A DNA stretch of 64,000 bases from Haliotis cracherodii (lineage: Eukaryota). Shown piece by piece: positions 1 to 64,000 of the stretch. Where the stretch lies: positions 69,688,001-69,752,000 of the forward strand of contig NW_027266319.1 of NCBI RefSeq assembly GCF_022045235.1. Reading direction: 5' to 3'. A model generated the notes under the pieces. The model saw only the letters and a program-made list of their open reading frames with translations, made no database searches and had not been told where the DNA came from. How positions within the stretch are numbered: the stretch's first letter is position 1; the number at the start of each line of letters is the position of its first letter. The position numbers and the translations under genes were made by a program.

Positions 1-78
1 TCAACCAAGTCATCACAGTCGTCTTTTATGGCAAGCATGGGTTGCGGAAGACCTATTCCACCCCGGATCTTCACGGGT
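1..78 (-). mobile_element. SINE fragment (V-SINE/RUDI-like molluscan SINE), cut by the window edge
   Basis: The reverse complement reads ACCCGTGAAGATCCGGGGTGGAATAGGTCTTCCGCAACCCATGCTTGCCATAAAAGACGACT, which matches the copy at 34571 (GATCCGGGGTAGAATAGGTCTTCAGCAGCTCATGCTTGCTGTAAAAGGCGACT). The family name is from recall. Confidence 0.7.
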
Positions 79-352
79 AGTTAGTTCAATGTCGTCAAGG
101 CACTTATCTCTGTCATCATGGAACTCATGAATGTGTAGTGGATAGGTACATCTTCATCATTGATGAACTTATTGCTCTCTTGAAGCTCTGTATATCAGTG
201 TAATTCTCTCTCGACATATCATCACTCGAATACTAACTTGATCTCATGTCAATTGAACACTCTAAAACCGACACTGTATTTGTTTAGATGCAAATAATTA
301 TAAAGCTGGTCACACCCATCAATGTTAAATGTGGCACCGCCATTGATGTCTG

Positions 353-488
353 CCAGCACTGACACTACAGTGAGAAGACCCTTTTATCCATACAACTGTA
401 TTGAACGTTTGATAGGGATACACTCCCAGCTGACACGCAGTGAGAAGACCCTTTTATCCATACAACTGTAATGAACGTTTGATAAGGA
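353..488. repeat. Tandem duplication, two copies of ~65 bp
   Basis: CAGTGAGAAGACCCTTTTATCCATACAACTGTA(T/A)TGAACGTTTGATA occurs twice, ~70 bp apart. Confidence 0.9.
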
Positions 489-1429
489 TTCAAGTCCGAG
501 TTCAACTATCAATCATTTTGATATGAAAATCTTTATATATATTAGTCCATTAATAAGAGGAGAAATACCCGAATACTTCCTTTCCCATTCGAAATGAGCG
601 TATTGCCGTACGCCGGTCTGGCGCCGTCATCATGGAAAGGAAACATTGAACCTTCATGACCCATAATCAACCAAACAAGCCATATATGTGAGACCTTATT
701 CATTCTTTTGGCAATACATCTACCTATTTGACCCCGGATTTTGAATAGATGGTACGACATTCAATTGCGGATATCGTAAAGGTTTACGGCAGTTGAGCCT
801 TGCGCACAAAGACATGCCTTTTCTCTGCTAACGTTCAGCGATATATCAAAAGACGGGAAGTCAATCAGTCGGTCTTATATTTTTGGTCGTGAATAGCACT
901 TGAGAGATGAAAACATGCATTATAATTCACCCTCACGACCTTTTCCTGGTAGTTCAAATTTTATAGAAGCGATAACATTACTTAGAGTAATTTCAGTCTA
1001 TGTACACTCATTAATATCTACCCATATGCACTCTTAGTCATTATCAAGATGTGCTAGGGTTTCACGTCAGCTTTATTGTACGCCGTTAAGCGGTTGGTCA
1101 TAAAACGCAAACGTACGTACCAACTGAGTCTCGTTTACTTGGGTTTAGTCGTTATCTGATAGGACCAGAGTTGCTAAAAGAAAGGGAAATTACTCCGGGA
1201 CGTTTATCATTCATGTTATCAGCGTTTCGGGGTGAAAAAGGGTTCCGTTAGATGTTTTTACGATCGAACTACCGCCGTTAAGAATTTGAACAATTTCAAT
1301 TTGCTTCATCTTTGGGCTTATGGTTTATTTTGATAGAAAGCGTTAGATTTTATAATTCTTTTTGTACTACAGTTTCATAGGGTAATAACTTGAGATTCAT
1401 TTAGCAGAAATCTGTAGCGGTTAATGAAG

Positions 1430-1855
1430 ATTTGTAGATTGTGTCGGAAACTGTATATTATGCAGGTAACTGTTGATCGTGCAGGTAATTGTAGATTGTG
1501 CAGGTAACTGTATATTATGCAGGTAACTGTAGATTGTGCAGGTAACTGTAGACCGTGCAGGTTACTGTAGAATGTGCAGGTAACTGTAGAGTGTGCAGGT
1601 AACTGTAGACCGTGCATGTAACTGTAGAGTGTGAAGGTTACTGTAGAATGTGCAGGTAACTGTAGAGTGTGCGGGTAACTGTAGAGTGTGAAGGTTACTG
1701 TAGAATGTGCAGGTAACTGTAGAGTGTGCAGGTAACTGTAGATTGTGCAGGTTACTGTAGATTGTGCAGGTAACTGTAGATTGTGCAGGTAACTGTAGAG
1801 TGTGCAGGTAACTGTATATTGTGCAGGTAACTGTAGGTGGTGTAGGTAACTGTGA
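1430..1855. repeat. Intronic minisatellite, 19-bp unit GTAACTGTAGATTGTGCAG
   Basis: Read directly; the 19-aa periodicity of the overlapping ORFs equals three units. Confidence 0.95.
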
Positions 1856-2739
1856 TCCGCGTTGAGTGTGTGGTGCCGCCAGCTTGTCATGTAAGATTAA
1901 TCCAAGGACTTCATGATTGGCAGACTGGGCGCTACTGTGGTATGCCAGAAATGTTCCTACAATAAAGATCAAATGGTGAATGATATACGATACAGGGTGG
2001 GCATTTTCCGGAGAAAACAGGAAGGAATTCCGAAAATGATGGATCTTTCTTACGAAGACGTTATTTAATCACATTAAGTTTACTTTAGTATTTTTCAAGT
2101 CCTTTAACTTATACTGTTACACAACACTGTTAGTACGTGTGTTTAAACGGTTCAAATGCAAGTCTATCTGAAGGCGGAGCATTCTGAAAGTTTGCGTCTG
2201 GTCCTCGACCACTGCAGACTGTTGTGCAGATCTGCTGACTGTTGTGCAGTACTGATCATTGGGTGTGCATCTTTTTATAACACTTCATCACAGACTTGGC
2301 AAGGACGGTGTTAAGCGCAGATGGCTGGTGAACCCTGACGATCGCCCGATACACTGCGAATTCCATTTTAACAGTTTTTTTGCAACAGACTCCGAAAACA
2401 CATTTTTGTCTATTTCCGTTATGGCGATGCAGCCCTGAGCTCATTTCCAAAATTAGATTTCGGCTACAGTTTCTTTATACAAGAAAAACTATTACTCCCA
2501 ATCCAGTCAGATCATTCGCTTGCTTTGTTTCAAGTCAAGTGTGGAGAAAGACTATTAGTATATGTCGCGCCCTCTTCCAATATCCCTTCACACGGAATGT
2601 GATATTGCGTCGGTTACAGTTGAACATTTTAGGAGACAAATTTGATGTTAATGAATGATCATTTAATGACGTTTGTTGTTTTTATACGGCCCCTTTGTCA
2701 AACAAATGTGAAGTATTAATTATTTTCTTTCTTTTCTAG

Positions 2740-3201
2740 TCTGTGTACAACTACGCCAAGGTGGCGTGCAAGTGCCATGGCGTGTCCGGCTCCTGTAGCT
2801 TGAAGACCTGTTGGCAACAGCTGCCGTCTTTCAGAGAAGTGGGGGACCGTCTCAAAGATAGATACGATGGTGCAACAGAGGTCAAGTTCAACAAAAGGGG
2901 AACAAAATTAGTGCGCAAAAATAAACGGTATAACCGCCCCTCGAGGGAAGACGTGATATATTTGGACGAGTCGCCCGACTATTGTAAGTCGGATCCTGAA
3001 ACGGGATCCTTCGGAACCATTGGCCGGGAATGCAACAGAAACTCCGAAGGAATGGATGGTTGTAACCTTCTGTGTTGCGGACGCGGCTACAACACATTCA
3101 AACGAAAACTTGTTGAGCGTTGCCATTGTAAATTTTACTGGTGTTGTTATGTGCGCTGTAAAACATGTGAGCGGATAGTAGATGTCCACACGTGCAAATA
3201 A
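2740..3201 (+). CDS. Wnt5: Wnt5 terminal coding exon (C-terminal ~153 aa); upstream exons not identified in this window
   Basis: Polypyrimidine tract and acceptor TTTTCTTTCTTTTCTAG (AG at 2738-2739), then phase-0 TCT GTG TAC AAC. The translation [25 protein letters not shown]...SPDYC...[16 protein letters not shown]...[17 protein letters not shown] has the Wnt signature (CKCHGxSGSC, palmitoleoylated Ser) and Wnt5-type residues ([35 protein letters not shown]). Stop TAA at 3199-3201. The intron position matches vertebrate WNT5A as I recall it. Confidence 0.95.
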
Positions 3202-5400
3202 TGACGTCATCGGGACGTGAGGATGACGTCATTGACTCTACTGAATGATCTCCCCACAGAAAGTGCGTCCACCCATATTGCCCGGGTGACGGAGAAGAAA
3301 ACATGCGAGAGAATTTACCAATCAGAAAATGAGGATATTGTACATCTTCCAAAAGGACCACCATCTGAGCAAGGATTACATGTATGGATATAACGTTCTG
3401 TCGATGGGGACTTGCATTTCTCAGACGAGGCACAGCGTGTTTGTGTTACTTATGAGCCGCGGAGAACCCAAAGTTGCCATGGTAACAGAACTACTTTCTC
3501 TACGAGGAAGCTATATACGGTAACTTTGGCAGTGATGTGACAATCACGGTGATGTAAGGATTAAAGGGCAGGTGACAAGTGGCATTCACACAGCCAGGAG
3601 ACGCTCTTCACCATAATCCGCCGTTATATTGGAAACAACGACACTCAAAGTAGATGCCACACAACAACAGGTCACGATGGCGATGGTCGCTGTTGACAAC
3701 TAATTTATGTAACAGTTCCTCAACTAGTGCTGATTAATTTCGATTTGGTAGTTCTTCCACACTGCAAAGTGAAGTCACCGTAAATTTGAGCTGAATTTGT
3801 ACATAGAGACCTGCACATCCGGGTTCCTGGCATTTAGGAGCATTACTGCCACGCTGTAGAATATTATCAACTTATTTCAAACGTTACTAGGTGATTAATG
3901 CGAGAAGTGTTTGTTTGTATATAGTTAAGACAGTAATCAGTAAGTACGAGATATTTATTTACCTTGTAATATATTTGTAGAGCAAAATACAGTGAACAGT
4001 TTACGTCATGACAGAAGCACGTGCAGATACCTACCGGAGACCATGGACAGGGTTAATCCAGGCTTAATTCCGGTTACCCGGTTTAATCTGGCTTGTCTCT
4101 AGCCGTACGTTATAATTGCATTTAGTTTATGTTTCTCTCAGGTAGAAATCTCTTGTAATAGTGTTCACGGATCCATGAGACACATAGAGTGAAAAACTAA
4201 ACATTGCGACTGGTCTACATACATTTGCGCAAACCTTTCACGAGAACACAAACAGGTAGTGACGCGCTTTCTATGTCAATTGAGTGTACATATTACTAGC
4301 AAGGATTGTTGTCTCGATCCGTGAATTCAGCTGCCACTAGCAACGTCCAATGGTAACTGTGCGATCTGTCTTGTTATATGGTTCCGTAATTGTAAATAAT
4401 TTTGGTTATATTTATGACCCATTTATCATTTGAATGTATCGTCATGGCACCATATATTCATCCAACCTTAATATTGTACTTACCGTTAGTCGTATCGCGT
4501 GACAACGGACACACACTGAAGTTTCAGTATCAATTTGAAATATTTATTGGATAATTTTTTCTTGCTCTGGATATGATTCATATCTCTACCACATAACATG
4601 CATAGTTAGAATCAAACAAATGCATTTTTGCAAACATTTAATTTGTTCTGATTGTCGCCTGTGCGCCGGGATGACAAGTTAGTCGTCAGCGTTTCCCACT
4701 TTCTGTCCAGTTGGAACTCACGGAAGCAGTGTTATGCCTGATGTTTGTTCGGATATGATATTATCTATGTGTTCATCATCATCAGCATTACGTCCTGTCT
4801 TAGAATCATCTCTGTTTGTGTTGTTTATTACTGTTGCTATGGTGATCACATGGTCATGTAACGTATACTATGTACATGTAAGACGTGGTGTATAGATAAT
4901 TTGTACAATACTACCGAGGGATAGCACTTCCGAACGAGAACAGGTCACGTGACCCTAATCTCCCTCATTGGATTAGGATGATGTTTTCGTCACAGCTAAA
5001 CCGAATATTTGTTGTTGAAAAAGAGATCTATTTTCGCATTTTAGCATTTCTTTCTTATTGAGTCTTATTGAGGCTGTTAATATTTCTTTTAACGATATTC
5101 ACGTGTACACCCTGAAGGTAATGACCTGTGTAGAGTGTAATATGTATTCTGGGCATAAGACCAAGCATAATACTACATACAATAGATATATTTCTTGAAA
5201 TGTTATCATTTTTTTACTATATACCATGTTGATTTTTTAGCATAAATGTGATTGCTAATTTCGGTTATCATAATACTGTATTCAGTCATTTTATTTATTT
5301 TTAGACTACGAAACCTCAGCTGCACCCGGCAAGGTGTTGTCTGAATAAACCAGGGTATGTAAGTCATTCAGATGTAAATAAATTATTAGAACACAAGAGA
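3202..5400 (+). other. Putative Wnt5 3' UTR
   Basis: Unique, repeat-free AT-rich sequence with TATTTAT and TGTAHATA motifs, ending at two AATAAA signals followed by a GT-rich tract. Repeats resume immediately after. The end point is inferred. Confidence 0.6.
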
Positions 5401-5425
5401 GTCGTGATTTTGTTTCAGTGTGGCA
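5344..5425 (+). terminator. Candidate polyadenylation signals
   Basis: AATAAA at 5344-5349 and 5377-5382, with downstream GTGATTTTGTTTCAGTGTG. Confidence 0.5.
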
Positions 5426-5535
5426 TGATCTTCAGTGCATGTGTACGGGTGTCCATGCACGTTAAGAAACGCTTTACAGATACCCGTATGTTGGGTCATC
5501 TTTCTGTGGTGAAGGTCGACGTAACGAGGACAGCA

Positions 5536-6067
5536 CATCTTCCCGAGGCAAGGGAGTTAAGTGACTATAAAAGTCCAGTTTCCACCCTTGCCGAACTTGG
5601 CTGGAATTATGGAGTTATTTTGGCAGGACGAATGAGTCTATGCAAAGTCCAATCAAAATCGCGTAACGATATCGACATCCAAGTCATAAACTGCCGTGCA
5701 GGTTTCGGTCGATTTGCAGGATTTGCCAAATTCCGCCAACTGTGCGTCAACAGATATTTTCCAAATTTTTTCATGTTTTTAATTAAGGTGCCCTCGTGAT
5801 TTGATGCACTTCGCGAAGTTAGACCCGTTTTATCACAATATAGATTTAAATTATAGATCAGATTGTCTTGATTGGGCGCCGCGATTTTGTTTGAAGCAAG
5901 TGATACGAGAGGTGGAATTTGATTTGTCAACAGGAGGGACATGAAAGGGACATAACTCGTAATAGCGACTGGTGGCTATACGATCGAGCCTAGAAATTCC
6001 AGCTTAGTTCGGCAAGGGTGAAAACTGGACTTTTACTGTCAGTTAACTCCCTTGTCTCGGGAAGATG
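5536..6067. mobile_element. MITE / non-autonomous DNA transposon with ~75-bp terminal inverted repeats
   Basis: The left end CATCTTCCCGAGGCAAGGGAGTTAA...AAAAGTCCAGTTTCCACCCTTGCCGAACT...GCTGGAATT is the near-perfect reverse complement of the right end AATTCCAGC...AGTTCGGCAAGGGTGAAAACTGGACTTTTA...TTAACTCCCTTGTCTCGGGAAGATG. Possible 9-bp TSD AGGACAGCA/GGGACAACA (7/9 match). Confidence 0.88.
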
Positions 6068-6136
6068 GGGACAACAACACTGTAGAATGAACTGGATTCA
6101 ATCGTCAGATGTGTAAGTTGGAAAAACAGTTTATTG

Positions 6137-6385
6137 TGATTATTGTTTACACCGTCCGCGAGTTACTGTGTGAGTGAGTGATTATTGTTTACGCCATCCG
6201 TGAGTCACTGTGGGAAGGAGTGATTATTGTTGACATCTTACACGTGTCACTTAGTGAGCAAGTGAGTGAGTGATGATTGTTGACACCGTCCACGAGTCAC
6301 TGTGTGAGTCATTACTGTTTACACCGTCCAAGAGTTACTGTGAGTGAGTGATAGTTTTCAGCAGAGTCGACGATTCACAATTTAA
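6137..6385. repeat. Degenerate ~42-bp tandem repeat (TGATTATTGTTTACACCGTCCRCGAGTYACTGTGTGAGTGAG)
   Basis: About 5-6 degenerate copies are visible. Confidence 0.8.
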
Positions 6386-6479
6386 GTGAAAAAAAAAGAC
6401 TTCGTCCAGTCTTCATCATGTGTTCACAACCAAGACAGTCCGTAAGTGCTCCAGGTCTTCACGTGCAAGTAAATGGATG

Positions 6480-8700
6480 TATAAACAGACAATGTAAACC
6501 ATGACGTATATAGAGACCATGTAAACTATGATGTATAAAGAGACCATGTAAACCATCACGTATAAAGAGACAATGTAAACCATCACGTATAAAGAGACCA
6601 TGTAAACCATCACGTATAAAGAGACCATGTAAATCATCATGTATAAAGAGACCAGGTAAACTATCGCGTATAAAGAGACCATGTAAACCATGACATATAA
6701 AGAGGCCATGCAAACTATGACGTATAAAGAGACCATGTAAACCATCACGTATAAAGAGACCATGTAAATCATCATGTATAAAGAGACCATGTAAACCATG
6801 ACATATAAAGAGGCCATGCAAACTATGACGTATAAAGAGGCCATGTAAACTATGACATATAAAGAGACCATATCAACTATGACATATAAAGAGACCATGT
6901 AAACTATGACATATAAAGAGACCATGTAAACTATTATGTATAAAGAGACCGTGTAAACCATCACGTATAAAGAGACCATGTAAACTATGACGTATAAAGA
7001 GACCATGTAAACTATTATGTATAAAGAGACCATGTAAACTATGATGTGTAAAGAGACCATGTAAACCATCACGTATATAGAGACCATGTGAACTATGATA
7101 TATAAAGAGACCATGTAAACTATGACGTATAAAGAGACCATGTAAACTATTATGTATAAAGAGACCCTGTAAACCATCACGTATAAAGAGACCATGTAAA
7201 CTATGACGAATAAAGAGACCATGTAAACTATTATGTATAAAGAGACCATGTAAACCATCACGTATAAAGAGACCATGTAAACTATGACGTATAAAGAGAC
7301 CATGTAAACTATGACATATAAAGAGACCATGTAAACTATGACGTATAAAGAGACCATGTAAACTATTATGTATAAAGAGACCCTGTAAACCGTCACGTAT
7401 AAAGAGACCATGTAAACTATGACGTATAAAGAGACCATGTAAATCATCACATATAGAGAGACCATGTAAACCATCACGTACATAGAGACCATGTGAACCA
7501 TGACATATAAAGAGACCATATAAACTATGAAGTATATATAGACCATGTAAACTATGATGTATAAAGGGACCATGTAAACCATGACGTATAAAGAGACCAT
7601 GTAAACTATGACGTGTAAAGAGACCCTGTAAACTATGACATATAAAGAGACCATGTGAATTATTATGTATAAAGAGACCATATAAATTATGATGTATAAA
7701 GAGACCATGTAAACCATCACGTATAAAGAGACCATGTAAACTATGATGTATAAAGAGACCATGTAAACTATCACGTATATAGAGACCATGTAAACTATGA
7801 TGTATTAAGAGACCATGTAAACTATGACGTATAAAGAGACCAGGTAAAATATGATGTATAAAGAGACCAGGTAAACCATCACGTATAAAGAGACCATGTA
7901 AACTATGACGTATAAAGAGACCATGTAAACCATCACGTATATAGAGACCATGTAAACCACCACGTATAGAGAGACCATGTAAACCATCACGTTCATAGAG
8001 ACCATGTAAACCATGACATATAAAGAGACCATGTAAACTATGAAGTATATAGAGACCATGTAAACTATGATGTATAAAGAGACCATGTAAACCATCACGT
8101 ATAAAGAGACCAGGTAAACTATGACGTATAAAGAGACCCTGGAAACTATGACGTATAAAGAGACCATGTGAACTATTATGTATAAAGAGACCATGTAAAC
8201 CATCACGTATAAAGAGACCATGTAAATTATGTCGTATAAAGAGACAATGTAAACTATGACATATAAAGAGACCATGTAAACTATGACGTATAAAGAGACC
8301 ATGTAAACTATGACGTATAAAGAGACCCTGTAAACCATCACGTATAAAGAGACCATGTAAACTATGACGTATAAAGAGACCCTGTAAACCATCACGTATA
8401 AAGAGACCCTGTAGACCATCACGTACATAGAGACCATGTAAACTATTCACGTAATAAGAGACCATGTAAACCATCGCGTATAAAGAGACCATGTAAACTA
8501 TGATGTATAAAGAGACCATGTAAACTATCGCGTATAAAGAGACCATGTAAACTATGACGTATAAAAAGACCATGTAAACTATCGCGTATAAAGAGACCAT
8601 GTAAACTATGACATATAAAGATACCATATAAACTATGATGTGTGAAGAGACCACGTGAAACCATCACCTATTAAGAGACCATGTAAACCATCACGTATAT
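6480..8700. repeat. Minisatellite, 27-bp unit AAAGAGACCATGTAAACTATGACGTAT
   Basis: About 80 copies; 9-aa periodicity (MVSLYVIVY) in the ORF track. Confidence 0.97.
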
Positions 8701-10720
8701 AGAGACAATATTAACTATGAGTATAACGAAACCATGTAAACTATGACGTATATAGAGACAATGTCAATATGATGTATTTAGAGACAATGTTAACAATCAC
8801 GTGTAGAGAGACAATAATAACTATCATGTATATAGATAGTCAATGTTAACTGTCACGTAGATAGAGAGACAACGTTAACTATCACGTGTATAGATAGACA
8901 ATGTCAACTATCACGTAGAAATAGACAATGTTAACCATCACGTATAGATAGACAGTGTTAACTATCACGTATAGATAGACAGTGTTAACTATCACGTATA
9001 GATAGACAGTGTTAACTATCACGTATAGATAGACAGTGTTAACAATCATGAATAGATAGACAGTGTTAACTATCACGTATAGATAGACAGTATTAACTAT
9101 CACGTATAGATAGACAGTGTTAACTATCACGTATAGATAGACAGTGTTAACTATCACGTATAGATAGACAGTGTTAACTATCACGTATAGATAGACAGTG
9201 TTAACTATCACGTATAGATAGACAGTGTTAACTATCACGTGTAGAGAGCCAATGTTAACTATCATGAATAGAGAGACAAATTGAACAATCATGTAAACAG
9301 GGAGACAATGTTAACAATCACATGTAGAGAAACATTGTTAACTATCACGCGTAGATAGAGGCAATGTTATCTTTCACGCGTAGAAAGACAATGTTAATTA
9401 ACGCAGATATAAAGACAATGTTAACTATGATGTGAAGAGAGACAATGTTAACTATCACGTATAGAGAGACAATGTTAACTATGACGTATAGAGAGACGAT
9501 GCTAACTACCACGTGTTGAGAGAGACAATGTTAACTATCATGTGAAGAGAGACAATGTTAACTATCACGTATATAGAGAGACAAAGTTAACTATCATGTG
9601 AAGAGAGACAATGTTAACTATCACGTATAGAGAGACAATGTTAACTATCACATGTAGAGAAACAATGTTAACTATCACGTATAAAGAGGGGCAATGTTAT
9701 CTATCACGCGTAAAGAGACAATGTTAATTAACACAGATATAAAGACAATGTTAACTATGATGTGAAGAGAGACAATGTTAACTATCACGTATAGAGAGAC
9801 AATGCTAACTACCACGTGTTGAGAGAGACAATGTTAACTATCACGTATAGAGAGTCAAATTTAACAATCACGTAAATAGGGAGAAAATGTTAACTATCAC
9901 ATTTAGAGAAACAATGTCAACTACCACGTGTTGAGAGAGACAATGTTAACTATCATGTATAGAGATAAGCAATGTTAACTATCACGTATAGAGAGACAAT
10001 GCTAACTACCACGTGTTGAGAGAGACAATGTTAACTATCATGTATAGAGAGAAGCAATGTTAACTATCACGTATAGAGAGACAATGCTAACTACCACGTG
10101 ATGAGAGAGACAATGTTAACTATCACATATATTGAGACAACGTTACCTGTCACGTATATAGAGGCAAAGTTAACTATCACGGATAGAGAGACAATGTTAT
10201 CTATCACGTATATAGAGAGACAAAGTTAACTATCACGTGTAGAGAGAGCCAATGTTAACTATCACGTATAGAGAGTCAAATTTAACAATCACGTAAATAG
10301 GGAGAAAATGTTAACTATCACATTTAGAGACACAATGTTAACTATCACGTATATAAATTGACAATGTTAACTATCACAAATATAGAGAGACACTGGTAAC
10401 TGTCCCTTACATAGAGAGACAATGTTAACTATCACGTGTAGAGAGACAATTTTACCTATCACATGTGGAGAGACAATGTTAACTGTCGCGTATATTGAGA
10501 CAATATTAAGTATCACGAATATGGATAGACAATTTTAACTGTTACGTATATAGAGACAATGTTAACTGTAACGTATATATAGAGACAATGTTATCTATCA
10601 CGAATATAGATAGACAATTTTAACTGTTACGTAGTTACGTATAGATAGACAATGTTAACTGTCACTAATCTACAGCCAATGTTAACTATCACATGTAGAG
10701 AGACAATGTTAACTATCACA
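8701..10720. repeat. Minisatellite, related 27-29-bp unit AGAGACAATGTTAACTATCACGTATAG
   Basis: Continuous with the previous array; homogeneous sub-block at 8930-9240. Confidence 0.95.
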
Positions 10721-11185
10721 GTTTCAACAGTAGTGTCAACAACAGTGTCAACAACAGTGTCAATAGTAGTGTGAACATGACTATTAACTGTACTATACAG
10801 ATGTTGACAGTATTGACAACAGTAGTGTGAACATTAGCTTCATCAACAGTGTTAATTGTAGGGCCATCAACAGTGTCAACTGTAGCTTCATCAACAGTGT
10901 CAATAGCAGTGTCATCAACAGTGTCAACTGTAGCTTCATCAACAGTGTTAACTGTAGTGCCATCAACAGTGTCAACTGTAGCTTCATCAACAGTGTCAAC
11001 TGTAGTGTCAACAACAGTGTCAATAGCAGTGTCAACATGACTATTAACTGTACTATACAGATGTTGACAGTATTGACAGCAGTAGTGTGAACATTAGCTT
11101 CATCAACAGTGTCAACAGTAGTGTCATCAACAGTGTCAACTATAGTGTGATCAACAGTGTCAACAGTAGTGTCAACAACAGTGTG
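10721..11185. repeat. Minisatellite, 12/24-bp unit (GTCAACAGTAGT / TCAACAGTGTCAACTGTAG)
   Basis: Read directly; includes a duplicated ~75-bp insert at ~10775 and ~11036. Confidence 0.9.
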
Positions 11186-11949
11186 AAGAGCTAAAAATGT
11201 TTCCCGTGCAGAGTTACGGCGCTTGGCCGCGCAAGGATCAGCTGATCTAACCCAAGATAATCCCAAGGTAATATGCTTACTCTGTGAGCTCCACAGTACT
11301 CAGTGCCAACATATACGCCCTGATGTGACCAGCAACTGTTCGACTCCCCCTTCTCCCCGTGTTACTTGTTCCCACATTCTTGTTTTATATACAAATCACA
11401 TTGTACACACACCGACATGGGAGCTGCTGTAGGAACAGAAACAACCTCTGTTCCCCCCAGTACCTGGACCTAGATGTATTTCAGGTAAGTTTCCCAACCA
11501 TCGGCGAGCTACGCCACGTCCCTTTGTCGGACGTTCACAAAGACCGCACCGCCAGCCGGTATTCAGCGCGCTTTATTAGCCAGAAAGAGAATTTTTGTGA
11601 CTAAATGATGTACCCGAAATTGGTTTTAAAAGGCTTCACAGCTATTAGGCTTTGTATAGTACCACTGGGTACAGGTCTTAGCGATGTTACAAATAGGGAA
11701 ATGGGGTCAGCACTAAAAACTCGAGGAAAGCGATGGCTTCAGTGTTACGCAAGGGCGGTGAAGGAGAGACGAGTGGGAGACGATGTATTGGTCGGCGTGG
11801 CTTATGTGTGGGACTGAGGAGATTAAAGATGAGGAAGACGAAGGTAGTATTGGGGTTCATATGGTAGTGATTGAGGCTGATGTATTACTGGTGACGGTTG
11901 ATATTGTAGTCGGGATGGTTAACAAAGCTGTGGTGGGCTGATTTAGCAG

Positions 11950-13440
11950 TCCCTGCATTGTGCATAGATCAGTTTGCCAGTTCCTGCATTGTCCATAGAT
12001 CAGTTTGTCAGTCCAAGCATGGTGGCGCTTAGATCAATGTGAGTTATAGATCAAGGTGGTTCATAGATCAGTATAACAGTCTCTGCCAAGTGGTGCATAG
12101 ATCAGTATAACAGTCTCTGCCAAGTGGTTCATAGATCAGTGTGACAGTATCTGCAAAGTGGTTCATAGATCAGTATAACAGTCTCTGCCAAGTGGTTCAT
12201 AGATCAGTATAACAGTCTCTGCCAAGTGGTGCATAGATCAGTGTGACAGTCTCTGCAATGTGGTTCATAGATCAGTAGAGCAGTCTCTAGCAAGTGGTTC
12301 ATAGATCAGTTTAACAGTCTTTGCCAAGTAGTGCATATATCAGTGTGGCAGTCTCTAGCAAGTGGTGAAAAGGTCAGTATAGCAGTCTCTACCAATTGGT
12401 TCATAGATCAGTGTGTCTGTGTCTGCAAAGTGTTTTATAATTCAGTAGAACGGTTTCAGGCAAGTGATTCTTAGATTAGTATAACAGTCTCTGCCAAGTG
12501 GTTCTTAGATCAGTATAACAGTCCCTGCCAAGTTGTTCTTAGATCAGTATAACACTCTCCGCCAAGTGGTTCTTAGATCAATGTAACAGTCTCAGCCAAG
12601 TGGTTCATAGATCAGTTTAACAGTCTTTGCCAAGTAGTGCATATATCAGTGTGACAGACTCTGCCAAGTGGTGCATAGATCAGTTAAACAGTCTCTGCCA
12701 AGTGATGCATAGATCAGTTTGACAGTATCTGCAAAGTGGTGTATAGATCAGTATAACAGTCTCTGCCAAGTGGTGCATAGATGAGTGTGACAGTATCTGC
12801 AAAGTTGTTCATAGATCAGTATAACAGTCTCTGCCAAGTGGTGCATAGATCAGTATAACAGTCTCTGCCAAGTTGTTCTTAGATCAGTATAACAGTCCCT
12901 GCCAAGTGGTTCATTATCAGTATAACAGTCTCTGCCAAGTGATGCATAGATCAGTATAACAGTCTCTGCTAAGCGGTTAATAGATCAGTATAACAGTCTC
13001 TAGCAAGTGGTGCACATATCAGTATAACAGGCACCGCCCTTGGTTCATAGCCTATTGTGATAGTCTCTGCCAGGTGGTTCATAGAGGGGAATAACAGTCT
13101 CTGCCAAGTGGTTCATAGATCAGTGTAACTGTACCTGCCAAGTAGTGCATAGATCAGTGTGACAGTCTCTGCCAAGTGGTTCATAGATCAGTGTGACAGT
13201 CTCTGCCAAGTGGTGCATAGATCAGTGTGACAGTCTCTGCCAAGTGGTTCATAGATCAGGTTAGACAGTCTCTGCCAAGTGGTGCATAGATCAGTGTGAC
13301 AGTCTCTGCCAAGTGGTTCATAGATCAGGTTAGACAGTCTCTGCCAAGTGGTTCATAGATCAGTGTAGCTGTATCTGCCAAGTGGTTCATAGAACAGTGT
13401 GACAGTCTCTGCCAGGTATTCCATAGATCAGTATGACACT
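11950..13440. repeat. Minisatellite, 34-bp unit ATAGATCAGTATAACAGTCTCTGCCAAGTGGTTC
   Basis: Period of 34 measured between 12131 and 12165; edges are degenerate. Confidence 0.95.
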
Positions 13441-15244
13441 TCATACCATTCAACTCCAAACAAAATGTAGATTTTGAAGTTACTGAAACAGTTCCCTGTT
13501 AAGTATTATCCAGAAGCTTAACGTCATTGAAATATGTCTGAAATAGTGTGACAAGTTTGTCACCTGTCGGTGTTATTCTGTAATACGGACAACTGATGGT
13601 TCTGACCATTGCAATATGAAATACGCATGGGCCTTTATGAACAAACTCTTTTCTTTAAGACTATAACACAAATAGATGGTATCATTTGTAGCATATGGGT
13701 CATATCAGGCATAACGTTTTGCTTAAAAAGTTCAAGTTTAATTAAGAATTGCCTTTCACTTTGTGTGAATTCATTGGAGTATGAACGTTCATAGAGTGAG
13801 GGCCAAACCGTATGAACGTCGGAGCTTGCTAGTGTGAAGTGAAAGTCAATTCTTACAATTTTTGAAAATCACTACTTTATACCTCAAGGGATGTATATTG
13901 TGACTTCATGTTTACACTGGCAGCCATACCACAACCAGCTTATCGCGGAACAAAATAGTTCCCCCCAAAAGGGAGGTGACATGAGCGTATGTTTTATCAA
14001 CTTGCGTTACAGGAACATATGTTGTAGTTTGTTTAACAGAAATGTATTAAAATGCTATCATCTTTGGGTTAGAAAGGTCCGTTAAGAACTACCTCAGTAA
14101 GTCAGTCACAATGACTGCGCCACGTAATACATTTACATCAAGTACAGGACGTCAAAATGGCCGACACGACAAACGTGACGGGCGAGATTTCAGAAGTTAT
14201 TTATGAAGCTGTGGCGGCTACATGTGTCGGTCATCATTGATCAGTTGGCCGATCATTGACTTGCTATTGTAAAGATGTATCAAAATGATACTGAGGTACA
14301 TTCATAGACTGTAACTGCCACTCTATACACGGATCGATATTACGATAGTTTGGATGTGCATTTCTTCGTTTTGTTCACAAGCGAGGATATTCGTTAACGA
14401 TCATGCAGTCAAACTCTCTGACACTTCTCAAAGTTTGCTAGAACACATTTCCTATGCAAGACAGGACACGTGTAGAGGCGCGTACATCAGCCTGCACTCA
14501 CTCACTCCGGCACAGCGGGGTTTCCGAGAAATAACACATTATCTACAAAACAGAATTCCTCCCCAATCCCTGCCTCGCCACATTCATGTAATTTAGCTAG
14601 TCAACAGTAAAAAATCAACATGTAAAAATCATAAGCTATCTAAAAAGATAAACTAATTAGGCTTCGGCCACCTATATGCTATATTCTCTATAACCCCCAC
14701 GTTGACGGCAGGCGCATTTATGTTAGAAGTCTTCAAACAAACGCAGTAAGTTGATAACAGTTTTGATTCTGTTTCAGTGTTGTTCAAGGCTAGTTATTTC
14801 GGTATAGGGCATCTACAAGGAGTCACAAAAGGCCCTTGTTTTTTACGAATCATTTAATGTGGTGTCCTGTCGTTTCATCCTCATTTCCTTATCTGACAGG
14901 AAATGTGAATTTGAAGGATTGAAATAGAATTGAGTAAATTTGAGACCGGTTTTCGATGAAGTGTTTAAGATAAAGTTTATCACTTGCGTTCGGTTGCCTA
15001 TTGCTTGGTCTTATTGTAGGGGTACCTGTTGTAAGTGCTGCTGATTTGGATTGACACGAATAATGTTAATTTGACTTTACTCAGATTTCTAGTCAAAAGA
15101 TAAGTAAATAAAACCGACTCGCATTGAGCAAGTGCGAGGCAGCACCTTCTCTATAACATGGTTCTGAAGACTTTTGTAAACTCACGTGGTACGTAGCTCA
15201 TGCCCAAAGGAGTATTTTGTTGTTGAGTATCTTCTGATGCCATC

Positions 15245-15945
15245 CTGTTATCTGTAGGTGAGCGTGACACTTTTGACAATGATTGTTGTCTTGCTGTTAT
15301 CTGTAGGGGAGAGTGGCACTTCTGACAAAGATTGTTGACTTGCTGTTATCTGTAGGGGAGAGTGGCACTTCTGACAATGATTGTTGTCTTGCTGCTATCT
15401 GTAGGGGAGCGTGACGCCTCTGACAATGATTGTTGTCTTGCTGTTATCTGTAGGGCCACGGAGTACCTCTGACAATGCTTGTTCTCACGCTGTTATTTGT
15501 TTGGGAAACGGGGTACCTCTGACAATAACTGTTGTCACGCTGTTATCTGTAGGGCCACGGGGTACCTCTGACAATGCTTGTTCTCACGCTTTTATCTGTA
15601 GGGCCACGGGGTACCTCTGACAATGCTTGTTCTCACGCTGTTATCTGTAGGACCACGGGGTACCTCTGACAATGATTGTTCTCACGCTGTTATCTGTAGG
15701 GCCACGGGGTACCTCTGACAATGCTTGTTCTCACGCTGTTATCTGTAGGGCCACGGGGTTCCTCTGACAATGATTGTTCTCACGCTGTTATCTGTAGGGC
15801 CACGGGGTACCTCTGACAATGCTTGTTCTCACGCTGTTATCTGTAGGGCCACGGGGTTCCTCTGACAATGATTGTTCTCACGCTGTTATCTGTAGGGCCA
15901 GGGGGTACAACTGACAACAACTGCTGTCGTCTTGTTGTCTGTAGA
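15245..15945. repeat. Minisatellite, 49-bp unit CTCTGACAATGCTTGTTCTCACGCTGTTATCTGTAGGGCCACGGGGTAC
   Basis: Period of 49 (15566 to 15615); ~14 copies. Confidence 0.95.
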
Positions 15946-16199
15946 GGGAACGAGGCATCTCCTGTATGTATAGGGAGACGGGTGTCAAAGAGGACATGTT
16001 GGAATAAACGTAAGGAATGTCGAAAGATTAATTAGGAGACCTTGATGTTTGCCGTATAGATCTGTCCATGGGGTGACGATATTTACAATATAAACATAGA
16101 AACATATCACCAGTCAGTTCCAACACAAGACAAATATGGCTTTAATCGCGCCATGAACTGCGTAAAAAGAGAATTCTAAGAACAGAGAGTTCATGTGTT

Positions 16200-19100
16200 C
16201 AGGTCGTGGATGTAATCAGTGGTTGTGTTGAGGTTGGTGGTGGGAGTGGTTTACTTGAGGTCGGTGGCGGGAGTGGTTGTGTTGATGTCGGTGGCGGGAG
16301 TGGTTTACTTGAGGTCGGTGACGGGAGTGGTTGTGTTGAGTTGGAGTCAGGAGTGTTAATGTTTAGGTCGGTGGCGGGAGCGGTTGTTTTGAGGTCGGTG
16401 GCGGGAGCGGTTGTGTTGAGGTCGGTGACGGGAGTGGTTGTGTAGATGTCGATTTGTGGGAGTTGTGTTCTGTTCATTTTGTGGGAGTCGTTGTGTTGAG
16501 GTCGGTGACGGGATTGCTTTTTTTCAGGTATGGCAGCGGGAATGTTTTTTTGAGATCGGTGTCAGGAGTGGTTCTGTTGATCTCGGTGTCGGGAGTGGTT
16601 CTGTTGATCTCGGTGTAGGGAGTGGTTCTGTTGATCTCGGTGTCGGGAGTGGTTGTTCTTCAGGTAGGTTCAAGGAGTGGTTGTGTTTAGGTCGGTGTCG
16701 GGAGTGGTTGTTGTTCTGGTCGGTTCAAGGAGTGGTTGTGTTTAGGTCGGTGTCGGGAGTGGTTGTTCTGGTCGGTTCAAGGAGTGGTTGTGTTTAGGTC
16801 GGTGTCGGGAGTGGTTGTTGTTCTGGTCGGTTCAAGGAGTGGTTGTGTTTAGGTAGGTGTCAGGAGTCGTTGTTGTTCTGGTCGGTGGCGGGAGTGGTTA
16901 TTTTGAAGTCTGTGTCTGGAGTGGGTCTGTTGAGGTGGATGTCGGGAGCGGTTGTGTTGAGGTCGGTATCGGGAGTGGTTGTTCTGGTCGGTGGCGGGAG
17001 TGATTATTTTGAGGTCAGTGTCTGGAGTGGGTCTGTTGAGGTGAATGTCGGGAGTGGTTGTGTTGAGGTCGGTGTCGGGAGTGGTTTTGTTGAGGTCGGT
17101 GTTAGGAGTGGTTGTGTTGAGGTCGGTGTCTGGAGTGGGTCTGTTGAGGTGAATGTCGGGAGTGGTTGTGTTGAGGTCGGTGTAGGGAGTGGTTTTGTTG
17201 AGGTCGATGTTAGGAGTGGTTGTGTTGAGGTCGGTGTCAGGAGTGGGTCTGTTGAGGTGGATGTCGGGAGTGGCTGTGTTGAGGTCGGTGTAGGGAGTGG
17301 TTTTGTTGAGGTCGGTGTTAGGAGTGATTGTGTTGAGGTCGGTGTCAGGAGTGGGTCTGTTGAGGTGGATGTCGGGAGTGGTTGTGTTGAGGTCGGTGTA
17401 GGGAGTGGTTGTGTTGAGGTCGGTGTTAGGAGTGGTTGTGTTGAGGTCGGTGTCAGGAGTGGTTGTGTTGAGGACGGTGTCAGGAGTGGTTATTTTGAGG
17501 TCGGTGTCTGGAGAAGTTATGTTGAGGTCGGTGACAAGAGTGGTTGTGCTGAGGTCGTTAGCAGGAGTGGTTGTGTTGAGGCCAGTGACGGGAATGGTTG
17601 TGCTGAGATCGTTGGTTGTGCTGAGGTCGGTGGCTGAAGTGGATGTGTTGAGGTCAGTGTCGGGAGTGGTTGTTGTTCAGGTCGGTGTCGGGAGTAGTTT
17701 TGGTAAGGTAGGTGTCAGGAGCAGTTCTGTTGAGGTCAGTGGCGGGAGCAGTTCTGTTTAGGTCGGTGTCGGGAGCAGTTCTGTTGAGGTCGGTGTCAGG
17801 AGCAGTTCTGTTGAGGTGGATGTCGGGAGTGGTTGTGCTGAAGTCGGTAGCGGGAGTGGTTGTGCTGAAGTCGGTAGCGGGAGTGGTTGTGCTGAAGTCG
17901 AAAGCGGAAGTGGTTGTGTTGAGATCGATGGCTCTGCTGAGATCAGTGACTAAAGTGGTTGTGTTTAGGTCGCTGGCGGGAGTGGTTCAGTTGAGTTGGG
18001 TGGCGGGATTGCTTTTATTTAGGTATGGCAACGGGAATGGTTGTGTAGAGGTCGGTGGATGGAGTGTTTGTGTTAAGGTCGGCGGTGGGAGTGGTTTTAA
18101 TTCGGGTATGGCGACGGAAGTTGTTGTGTTGAGGTCAGTGATGGTAGTGCTTGTGTTGATGTTGGTGTCGGTGTCAGGGGTGGTTATGTTGAGGTCGGTG
18201 TCGGGAGTGGTGGTCTTTAGGTCGGTGTCGGGGGTGGTTATGTTCAGGACGGTGTCGGGGGTGGTTCTGTTGAGGTCGGTGTCGGGGGTGGTTGTTGTTC
18301 AGGTCGGTGTCGGGGGTGGTTATGTTGAGGTCGGTGTCGGGAGTGGTGGTCTTTAGGTCGGTGTCGGGGGTGGTTATGTTCAGGTCGGTGTCGGGGGTGG
18401 TTCTGTTGAGGTCGGTGTCGGGGGTGGTTGTTGTTCAGGTCGGTGTCGGGGGTGGTTATGTTGAGGTCGGTGTCGGGAGTGGTGGTCTTTAGGTCGGTGT
18501 CGGGGGTGGTTATGTTCAGGTCGGTGTCGGGGGTGGTTCTGTTGAGGTCGGTGTCGGGGGTGGTTGTTGTTCAGGTCGGTGTCGGGGGTGGTTATGTTGA
18601 GGTCGGTGTCGGGAGTGGTGGTCTTTAGGTCGGTGTCGGGGGTGGTTATGTTGAGGTCGGTGTCGGGGGTGGTTCTGTTGAGGTCGGTGTCGGGGGTGGT
18701 TGTTGTTCAGGTCGGTGTCAGGGGTGGTTATGTTGAGGTCGGTGTCGGGAGTGGTGGTCTTTAGGTCGGTGTCGGGGGTGGTTATGTTCAGGTCGGTGTC
18801 GGGAGTGGTTGTGGTGAGGTCGGTGGCGGGAGTGGTTGTGTTGAGCTTGGTGTCGGGAGTGGTTGTGTTGAGCTTGGTGTCGGGAGTGGTTGTGTTGAGG
18901 TCGGTGGCTGGATTGGTTGTGTTGAGGTCGGTGGCGGGAGTGGTCATGTTGAGGTTGGTGTCAGGAGTGGTTGTGTTGAGCTTGGTGTCGGGAGTGGTTA
19001 TGCTGAGGTCGGTGTCGTGAGTGGTTATGTTGAGGTCGGTGTCGGGAGTGGTTATGCTGAGGTCGGTGTCGTGAGTGGTTATGTTGAGGTCGGTGTCGGG

Positions 19101-19415
19101 AGTGGTTTTGTTGAGGTTGGTGGCTGGAGTGGTTGTGTTGAGCTTGGTGGCGGGATTGGCTATGTTGAGGTCGGTGTCGTGAGTGGTTATGTTGAGGTCG
19201 GTGTCTGGGGTGGTTATGTTGAGGTCGGTGTCGGGAGTGGTTGTGTTGAGGTCGGTGAAAGGAGTGGTTTTGTTGAGGTTGGTGGCGGGAGTGGTTGTTG
19301 TTCAGGTCGGTGGCGGGAGTGGTTGTTGTTCAGGTCGGTGGCGGGAGTGGTTGTTGTTCAGGTCGGTGGCGGGAGTGGTTGTTGTTCAGGTCGGTGGCGG
19401 GAGTGGTTGTGGTGT
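16200..19415. repeat. G/T-rich minisatellite, 27-bp unit GAGGTCGGTGTCGGGAGTGGTTGTGTT, with a 136-bp higher-order repeat
   Basis: Read directly; ORF starts recur at 18292, 18428, 18564 and 18700. Confidence 0.96.
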
Positions 19416-20409
19416 TGGGACAACAACAGCTAAGTGTTACACAAATCCGGGGTCCACGATCCACGCCTACAGTCGCCTCTGGTACCAGCCGCATTTAGTC
19501 GTCTCATACAACTCTCACACTTAGGTATACAGTCCTGTACACCAAACATGGTTGGAAATTTGATATTTATTAATAGGTTAAAGTCTAGTTGCCATGCACT
19601 GCGTTCATTAGGGGGTTTAATTTGAAGAATAAAGGAAGCCATCTTGAGATAGGACGAACAAATAAAATATTGGAATGAAATGCCTTGCAGCTCAGGGCGA
19701 CATTTCCTGTCGTTAAAAACACAGAGTTACCTCCCTTAGACCGTCTTTCCTATCACAGACGATTTCTCTAAGTGCCTATCTTTAAAATCTGAAGCTTCAG
19801 GAACAATTATGTGAGCCACTGATAAACAGTGTACATGCTGTCTGTCGTCCAGACTATGTATTCACCACTGGGGATGTCTTCCGTCTGTCGTCACACTCCG
19901 GGACATGATGCATACGAAAGCGATACACAACGAGCAGAGCGAGAAGAGCGTCCAACCACAAGAAGCATTTCAACCCCTGGCTCAGGGAACACCAGAATCA
20001 TTCGTCAACGTTTAAACTTTTCCAGCCGTAGGATCGACTTTCGCGCTTTGCGCAAAAACCGAAGATATTAATAAGTTCTTATCAGTAATTCAACCTTGCA
20101 TAATCATAATGGCATCTGCAGACACGATGCTGGGGACATTAGTTCCGCTGTAGTTGAGCGCGGAATGATTTTATCATCTGATGGTAGTGTGACTACAAAC
20201 CCACAGGGGAACAGCAGCGGGGATTGCCGAGTTGACACGATGCCGTCCACACGTCTACGGGAACATGACACTCGATGCATGGATCGCAAACTCATTTCCA
20301 TGTTTAAAGAAAATAGATGTCCACGTATTTTGGCTGTTAAACATGTGATTTGTCTGACGATAATTCTTGACAAATTGTATAATCTGGCCTTGTTATGTGG
20401 ATGATGTGA

Positions 20410-22450
20410 GCGGGTGGGTAGGTGTGAGGTTATCTTGGCAGGTGGGTTGGCGTTTGTGGTTCTCTTAGCGGGCGGTAGGCGTTTGAATGATCTTAGCAAG
20501 TGGGTAGGCGTTTGAGGTGATCTTAGCACGTGGGTAGGCGTTTTAGGTTATCTTAGCGGGTGGGTAGGCGTAAGAGGTGATGTTAACGGTTGGGTAGGCG
20601 TTTGAAGTGATCTTAGTGGATGGGTAGGTGTTTGAGAGGATCTTAGTCGGTGGGTATGTGTGTGAGGTGATCTTCGTGGATGGGTAGGAGTTTGAGGTGA
20701 TCTTAGTGGGTGGGTGGGTAGGCGTGTGAGGTGATGTTAACGGGTGGGTAGGCGTTTGAGATGATCTTAGAGGGTGGGTAGGCGTTTGAGATGATCTTAG
20801 CGGGTGGGTGGGCGTTTGAGGTGATCTTAGCGGGTTGGTAGGTGTTTGAGGTGATCTTAGCAGGTGGGTAGGTGTTTGAGGTGATCTTAGCGGGTTGGTA
20901 GGCGTTTGAGGTGATCTTAGCGGGTTTGGAGGTGTTTGAGGTGATCTTAGCAGATGGGTAGGTGGGTGAGGTTATCTTGGCAGATGCGTAGGCATTTGAG
21001 ATGATCTTAGCGGGTGGGTAGGAGTTTTAGGTTATCTTAGCGGGTTGGTAGGTGTTTTGGATGATCTTAGCGGGTGGGTAGGAGTTTTAGGTGATCTTAG
21101 CGGGTGGGTAGGAGTTTTAGGTTATCTTAGCGGGTTGGTAGGTGTTTTGGATGATCTTAGCGGGTGGGTAGGAGTTTTGGATGATCTTAGCGGGTGGGTA
21201 GGAGTTTTGGATGATCTTAGCGGGTGGGTAGGAGTTTTAGGTGATCTTAGCGGGTGGGTAGGAGTTTTAGGTGATCTTAGCAGGTGGGTAGGTGTTTTGG
21301 ATGATCTTAGCGGGTGGGTAGGAGTTTTAGGTGATCTTAGTGGGTAGGTAAGTGTGTAAGGTTATCTTAGCGGGTGGGTAGGTGTTTGAGGTGATCTTTG
21401 CGGGTGGGTAGGGTTGGTAGGTGTGTGAGGTGATCTTAGCAGGTGGTTAGGCGTTTGAGATGATCCGAGAGGCTGGGTATGTGTAAGATGTGATCCTACC
21501 GGGTATGTAGGCGTTTTAGGTTATATTAGCGGGTGGGTATGGGTGTGAGATGATCTTAGCGGTTGGGTATGTGTGTGAGGGGATCTTAGCTGGTGAATAG
21601 GCGTGTGAGGTGATCTTAGCTGGTGGGTAGGCGTGTGAGGTGATCTTAGCTGGTGGGTAGGCATATGAGGTTATCTTAGCTGGTGGGTAGGTGTGCGAGG
21701 TTATCTTAGCTGGTGGGTAGGCGTATGAGGTTATCTTAGCTGGTGGGTAGGCGTATGAGGTTATCTTAGCAGGTGGGTAGGTGTGCGAGGTTATCTTAGC
21801 TGGTGGGTATGTGTGTGAGGTTATCTTAGCTGGTGGGTAGGTGTGTGAGGTTATCTTAGCGGGTGGGTAGGCGTATGAGGTTATCTTAGCTGGTGGGTAT
21901 GTGTGTGAGGTTATCTTAGCTGGTGGGTAGGTGTGTGAGGTTATCTTAGCTGGTGGGTAGGTGTGTGAGGTTATCTTAGCGGGTGGGTAGGCGTATGAGG
22001 TTATCTTAGCAGGTGGGTAGGTGTGCGAGGTTATCTTAGCGGGTGGATTGGCGTTTGATGTTATCTTAGCGGATGGGTTGGTGTTTTAGGTTATCTTAGC
22101 GAGTGGCTAGGTGCGAGGTGATCTTAGCGGTTGGGTACGCGTATGAGGTGATCTTAGCGGGTGGGAAGGTGTGTGAAGTGATCGTAGCAGCTGGGTAAGG
22201 GGTTGAAGTAATCTTAGCTGGTGGGTAAGTGTATGAGTAGATCTATGCGGGTGGATAGGGTGTGAGGTTATCTTAACGGGTAGGTAGGTGTGTGAGGTGA
22301 TCTTAGTTGGAGAGAAGGTGTGTGAGGTGATCTTAGCGTGTGGGGAGGTGTATGAGGAGATCTTTGCCGATGTATATGCTTGTGGAATGATATGAGCAGA
22401 TCCATAGGTGTGTGAGGTGATGTGAACGGATGGGTGCGCGCGTGGAATGT
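20410..22450. repeat. G-rich minisatellite, 30-bp unit GAGGTGATCTTAGCGGGTGGGTAGGCGTTT
   Basis: Read directly; 10-aa periodicity in the ORF track. Confidence 0.96.
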
Positions 22451-22869
22451 CCACAGGAAATGGGTAGGCAGCCGGGTAGTCGTGTAGGTAGTTGTGTGGG
22501 GTGTGTCGAGGAGGTGTGGTGTATGGGTAAGCGAGTGTGGTGCAACAAGGGTGCAGTGTGGTCGACTACTTTATTGCTTTTGTATGTTTTGTCCTGAATT
22601 TCATGCTGACTGCATTGTCGATGCCAAACATATGCCACTGAATCTATTTGAATTATTTCCGTCTGACCATTATACCAAACAAAATGTTCTTTCTGATTTA
22701 AAGGCCGAAAGTCCAGGAAAATCATGGTTATACAGATGGGATATAAACCAGCCGGCATTATTTTAGATACACGTAATAATTCGTACCCTTCTAGTAATGA
22801 GGTATCAAGTATATTAGACATTAATCTCACTGTTGGTTCAGAAATGTTTGTAGATATTATTCGACATGC

Positions 22870-23702
22870 AGCTGAGTGTACAGTGTTTACGAGAAGCTAG
22901 ACGTCAACTGAGTGTACAGTGTTAACGAGAAGCTAGACGTCAACTGAGTGTACAGTGTTAACGAGAAGCTTGACGTCAACTGAGTGTACAGTATTAACGA
23001 GAAGCTAGACGTCAACTGAGTGTACAGTGTTAACGAGAAGCTAGACGTCAACTGAGTGTACAGTGTTTACGAGAAGCTAGACGTCAACTGAGTGTACAGT
23101 GTTTACGAGAAGCTAGACGTCAACTGAGTGTACAGTGTTAACGAGAAGCTAGACGTCAACTGAGTGTACAGTGTTAACGAGAAGCTAGACGTCAACTGAG
23201 TGTACAGTGTTAACGAGAAGCTAGACGTCAACTGAGTGTACAGTGTTAACAAGAAGCTAGACGTCAACTGAGTGTACAGTGTTAACAAGAAGCTAGACGT
23301 CAACTGAGTGTACAGTGTTAACGAGAAGCTAGACGTCAACTGAGTGTACAGTGTTAACAAGAAGCTAGACGTCAACTGAGTGTACAGTGTTAACGAGAAG
23401 CTAGACGTCAACTGAGTGTACAGTGTTAACAAGAAGCTAGATGTCAACTGAGTGTACAGTGTTAACGAGAAGCTAGACGTCAACTGAGTGTACAGTGTTA
23501 ACGAGAAGCTAGACGTCAGCTGAGAGTAGTGTTAACGAGAAGCTAGACGTCAACTCAGTGTACAGTGTTAACAAGAAGCTAGACGTCAACTGAGTGTACA
23601 GTGTTAACGAGAAGCTAGACGTCAACTGAGTGTACAGTGTTAACGAGAAGCTAGACGTCAACTGAGTGTACAGTGTTAACGAGAAGCTAGACGTCAACTG
23701 AG
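22870..23702. repeat. Highly homogeneous minisatellite, 36-bp unit AGACGTCAACTGAGTGTACAGTGTTAACGAGAAGCT
   Basis: About 23 near-identical head-to-tail copies with no spacers. Confidence 0.97.
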
Positions 23703-23851
23703 AAGGTTCAAGGTTCCAACATAGGAAGCCCGATAAAAGGTAACACTTTATTTATCCTCTTGGGAACTACAAACATATTTGCAAAGTGTCAAAATTGAAC
23801 TTCCAAAACAAAACTTAAATCACGTATTAAGGACTCATCTATGTTTAGGAA

Positions 23852-24297
23852 AGGATTGAGAAGCTCTATCAAGTCCGTGTTACTGAAGCAGTGAGATTGA
23901 TAAGGCTGTTGGTTTTAGCATTCAAAGTACGGGTGGGGTAGGATTGAGAAGTCTATCAAGTCTGTGTTACTGAAGTAGTGAGATTGATAAGGCTGTTGGT
24001 TTTAGCATTCAAAGTACGGGTGTAGTAGGTTTGAGAAGCCTATCAAGTCTGGTTACTGGAGTAGTAAGATTGATAAGGCTGTTGGTTTTAGCATTCAAAG
24101 TACGGGTGGAGTAGGTTTGAGAAGCCTATCAAGTCTGTGTTACTGAAGTAGTAAGATTGATAAGGCTGTTGGTTTTAGCATTCAAAGTACGGGTGTAGTA
24201 GGTTTGAGAAGCCTATCAAGTCTGTGTTACTGAAGTAGTGATATTGATAAGGCTGTTGGTTTTAGCATTCAAAGTACGGGTGTAGTAGGTTTGAGAA
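23852..24297. repeat. Tandem repeat, ~87-bp unit, five copies
   Basis: CTATCAAGT recurs at 23866, 23953 and 24040 and onward. Confidence 0.95.
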
Positions 24298-24760
24298 TGG
24301 CGATACTAAAGAGTTTTCTTTAGATTTTATTGATAAATACATTCTCGAGTCTCCCATCATGGATCAAGGGATTCAGGCAGCAAGTAACCATTTGAAGTCC
24401 CCTGGATATGACGATATTGTCAATGAAATGTTAAACTGTTCTCAACCTGTCATATTTCCATGCTGTGGAATCTTATTTAACAACTATACTTCATTTGCAT
24501 ATATCAAGGCGAAAAAACCCTTTCGGGATCATGTGGTAATGAGTCACTATCAAATAGTGATGCTACCATGTGTCCGAGAAAAGGTGAGCGTATCCTGCCC
24601 CACCGATGGAGCACGTCACAAGCACATGCAAAGGCAAGTCAACTGTTCAACTGATAACACACCAGAATATTTGGTACAAGTCAAAATAGTAAATTGTCAC
24701 TGATGCGTCAAATTTGGAAATGCGCTCCACATGTCTGCTATAAAATGTTTGAGAGCATAA

Positions 24761-25210
24761 GGCTACCCGCCCATGTTGGCCGCGATATATCACGATGTTA
24801 AACTCGTGTGAAAGATCGTGCTACATCGTGATTAGCTCGTGATATACTCGTACTTAGCTCCTTATGTGCTCGTGATACATCGTGAGAGATCGTGTGACAT
24901 CGTGATACATCGTGAGAGATCGTGTGACATCGTGATACATCGTGAGAGATCGTGTGACATCGTGATACATCGTGAGAGATCGTGTGACATCGTGATACAT
25001 CGTGAGAGATCGTGGTTGGTTCACGATGTCGGGGATTTTTTGGACATGTTCAAAGTATCTCCAATACACGTGACATCGTGTGCTGCTCGTGTTATACTCG
25101 TGTTGTGCTCGGTATTGTTCATAGTCAGCTCGTGTATGTCAGACCACACTCGTAATGACCTCGTGCAGTTTTTTGTGACCAGACGTGAACATGTCGAATC
25201 CCAAACTGAA
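24761..25210. mobile_element. Possible PIF/Harbinger-like non-autonomous element fragment containing a 30-bp internal tandem repeat (24870-25015)
   Basis: TAA|GGCTAC start and many ATCGTG/CTCGTG/CACGA subterminal-like motifs; CGTGATACATCGTGAGAGATCGTGTGACAT repeated ~4.5 times. No matching right TIR found. Confidence 0.35.
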
Positions 25211-25456
25211 ATAATATGTTAACCCAGAATTGTATACGTTAAAGACATTAGTGTCAAACCAACAAGTGGTATACATCAACAAATGTATTTCCAAATTAAT
25301 GAAACCGATCGCCCAAATGCATCACGGCAACGGCCATGGTAACCCGATGCACGTGAGTTCCGTGCAAATAAAAATGCACATGCGTTACCCCATTTCTTGC
25401 CCTATAAAAATCCACCCAGATCGGATAACATTCATTCGTTATTGAATTGCTACCAC

Positions 25457-26364
25457 ATGCCAAGATTGACAAGAAATCAGCGACACCAAGCCCTTGGACG
25501 ATTGCAAGCTGGACAAACCGCCCGGCAAGTAGCCAATGCAAGTCCACCTAAGGACCATATGCAGGCTCCAGCAACGCTACCAGACCACCAACATTACAGA
25601 TGACCGATCATGTAGTGAAATACCAAGAGTCACTCCCCGACGTCAGGATCGTCAGGTTGTGCGACAGCATCTTCAAGATCGCTTTAATTTGTTATTGCTG
25701 CTGAAACTGCTCGACAGACCATGGGGACACACCAGTGACACATTAGTGCGGACACCGTGCGTTGACGATTGATGAGCAAACACCTCCGAGGACCAATTCT
25801 GACACCACGTCATCGCCTGGACCGTCTTCAGTGGGCAACACAGCACCAGCATTAGCGCCACCAGCAATGGAGAAGAATTCTCTTCTAAGAAGAGACCCAT
25901 TACAACGTCTCAGATGGCAGAGAGAGAGAGTCTGGCGACGCCGTGGGTAACGTTATTCGGATGCTTGTGTTGTTGAGAGAGAGACTCGTGTGGTGGTCCG
26001 AGCATCATGGTGTGGGGTGGAATTGGTCTTGCACAGAGGGTCGGCCCTGTGGTCTTCCAGAATATCGGTCCATGGAGAGGCAATGGTGTCCCACAGCTCG
26101 GTACATTGATTAACTCTTGAGACCACACGCCATACCTCATTTGGCACGTCGCCGCAACCACGAGTTTCAGCATGATAAGGCCCGTGCCCGTACTGAGAGA
26201 GAAACAAGAGACTTCTTCCAGCAGAATGACATCAGAACCATGCAGTGGCCTGCCCTCAGTCCCGATTTAAATCCCATTGAGCACCTGTGGGACGAGATTC
26301 AAAGACGACTGAATGACGTCCGACCAAGGCCGACAACTGCAGCTGAACTGCGTCAGGCGTTCCT
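25457..26364 (+). mobile_element. Tc1 (DD34E) transposase pseudogene, 3'-truncated at an LTR junction
   Basis: MPRLTRNQRHQALGRLQAG... (paired-type HTH), PRVT..QDR, MVWGGI, FQHDKAR-(34 aa)-WPALSPDLNPIEHLWD; multiple frameshifts. Confidence 0.93.
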
Positions 26365-26564
26365 CCACAGAAATTTCGGTTATATACTATCACCGTCTGC
26401 GTTATAGCGGACAGGGAGTCTACTCACCACACTAGCATCTAAATATGATAATTTTCTGACGACTGATCAGTGTCAAAACACAATGCAACGAGCGTCTACC
26501 GTAACTCAACAGAAACAATACAACACAGTCATTGTTAAACAATAAGATACACTGCAAAATAACA
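26365..26564 (-). repeat. Partial 3' LTR
   Basis: Starts TGTTA directly after the PPT; ~88% identical to 30777-30856 over the first 80 bp by hand alignment. Confidence 0.75.
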
Positions 26565-26997
26565 CTCTCCCCCTCGGAGAAAGAAAGTTTGAACATAATG
26601 GAAACTTTCTTTGCCAATAACAGTTTTAAAAACAGTTAAAGGACAGTTGATAATAATAAACCTCAGACATGATAATTTAGAGAATTTTGTTTTATAAAAA
26701 AATGAAATCATGTTTGTAGACAGAACTGATCACATTCAACCAACTGGAGACAATGCATCCGCAATAACGCTTTGTTTGCTTTTGATATGCTTGATGTCTA
26801 AACAGAATTCTTGCAAAGACAGGCTCCAGCGCATTTGGCGTTGATTCTTGTTCTTCATTTTATGAAGAAAAGTCAGTGGACACTTGAATAGGAAGTACAT
26901 TAGTACCCAAGTACACTTCAAATTGTTGCAAAGCTAACAATAGAGAAAAAGAGCAAGAGTGTCTTTTTCAAATTCAATATTTTCTCTGATGTTTGTC

Positions 26998-27276
26998 GGG
27001 GGCACAGGTGGCCCAGTCGTCTTAGGCGCCGCCATTCGCTGTGCAGAGTTGCGTCCCTTGGGCACGCCAGAAACCCATGATTGTGGGTTCGAATCCCGGT
27101 TCGCCCCAATTATGTTTCTAGGTTTGTCAGCACCATACCCGTGTTCATGGGTTTCACCGAGGTGGTAAACGTCTGAGACCTGCATCACTTCGGGCTTTCC
27201 TCCCACATTAAGCTGACACACCGTGATATAACTGGAATAATGTTAAAAGCGGCGTTAAACCCAACTCACTCACTCA
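26998..27276 (+). mobile_element. Full-length tRNA-derived SINE with a 14-bp TSD
   Basis: TSD CTCTGATGTTTGTC at 26984-26997 and 27277-27290; A box GTGGCCCAGTCG; B box GGTTCGAATCCC; tail ...AAAAGCGGCGTTAAACCCAACTCACTCACTCA. Confidence 0.92.
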
Positions 27277-28870
27277 CTCTGATGTTTGTCAAACTTTCGT
27301 GAATAATAACAAATAGTATAATCAAAGCCTACTGCATTCATTCATTCATTCATTCATTCATTCATTTACCCAGAAAGCTTGAAAAGTTACTTTTTGTTTT
27401 GTGGAACATGGAATTTTGAAATAGCCGCCACCTTTGCTTGTATGGGCTGTACCTGTGCCTGTGCTAATTCACATTTCACTATATTTACCGTCAACTTGCC
27501 TCTAGTGAGTCTTATGGTGCTCGTCCCACTCCATGGAATGATTGATGACAGCACCAACGTAGGCTTCCACACCCTCAAACGTGGCTGTAATGTCATTGAT
27601 GAGACACTGGAAGGTACCTGGAGCGTTCTTGAGCTCACATGGCATCGCTTTGTATTGGTACAGTCTACTGGAGTCACAAAGCTGATACCTGCTTGGCACG
27701 ATCCGTCAGTGGAATCTGCCAATACCCCTTCAGTTGGTCAAACTTGCTTACCTACTTGGCTTTACCGATTCTGTCATTGCAGTCATCGATTCTTGGTATT
27801 GGATTAGAGCGAGTTTTAGAGACCGCATTCACGCGGTTCATGTCAGTACCACATCTGTAACTACCATCAGGCTTCGGCACAAGAATGCAAGGTGAGCTAC
27901 AGGCACCATAACTTGGTTCAATAAAGTCATTGTCCAGCATGCATTGGATCTCCTTCTTAAGAACTTGATTGGATTCCCCGGTAGGGAGTTGTTTCACAGG
28001 CACAACGTCACCAACATCTACATCATGACACACTACATCTGTACGGCCAGGTACAACCCTAAACAAGCGAGCAAACTCTTGAAGTAACTCTGACACGTGA
28101 GCCTTTTGCTCGGAGGACATATGACTTAACTTAGCATCCAAGTTAGCTAAAGCTAGAGATTTGTTTAGTTTAGGGCTAACATAGTCAGCTATGCCATGAA
28201 ACTTGACAAAGCCGCAATTCTCATCAGCATCACAATCTGATACAATATCCACAGGTGAATCAGTGGCAACACATTGAGAAGGTACATTGTTATTTCTTTC
28301 TTGATAATTTCTAAACATATTGACATGATAAGGCTGGTACTTAGCACATAATGGTTGACCAGGAACAGGCAGAAACACTAAGACTTTATACCAGGACTGA
28401 AATGTCTCCCTGGAGACTTTGTGTCACATTGTACTTTCATTTTGTCCTGTGACTCCTTCAAGCGATCCCTAGAAACTTCACAGCCTAGCCCAAAATGATG
28501 AGACATAATCCAAGGAACTCATTTCAAACCTGTAATTTAGCCAATAATCCTTTGAGGGATTTAAAAGCCCACGAACATGACAAAGACAAGGTCAAAATGA
28601 CTAAAATCTAGGGGCTCGTGAACTGACTCCCTCGCAGGAAAGAACAACAAATGAATGCCTTCATCCCAACCCTTCTCAGTGTCAAAACAGTAAGTCCTTA
28701 TCATTCTTAAGAAACCAGGGAAATCTCTCTAAAGCTCTTTGAGATTCGGGATCATATGCACAAGCCTTAGTCTGATTTAGGCCTACGCTGGTGCTTAGAG
28801 TTCCTACAACCCCCATCTTGACCAACCCAGACACCAAATCTGTCTTCAAATTCACAAATTAAAACGAAAA

Positions 28871-28940
28871 AGTGAGTGAGTGAATGAGTTATAATTTAAC
28901 GTTGCATCAGCATTATTTCTACCATATAGCGACGAGTCTA
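28871..28940 (-). mobile_element. SINE/LINE 3' tail fragment ending in (ACTC)n
   Basis: The reverse complement GCTATATGGTAGAAATAATGCTGATGCAACGTTAAATTATAACTCATTCACTCACTCACT resembles the tails of the other SINEs in the window. Confidence 0.6.
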
Positions 28941-29168
28941 AGTTAGAAAAGGTGGTACACCCACATAAAGCCTCTAACAAAACCTGAGACTCCTCAGAAA
29001 ACAACCAACAAGTGTTATACAGTGGTAAACAAACTTGGTTTACATATCAATACACATTTCTGCACAGCAAATACACAGTAGAGTGGTCGTTCAATATGCC
29101 ATGGCAATACATAATGTTATGGCAGTGGAAAGTATCCAATATAAAATACATTCAGTGATTATATTATT

Positions 29169-30597
29169 TACTGAGTCAAATTAAAAACTTCACATTTTAA
29201 AAAGTAATCTCATATATGATATACAACGGACAAATTTATCAGAGAAGGTAATTTTTAATCATTAATGTCCAAAGAAGGATTTTAATTAACGGTGATAACC
29301 ATAATTTTTTCCAAGCACCTACGGTATTCGGTAATACCATCAACAGTTTAAATCATAAGTCCCAAGCAGGAGAATCTGATGGCACACAAGTTCAGTAGCG
29401 TGTATGGCCACCATGTGCGTTGACAACTGCCACACAACGCCTCCGCATGGACCTTGTGATGCTTGTGAACACATGATTGGGAAGACGATGCCATTGTTGC
29501 TGCAAAATGGTGCCAAGATCTTGCACATTCTGTGGTTGGGTCACGAGAGTGCGCAGACTTCTGCCATGAGCATCCCAGACGTGTTCGATGGGATTGAGGT
29601 CGGGAGACCTTGACGGCCAGTCCATGACGTTGACTCCCGCATTCTGAAGGAAATTCCTTGGCAAAATTACTGTGTGGGGTCTGGCATTGTCGTGTTGGAA
29701 GATCAAACTGGGTCCACGTGCTGCCATAACAGGCAGAAGTTCTGGTGCCAATACCCGGTCGCGGTAAGCAGAATCGTTGAGGTTGCCACGGATGACAAGA
29801 AGCCTGGAACGTGCATTGCCACAGAAAGCACCCCACACCATGACACTTCCGCCTCGAAATCTGTCAACATCCTGTACACAAGTCTGGGCGTAACGTTCAT
29901 GACGGTGCCTCCACATCCTCGCCCTAGCATCAGCAAATCAAAGATTAAATCGGGATTCATCACTGAAGACGACTTGATTCCAATTTCTCTGAGTCCATCG
30001 TAAGTGTCGCTGTGCCCACAATGGACGTTGACGTCTGTGTAATTGTGTCAGAAACGGCCCACAGTATCGCCGTCGTGCTTGAAGGTGACAATCTGACGAT
30101 CCTCTGCATGTGACGTCACACGTGGTCGACCTGGCCGAGGGCGATTAGCGGCGGTACCCGTTTGCTGTAGACGCGTCTGTAAATCATAAACAGTCCGTGG
30201 ACTACAACCCATCGTCCTTGCCACTTCAGCTACGGACGTTCCCGTCTGCAACATGCCAATGGCACGTTCACGTTGCACATTTGAAAGGCGTGTCATGACA
30301 AATGGCCGTAAAGACTTTTGTTTTCTTGTGTTTTTCTTTTTTTTTGTTAATGACTGCTAACAAGTATGGCCGAAAACATGTGCGGTATTATGGCCACGTG
30401 ACCAGTTGCACGTGAAAAAACACTTTTGCCACTATAGTGCTGTGCACATGATTTTAATCGATTCACCTGCACACAACGGGTGTTATCTGAAGACAATACG
30501 TGGCCATTACTGTTTAAATAGACAATAAGGGCCCACAATGATAACTGGTCAAAATGTTAAAATTTTAGGATTGTGAAGGTTTTAATTTCGTTCAGTA
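29169..30597 (-). mobile_element. Tc1 (DD34E) transposon with both TIRs; transposase 30296-29392 is internally deleted and has a stop
   Basis: TIRs TACTGAGTCAAATTAAAAACTTCACA and (reverse complement) TACTGAACGAAATTAAAACCTTCACA. Protein: MTRLSNVQRERAIGML...RPGRPRVT, VFSDESRF, GGSVMVWG, FQHDNARPH-(34 aa)-WPSRSPDLNPIEHVWD, GGHTRY*. Inserted within the LTR-like sequence. Confidence 0.95.
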
Positions 30598-32062
30598 TAG
30601 TTCAGAGAGTGTTCAAGCTTCTGAGATGTGCTAAGCAGCGAATCATGGATGATGAGCGATCCTCACATGAAGCTGGTTCCAAAGCAATGAAAAGGCGTGT
30701 GACACGAAATGTGTGAGGCATCCGTTTAACCAGTTACTGGAAAGTTTCATATAGTTCCCTCGCAGCATTGAACATTACAGAAATTTCGGTAACATACTAT
30801 CACCGTCCGCGTTATACTGGACAGGAAGTTGACACACCACACTAGCATCTAAATATCCTTTTCCAACCACAATGCACAACGTGTCTACTGAATCTCAACA
30901 GAAACACAATAACACAGTTACACGCTTTGTTAAACAATAAAATAAACTTTTACACAATAAACTATTGCTAGACATAAACATACACTCTTGTGGAGAGATT
31001 TTCTTGTCACTCTGAATATTTATGCATATATCTAAATATGAAACAGACGCGGCCGCATCACTGGGATACTATATTTCTAGGTCAGGTGTCATTGAACGAT
31101 ATTCGGCCGTCGGTATGCCTGGAGCTTAAGGTAAACTTCTTTGTCCTGACTCTGCCAGTCCAAAAAGAAGTTCGAAACGAAATTCACTGACAGAAATAGT
31201 ACCAGTAGGTAAAGTTGACAAACTCAGTTTGTGAATAACACTGTCCTTTCAGACACAAATTTGTTGACTAGACTTTACTAAATATTCGTTAGTATTTTTT
31301 TCACAAGGGGCCTTTCGTCACTAAGTGCAAAGGTCAAGTAGTAATCAGATATACTTCTATATTCAGGCATACAGAAACAACACGATGATGAACATGAAGA
31401 ATTTTAAGCCTCGGTGGACTTAAACCTGAATCCTATCGATTTTAGTCCGTGGCGATACCATCTGTGCTGAGGAGACTGTTGTCCCCAAGAGTGTCAGTTT
31501 TCCTAAACACCATTAACTTGGTTTATTTGTACCCATATTTTCACCCATATTTGACTTATAGCCTGATGATGCACTCTCTATTAAAGATGTTTAAATGTTC
31601 AACATGTTCAAAGGTGTTTAGATTACATGTTTGGATTATAGGGATGTTGCGTTTAGGTGGTGTTTAGGCCATGAGGCGATAGCTCATTTCAGGTGTTTAG
31701 GCCCGAAACGTATTGAGATGGAACACACTATTGAAACACATACCTAAACATGACCTGATGTGTGTTTACATTCTTTACACAGTTTTTACAGTGTGGTTTT
31801 AGTAGTGAATTATACTAATTTAATAAGCGATATTTACTAATCTTCAGCATCTTCATGTTATCTTCCAGACAGGAAAGTAAATTGGCTGTTCACTCACCTG
31901 GCCGCTATTACAACTTAAGTTAGTAGAATCCAATAGGTCATTTTCTGAGTGCAGAACTTAAGAGGGTTGAGGGATATTGTTGACATGGTTGAGGTGAAGG
32001 TCACCAGGCAATGGTTCCCCGCACCCAACTTTGATGTATTGGTTTCTTTATAACGCCGATTA

Positions 32063-32758
32063 TGGCTCCCGTTTTCGAGATCAGACAGCGCTACGACACG
32101 AAAAGTGAAAAAGTCGGATTACCCTCCTCAATGATCAGGAATGTCCTATCATTGTCTGAACGCAGTCGTACACGTTCGTAACAGAGTCCTTCGAATCGGG
32201 AAAGGTCCAGAGAGGTCGGCCAAGCACTCCTGACAGTATATGGTGCGTCCCATAACATTCGGGAAACTCGATTACAATCGTGACAATGTTGTGACAGATG
32301 TATCGGATAAAAATCGTAACAATGTCCTGTGTTGTCTGAACGATGTCCTGTGGATCGGGACGCTGTCGTGATGAAAGGGCATGAATTGTTCACTACCGTT
32401 TCTTATCGATTGAGTCCAGATTGAGTCCAGATCTTGCCGAATGCGAACCGTCTTTGTCGGTTCAGTGTCTGGTCACTGTCTGATCTGTGTCGGATCGCAT
32501 TCGGGAGAAACGGGATGCTGTCGAGGCAGATTCAGTCGTTTGGAAGAAACAAATGGGATCAGATTCGGACTGAGAACGGGAGAATCGGGACGAATTCGAC
32601 TGGAAACGGATGAATCGGGACGCTTCCTGAACAATATCTGATTGTTTGTGAACATCCCGACACAAATCACAGGATCCTGATCAGACTTTTGAGACACTTT
32701 AATCAGAAATGGTCTTATCAAAGACGGCAGTAAAAATTCTGAATGTGTGAGTGAGCCC
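32063..32758. mobile_element. Possible Harbinger-like MITE
   Basis: CpG-rich island with many ATCGG/TCGGGA/ACGA motifs; ends GTGTGAGTGAGCCC|TTA; left end TTA|TGGCTC is only a weak TIR match. Confidence 0.35.
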
Positions 32759-33589
32759 TTACCTGAATTTAGTGTGTGAGTAGATCCGAGAGGCACATCT
32801 AGACCGCTGATGTTTGTCCACAGTTGGTAGAAAGGGATGTTGCAAAGAGTGTCCATCGAGTTATCAGTACACGGGACAGTCTACAGATTTACCGTTTGCA
32901 AAATTAATCATGTAAACGTAACATACATTTCAAATCTATAAATGTATAATTTGTAAGTCTGATGTGGCTAATCATGCTTTCTGTTCTAATTTTAATCGAA
33001 GTTTAAGGTTGGTGGAACATACACTCTTACCAACATAGCAGCAACAATATTTGCTAAATCCTTCATTGTGGCTGGACTGAAGAATTGTTTGTCGATAGTC
33101 TTACAATGTCATTTACTTCAGGATTTGACGTTTACGGTGCACGTGAATTCAGTTTATCGGAGGAGCGTTTCAGGAAAACTGTTCAGTGACTGTTTTGATA
33201 TATTTGTTTTCGGAAAATATTTCTTTTATCAAACGCATTCAGCTTCGCGGAGAACAAGGAAATGCACGTGCTTTTCCTGTATGTTTGATATAAAAGCATG
33301 TTGATTAATATTTAAAGGAGTCTAGCGCCAACCAGAGTAGTGGCTAGATGTTAGAACACATGGTCAGACTGATGATGATCATAACAGCCGGAATGACGTC
33401 GTTGGCTACAGTTTAACCTTCAGTCATATTAGGACTGCTTTAGAAAGGAAAAGCTAATATATTCGAGTGGTGTTTGCCTTTAATTGCTATGTATGTAAAT
33501 ACTTACTGTGGGATAATAAAAGGTGATTAGAAAACTTTAATTTCATTTTTCACTTTGGTAGCATAAATTTACTTTTTTTTCAAATTGAA

Positions 33590-33810
33590 AGGTCTTGTTA
33601 TTTCAATTTATTTGTTTATTTTTTCGAAATCTCGAGTTTTTCCATGTTACCTCGATTATTTTTCTTTATTTCAAGTTTATTATTTTAGTTTGTTCTCGTT
33701 ACTTCGATTACTTTCTGGTTATTTAAAGTTTATTTAAAAAAATCGAAATTTCGATTATCTTCTCGTTATTTCGATCACTTTCTCGTTATTTAAAGTTCAT
33801 TTCGTTACCT
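33590..33810. repeat. AT-rich TCTCGTTATTTCGA-type repeats (transposon-derived; related to 37652-37993)
   Basis: Repeated CTCGTTATTT / TCGATTA motifs, the reverse complement of AAATAACGAGAAAATAATCGA in the 37.7-38.0 kb block. Confidence 0.7.
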
Positions 33811-34221
33811 CCTAGATGTACGACTCCCAGCTAATGAAAGAACCAAGGTTCAGACAACACACCCAAAGGATGCTAAGATATTAGCAGTAGTTATTCATCG
33901 CTATCTGAGGTGTAGCATCCAGTGGATTTTATTGTCAAAAAATAATTGCAACTGTGTTACAGTGTTTTCGTTAAGATTCGGTAGACGCTTTTGGATAGTG
34001 ATCAGTCGTCGGGAAGTTACTATATTTAGTTGCTTGTGTGCAAGCCCCTTCGTTACACGCTCGGTGACATCACTGCCACAAGTGTGGGCGCGGCCTTTAC
34101 AAGAATCTTGAAATTTGCCCTTTTTACATCTTCACAGTTTTGTTTGTTTGATCCGACTGGTTCGAGATTGCAGACCAACGGGAAAATCAACCAACTTCGC
34201 CCTTACATTCTTACTATACCA

Positions 34222-34377
34222 GGTCGGGTAGCCTAGTAGTTAAAGCGGTCGCTCGTCACGCGAAAGACCCAGGTTCGATTCCCGATACGGGTACAATGTG
34301 TGAAGCCCATTTCTAGTGTCCCCCGCCGTGATATTGCTGGAATATTGCTAAAAGCGCCGTAAAACCATACTCCCTCA
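34222..34377 (+). mobile_element. tRNA-Asp-like SINE with a 12-bp TSD
   Basis: TSD CTTACTATACCA at 34210-34221 and 34378-34389; head TAGCCTAGTAGTTAAAGCG..CGTCACGCGAAAGACCCAGGTTCGATTCCC. Confidence 0.92.
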
Positions 34378-34570
34378 CTTACTATACCAATTACATGATA
34401 GTTGTAATGAAACAGAAATTAAGACTGACAACAACAAAAATAAAAATAACTATTAATGATATAGCAGGGGTGAGAGTATTCGGCGTCACGTCAGTCATCA
34501 CTTGTTCGTATACATAACGACCAGGCGGTTGCGAGTTCAACTCCATGTATGGTTGTAGCCAACCAGAGAT

Positions 34571-34789
34571 GATCCGGGGTAGAATAGGTCTTCAGCAGCT
34601 CATGCTTGCTGTAAAAGGCGACTATGATTGTCGTAAGAGGCGACTAACGGGATCGGGTGCGGATCCCAATTGCGTGGATCGATGCTCATTACATCAACAC
34701 TGGATTGTCTGGTCCAGACTCGATTACTTACAGACCGCCGTCATATAGCTGGAATATTGCTGAGTGCGGCGTTAAACAACAAACCAACC
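34571..34789 (+). mobile_element. V-SINE/RUDI-like SINE with an internal deletion
   Basis: Matches the copies at 1-78 and 38410-38548; tail CATATAGCTGGAATATTGCTGAGTGCGGCGTTAAACAACAAACCAACC; imperfect flanking repeat ATGG(T/C)TGTAGCCA. Confidence 0.8.
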
Positions 34790-35137
34790 ATGGCTGTAGC
34801 CACCTATCACAGTGGGGAGCTTGTGGCAGCGATAGAACAGAAAGCTCCGCGAACGGGATATCGCTGTAAGGAGGATGGCTAGTGTGGTGTGGAAACTGCT
34901 GTCCGGTATACCGCGGACGGTGATAGTATGTTATAGAAACATGGAGAATGTTGTATGTCGTGAGGGCACTATGTTGTATCTTCCAGTAGCTGGTTAGACA
35001 AAGTATAGTGGGACAAAAGCGTGTTGACGTATCCCTCACGCATTTCATCACATCGGAACCAGATTTCTTGTGAGGATCATTCATCATGCCTGATTCCTTG
35101 CATAGCTCATCACGGAAGCTTGACCACTGTCGCCGCT

Positions 35138-35300
35138 GGGGCGGTCGGGTAGCCTAGTGGTTAAATCGTTCGCTCGTCACGCCGAAGACATGGGTTCGAT
35201 TCCCCTCAAGGCTACAATATGTGAAGCCCATTTCTGGTGTCCCCCGCCGTGATATTGCTGGAATATTGCTAAAAGCGGCGTAAAACCATACTCACTCACT
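35138..35300 (+). mobile_element. tRNA-Asp-like SINE, second copy, with TSD
   Basis: Flanked by CACT(G/T)TCGCCGCT(GGG) at 35125 and 35301; closely similar to 34222-34377; (ACTC)n tail. Confidence 0.92.
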
Positions 35301-35654
35301 CACTTTCGCCGCTGGGTGAATATACTATTATCACTGAGTTTTGCTATCACAAAAACGTATCTGATGCTGACCTCTGCCATCATGTTATATGTTACCATTG
35401 AATATTGTACTACCACTCTATTGTGTACTGCCATTGTATTTACTGTGCAGTCATTTGTGTTGATGTGTAAACTAGATCTTGTAATACATTTGTTCATTGT
35501 ATACCACTTGTTAGTTGTTTGTTGGTTTCACATTTAGTTCTTATATGTTCAGATTTCTGGGTTAACATTTTTTAATTTCAATTTGGAAATCGACAATAGC
35601 ATCACAAATCCTATTGACCTGTGAACGAAGTGTTTCTCTGTCAGTAATTGTAAT

Positions 35655-36095
35655 TGGAATAGGCCCGTTTACAGCCTCAGACGTATCCAGACCAACAAAC
35701 CTGATCTTGTCCTTTTTGATAAATCCAATGAAATATTTTATACCATTGAATGCTCTGTCCCTTTTGACACTAATGTGATTGACAAGATTGAGGAAAAACA
35801 TGGCAAATATGCGGACCTCGCTTTCGAAATGTCACGCTTGCATCCCAAGTACCATATTATCTGACTCCCCATTGTTCTTGGTGCCTTAGGTTTGGTACCT
35901 CCTAATCTGTTGACTGACATCGGGAGAGTACCTGGGTTTGCTTCCAGGAATACAACCCTTTTGACAATCTGGGTAATGCAGAAGGCTGCAGTGTTGGGGT
36001 GTCTTCACATTCTCCGAAAATATGGACTAGGCAGCGCTTCCTGGGAGAAGTCCCATTCGCTGTCTGGGCTGCGTGTAGAGGGGCAAGGGCCCTGA
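35655..36095 (+). pseudogene. R4/Dong-clade non-LTR retrotransposon, C-terminal restriction-like endonuclease fragment
   Basis: WNRPVYSLRRIQTNKPDLVLFDK...IECSVPFD...EEKHGKYADLAFE...*LPIVLGALGLV...MQKAAVLGCLHILRK has the PD..D/E..K..KY.L restriction-like endonuclease pattern; one in-frame stop. Confidence 0.85.
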
Positions 36096-36151
36096 ACTGA
36101 TGATGAGACTAAACAATGCCAGGATCACTCAAACCCTCTTTGCTGCATCTT

Positions 36152-36291
36152 NNNNNNNNNNNNNNNNNNNNNNNNNNNNNNNNNNNNNNNNNNNNNNNNN
36201 NNNNNNNNNNNNNNNNNNNNNNNNNNNNNNNNNNNNNNNNNNNNNNNNNNNNNNNNNNNNNNNNNNNNNNNNNNNNNNNNNNNNNNNNNNN
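36152..36291. other. Assembly gap (N run)
   Basis: 140 Ns. Confidence 1.
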
Positions 36292-36344
36292 TCATATAGC
36301 GTCAATTTCCAGATCTGGTGGTCAGAGAGAGAGAGTTCAGTGAG

Positions 36345-37235
36345 CGTTGGGGGCGGATTGGAACAAACAGGTTTTGAATAGTCCCTGAAAGTGGTTGATA
36401 TCTTTGGCACTTTTGATGTTGACGGGAATGCTGTTCCAAAGTTTTGCGCCGCCTTTGCAAAGCATCGGTCACCGAGTGACATAGTCCTGGTTTGGCGCAC
36501 AACACAAACATGAGCTGAGTGTTACAAGACCTGACGAGTCGTTCTGGTTGACATAGCTGCATCACTTCACTGATGAGGGTGGACCGACGTCATGAAGTGT
36601 TTTGTGTACTAAAACAAGTAGTTTTGTGACGGGGAGCCAGTGCAGTTTCTTAAGTAACGGTGTTATATCCCCTCCAGGACGGGGTACCACTCTGGCAGCT
36701 ACGTTTTAAACACGCTGAACCTTTGCGATTTGGGATTAAGGCAGCCCATATAGAAGAGCATCACAATAATCCAGCAGAGATATCACGAAAGCCTGAATGA
36801 GACGTGCAGCTTCGAGACTGTAGTATGTCAGTGTGCAGACGTTACTGTGACCATCGAGGCTGAAAGCCTGTGTGACCCCATTGAAGCCATGTCTGGAGGG
36901 TTCCAAGTGCGGTAAGGCAGAAGGTCAAGATCTGGATAGCCACACAGCAACAGTACCCTTTACTGTCAAACGCAAACTTAAAACAATCAATACTAACATG
37001 AGTAACATAATTTCTGTCTTCTTTTAAGGCATTGTAGCATTCATTATCAGTCCATAAACATTCTACATGTTGGCGCACTCCCCGTTCCGCAGTGGTAGGT
37101 CGGAGGAGAGTATCATCCATAAAACTCCCCACACGAGTCCCTGATGTCTCGTTTCACAATTCATCGGCAGCTGGAGTTTTGAAATGATCCAAATCAATGT
37201 CCCTAATTATATCAGAAATAAGGAACATGTCTAAG
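36345..37235 (-). pseudogene. L2-clade LINE ORF2 relic with a large internal deletion
   Basis: Minus strand: linker IRDIDLDHFK...W.DNEC..ALKE.R (37215-37010), then LIQAFVISLLDYCDALLYGLP...NVAARVV...ITPLLKKLHWLPV...RTMSLGDRCFAKAA (36825-36400), typical of the L2 RT C-terminus. Confidence 0.8.
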
Positions 37236-37240
37236 ATAAC

Positions 37241-38380
37241 ATGGGTTGATCTGGCAAATTAACTCTATATCATGGTCTGCGAGACCCATTAGGGTTCTAG
37301 GGAATTTGCCATTCAGTTGTACTAAACAACCCGAGCACTATTGATCTGCATCAGCAATTGCTGGTTCGGTTTCCAAATCTTGGCGATAATGACGTAATAG
37401 TCCCGGGGAGTGCTCGCCCAGTCTTTACAACCAGTTTGCATTCATCCGACACCAAAGGGGCGGTTGTTGGGAACTTAAGTCATTCAGTTGTAAAGATAAG
37501 TGGTGATGAGGTAATGTCTACAGACGACTCAGTGTTGCAGGGATCTCTGCAGCCCCGACAGTGACCGCACATGTATCGTATCGAGGGTGACACAAGCAAT
37601 GGTCTATGATCAGGCACCGCGGCACAGAACGGTTCACAAGGACAAAAGTGATATAAACTTGAAATAACGAGACAATAATCGAAGTAATGAGAAACAACTG
37701 GAAATTTTGAAAAAGTAAACAAATAATTGAAATAACTAGAAATTTCGATTAAAAAATGAATAAGATTATGCCACAAAAGAGTTTTTTCTCGTTACTTTCG
37801 TTATTTTCTCATAAATCAAGGTTATTTAAAAAAACCTCGAAATTCCGAGAAAATAATCAAAGTTACGGAAAAAAACGAAATTTTTGAGTTTTTGAAATAG
37901 ACTTAATATAACGAGAAAATATTCGAAATTACGAGTTTTTGATATAAACTTGAAATAACGAGAAAATAATCGAAATCACGAAAATATTATCGAACAAAAG
38001 TGACATGGTAGGGAACATCAAACGACATGTGCCGCCAAATCGATGAAGGATATTAAACTGCTTCCAAGACCCTTTGCATTTTGGTACAGTCTATTCCAGA
38101 AACCCAGTTTATCTACAAACACCATAGTACCAAAGTAGATGTGAACATGAAGGGAGTACCTGACCAGTCACACAGTCAAGGCATGCAGGCATATCAACAA
38201 TGGGATGAGGTGAAACAGCTACCAGCTTTAAAGCTTCATCCCTATGTTTCTATGATCGTCAAAGACCTGGTTCCAGCAGATATCTCACAAGCCGATTTTC
38301 TAACTTCAAAGTACAACAGATGGTGGTCAGTTATATGTTAACAACCCAGAAGTCATGTGACGATGGGCGTAACCATACCG
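37241..38380 (+). pseudogene. Degenerate Polinton/Maverick (adintovirus-like) major capsid protein gene fragment; candidate endogenous viral element
   Basis: Collinear blocks LRDPLG..HSVVLNNPSTIDLHQQLLVRFPNLGDNDVIVPGSAR..KISGDEVMSTDDS / AMVYDQAPRHRTVHKDKSD / KVDVNMKGVPDQSHSQGMQAYQQWDEVK...KDL..ADISQADFLTSKY match, from memory, capsid-like proteins of invertebrate Polinton-type elements. Not verified by a search. Confidence 0.6.
37652..37993. mobile_element. AT-rich repeat insertion with a 10-bp flanking duplication, inside the capsid-like ORF
   Basis: ACAAAAGTGA at 37642-37651 and 37994-38003; internal AAATAACGAGAAAATAATCGAAAT repeats in both orientations. Confidence 0.75.
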
Positions 38381-38409
38381 ACTTGTAGTCAACCTATTTT
38401 ACCGCAACA

Positions 38410-38548
38410 TTTGTTTGTTTTTTGCTTAACGTAACACTCTGCAATATTCCAGCTATATGACGGCGGTCTGTAAATAATTGAGTCTGATAACTGAATCCAG
38501 TGATTGACATCATGAGCATCGATGCACGCAAGTGGGATACGATGACAC
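38410..38548 (-). mobile_element. V-SINE/RUDI-like SINE, 3' half
   Basis: GCAATATTCCAGCTATATGACGGCGGTCTGTAA is the reverse complement of 34728-34760. Confidence 0.85.
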
Positions 38549-38549
38549 A

Positions 38550-38550
<1 letters not shown>

Positions 38551-38598
<48 letters not shown>
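38551..38598. repeat. (TG)24 microsatellite
   Basis: Read directly. Confidence 0.98.
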
Positions 38599-38600
<2 letters not shown>

Positions 38601-38617
38601 TGGTCGGGACCAATGCC

Positions 38618-38765
38618 GGTTTTATAATGCTAGCTCACCGAGAGTTCAGTAGCGGTTCAATATAGATGCCCCACTCAGGCACAGTACACTGACACCGAGT
38701 CAACCCGTGCTTGTTCTAGTCCCTTAATGCCGAGCGCCAGGCAGGATAGCAGCCAGTTATAATTG
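38618..38765 (-). mobile_element. MetaSINE-like core fragment
   Basis: TGCTAGCTCAC..CCCACTCAGGCACAGTA..CCGAG..CACC/CGCCAGGCAGG blocks are shared with 60575-60710; the family name is from recall. Confidence 0.55.
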
Positions 38766-39764
38766 ATCATTCCGGATAATATTGAATTATAATAATAAGA
38801 ATAACATCATTTTGTGTTTTGGTATGAAATACCTCCATCTGTCCATTGAGTGTAACCCAGGTCTGCAGATTCCACACCGATGTCTGTGATAAGTTAGTGC
38901 GAGTGCGGGACGATGGTCAAGCTGTCCCTGGGTCGTGTCCAGCCCGATCACTGTGACAGACTACTGGACTTCAGTAGACTCCTGACGCACGTGACCACTA
39001 TCATAATCCCGTCTATTGAACACACAAAGAGATCCAATCCGATCTTGTCGCGGATTTCAAGCAGAGACTACCGAGTGCAGGGGTTGTCAGATATTACCTA
39101 TCACTTGCCAATAGCTAATGACAGGAGATAAATATAATCAATTCGTTGGAGACCACGAAACTAGTTGAGTGGTGTGACCCCCACAAAGCCGCTGCCGTCA
39201 GCACAAAAGGGCTCCGCCATCTCGCGCTAACCGGCCCCGATCACGTAAGCTCATAATTCAGGCTCACAACAATAGCGAAGCCTTTTTTCCAAATCTAATG
39301 ATAACAAACATTCAACGAGTAAATATTTTTCTTACAAAATTAGGAACCACCAACCAGGTTGGAAACACGGGCCATGAGAAGGAGTAGATTTCGGATGACA
39401 AGACGAAATACTGGCAGTGGAAAAATGAAGCCATCTTTTATATAGGGCTTCACGCTTGTCTCCTCCCATAAGGCTGTGGACTGCCTAATCCCTATTCGCC
39501 TCCTACCTCGAGAAATTAATAAGGACTGCTTACTGCTGCCGGTATTGCGGGGACTTCCGCTTCACTGAATCCAAAGAATGGGATTATTCCCAGCGTGAAC
39601 TGACTCGTTCGTTACGTTTGTGGAAAACTGCGGGTGTAACGTTCAACAGTGTCAGAGGAGTTATCCCCCTTTACCTAAAGGGTCCACTCAGACAAGGTGG
39701 TAAGGCTGCTGCATTTGTGTGATTCGCCTACTTGCGTATTGATTTGTTCAGGCCAGGTGTCCCG

Positions 39765-40620
39765 AGATTTTCCAACAGGAGTCCCAGAGTTTCCCAAAAG
39801 GAGTCACAGAGCTTCCCAACAGGAGTCTCAGAGTTTCCCAACAGGAGTCCCAGAGTTTCCCAAAAGAAGTCCCAGAGCTTCCCAACAGGAGTCACAGAGT
39901 TTCCCAAAAGGAGTCACAGAGCTTCCCAACAGGAGTCTCAGAGTTTCCCAACAGGAGTCTCAGAGTTTCCCAACAGGAGTCCCAGAGTTTCCCAAAAGAA
40001 GTCCAAGAGTTTCCCAACAGGAGCCAGGACGTTTCCCAACAGGAGTCCCAGAGTTTCCCAAAAGAAGTCCCAGAGTTTCCCAACAGGAGGCCCAGAGTTT
40101 CCCAACAGGAGGCCCAGAGTTTCCCAACAGGAGCCAGGACGTTTCCCAACAGGAGTCCCAGAGTTTCCCAAAAGAAGTCCCAGAGTTTCCCAAAAGAAGT
40201 CCCAGAGCTTCCCAACGGGAGTCACAGAGTTTCCCAACAGGAGGCCCAGAGTTTCCCAACAGGAGCCAGGACGTTTCCCAACAGGAGTCCCAGAGTTTCC
40301 CAAAAGAAGTCCCAGAGTTTCCCAAAAGAAGTCCCAGAGCTTCCCAACAGGAGTCACAGAGTTTCCCAAAAGGAGTCACAGAGCTTCCCAACAGGAGTCT
40401 CAGAGTTTCCCAACAGGAGTCTCAGAGTTTCCCAACAGGAGTCCCAGAGGTTCCCAAAAGAAGTCCCAGAGTTTCCCAACAGGAGCCAGGACGTTTCCCA
40501 ACAGGAGTCCCAGAGTTTCCTAAAAGAAGTCCCAGAGTTTCCCAACAGGAGCCAGGACGTTTCCCAACAGGAGTGCCAGAGTTTCCCAACAGGAGTCCCA
40601 GAGTTTCCCAACAGGAGTCG
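39765..40620. repeat. Minisatellite, 22-bp unit GGAGTCCCAGAGTTTCCCAACA
   Basis: Read directly; ORFs open in many frames with 22-aa periodicity. Confidence 0.96.
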
Positions 40621-40799
40621 AGGAGTTCCCGCAGGGAATTTCTGGACAAACAGAATAGATCGGAGAAGAACTGAATAGAATTATCTCGTTTCTCTCCCCA
40701 ACCACACATCCTTCATAATGTGCAAGGAGACAAAGATCAAATAGCAATTATTCAACATCAACTCCCAAACAAGTGTGTTACACATCAACAGAAAAGACG

Positions 40800-43700
40800 C
40801 CACTACATACGACACTAGATCACATCCACTACATACAACACTACATCACATTCACTATACACAACACTACATAAGATACACTACACAACATTACATCACA
40901 TTCACTACACACAACACTACATCACATCCACTACACAACACTACATCACATTCACTACACAACATTACATCACACCCACTACATACAACACTACATCGCA
41001 TCCACTACACACAACATTACATCACATTCACTACATACAACACTACATCACATTCACTACACAACATTACATCACACCCACTACATACAACACTACATCA
41101 CATCCAATACACAATACTACATCACATTCACTACACACAACACTACATCACATCCACTACACAACACTATATCACATCCACTACACACAACACTACATCG
41201 TATTCACTATTCACAACACTACATCACATCCACTACACAACACTACATCACATCCACTACACACAACACTACATCACACCCACTAAACACAACACTACAT
41301 CACATCCACTACACACAACACTACATCACATCCACTACACACAACACTACATCACATCCACTACACAACACTACATCACATTCACTACACACAACTCTAC
41401 ATCACATTCACTACACACAACACTACATCACATCCACTACACACAACACTACATCACACCCACTACACACAACACTACATCACATTCACTAAACACAACA
41501 CTACATCACTTCCACTACACAACACTACATCACATCCACTACACACAACACTACATCACACCCACTACACACAACACTACATCACATCCACTACACACAA
41601 CACTACATCACATTCACTACACACAACACTACATCACATCCACTACACACAACACTACATCACATCCACTACACACAACACTACATCACATTCACTACAC
41701 ACAACACTACATCACATTCACTACAAACAACACTACATCACATCCACTACACACAACACTACATCACATCCACTACACACAACACTACATCACATTCACT
41801 ACACACAACACTACATCACATCCACTACACACAACACTACATCACATTCACTAAACACAACACTACATCACATCCACTATACACAACACTACATCACATC
41901 CACTACACACAACACTACATCACATCCACTACACAACACTACATCACATCCACTACATACAACACTACATCACATCCACTACACACAACACTACATCGCA
42001 TTCACTACACACAACACTACATCACATTCACTACACACAACACTAAATCACATTCACTACACACAACACTACATCACATTCACTATACACAACACTACAT
42101 CACATCAACTACACAAAATTACATCACATCCACTACACAACACTACATCACATCCACTACATACAACACTACATCACACCCACTACACACAACACTACAT
42201 CACATTCAATACACAACACTACATCACATTCACTACACAACACTACATCACATTCACTACACAACACTATATCACATTCACTATACACAACACTACATCA
42301 CTTCCACTACACAACACTACATCACTTCCACTACACAACATTACATCACATCCACTACACAACACTACATCACATTCACTACACACAACACTGCATCACA
42401 TCCACTACACAACACTACATCACATTCACTACATACAACACTACATCACTTCCACTACACAACATTACATCACATTCACTACATACAACACTACATCACT
42501 TCCACTACACAACACTACATCACATCCACTACACAACACTACATCACATCCACTACACACAACACTACATCACATTCACTACACAACACTACATCACATT
42601 CACTACACACAACACTGCATCACATCCACTACACACAACACTACATCACATCCACTACACAACACTACATCACATTCACTACATAGAACACTACATCACT
42701 TCCACTACACAACACTACATCACATCCACTACACAACACTACATCACATCCACTACACACAACACTACATCACATTCACTACACAACACTACATCACATC
42801 CACTACACACAACACTACATCACTTCCACTACACAACACTACATCACTTCAACTACACAACATTACATCACATCCACTACACAACACTACATCACATTCA
42901 CTACACACAACACTGCATCACATCCACTACACACAACACTGCATCACATCCACTACACAACACTACATCACATTCACTACATACAACACTACATCACTTC
43001 CACTACACACAACACTGCATCACATCCACTACACAACATTACATCACATTCACTACATACAACACTACATCACTTCCACTACACAACACTACATCACATC
43101 CACTACACAACACTACATCACATCCACTACACACAACACTACATCACATTCACTACACAACACTACATCACATCCACTACACACAACACTACATCACTTC
43201 CACTACACAACACTACATCACTTCCACTACACAACATTACATCACATCCACTACACAACACTACATCACATTCACTACACACAACACTGCATCACATCCA
43301 CTACACATAACACTGCATCACATCCACTACACAACACTACATCACATTCACTACATACAACACTACATCACTTCCACTACACAACACTACATCACATCCA
43401 CTACACAACACTACATCACATTCACTACACACAACACTGCATCACATCCACTACACAACACTATATCACATTCACTACACACAACACTACATCACACCCA
43501 CTACACACAACACTACATCACATTCACTAAACACAACACTACATCACATTCACTACATACAACACTACATCACATCCACTACACACAACACTACATCACA
43601 TTCACTAAACACAACACTACATCACATTCACTACACATAACACTGCATCACATCCACTACACACAACACTACATCACATTCACTACATACAACACTATAT

Positions 43701-44055
43701 CACTTCCACTACACAACACTACATCACATCCACTACACAACACTACATCACATTCACTACACACAACACTGCATCACATCCACTACACAACACTAAAACA
43801 CATTCACTACACACAACACTACATCACACCCACTACACACAACACTACATCACATTCACTAAACACAACACTACATCACATTCACTAAACACAACACTAC
43901 ATCACATCCACTACACACAACACTACATCACATTCACTATACACAACACTACATCACATCCACTACACAACACTACATCACATTCACTATACACAACACT
44001 ACCTCACATTCACTATACACAACACTGCTTCACATCCACTACACAATACTGCATG
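40800..44055. repeat. C/A-rich minisatellite, 24/26-bp unit CACTACAC(AC)AACACTACATCACATY
   Basis: About 130 copies; the plus strand is almost free of G. Confidence 0.97.
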
Positions 44056-44319
44056 ACACCATATATAAGGAAGCACAGTTTTGCTATCAACGGCTTGTAG
44101 AAATAACAACATTACTGTAGGAAAAGCTAAACAAAGCACGGTATTGCTAGAAGCGGCAGGTCAAATAAGCACACTAGTGCAGACACACACTATTGCTAGA
44201 AGAGCACGTAAAATGACACGCTGTAGTATTGGAATCGGGAGCTTGGCTGACGTTGAGACAGGAAGAGGCAGAGGAAGCTGGGTACACATGAGGGTTTGTG
44301 TACTCGTCGTTGTGGAGGT

Positions 44320-45270
44320 AGTTGTGGGTGTAGGTGTGGGTGTAGATGTGGGTGGATGCAGATGTGGGCGTAGATGTGGATGGGTGTAGATGTGGGTGGG
44401 TGTAGATATGGGTATAGGTAGATGTGGGTGTGTGTAGATGTGGGTAGAGGTAGATGTGGGTGTGTGTAGATGTGGGTAGAGGTAGATGTGGGTGTGTATA
44501 GATGTGGGTGGGTGTAGTTGTGGAGGTAGGTGTGGGTGTAGATATGGGTGGATGCAGATGTGGGCGCAGATGTGGATGGGTGTAGATGTGGGTGGGTGTA
44601 GATGTGGGTAGAGGTAGATGTGGGTGTGTGTAGATGTGGGTAGAGGTAGATGTGGGTGTGTGTAGATGTGGGCAGAGGTAGATGTGGGTGTGTGTAGATG
44701 TGGTTGGGTGTAGTTGTGGAGGTAGCTGTGGGTGGGTGTATATGTGGGTGTGTGTAGATGTGGGTGTGTGTAAATGTGGGGTGGGTGTGTGTGTGTAGAT
44801 GTGGGTGTGTGTAGATGTGGGTGGGTGTAGTTGTTGGTGGGTGTAGATGTGGGTGGTTGTAGTTGTTTGTGGGTGTAGATGTTGGTGGTGGTAGATGTGG
44901 GTGGATGTAGATGTGGGTGGAGGTAGATGTGGGTGGATGTACATGTAGGTGGAGGTAGATGTGGGTGGAGGTAGATGTGGGTGGTGGTAGATGTGGGTGG
45001 AGGTAGATGTGGGTGGATGTAGATGTGGGTGGAGGTAGATGTAGGTGGAGGTAGATGTGGGTGGGTGTAGATGTGGGTGGAGGTAGATGTGGGTGGTGGT
45101 AGATGTGGGTGGAGGTAGATGTGGGTGGTGGTAGATGTGGGTGGAGGTAGATGTAGGTGGAGGTAGATGTGGGTGGGTGTAGATGTGGGTGGAGGTAGAT
45201 GTGGGTGGTGGTAGATGTGGGTGGTGGTAGATGTGGGTGGAGGTAGATGTGGGTGGATGTAGATGTGGGT
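44320..45270. repeat. G/T-rich minisatellite, ~16-bp unit GTAGATGTGGGTGGAG
   Basis: Read directly; the plus strand is almost free of C. Confidence 0.96.
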
Positions 45271-45694
45271 GAATGTAATTGTGGAGATATATGTTGGAGC
45301 ACCTAAATCCACACCTACCCACATCTACGCCCATCCTCACCCTACATCCACAGACACCTACCTATGTCTTCTGCGCCGACGTCCTGGTGACGAGACAGCT
45401 GACCAGGGTAGGTGGTGTCAGTTACATGGTCCGGGTCTCCAACAATAACGACTATGTTGATAACCTGTAAAACATCGGTTCAGACATTCATATAGCTGTT
45501 TGTCTATTCATGAATGTTTGTCAAAACGTTTCCTGACTACACGAAAGTGTAGAAAACCACTCGAGAGCGGCCCAACACTTATAGGTGTTGACAGGAGAAC
45601 TTGAAATGATGAAATACAACCCTCTAGGAATGCTTGATTCTGCCAAACACGAGTCCCTGCTTTCACCTGTACCCTATCTCTGTTACCCAAGACC

Positions 45695-46213
45695 AACCGC
45701 CACAGTCCTTGTATCACACAGCCCCACCACCACAGTCCTTGTCCTGTGTAACACAGCCCTACCACCACAGTCTCTCTCCTGTATCACACAGTCCCACCAC
45801 CACAGTCCTTGTCCTGTATCACACAGTCCCACCACCACAGTCCTTGTATCACACAGTCCCACCACCACAGTCCATGTCCTGTATCACACAGCCCCACCAC
45901 CACTGTACTTATCTTGTATCACACAGCCCTACCACCACAGTCCTTGTATCACACCGCCCTACCACCACAGTCCTTGTCCTGTATCACACAGTCCCACCAC
46001 CACAGTCCTTGTCCTGTATCACACAGTCCTACCACCGCAGTCCTTGTATCACACAGTCCCAACCACCACAGTCCTTGTCTTTTATCACACAGCCCCACCA
46101 CCACAGTCCTTGTCCTCTATTACACAGCCCCACCACCACAGTCCTTGTCCTGTATCACACAGTCCCACCACCACAGTCCTTGTCCTGTATCACACAGCCC
46201 ACCACCACAGTCC
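45695..46213. repeat. Minisatellite, 30/35-bp unit CCACCACCACAGTCCTT(GTCCT)GTATCACACAGTC
   Basis: Read directly. Confidence 0.95.
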
Positions 46214-46219
46214 TAAAAG

Positions 46220-48375
46220 CGGGGCTGTACATCTATATACTCTCTGTACTGGGCTGTACATCTATATACTCTCTGTACTGGGCTGTACATCTATATACTC
46301 TCTGTACTGGGCTGTACATCTATACACTCTCTGTACTGGGCTGTACATCTATATACTCTCTGTACTGGGGCTGTACATCTATACACTCTCTGTACTGGGG
46401 CTGTACATCCATACACACTCTGTACTGGGCTGTACATCTATACACTCTGTGTACTGGGGCTGTACATCCATATACTCTCTGTACTGGGGCAGTACATCTA
46501 TATACTCTCTGTACCGGGGCTGTACATCTATACACTCTCTGTACTGGGGCTGTACATCTATACACTCTCTGTACTAGGGCTGAACATCTATATACTCTCT
46601 GTACTGGGGCTGTACATCTATACACTCTCTGAACTGGGGCTGTACATCTATACACTCTCTGTACTGGGGCTGTACATCTATACACTCTCTGTACTGGGGT
46701 GTACATCTATATACTCTCTGTACTGGGCTGTACAACTATACACTCTCTGTACTAGGGCTGTACATCTATATACTCTCTGTACTTGGACTGTACATCTATA
46801 TACTCTCTGTACTGGGGCTGTACAACTATACACTCTCTGTACTGGGACTGTACATCTATACACTCTCTGTACTGGGGCTGTACATCTATACATTCTCTGT
46901 ACTGGGGCTGTACATCTATACACTCTCTGTACTGGGGCCGTACATCTATACACTCTGTGTACTGGGGCTGTACATCTATACACTCTCTGTACTGGGGCTG
47001 TACATCTATACACTCTCTGTACCGGGGCTGTACATCTATACACTCTCTGTACTGGGCTGTACATCTATACACTCTCTGTACTGGGGCTGTACATCTATAC
47101 ACTCTCTGTACTGGGGCCGTACATCTATACACTCTCTATACTGGGCTGTACATCTATACACTCTCTATACTGGGCTGTACATCTATACACTCTCTATACT
47201 GGGCTGTACATCTATACACTCTCTGTACTGGGCTGTACATCTATACACTCTGTGTACTGGGCTGTACATCTATACACTCTGTGTACTGGGGCTGTACATC
47301 TATACATTCTCTATACTGGGCTGTACATCTATACACTCTCTGTACTGGGGCAGTACATCTATACATTCTCTGTACTGGGGTGTACATCTATACACTCTCT
47401 GTACTGGGCTGTACATCTATACACTCTCTATACTGGGCTGTACATCTATACACTCTCTGTACTGGGGCTGTACATCTATACACTCTCTGTACTGGTGTGT
47501 ACATCTATACACTCTCTGTACTGGGGTGTACATCTATACACTCTCTGTACTGGGGCTGTACATCTATACACTCTCTGTACTGGGGCAGTACATCTATACA
47601 CTCTCTGTACTGGGGCTTTACATCTATACACTCTCTGTACTGGGGCTTTACATCTATACACTCTCTGTACTGGGGCTGTACATCTATACACTCTCTGTAC
47701 TGGGGCTGTACATCTATACATTCTCTGTACTGGGGCTGTACATCTATACATTCTCTGTACTGGGGCTGTACATCTATACACTCTCTGTACTGGGGCTGTA
47801 CATCTATACACTCTCTGAACTGGGGATGTACATCTATATACTCTCTGTACTGGGCTGTACATCTATACACTCTCTGTACTGGGCTGTACATCTATACACT
47901 CTCTGTACTGGGGCAGTACATCTATACACTCTCTGTACTGGGGCTGTACATCTATACACTCTCTGGCGTGGTGTGTACATCTATATACTCTCTGTACTGG
48001 GGCTTTACATCTATACACTCTCTGGCGTGGTGTGTACATCTATATACTCTCTGTACTGGGGCTGTACATCTATACACTCTCTGGCGTGGTGTGTACATCT
48101 ATATACTCTCTGTACTGGGGCTGTACATCTATACACTCTCTGGCGTGGTGTGTACATCTATATACTCTCTGTACTGGGGCTGTACATCTATACACTCTCT
48201 GGCGTGGTGTGTACATCTATATACTCTCTGTACTGGGGCTTTACATCTATACACTCTCTGGCGTGGTGTGTACATCTATATACTCTCTGTACTGGGGCTG
48301 TACATCTATACACTCTCTGTACTGGGGCTGTACATCTATACACTCTCTGTACTGGGGCTGTACATTTATATACTA
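46220..48375 (+). repeat. Minisatellite, 29/30-bp unit GGGGCTGTACATCTATACACTCTCTGTACT
   Basis: About 70 copies; late variant CTCTCTGGCGTGGTGTGTAC alternates in 47960-48270. Confidence 0.97.
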
Positions 48376-48381
48376 TCTCTA

Positions 48382-48956
48382 CTAGAGAATGTATAGATGT
48401 ACAGCCCAGTACAGAGAGTATATAGATGTACTGCCCCAGTACAGAGAGTGTATAGATGTACAGCCCCAGTACACAGAGTGTATAGTTGTACAGCCCAGTA
48501 CACAGAGTGTATAGATGTACAGCTGCAGTACAGAGAGTGTATAGATGTACAGCCCAGTACAGAGAGTGTATAGATGTAAAGCCCCAGTACACAGAGCGTA
48601 TAGATGTACAGCCCAGTACAGAGAGTGTATAGATGTAAAGCCCCAGTACAGAGAGTGTATAGATGTACGGCCCCAGTACAGAGAGTGTATAGATGTACAG
48701 CCCCAGTACAGAGAGTGTATAGATGTACAGCCCCAGTACAGAGAGTGTATAGATGTACAGCCCCAGTACACAGAGTGTATAGATGTACAGCCCCAGTACA
48801 GAGAGTGTATAGATGTACAACCCCAGTACAGAGAATGTATAGATGGACGGCCCCAGTACAGAGAGTGTATAGATGTACAGCCCCAGTACAGAGAGTGTAT
48901 AGATGTACAGCCCCAGTACAGAGAGTGTATAGATGTACGGCCCTAGAGAATGTATA
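48382..48956 (-). repeat. Same 29/30-bp minisatellite in inverted orientation
   Basis: AGTACAGAGAGTGTATAGATGTACAGCCCC is the exact reverse complement of the upstream unit. Confidence 0.97.
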
Positions 48957-50534
48957 ACGCACAAATATCTGCACAGTGTTGACAATGACAGCGTTATCAC
49001 CGCGGGTAAGATGTCTCCCCATCCTCCTTCAGGGCGCACGTTGACGGGGACGGCTGTGGCCCGGAGCGTGATTGACAGTTCGTGTGCAGCATGTGTGACA
49101 TGTACAAGACTGATTTCTGTACACGAAGGACGAGCGACCAGGTCATGTGGCAGTATATTCAGAACAAACCAATATATAAAACATAAACCTTGTCCCGGGA
49201 GAGAAATAATTGTAGTTCCTGATTTATGTTTGTTACAACCGCTGGTCCATGTTTGCGTTCTATTCTGTATTTAACGTATTACTTTAACAACGACATGTGA
49301 TGTATGGCGTGATATGATCATTAATGTCCAAGGTGAGATGAGCAGCATGCATTTGATCAATACATACCTGAAATACCTCTAAGTCATATATCATTATATG
49401 AATATGCTTATTTTAAGTTCTATGTAAAGGAAAGGGGGGACAATCTTTTTACACAATAATTATTTTCACTTATAGATGATAAAAGAACGCTTTTGACACC
49501 TCACACAATCGACCGGCGCACTGCGCTACAACAGCCTATGACATTGACTCGTGTCTGATTCATTCTTTCCAAGGTTTTTGTCGTTATTTCTTTGTCAGCT
49601 ACAGTTTGAAATGTCTCTCAGTAAGCGTTATTCTCATTCGTCGAATGTCACACATAAACTTAAAAATGTCAACTATTTCTGCCCTAATATCCAAATGTTA
49701 ACGAAAATAAATAGCATTCCCGCACGTCAATTGCGGCAAGCTAGCAGCAGCGCAGGCCATACTTTAGTCGAGGTTCATAAGTGTTAAGATGACATCATAA
49801 ATCTCCTCCCGTTAATATGATGTTTATTTACCCTCGGTGTATAACATCCGGGGAACCAGCGAGCAGATCCTTCTCTGAATCCAACCTTTCTTTAACATGA
49901 CACTCGACGAAAGTAGAATTAACCTAATCTGCCCAAATATCCCGAAACTGAATTGAAAGCTTTAGTGGGTATTCCGCACACCCTGTTGTCCGAGAAGTAG
50001 AATTGGCGTCCTCTCACAAACTCTCCAGTTTGAAATAGGTTGTAAATCAAGTGTGGGGAGAGAAACACGCGTGGGGTGTAAATGTGTGGGACATTTAGCT
50101 GACGCCGTCAAGTCAATACGCATGGATTTTTCAAAGTGAAATATATGATCAGCTGTTTATGTTCATGTCACTACCAGGATGGTCCATTTCATCCTGGCTG
50201 GTAACACTAGAGGCCACGAGAAATACTAGCGAACCGAGGACGATGGGGGTCCACGCCAGAAGACGCTTCGACTACCTGCTACAAGTTTAGTGAATGTTTT
50301 ATCATTTAGGATCGTCCTGTGTCACAATGTGTTCAATCAGCATGTGCCTGCTTGTGCGTCTCTGCGGGTGAGGCTCTCACGGTCACATCTATACCCTATG
50401 GAAACAGACACGGTCCTAGCAGTACGATCAACTCCCATGATAGCAACATCTGAAACCAAATCCTGGTTACCCAGACACCATGAAGACCGTGACATCGGGG
50501 TTAAGATGATGTGATGATTCCTTGCAATGATGGT

Positions 50535-51632
50535 TGTCACCTTGGGCAGCATTGGAAAACACATGTTCTTGGGACACCTTGCACAGCCTGGGATAACACA
50601 TGTTCTTGGGACACCTTGCACAGCCTGGGATAACACATGTTCTTGGGACACCTTGCACAGCCTGGGATAACACATGTTCTTGGGACACCTTGCACAGACT
50701 TGGATAACACATGTTCTTGGGACACCTTGCACAGACTTGGATAACACATGTTCTTGGGACACCTTGCACAGACTTGGATAACACATGTTCTTGGGACACC
50801 TTGCACAGACTTGGATAACAAATATTCTTTGGATACCTTGCACAGCCTTAGATAACAAATAATTTTGAGACACCTTGCACAGATTTGGATAAGAAATATT
50901 CTCGGGACACTTTGCACAGATTTGGATAACAAATATTCTCGGGACACCTTGCACAGATTGGGTAACAAATCGTCTTGGAACACCTTGCACAGCATTGGAT
51001 AACACATAAGATTGAGACACCTTGCACAGATCTGGATAACAAATCGTTTCGGGACACCTTGCACAGATTTGGATAACAAATATTCTCGGAATACCATTCT
51101 CGGGACACCTTTGGCAGCATTGGATAACACATAGTCTTGGAACACTTTGCACAGCATTGGATAACAAATAATTTTGGAACACCTTGACAGATGTGGATAA
51201 CAGATATTCTGGGGACACCTTGCACAAATTTGGATAAGAAATATTCTCGGGACACCTTGCACAGATTTGGATAACAAATAGTCTTGGAACACCTTGCCGA
51301 GCATTGGATAACAAATAAGTTTGAGACACCTTGACAGATCTGGATAACAAATATTGTGGGGACACCTCGCACAGATTTGGATAAGAAATATTCTCGGGAC
51401 ACCTCGCACAGATTTGGATAACAAATAGTTTCGGGACACCTTGCACAGATTTGGATAACAAATAGTTTCGGGACACCTTTGGCAGCATTGGATAACAAAT
51501 AGTCTTGGAACACCTTGAACAGCATTGGATAACAAATATGTTTGAGAAGCCTTGCACAGATCTGGATAACAAATATTCTCGGGACACCTTGCACACATTT
51601 TGATAACAAATAATTTTGAGACACCTTGCACA
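50535..51632. repeat. Minisatellite, 37-bp unit GGATAACACATGTTCTTGGGACACCTTGCACAGCCTG
   Basis: Period of 37 (50591 to 50628); homogeneous on the left and diverged on the right. Confidence 0.95.
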
Positions 51633-51675
51633 TCTTTTGAGTTGGTACTCTCAGGCGTAGTGAGTGTCACCCGAG

Positions 51676-51767
51676 GCAGGCACTTTGGGGGGAGTTGTTG
51701 CAGCAGTGTTAGGGCAGTGAAGCAGGCACTTTGGGGGGAGTTGTTGCAGCAGTTTTAGGGCAGTGAT
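51676..51767. repeat. Tandem duplication, ~46 bp, two copies
   Basis: GCAGGCACTTTGGGGGGAGTTGTTGCAGCAGT(G/T)TTAGGGCAGTGA occurs twice. Confidence 0.92.
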
Positions 51768-51927
51768 TCCGATAGTTCAACCAGGATGATAGGACAGTGT
51801 TCCTGGGACGGGATGACTAAGCAATGAAGGACAACTTGTTCCATAGCACCTAAATGTGTTTTTCTGGGTCACACAAGATTGAATGTGCCATGAACATCGA
51901 CAGTTAGTTTGTCTAAAGCGTTCCCAC

Positions 51928-51968
<41 letters not shown>
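51928..51968. repeat. (TAA)n microsatellite
   Basis: Read directly. Confidence 0.97.
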
Positions 51969-54839
51969 TACTTCAGGAATTCATCTGTGATTCAAAAGGG
52001 TATTCGCACCGTGATGGGTGTAATACAATGGACTGAGATAATGTTTATCCTAAAGGATTTAATAAATGTAAATAATCTCACCTTTCACAGTCACGGGGGC
52101 ATTTTGCTGAAAAAAGCAGTGTCAGTTTTAGTTTTCTGTCCAAACAAAAGCTTAACATCCCCACAAAGGACTTAGCTTATCTGCATAATTCAAACAAGGA
52201 TCAAATGTGCACTTAATTTGTACCCCGCGACTGATGCTCCACTAGGTCCAGCGTCCTAAACAGAGACTGTGGTTTTCTTAACGTGTTGGGAGAATGTGTC
52301 TGTGAATGTGTGAATGTCTGTGAATGTGTCTTTGAAAAACGTAAACCTTGTTCAAAGGTATTTTAAATGAAATTGAAAACAATGTGTATGAAAAATGGGA
52401 AATTTTGACATTTTGGGAAAAATCGTTCACACTGTTCGATGTTAATGTTTTACGAAGTATAAAACATTATTTGTGTGATAATTCAGTCAGAATAATATCT
52501 TTATAATAATTCGTCAAGTACTGTGGTTTAATCTAAGTCAACAGCAGTCAGGTGGGAAGGGACATTGTGTTGTATAGAGAGACATTACACGGTGTATATC
52601 CCTTTGTAAACACTGCATCCAGTGGCTTGAAATCAGGAAACATTATTTAAAGGGGGATCCCCAAATGACCCCTTGCCGAGCCTCGTTTTGATTACTGGGC
52701 ACCCGAAGTGTTGCTGAATTATGTTACCTACTGGTTGCTCGGCCTCTCTGACCGTCAGCTGGGTGGCAAGATGCGAGCTACCTACATCACGTATATAAGC
52801 CCTCAGTGTAACGGCGGTGCGAGACAGGACGGACGTGAAACGCGATACAACTGATGTCCATTGCTGGATTATGCCTATTTAACAAACAAAAGGGAATTTA
52901 ACGATATTGACAAGACGGTTGATTACAAACATCAAGTAACTGTATATGTTGATGATACGGGATATAAACAATACATTGTGAATGTGTAACGCGAATTAAT
53001 TTCGACGACTGTGCAACGCTGGATTTCCCGATTTTCCAACCTAACGAACTTTGTGGATGTCGTATTGTGAGAAGGCTCGTCCTGAATGGGCGGTATTGAC
53101 TAGCATGTGTAGCACACCTGGATGGCTGATGTGGTATACACGTGATAAGGCTGCAAACTGACAAGGAATACGTGAAAACACACCTGTTCTCAGGTGACAT
53201 TACATCACCGGTCGCCTTGTGTCTCTCATATACGACTCCGGTATTTGGTCAGCCTCCTAGACAACTGAAATGCAGTTTTGACGTAATGGAAGTCTGTCTG
53301 GGAGACTCGCATGCAGGGTGTCCGTCCTGCTGATATGCACGCTGACGTGCCGCTCGCTTGTGAATGGGCCTGGATATAGTCTCATCAGTATTAAGCAATG
53401 GGTCATTGCAATTTCTTTCATCAATGTCTCAAAGAAGGCAGAACCGTTCCCAGGACCATTGTTCCGACAACGCTGGCAACAGTAGGATGACCAAGGAGTT
53501 GTAGGGTTCTGATGGTGTGTCTGGAGGACTGCTAGTGGTCACTGCTATGGTCATCTGGTCATCGAGGACAACATGGTGCAGAAGATCATCAATGCCTGGA
53601 TGTGGTGTTGCCTCATGTTGAGCTTCGGGTCGGGGAAGTTTAATGGACCAGGGTAAGATTCCTTGTTCTCTACTAAAACCTCACCACACATAGGGAACAT
53701 CCTTGTCATGTGTATAGAAACACCACATTTGTGAATGGATTTCCAGCACACCTTGATGCAGACCCCGCAACAATGCTTTTACAAACCCGCGTTTAGTTCA
53801 TAGTGGATTTCAGATTTATAATCAAAATTTACCAGTAAGCTTCCTTTGCCTCTTGCATAACAACATATGCTGTCGCTATGAATATTGATGTTACAATTTT
53901 ATAATATATGTTTCTACCATTTGCTGCGTCTTTCAATGTTTAGTCCCAGAGATGACACATCTTTGAAAAGTGTCCGATGTTTATGGCCGGCACTAATCTG
54001 ATGTTTACAACGCTCATCTCAATTTACGTTCATTAATCCTAGAAAGTCGCACGGAACCTCCTGCTGTGACTCACTACAGACCGGAGTAACAGTGGCGTAT
54101 CGAGTTCAAATGAAATGTTTGTAATCTCGTGGTCCATTTAATGCGTGATCAGTTACTTCTACGATTCCCGGCGTAATTATGAATATGATTCCTAATATCT
54201 CTTTGATGTGTCCGCGTGCAAGCACGTTTCTTTTATTTTCTTCCAAGCGGAAAATTATTTTGCTACTTCCTGAGATGTTATGTTCAGAATTAGTGAAATA
54301 GGACCCGCTTACACAACTAATTGCCTGCTCACTTCATTCCGACTGCGCAGTCAGGCTGCTAATATAATGTACGTCAGTTGTTCGTTGCAAATGCATTTCA
54401 TTGAACACCATACACGGCAGAACTTTGCAATAGATTTGTGAAAAAAATAGTTTTATTCAACTGATTTGTCGTCATATGCTACCTGGAGTATATTAATTAT
54501 GCGTCAACGTGGCAGGAGAAACAAGATTGTGTAGCATAACAGGGCTTGTGAAACCGATTCAGTTTATGAACCATTTGAAATTAATATATATGTTGGAGAT
54601 TAACCATTCCTGATTTCCTAAAGGCAGTAGAATATACCAGCTGATTAAATATTAAAATATACTTTGTATGAAGATGGCTGTTGGGAATTAAGTTTTTTTA
54701 AAGAATATTTGAGCGTAATAGCAAGCAGGCTGGTTTCATTGTTTATGTTAATGCCAACTGAAGAATAATGAGAACTATGTTTGTAAATGTTGCTTGTTCT
54801 CAGTGTTAACCAGCGCTTGTTCACAGTTGGATAAGGTGC

Positions 54840-57800
54840 ACATTCACAGTGTTAATGAGGAGACATGTTCACTATGTTAATGAGGAGACATGTTCACTAT
54901 GTAACTCAGGAGACATGTTCCCTTTGTTAATGAGGAGACATGTTCACTTTGTTAATCAGGGGACATGTTCACTTTGTTAAACAAGAGACATCTTTACTGT
55001 GTAAATCAGGAGAAATGTTCACAGTGTCAATCAGGAGACATGTTCACTATGCTAATAAGGAGACATGTTCACAGTGTCAATCAGGAGACATGTTCACTTT
55101 GTTAATCAGGGGACATGTTCACTTTGTTAAACAAGAGAAATCTTTACTGTGTTAATCAGGAGACATGTTCACTGTGTTAATCAGAGGACATGTCCACTGT
55201 GTTAATTAGGTGACATATCAACTGTGTTAATTAGGTGACATGTCCACTGTGTTAATCAGGAGACATGTCCACTGTGTTAAGCAGGAGACATGTCCACTGT
55301 TTTAATTAGGTGACTTGTCCACAGTGTTAATTAGGTGACATGTCCACTGTGTTAATCAGGAGACATGTGCACTGTGTTAATTAGGTGGCATATCCACGGT
55401 GTTAATCAGGTGACATGTCCACTGTGTTAATCAGGAAAAATGTTCATGGTGTCAATCAGGAGACATGTTCACTGTGCTAATAAGGAGACATGTTCACTGT
55501 GTTAATCAGAAGATATGTCCACTGTGTTAATTAGGTGACATATCCACTGTGTTAATTAGGTGACATGTCCACTGTGTTAATCAGGAGACATGTCCATTGT
55601 GTTAATTAGGTGACATGTCCACTATGTTAATCAGGATACATGTCCACTCTGTTAATTAGGTGACTTGTCCACAGTGTTAATTAGGTGACATGTCCACTGT
55701 GTTAATTAGGTGACATGTCCACTGTGTTAATTAGGTGACATGTCCACTGTGTTAATTAGGTGACATGTCCACTGTGTTAATTAGGTGACATGTCCACTGT
55801 GTTAATAAGTTACATGTGCACTGTGTTAATTAGGTGGCATATCCACTGTGTTAATTAGGTGACATGTCCACTGTATTAATCAGGAGACATGTCCACTGTG
55901 TTAATTAGGTGACATGTCCACTGTGTTAATTAGGTGGCATGTCCACTGTGTTGATTAGGTGACATGTCAATTGTGTTAATTAGGTGACATGTCCACTCTG
56001 TTAATCAGGAGACATGTCCACTGTGTTAATTAGGTGACATGTCCACTGTGTTAATCAGGACACATGTCCACTGTGTTAATAAGGTGATAAGTCCACTGTG
56101 TTAATTAGGTGACATGTCCACTGTGTTAATTAGGTGACATGTCCACTGTGTTAATTAGGTGACTTGTCCACTGTATTAATTAGGTGATATGTCCACTGTG
56201 TTAATTAGATGACATGTCCACTGTATTAATCAGGAGACATGTCCACTGTGTTAATTAGGTGACATGTCCACTGTGTTAATTAGGAGACATGACCACTGTG
56301 TTAATAAGTTACATGTGCACTGTGTTAATTAGGTGGCATATCCACTGTGTTAATTAGGTGACATGTCCACTGTGTTAATTAGATGACATGTCCACTGTGT
56401 TAATTAGATGACATGTCCACTGTGTTAATCAGGAGACATGTCAATTGTGCTAATAAGGTGATAAGTCCACTGTGTTAATTAGGTGGCATATCCACTGTGT
56501 TAATTAGGTGACATGTACACTGTGTTAATGAGGTGACATGTCCACTGTGTAAATAAGGTGACATGTCCACTCTGTTAATCAGGAGACATGTCCACTGTGT
56601 TAATTAGGACACATGTCCACTGTGTTAATAAGGTGATAAGTCCACTGTGTTAATTAGGTGACATGTTCACTGTGTTAATCAGGACACATGTCCACTGTGT
56701 TAATAAGGTGATAAGTCCACTGTGTTAATTAGGTGACATGTTCACAGTGTTAATTAGATGACATGTTCACAGTGTTAATTAGGTGACATGTCCACTGTGT
56801 TAATCAGGATACATGTCCACTGTGTTAATTAGGTGACATATCCACTGTGTTAATTAGGTGACATGTCCAAAGTGTTAATCAGGATACATGTCCACTGTGT
56901 TAATCAGGTGACATGTCCACTGTGTTAATGAGGTGGCATGTTCACTGTGTTAATCAGAAGACATGTCCACTGTGTTAATTAGGAGACATATCAACTGTGT
57001 TAATTAGGTGACATGTCCACTGTGTTAATCAGGAGACATGTCCACTGTGTTAAGCAGGAGACATGTCCACTGTTTTAATTAGGTGACATGTCCACAGTGT
57101 TAATTAGGTGACATGTCCACTGTGTTAATCAGGAGACAAGTCCACTGTATTAATTAGGAGACATGTCCACTGTGTTAATTAGGTGACATGTCCACTGTGT
57201 TAATTAGGTGATATGTCCACTGTGTTAATTAGGTGACATGTCCACTGTGTTAATACGTTACATGTGCACTGTGTTAATTACGTGGCATATCCACGGTGTT
57301 GATTAGGTGACATGTCCACTGTGTTAATCAGGAAAAATGTTCATGGTGTCAATCAGGAGACATGTTCACTGTGCTAATAAGGAGACATGTTCACTGTGTT
57401 AATCAGAAGACATGTCCACTGTGTTAATTAGGTGACATATCCACTGTGTTAATCAGGAGACATGTCCATTGTGTTAATTAGGTGACATGTCCACTATGTT
57501 AATCAGGATACATGTCCAATGTGTTAATTAGGTGACATGTCCACTGTGTTAATCAGGATACATGTCCACTGTGTTAATTAGGTGACATGTCCACTGTGTT
57601 AATTAGATGACATGTCCACTGTTTTAATTAGGTGACATGTCCACTGTGTTAATCAGGAGACATGTCCACTGTGTTAATCAGGAGACATGTCCACTGTGTT
57701 AATCAGGAGACATGTCCACTGTGTTAATTAGGTGACATGTCCACTGTGTTAATAAGTTACATGTGCACTGTGTTAATTAGGTGGCATATCCACTGTGTTA

Positions 57801-59768
57801 ATAAGGTGACATGTCCACTGTATCAATCAGGAGACATGTCCACTGTGTTAATTAGGTGACATATCCACTGTGTTAATTAGGTGACATGTCCACTGTGTTA
57901 ATAAGTTACATGTGCACTGTGTTAATTAGGTGGCATATCCACTGTGTTAATTAGGTGACATGTCCACTGTGTTAATTAGATGACATGTCCACTGTGTTAA
58001 TTAGATGACATGTCCACTGTGTTAATCAGGAGACATGTCAATTGTGTTAATTAGGTGACATGTCCACTCTGTTAATCAGGAGACATGTCCACTGTGTTAA
58101 TTAGGTGACATGTCCACTGTGTTAATCAGGACACATGTCCACTGTGTTAATAAGGTGATAAGTCCACTGTGTTAATAAGGTGACATGTACACTGTGTTAA
58201 TTAGGTGACATGTCCACTGTGTAAATAAGGTGACATGTCCACAGCGTTAATCAGGAGACATGTCAATTGTGTTAATTAGGTGACATGTCCACTCTGTTAA
58301 TCAGGAGACATGTCCACTGTGTTAATTAGGTGACATGTCCACTGTGTTAATCAGGACACATGTCCACTGTGTTAATAAGGTGATAAGTCCACTGTGTTAA
58401 TTAGATGACATGTCCACTGTGTTAATTAGATGACATGTCCACTGTGTTAATCAGGAGACATGTCAATTGTGTTAATTAGGTGACATGTACACTGTGTTAA
58501 TGAGGTGGCATGTCCACTGTGTAAATAAGGTGACATGTCCACAGCGTTAATCAGGAGACATGTCAATTGTGTTAATTAGGTGACATGTCCACTCTGTTAA
58601 TCAGGAGACATGTCCACTGTGTTAATTAGGTGATATGTCCACTGTGTTAATCAGGACACATGTCCACTGTGTTAATAAGTTACATGTGCACTGTGTTAAT
58701 TAGGTGGCATATCCCCTGTGTTAATTAGGTGACATGTCCACTGTATTAATTAGGTGATATGTCCACTGTGTTAATTAGGTGACATGTCCACTGTATTAAT
58801 CAGGAGACATGTCCACTGTGTTAATTAGGTGACATGTCCACTGTGTTAATTAGGTGACATGTCCACTGTGTTAATAAGTTACATGTGCACTGTGTTAATT
58901 AGGTGACATGTCCACTGTGTTAGTCAGGAGACACGCCACTGTTAATTAGTTGACATTTCCACTGTGTTAATTAGATGACATGTTCACAGTGTTAATTATG
59001 TGGCATGTTCACAGTGTTATTTAGTCGATATGTTCACTGTGTTAATTAGGAGACATGTTCACTGTGTTAATCAGGAGACATGTTCACTGTGTTTATCAAG
59101 AGACATGTCCACAGTGTTTATCAAGAGACATGTCCACTGTGTTAATTAGGAGACATGTTCATGGTGTTATTCAGGAGACAAGTCCATTGTGTTAATTAGG
59201 TGACTTGTCCACTGTGTTAATTAGGCGACATGTTCATGGTGTTAATCAGGAGACATGTTCACTGTGTTTATCAAGAGACATGTACACAGTGTTTATCAAG
59301 AGACATGTCCACTGTGTTAATTAGGAGACATGTTTATGGTGTTAATCAGGAGACAGGTCCATTGTGTTATTTAGGTGACATATCCACTGTGTTAATGAGG
59401 AGACATGTTCACTGTGTTAATCGGGAGACATGTTCACAGTATTAATCTGGAGACATGTTCACTGTGTTAATCAGGAGACATGTTCACTGTGTTAATCAGG
59501 AGACATGTTCACTGTGTTTATCAAGAGACATGTCCATTGTGTTAATAAGGAGACATGTTCACGATATTAATCAGGAGACATGTTCACAGTGTTAATCGGG
59601 AGACATGTTCACAGTGTTAATCAGGAGACATGTTCACTGTGTTAATCAGGAGACATGTTCACTGTGTTTATCAAGAGACATGTCCATTGTGTTAATAAGG
59701 AGACATGTTCACGATATTAATCAGGAGACATGTTCACAGTGTTAATCGGGAGACATGTTCACAGTGTC
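54840..59768. repeat. Minisatellite, 25-bp unit AGGTGACATGTCCACTGTGTTAATT
   Basis: About 4.9 kb, ~195 copies; the longest array in the window. Confidence 0.98.
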
Positions 59769-60425
59769 AGTCAGTATGTAGCCTCTAGTTTTACCAGCAG
59801 TGGAAGGTTGACGTCCAGCTGTACACAAATATGGGGAAACTGAGAAAAGACGTACAGTGACTCACATGTAAGCAACGTGCAGACCTCGTCCAGTGATATA
59901 TTCACTCAGCCTTTCCTTAATGATTGAAATATACAAGGGGTTAAAGAGAAGAAGGGTGTCCTTAATCCCAGTAAATCCCCCACTGGCGCCCTGGGAAGAG
60001 GTGAGGCCTCGTCTAATCTGCAGCCTGTCCTTAACGGCTTATGCCATGTATGACTGGTGTAGGGGATTACCGGTTACATGCGAATGCTCTAATAACATCA
60101 GGAAAAGTTACAAAAGAGCAAGTTACGTCTTAGCTGCAGGCATCAGGGTTTACCTGTATAACTGTGACGACTGTTGTGTGTCCGGATGTAGATATTTAAG
60201 ACACAATATGTCATCCTTGCTTTCATTATGCATTAACGCTTACCTCATGTTAAACACGTAACGTACACGTTCTACTGATCCTTTTGAAAAAACGTTATAT
60301 TTTCTTCAACATAATTCGAATTTCAAAGTATAAAATTATAGGACCACCGGCTTGGTAAGTGCACGATTATCGTGTGTGCGTGCGTGCGTGTGTGTGCGCA
60401 TGTGTGTGCGTGTGCGTGTTTGGGT

Positions 60426-60554
60426 NNNNNNNNNNNNNNNNNNNNNNNNNNNNNNNNNNNNNNNNNNNNNNNNNNNNNNNNNNNNNNNNNNNNNNNNNNN
60501 NNNNNNNNNNNNNNNNNNNNNNNNNNNNNNNNNNNNNNNNNNNNNNNNNNNNNN
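60426..60554. other. Assembly gap (N run) next to a TG/TGCG microsatellite
   Basis: Ns preceded by (TG/TGCG)n at 60372-60420. Confidence 1.
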
Positions 60555-60569
60555 TGTGTCTGGTTGTAC

Positions 60570-60797
60570 TATAATACTGCTAGCCCACTGAGATGCCATG
60601 ACAGTTTAACATGGATACCCCACACTCAGACGCAGTATAGTGGCTCCGAGCCGACCATGCCTTGTTTTACCTCTTACTACCTTGCACCAGGCAGGGCAAC
60701 AACAAGTACAGTCTTTTAACGTTTTTCGGTGTGACGTTGATTGAACGACCAAGCTTCTCTGGCAGACGTTCGATCCACTTGACCACGGAGGCGGCAC
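60570..60797 (-). mobile_element. tRNA-headed MetaSINE-like element
   Basis: Minus-strand head GCCGCCTCCGTGGTCAAGTGG...GTCGTTCAATC (A and B boxes); body similar to 38618-38765. Confidence 0.6.
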
Positions 60798-60807
60798 GTC
60801 CATGAAG

Positions 60808-61480
60808 AACAATACGCAATACATCACCAAACAATACACAATACCTCACCAAATAATACACAATACCTCACCAAACAATACACAATACCCGACCAAACAA
60901 TACACAATATCCCACCAAACAATACACAATACCCCACCAAACAATACCCAATACCCAACCAAACAATACACTATACCCTACCAAACAATACACAATACAT
61001 CACCAGATAATACACAATACCTCACCAAACAATACACAATACCCTACCAAACAATACCCCACAAAACAATACACAATACCTCAGCAAACAATATACAATA
61101 CCCAGACAAATAATACACAATACCCCACCAAACAATGCACAATACCCCACCAAACAATACAACATACCCCACCAAACAATACACAATACCCCACCAAACA
61201 ATTCACATTACCCCACCAAATAATACACAATACCCCACCAAACAATACACAATACCCTACCAAACAATACTAAATGCCCTACCAAACAATACACAATACC
61301 TCACCAAACAATACACAATACCTCACCAAACAATACACAATACCTCACCAAACAATACACAATACATCATGAAACAATACACAATACCTCACCAAACAAT
61401 ACACAATACCCCACCAAACAATACACATTACCTCACCAAACAATACACAATACCCCACCAAACAATACACAATACCTTAT
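60808..61480. repeat. C/A-rich minisatellite, 22-bp unit CACCAAACAATACACAATACCY
   Basis: Read directly. Confidence 0.95.
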
Positions 61481-62029
61481 AAATTAATAGCATGATACCT
61501 AAAAACGGACACAATGCCTCACAAGATAATAACAGAAAACCTAACAAAATAATACATTATCTCCCCTTAAGACACTGTAGCATAGCAGGATGTAACAACC
61601 ATTGCGTTCTGCGAGTTTCTAATCTAACAGAGCGTTGACAACTCTATTGTGTGGTCTGTACATTATTGCTACTTAGGAATTATAAGAAATAGAGTATTGC
61701 TGACAAACAGACGCCGTAAACAAGATACTGGGGACACGGGGACATAGCTCGCGCTCTAGGCCGCCCGGACCCACCTCCCCTTCGTCCACTGTGGGAAGTG
61801 ACAGACATTACACGATACACAACACAAGCTGGAGATATGCGGGCAAGGAGACGAGCTGGTGGTTAATTGAACATTGATAAGTTTCTGCTATCAATCGTGC
61901 CGTATCACTAATTGATATGTGTGGTCCCTTTTAAACTTGTTCTTACCAATTAAATATAATAAAAGAAAATACAAAAACACGTTTGAACAGGTATATAATA
62001 ACGACAAGAAAACATTTGTGCAGTGAATG

Positions 62030-63700
62030 GTTGTGTATACGTACTGTACAGGGATACGTATCTGTATATATGACTATGTAGAGATACATATGTGTATACG
62101 AGATACGAGTCTGTATACGTACTGTGCAGAGATACGAGTCTGTATACGTACTGTGCAGAGAGACAAGTCTGTATACGTACTGTGCAGAGAGACAAGTCTG
62201 TATACGTACTGTGCAGAGATACGAGTCTGTATACGTACTGTGCAGAGATACGAGTCTGTATACGTACTGTGCAGAGAAACAAGTCTGTATATGTACTGTG
62301 CAGATAGACAAGTCTGTATATGTACTGTGCAGAGATACGAGTCTGTATACGTACTGTGCAGAGATACGAGTCTGTATACGTACTGTGCAGAGAAACAAGT
62401 CTGTATACGTACTGTGCAGAGAGACAAGTCTGTATACGTACTGTGCAGAGATACGAGTCTGTATACGTACTGTGCAGAGATACGAATCTGTATACGTACT
62501 GTGCAGAGAGACAAGTCTGTATACGTACTGTGCAGAGATACGAGTCTGTATACGTACTGTGCAGAGATACGAGTCTGTATACGTACTGTGCAGAGAAACA
62601 AGTCTGTATACGTACTGTGCAGATAGACAAGTCTGTATATGTACTGTGCAGAGATACGAGTCTGTATACGTACTGTGCAGAGATACGAGTCTGTATACGT
62701 ACTGTGCAGAGAGACACGAGTCTGTATACGTACTGTGGAGAGATACGAGTCTGTATACGTACTGTGCAGAGATACGAGTCTGTATACGTACTGTGGAGAG
62801 ATACGAGTCTGTATACGTACTGTGCAGAGAGACAAGTCTGTATACGTACTGTGCAGAGATACGAGTCTGTATATGTACTGTGCAGAGATACGAGTCTGTA
62901 TACGTACTGTGCAGAGAGACAAGTCTGTATACGTACTGTGCAGAGATACGAGTCTGTATACGTACTGTGCAGAGAGTCAAGTCTGTATATCAGTACTGTG
63001 GAGAGATACGAGTCTGTATATGTATTGTGCAGAGATACGAGTCTGTATACGTACTGTGCAGAGATACGAGTCTGTATACGTACTGTGGAGAGATACGAGT
63101 CTGTATACGTACTGTGCAGAGAGACAAGTCTGTATACGTACTGTGCAGAGAGACAAGTCTGTATATGTACTGTGCAGAGATACGAGTCTGTATATGTACT
63201 GTGCAGAGATACGAGTCTGTAGATGTACTGTGCAGAGATACGAGTCTGTATACGTACTGTGCAGAGAGACAAGTCTGTATACGTACTGTGCAGAGAGACA
63301 AGTCTGTATATGTACTGTGCAGAGATACGAGTCTGTATACGTACTGTGCAGAGATACGAGTCTGTATACGTACTGTGCAGAGATACGAGTCTGTATACGT
63401 ACTGTGGAGAGATACGAGTCTGTATACGTGCTGTGCAGACATACGAGTCTGTATACGTACTGTGCAGAGATACGAGTCTGTATACGTACTGTGCAGAGAT
63501 ACGAGTCTGTATACGTACTGTGCAGAGATACGAGTCTGTATACGTACTGTGCAGAGATACGAGTCTGTAATCGTACTGTGCAGAGATACGAGTCTGTATA
63601 CGTACTGTGGAGAGATACGAGTCTGTATACGTACTGTGGAGAGATACGAGTCTGTATATGCACTGTGCAGAGATACGAATGTGTATACGTAATGCAGTTA
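62030..63700. repeat. Minisatellite, 29-bp unit GAGATACGAGTCTGTATACGTACTGTGCA
   Basis: About 55 copies with two main variants (GATACGAG and GAGACAAG). Confidence 0.97.
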
Positions 63701-64000
63701 TACGTATATGTATGCGTGCTTTGAAGAGACACGTCCATGGCTGCGTATTGTAGAGACATATAGATATGTGTTGGGTCTGTGCAATTAAATTCTGAAAGGT
63801 ACGTACTTGATTATGAATATCAAAGATGAATTCCCGATACATTTCATTCAGACGGACATATTTCAAACGTTGAATTATTGTTGATGCTATTATGGAAAAC
63901 CTTGCATTCAGCTGCAAGTGTCGACAGGTGTAGGCTGGGGGTTACTCGGTAATACATTGCTATCTCTCGCTCAAGTGTCCCCATTGCGATAAATTATGAT

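Follow-up and report, generated by a model that had tools for sequence, protein, structure and literature searches.

A dead Polinton-type capsid gene in the genome of Haliotis cracherodii and its intact relatives in virus-like elements

Within the 64,000-nucleotide stretch of Haliotis cracherodii DNA analyzed here (the window), the plus strand carries, between positions 37256 and 38332, collinear fragments of a gene that are 50–66% identical to a family of intact proteins of ~431 residues (Table 1). When the open stretch at 37301–37561 was used as an 87-residue query against longer proteins, 360 of 403 candidates matched at E ≤ 0.001; identity to the query was 56–66% in the best 120 of these 360 matches, which are mostly unnamed proteins of 421–438 residues. 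The 75 full-length proteins among these 120 were used as tBLASTn queries and gave three collinear matches, which place family residues 9–106 at 37256–37531, residues 243–261 at 37596–37652 and residues 292–368 at 38099–38323, with no further match at E < 0.05 anywhere in the 64-kb window. A capsid profile built from 58 intact relatives and run on six frames of the 64 kb matched at 37256–37537 (profile positions 9–108, 103.7 bits, E 1e-31) and at 38102–38332 (profile positions 293–371, 58.4 bits, E 7e-18), and the top score outside the capsid locus was -1.7 bits. Among the relatives, the window pieces are nearest to P0019, P0026, the capsid of locus L001, P0020 and P0004.

A preliminary description of this DNA had named two short ORFs, at 37358 and 38081, which proved to be TTG-started parts of open stretches at 37301–37564 and 38057–38341, and the peptides that it quoted are all present in the sequence on the plus strand. 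It had also joined the pieces into one collinear protein once an insertion is removed, a reconstruction that holds for the outer and middle pieces and that two shorter pieces fit by position only. The middle piece scored 48.7 against its family residues, and none of 60 shuffles exceeded 23.9. Two 13-codon pieces, at 38005–38043 and 38040–38078, fall at residues 262–274 and 274–286, as collinearity predicts; their scores lie within the shuffle range (15.0 vs a maximum of 27.6, and 14.4 vs a maximum of 20.2), and they are weakly placed as capsid pieces, by position. Past 38324, three 22-codon frames gave no match to the family, and homology ends near residue 371 of 431. A Pfam scan of seven window pieces gave no match for the three capsid pieces. 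The bounds of the insertion are exactly those given in the preliminary description and are set by two identical 10-bp repeats. Its GC content is 0.24, vs 0.43–0.48 in the adjoining capsid pieces; a second copy, 75–84% alike, lies on the minus strand of the window at 33553–33803, and related copies pile up at high depth in the contigs of other species. With an in-frame stop, a deletion, an insertion, frame changes and a truncated 3' end, the window copy of the capsid gene is dead; residues ~109–242 (~134 codons) and ~372–431 (~60 codons) have been lost from it.

Table 1. Positions in the window of the capsid pseudogene, its lesions and the neighboring repeat.
Feature	Position	Strand	Remarks
Capsid pseudogene 5' piece	37256..37537	+	residues ~9–108; most of the first half of jelly roll 1; 103.7 bits
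In-frame stop within the 5' piece	37298	+	sequence
Junction without family match	37538..37595	.	~134 codons (residues ~109–242) absent; bridged in 3/3 other species' contigs
Capsid pseudogene middle piece	37596..37651	+	residues ~243–261; frame differs from 5' piece; 48.7 vs shuffle maximum 23.9
Left 10-bp direct repeat	37642..37651	.	identical to right copy; likely target-site duplication of the insert
352-bp AT-rich dispersed-repeat insertion	37652..38003	.	includes right 10-bp repeat copy, 37994–38003
Decayed stretch	38004..38098	+	residues ~262–290 across frame changes; position fits, scores within shuffle range
Capsid pseudogene 3' piece	38099..38332	+	residues ~292–371; final ~60 residues not found; 58.4 bits
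SINE-like repeat of high copy number, directly beyond the pseudogene's 3' end and outside the virus remnant	38410..38540	.	second copy 34660–34788; thousands-fold read depth

The SINE-like repeat that follows the remnant is presumably of a gastropod type. Upstream, an assembly gap (36152–36291) lies 1 kb from the pseudogene, and decayed ends of non-LTR retrotransposons are found at 36300–36850 on the minus strand and at 35625–36100 on the plus strand, which from their motifs we take to resemble the end of an L2/CR1-type ORF2 and a restriction-like endonuclease end, respectively; Pfam gave no match for 16 frames from the flanks. Tandem repeats make up much of the remaining window. A Wnt exon at 2740–3201 on the plus strand closes the coding sequence of a Wnt5-type gene, with Wnt-5a as its best match in the PDB (E 4e-66) and Wnt-3 next (8e-53), in agreement with the earlier statement that the remnant lies ~34 kb downstream of the Wnt5 coding end.

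The capsid family comprises 2,834 representatives at E ≤ 0.001 and 397 at 1e-30. The fold of P0004, an intact natural relative, was modeled with AF2 from a 58-row alignment (pLDDT 79.3, pTM 0.83), and its best Foldseek matches in the PDB were the capsids of PBCV-1, iridovirus, mavirus and Sputnik (E 7e-15, 9–14% identity). VIA-align superposed the model on the PBCV-1 capsid chain with a Z score of 23.9 (rmsd 3.2, 336 residues aligned), and viral capsid or scaffold proteins filled the top 16 rows (Z 7.6–23.9), the next row standing at Z 5.7 with unrelated folds. The family is therefore predicted to adopt a double jelly roll, and this prediction may be carried to the window pieces by their 50–66% identity. 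The residues missing from the pseudogene correspond in the P0004 model to the later strands of jelly roll 1 and the last strands of jelly roll 2; as both jelly rolls lack strands, presumably no capsid protein could be made, to judge from the relative's model.

Pfam Capsid_N gave weak matches in all six close members and in 17 of 52 distant ones, two of them above the cut-off, and PF21738 (DJR-like) matched none of the six close or the 52 distant members. The top 50 rows in BFVD are 8–14% identical to the family capsid, and one of these rows, at 12%, is named Adintovirus. Searching the ESM Atlas with the 87-residue piece gave leads that were all below 0.9, and P0004 led to viral clusters at 0.97–0.98, in some of which 10–24% of the members carry capsid Pfams, which we treat as no more than a lead. 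When A1, A3 and A4 were compared with the sequences in the PDB, nothing fell below E 0.07, and INPHARED phages gave no match. In IMG/VR, none of 66 pattern matches to the capsid was confirmed and no close relative was found, no match to the pPolB was confirmed, and two of 95 pattern matches to the ATPase were distant homologs (24–26% identity); A3 diverges too far to yield search patterns.

The closest named relatives of the capsid are proteins filed under 'Ca. Thiodiazotropha' MAGs (lucinid-clam symbionts), and the more distant members include many hypothetical proteins of the octocoral Paramuricea clavata, ~29–30% identical to P0004. A FastTree capsid tree was computed from 79 rows, with no outside references and with the window pieces left out. 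Several capsid and ATPase genes of the elements have been deposited as bacterial MAG proteins (P0037, P0064, P0368, P0392, P0393, P0405, L081 and L082), under the names 'Ca. Thiodiazotropha', Saprospiraceae and Burkholderiales. These are likely to reflect binning contamination, the Thiodiazotropha ones probably being host DNA in clam-symbiont bins. A literature search, with most subscription papers outside its reach, found no description of the capsid family.

The intact relatives of the pseudogene were located by a metagenome scan, in which 147 of 234 pattern matches were confirmed and 80 loci kept, and two loci from MAG contigs brought the total to 82. Their capsid genes are single uninterrupted ORFs, and they sit in elements of 13–14.5 kb with a highly conserved gene order. 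Terminal inverted repeats (TIRs) were found in two of the seven loci examined, namely L005 (14,475 bp; TIR of 99 nt, 100% identical) and L008 (13,235 bp; TIR of 133 nt, 99% identical). AGT repeats at the ends are a trait of Polintons, and a 6-bp target-site duplication is a feature of Polintons/Mavericks; the left ends of L005 and L008 carry AGT repeats, and both contigs stop inside the right TIR. In L005, Pox_A32, rve and DNA_pol_B_2 all exceeded their Pfam cut-offs and a fibre-like protein is also encoded. Across the loci, Pox_A32 was above the cut-off in L001, L005 and L008, DNA_pol_B_2 (pPolB) in L004, L005, L008 and L014, and the rve integrase in L001 and L005. The ATPase cluster is present in 37 of the 82 loci, many of which are too short to show it. 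Two marks of the Polinton-like supergroup (Polisuviricotina) are thus seen in the intact relatives, the predicted double-jelly-roll fold of the capsid and the neighboring A32-like packaging ATPase. A conserved gene of ~230 residues, which by its motif is a candidate for a single-jelly-roll component of the capsid module, had no Pfam, PHROG or PDB sequence match. Multicopy clusters occur on long contigs, one with 229 members (contigs up to 758 kb) and another with 20 (contigs up to 12 Mb), as we would expect for elements in animal assemblies. The preliminary description had proposed a double-jelly-roll capsid of Polinton type, and the predicted fold of the relative together with the A32 ATPase, rve integrase, pPolB and TIRs of the intact elements bears this out.

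The relatives vary in their replication and integration genes. In L001 and L075, an SF1-helicase-type replicase stands in place of pPolB; this 1,209-residue protein with a C-terminal endonuclease VII-like domain is encoded on the minus strand at 9967–13596 of L001 and at 6464–8734 of L075, in elements that are otherwise syntenic. The integrase is present in three of five loci that span its position and absent from L008 and L014, where no integrase gene lies between a conserved 141-residue gene and pPolB (region 8441–12617 of L008, 3645–9109 of L014), despite the 133-nt TIRs of L008. In L014, the usual place of the integrase is taken by a second ATPase of the A32-like type, hydrophobic at its N-terminus. 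Elements of the L008/L014 type are possibly non-integrating or helper-dependent members.

Complete relatives seem to lack a maturation protease of the adenain/Ulp1 type, as far as sequence comparison can tell, with the caveat of a 429-residue gene that has conserved Cys and His residues. No protease family was found by Pfam among 13 of the 15 main ORFs of L005 or the 10 ORFs of L008, none was found in the relatives with PHROGs or NCBIfam, and a strict pattern for the protease catalytic motif matched in none of seven loci. The largest uncovered internal gaps in the relatives, 243–255 nt, are too small for a protease gene. No phospholipase family was matched in the complete relatives either. The 429-residue gene, at 2493–3782 on the plus strand of L005, has homologs of ~425 residues in 32 loci, belongs to no known family, and combines an invariant Cys/His cluster with a C-terminal hydrophobic helix. 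Its model is of low confidence (pLDDT 50.7, best Z 4.5, no BFVD match under E 0.2), and a protease fold was not among the fold matches listed for this low-confidence model.

The pseudogene locus itself retains neither a TIR nor an integrase scar, a target duplication of the element or another of its genes. As the preliminary description had noted, the window holds no other gene of the element: 15 profiles of the intact relatives' other genes found nothing in it (best E 0.22), and when 846 ORFs of the 82 relative loci were compared with the window, the capsid pieces were the only matches. An intact or active Polinton-type element at this locus was accordingly rejected, as the 15 profiles were null and the capsid gene is broken.

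The history of the locus was examined in 21 sequencing runs, no RNA run being among those listed, compared by the words that they share with it. Six runs under the same species label (3 samples, 2 studies) contain 73–94% of the locus words, and 11 runs under three other species labels contain 27–28%. Orthology was assessed in one run from each other species (X7, X11 and X17), whose contigs were aligned to the window. The X7 contig covers 36653–37678 with 28 differences in 1,024 positions, the X11 contig 36559–37682 with 35 in 1,140, and two X17 contigs cover 36623–37279 (23 differences in 657) and 37281–37682 (8 in 399), so that in all three other species single contigs link the host flank through the 5' piece to the deletion junction, at 2–3.5% difference. 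Insert contigs are present in all three. The right junction of the insert is bridged in three of three, and the left in two of three by a 31-letter rule, with 27 letters in the third; among the 15 joints listed, none skips the entire insert. From 37948/37953 to 38455/38458, the other species show 35–41 differences in ~512 positions. Each contig covers part of the locus, and none runs from one end of it to the other. In the raw-read run X18, of which 1 in 100 reads was sampled, no read fell on the capsid bins, a sampling too sparse to bear on presence.

Thus, the locus, its deletion and its insertion are common to three other species at 2–8% difference, which implies that both events took place before the four species split and that the gene was by then dead. 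Differences between species amount to 7–8% in the 3' part (37948–38458) and 2–3.5% in the 5' part (36560–37682); within the latter, the upstream host flank differs by 3–3.5% and the 5' capsid piece by 2–3%. Among the 40 of 194 difference rows listed, nine fall in the coding pieces and eight of these are non-synonymous, which fits neutral decay, this small sample making for a weak test of selection. Most capsid bins are at or near single-contig depth in the contigs of the other species, which suggests few close copies. Bin 38175–38249, in the 3' piece, has a contig depth raised ~40-fold in all three other species, possibly due to a short repeat or to further copies. The broken gene, its orthologs in three other species and the element context of the relatives agree with the proposal of the preliminary description that this is a fossil of an integrating dsDNA virus lineage.

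We propose, with a probability of roughly 78%, that a Polinton-type virus integrated in the ancestral germline via its rve integrase, that deletions left about two thirds of its capsid gene, and that host repeats inserted in and around the remainder. The whole element would have entered by its own integrase, as the gene content of the relatives suggests; large deletions would then have taken out its other genes along with a third of the capsid gene, a host repeat would have inserted into the capsid gene with a 10-bp duplication, and no protein would be made from what remained. As every terminal mark and every second gene has gone from the locus, we infer rather than see the entry of a whole element, and the two of five integrase-spanning relatives without the gene (L008 and L014) count against this step. 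These integrase-less relatives would suit the capture of a fragment only, in which a piece of viral DNA or a capsid transcript was taken up via break repair or by a host retroelement. The capsid gene is indeed alone detectable in 64 kb, its match begins within ~9 codons of the family N-terminus, and LINE-like and SINE-like remnants lie on the flanks, the LINE-like ones presumably so from their motifs. However, the internal deletion of ~400 bp shows that large deletions act at the site, the capsid start in the relatives adjoins a variable N-terminal part of the neighbor gene that would be hard to detect once decayed, and the 3' piece has no poly(A) tail; we therefore consider capture of a fragment the main rival, though an unlikely one.

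Whatever the mode of entry, the host might have kept the fragment for use, as a source of antiviral small RNA or as a regulatory element downstream of Wnt5. Persistence in four species, with a 5' piece only 2–3% different, could be read in this way, but the upstream host flank is similarly conserved, the 3' piece is not, the listed coding changes are mostly non-synonymous, and a stop, a deletion and an insertion interrupt the gene, which makes host use very improbable. The chance that contamination, misassembly or a host gene family accounts for the locus is smaller still, close to negligible. Although the assembly gap upstream and the filing of some relatives in bacterial MAGs might raise a suspicion of artefact, six runs from three samples and two studies of the same species label contain most of the locus words, and the contigs of three other species link the locus to host flanks, which largely refutes it. 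A host gene was rejected because the intact relatives are uninterrupted single ORFs in TIR-bounded virus-like genomes.

Comparison with known systems indicates that the pseudogene works like the remnant of a Polinton/Maverick, an element class whose standard gene set has been outlined (PMC11161782). Like group 2 Polintons/Mavericks (Polintoviricetes), the family combines animal hosts, a double-jelly-roll capsid, A32 ATPase, rve integrase and TIRs. Its replicase alternates between pPolB and the SF1-helicase type, and pPolB/helicase switching is given as a trait of group 2 in a recent preprint (Bellas & Sommaruga 2026, 10.64898/2026.06.19.733378); unlike group 2 Mavericks, the relatives have no detected maturation protease or phospholipase. 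With adintoviruses, which include decayed germline relics, one of them in humans (Starrett et al. 2021, PMC8502044), they share mid-size linear dsDNA, pPolB (PF03175), rve integrase, packaging ATPase and a double-jelly-roll capsid. However, the adintovirus survey was baited with the adenain protease (PMC8502044), which the relatives seem to lack, and the sole Adintovirus row among the top 50 in BFVD is 12% identical. On these two grounds, the label of adintovirus in the strict sense, which the preliminary description had offered among others, was rejected.

Polinton-like viruses (PLVs) are described as having MCP, mCP and ATPase and no maturation protease, and most of them as having protist hosts and lacking pPolB and rve integrase (PMC5499653). 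The relatives resemble PLVs (Aquintoviricetes) in that no maturation protease was found, with the same caveat of the 429-residue gene, and differ from most PLVs in that they usually carry both pPolB and rve integrase. According to the same preprint, Aquintoviruses are the nearest neighbors of some ATPases found in Octocorallia, Hydrozoa and Bivalvia, and the elements that carry these are the only animal ones outside the Maverick groups (10.64898/2026.06.19.733378). The octocoral and lucinid-clam-associated capsid members match two of these three host groups, which fits identity with this animal Aquintovirus-like branch and does not prove it.

As an object, the window locus is of the same kind as the endogenous dsDNA viral regions surveyed in invertebrates. 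In Zhao et al. (10.1101/2025.04.19.649669), 781,111 such regions are counted in 7,103 assemblies, nearly all of them assigned to Orthopolintovirales or PLVs, with 107,631 regions in bivalves, 40.8% of which are preliminarily PLV; in corals, 4,862 elements are described by Stephens et al. 2024 (PMC11131425), and some of them cluster with PLVs. Members of the family are probably already inside these data sets, undescribed. These surveys require that viral ORFs lie in a cluster or that three core genes be present (10.1101/2025.04.19.649669; PMC11131425), so that a lone broken capsid gene would likely be missed. Unlike the surveyed regions, the window locus can be dated relative to the split of four species.

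Polinton-type fossils are common in invertebrates, and the locus itself is therefore ordinary: invertebrate genomes contain hundreds of thousands of such remnants, and this one is a dead piece of a capsid gene. Its presence in four species sets a minimum age for infection of the host group, in relative terms and with no absolute date. The virus lineage behind the fossil appears to be poorly described, and on sequence comparison the missing maturation protease and the want of a close adintovirus hexon match suggest that it may belong to a barely described animal branch of PLVs. In its fullest form, this idea holds that the lineage is a large, distinct and undescribed branch of Polinton-type viruses in marine invertebrates, compact (13–14.5 kb) and protease-less, which belongs neither to the two Maverick groups nor to the adintoviruses; that its members swap pPolB and helicase, are in some cases integrase-less and still TIR-bounded, and share a conserved gene block for membrane and coiled-coil proteins that fit no known family; and that it represents the animal branch of the protist PLVs. 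We hold this tentatively, at somewhat less than even odds. The 2026 preprint covers the animal PLV branch in two sentences (10.64898/2026.06.19.733378), and if the window family does belong to it, the locus would preserve a dated trace of that branch in the germline. More broadly, intact elements of the family abound in the assemblies of marine invertebrates, where surveys baited with the protease would have missed them, and the family may link animal Polintons to the polinton-like viruses of protists.
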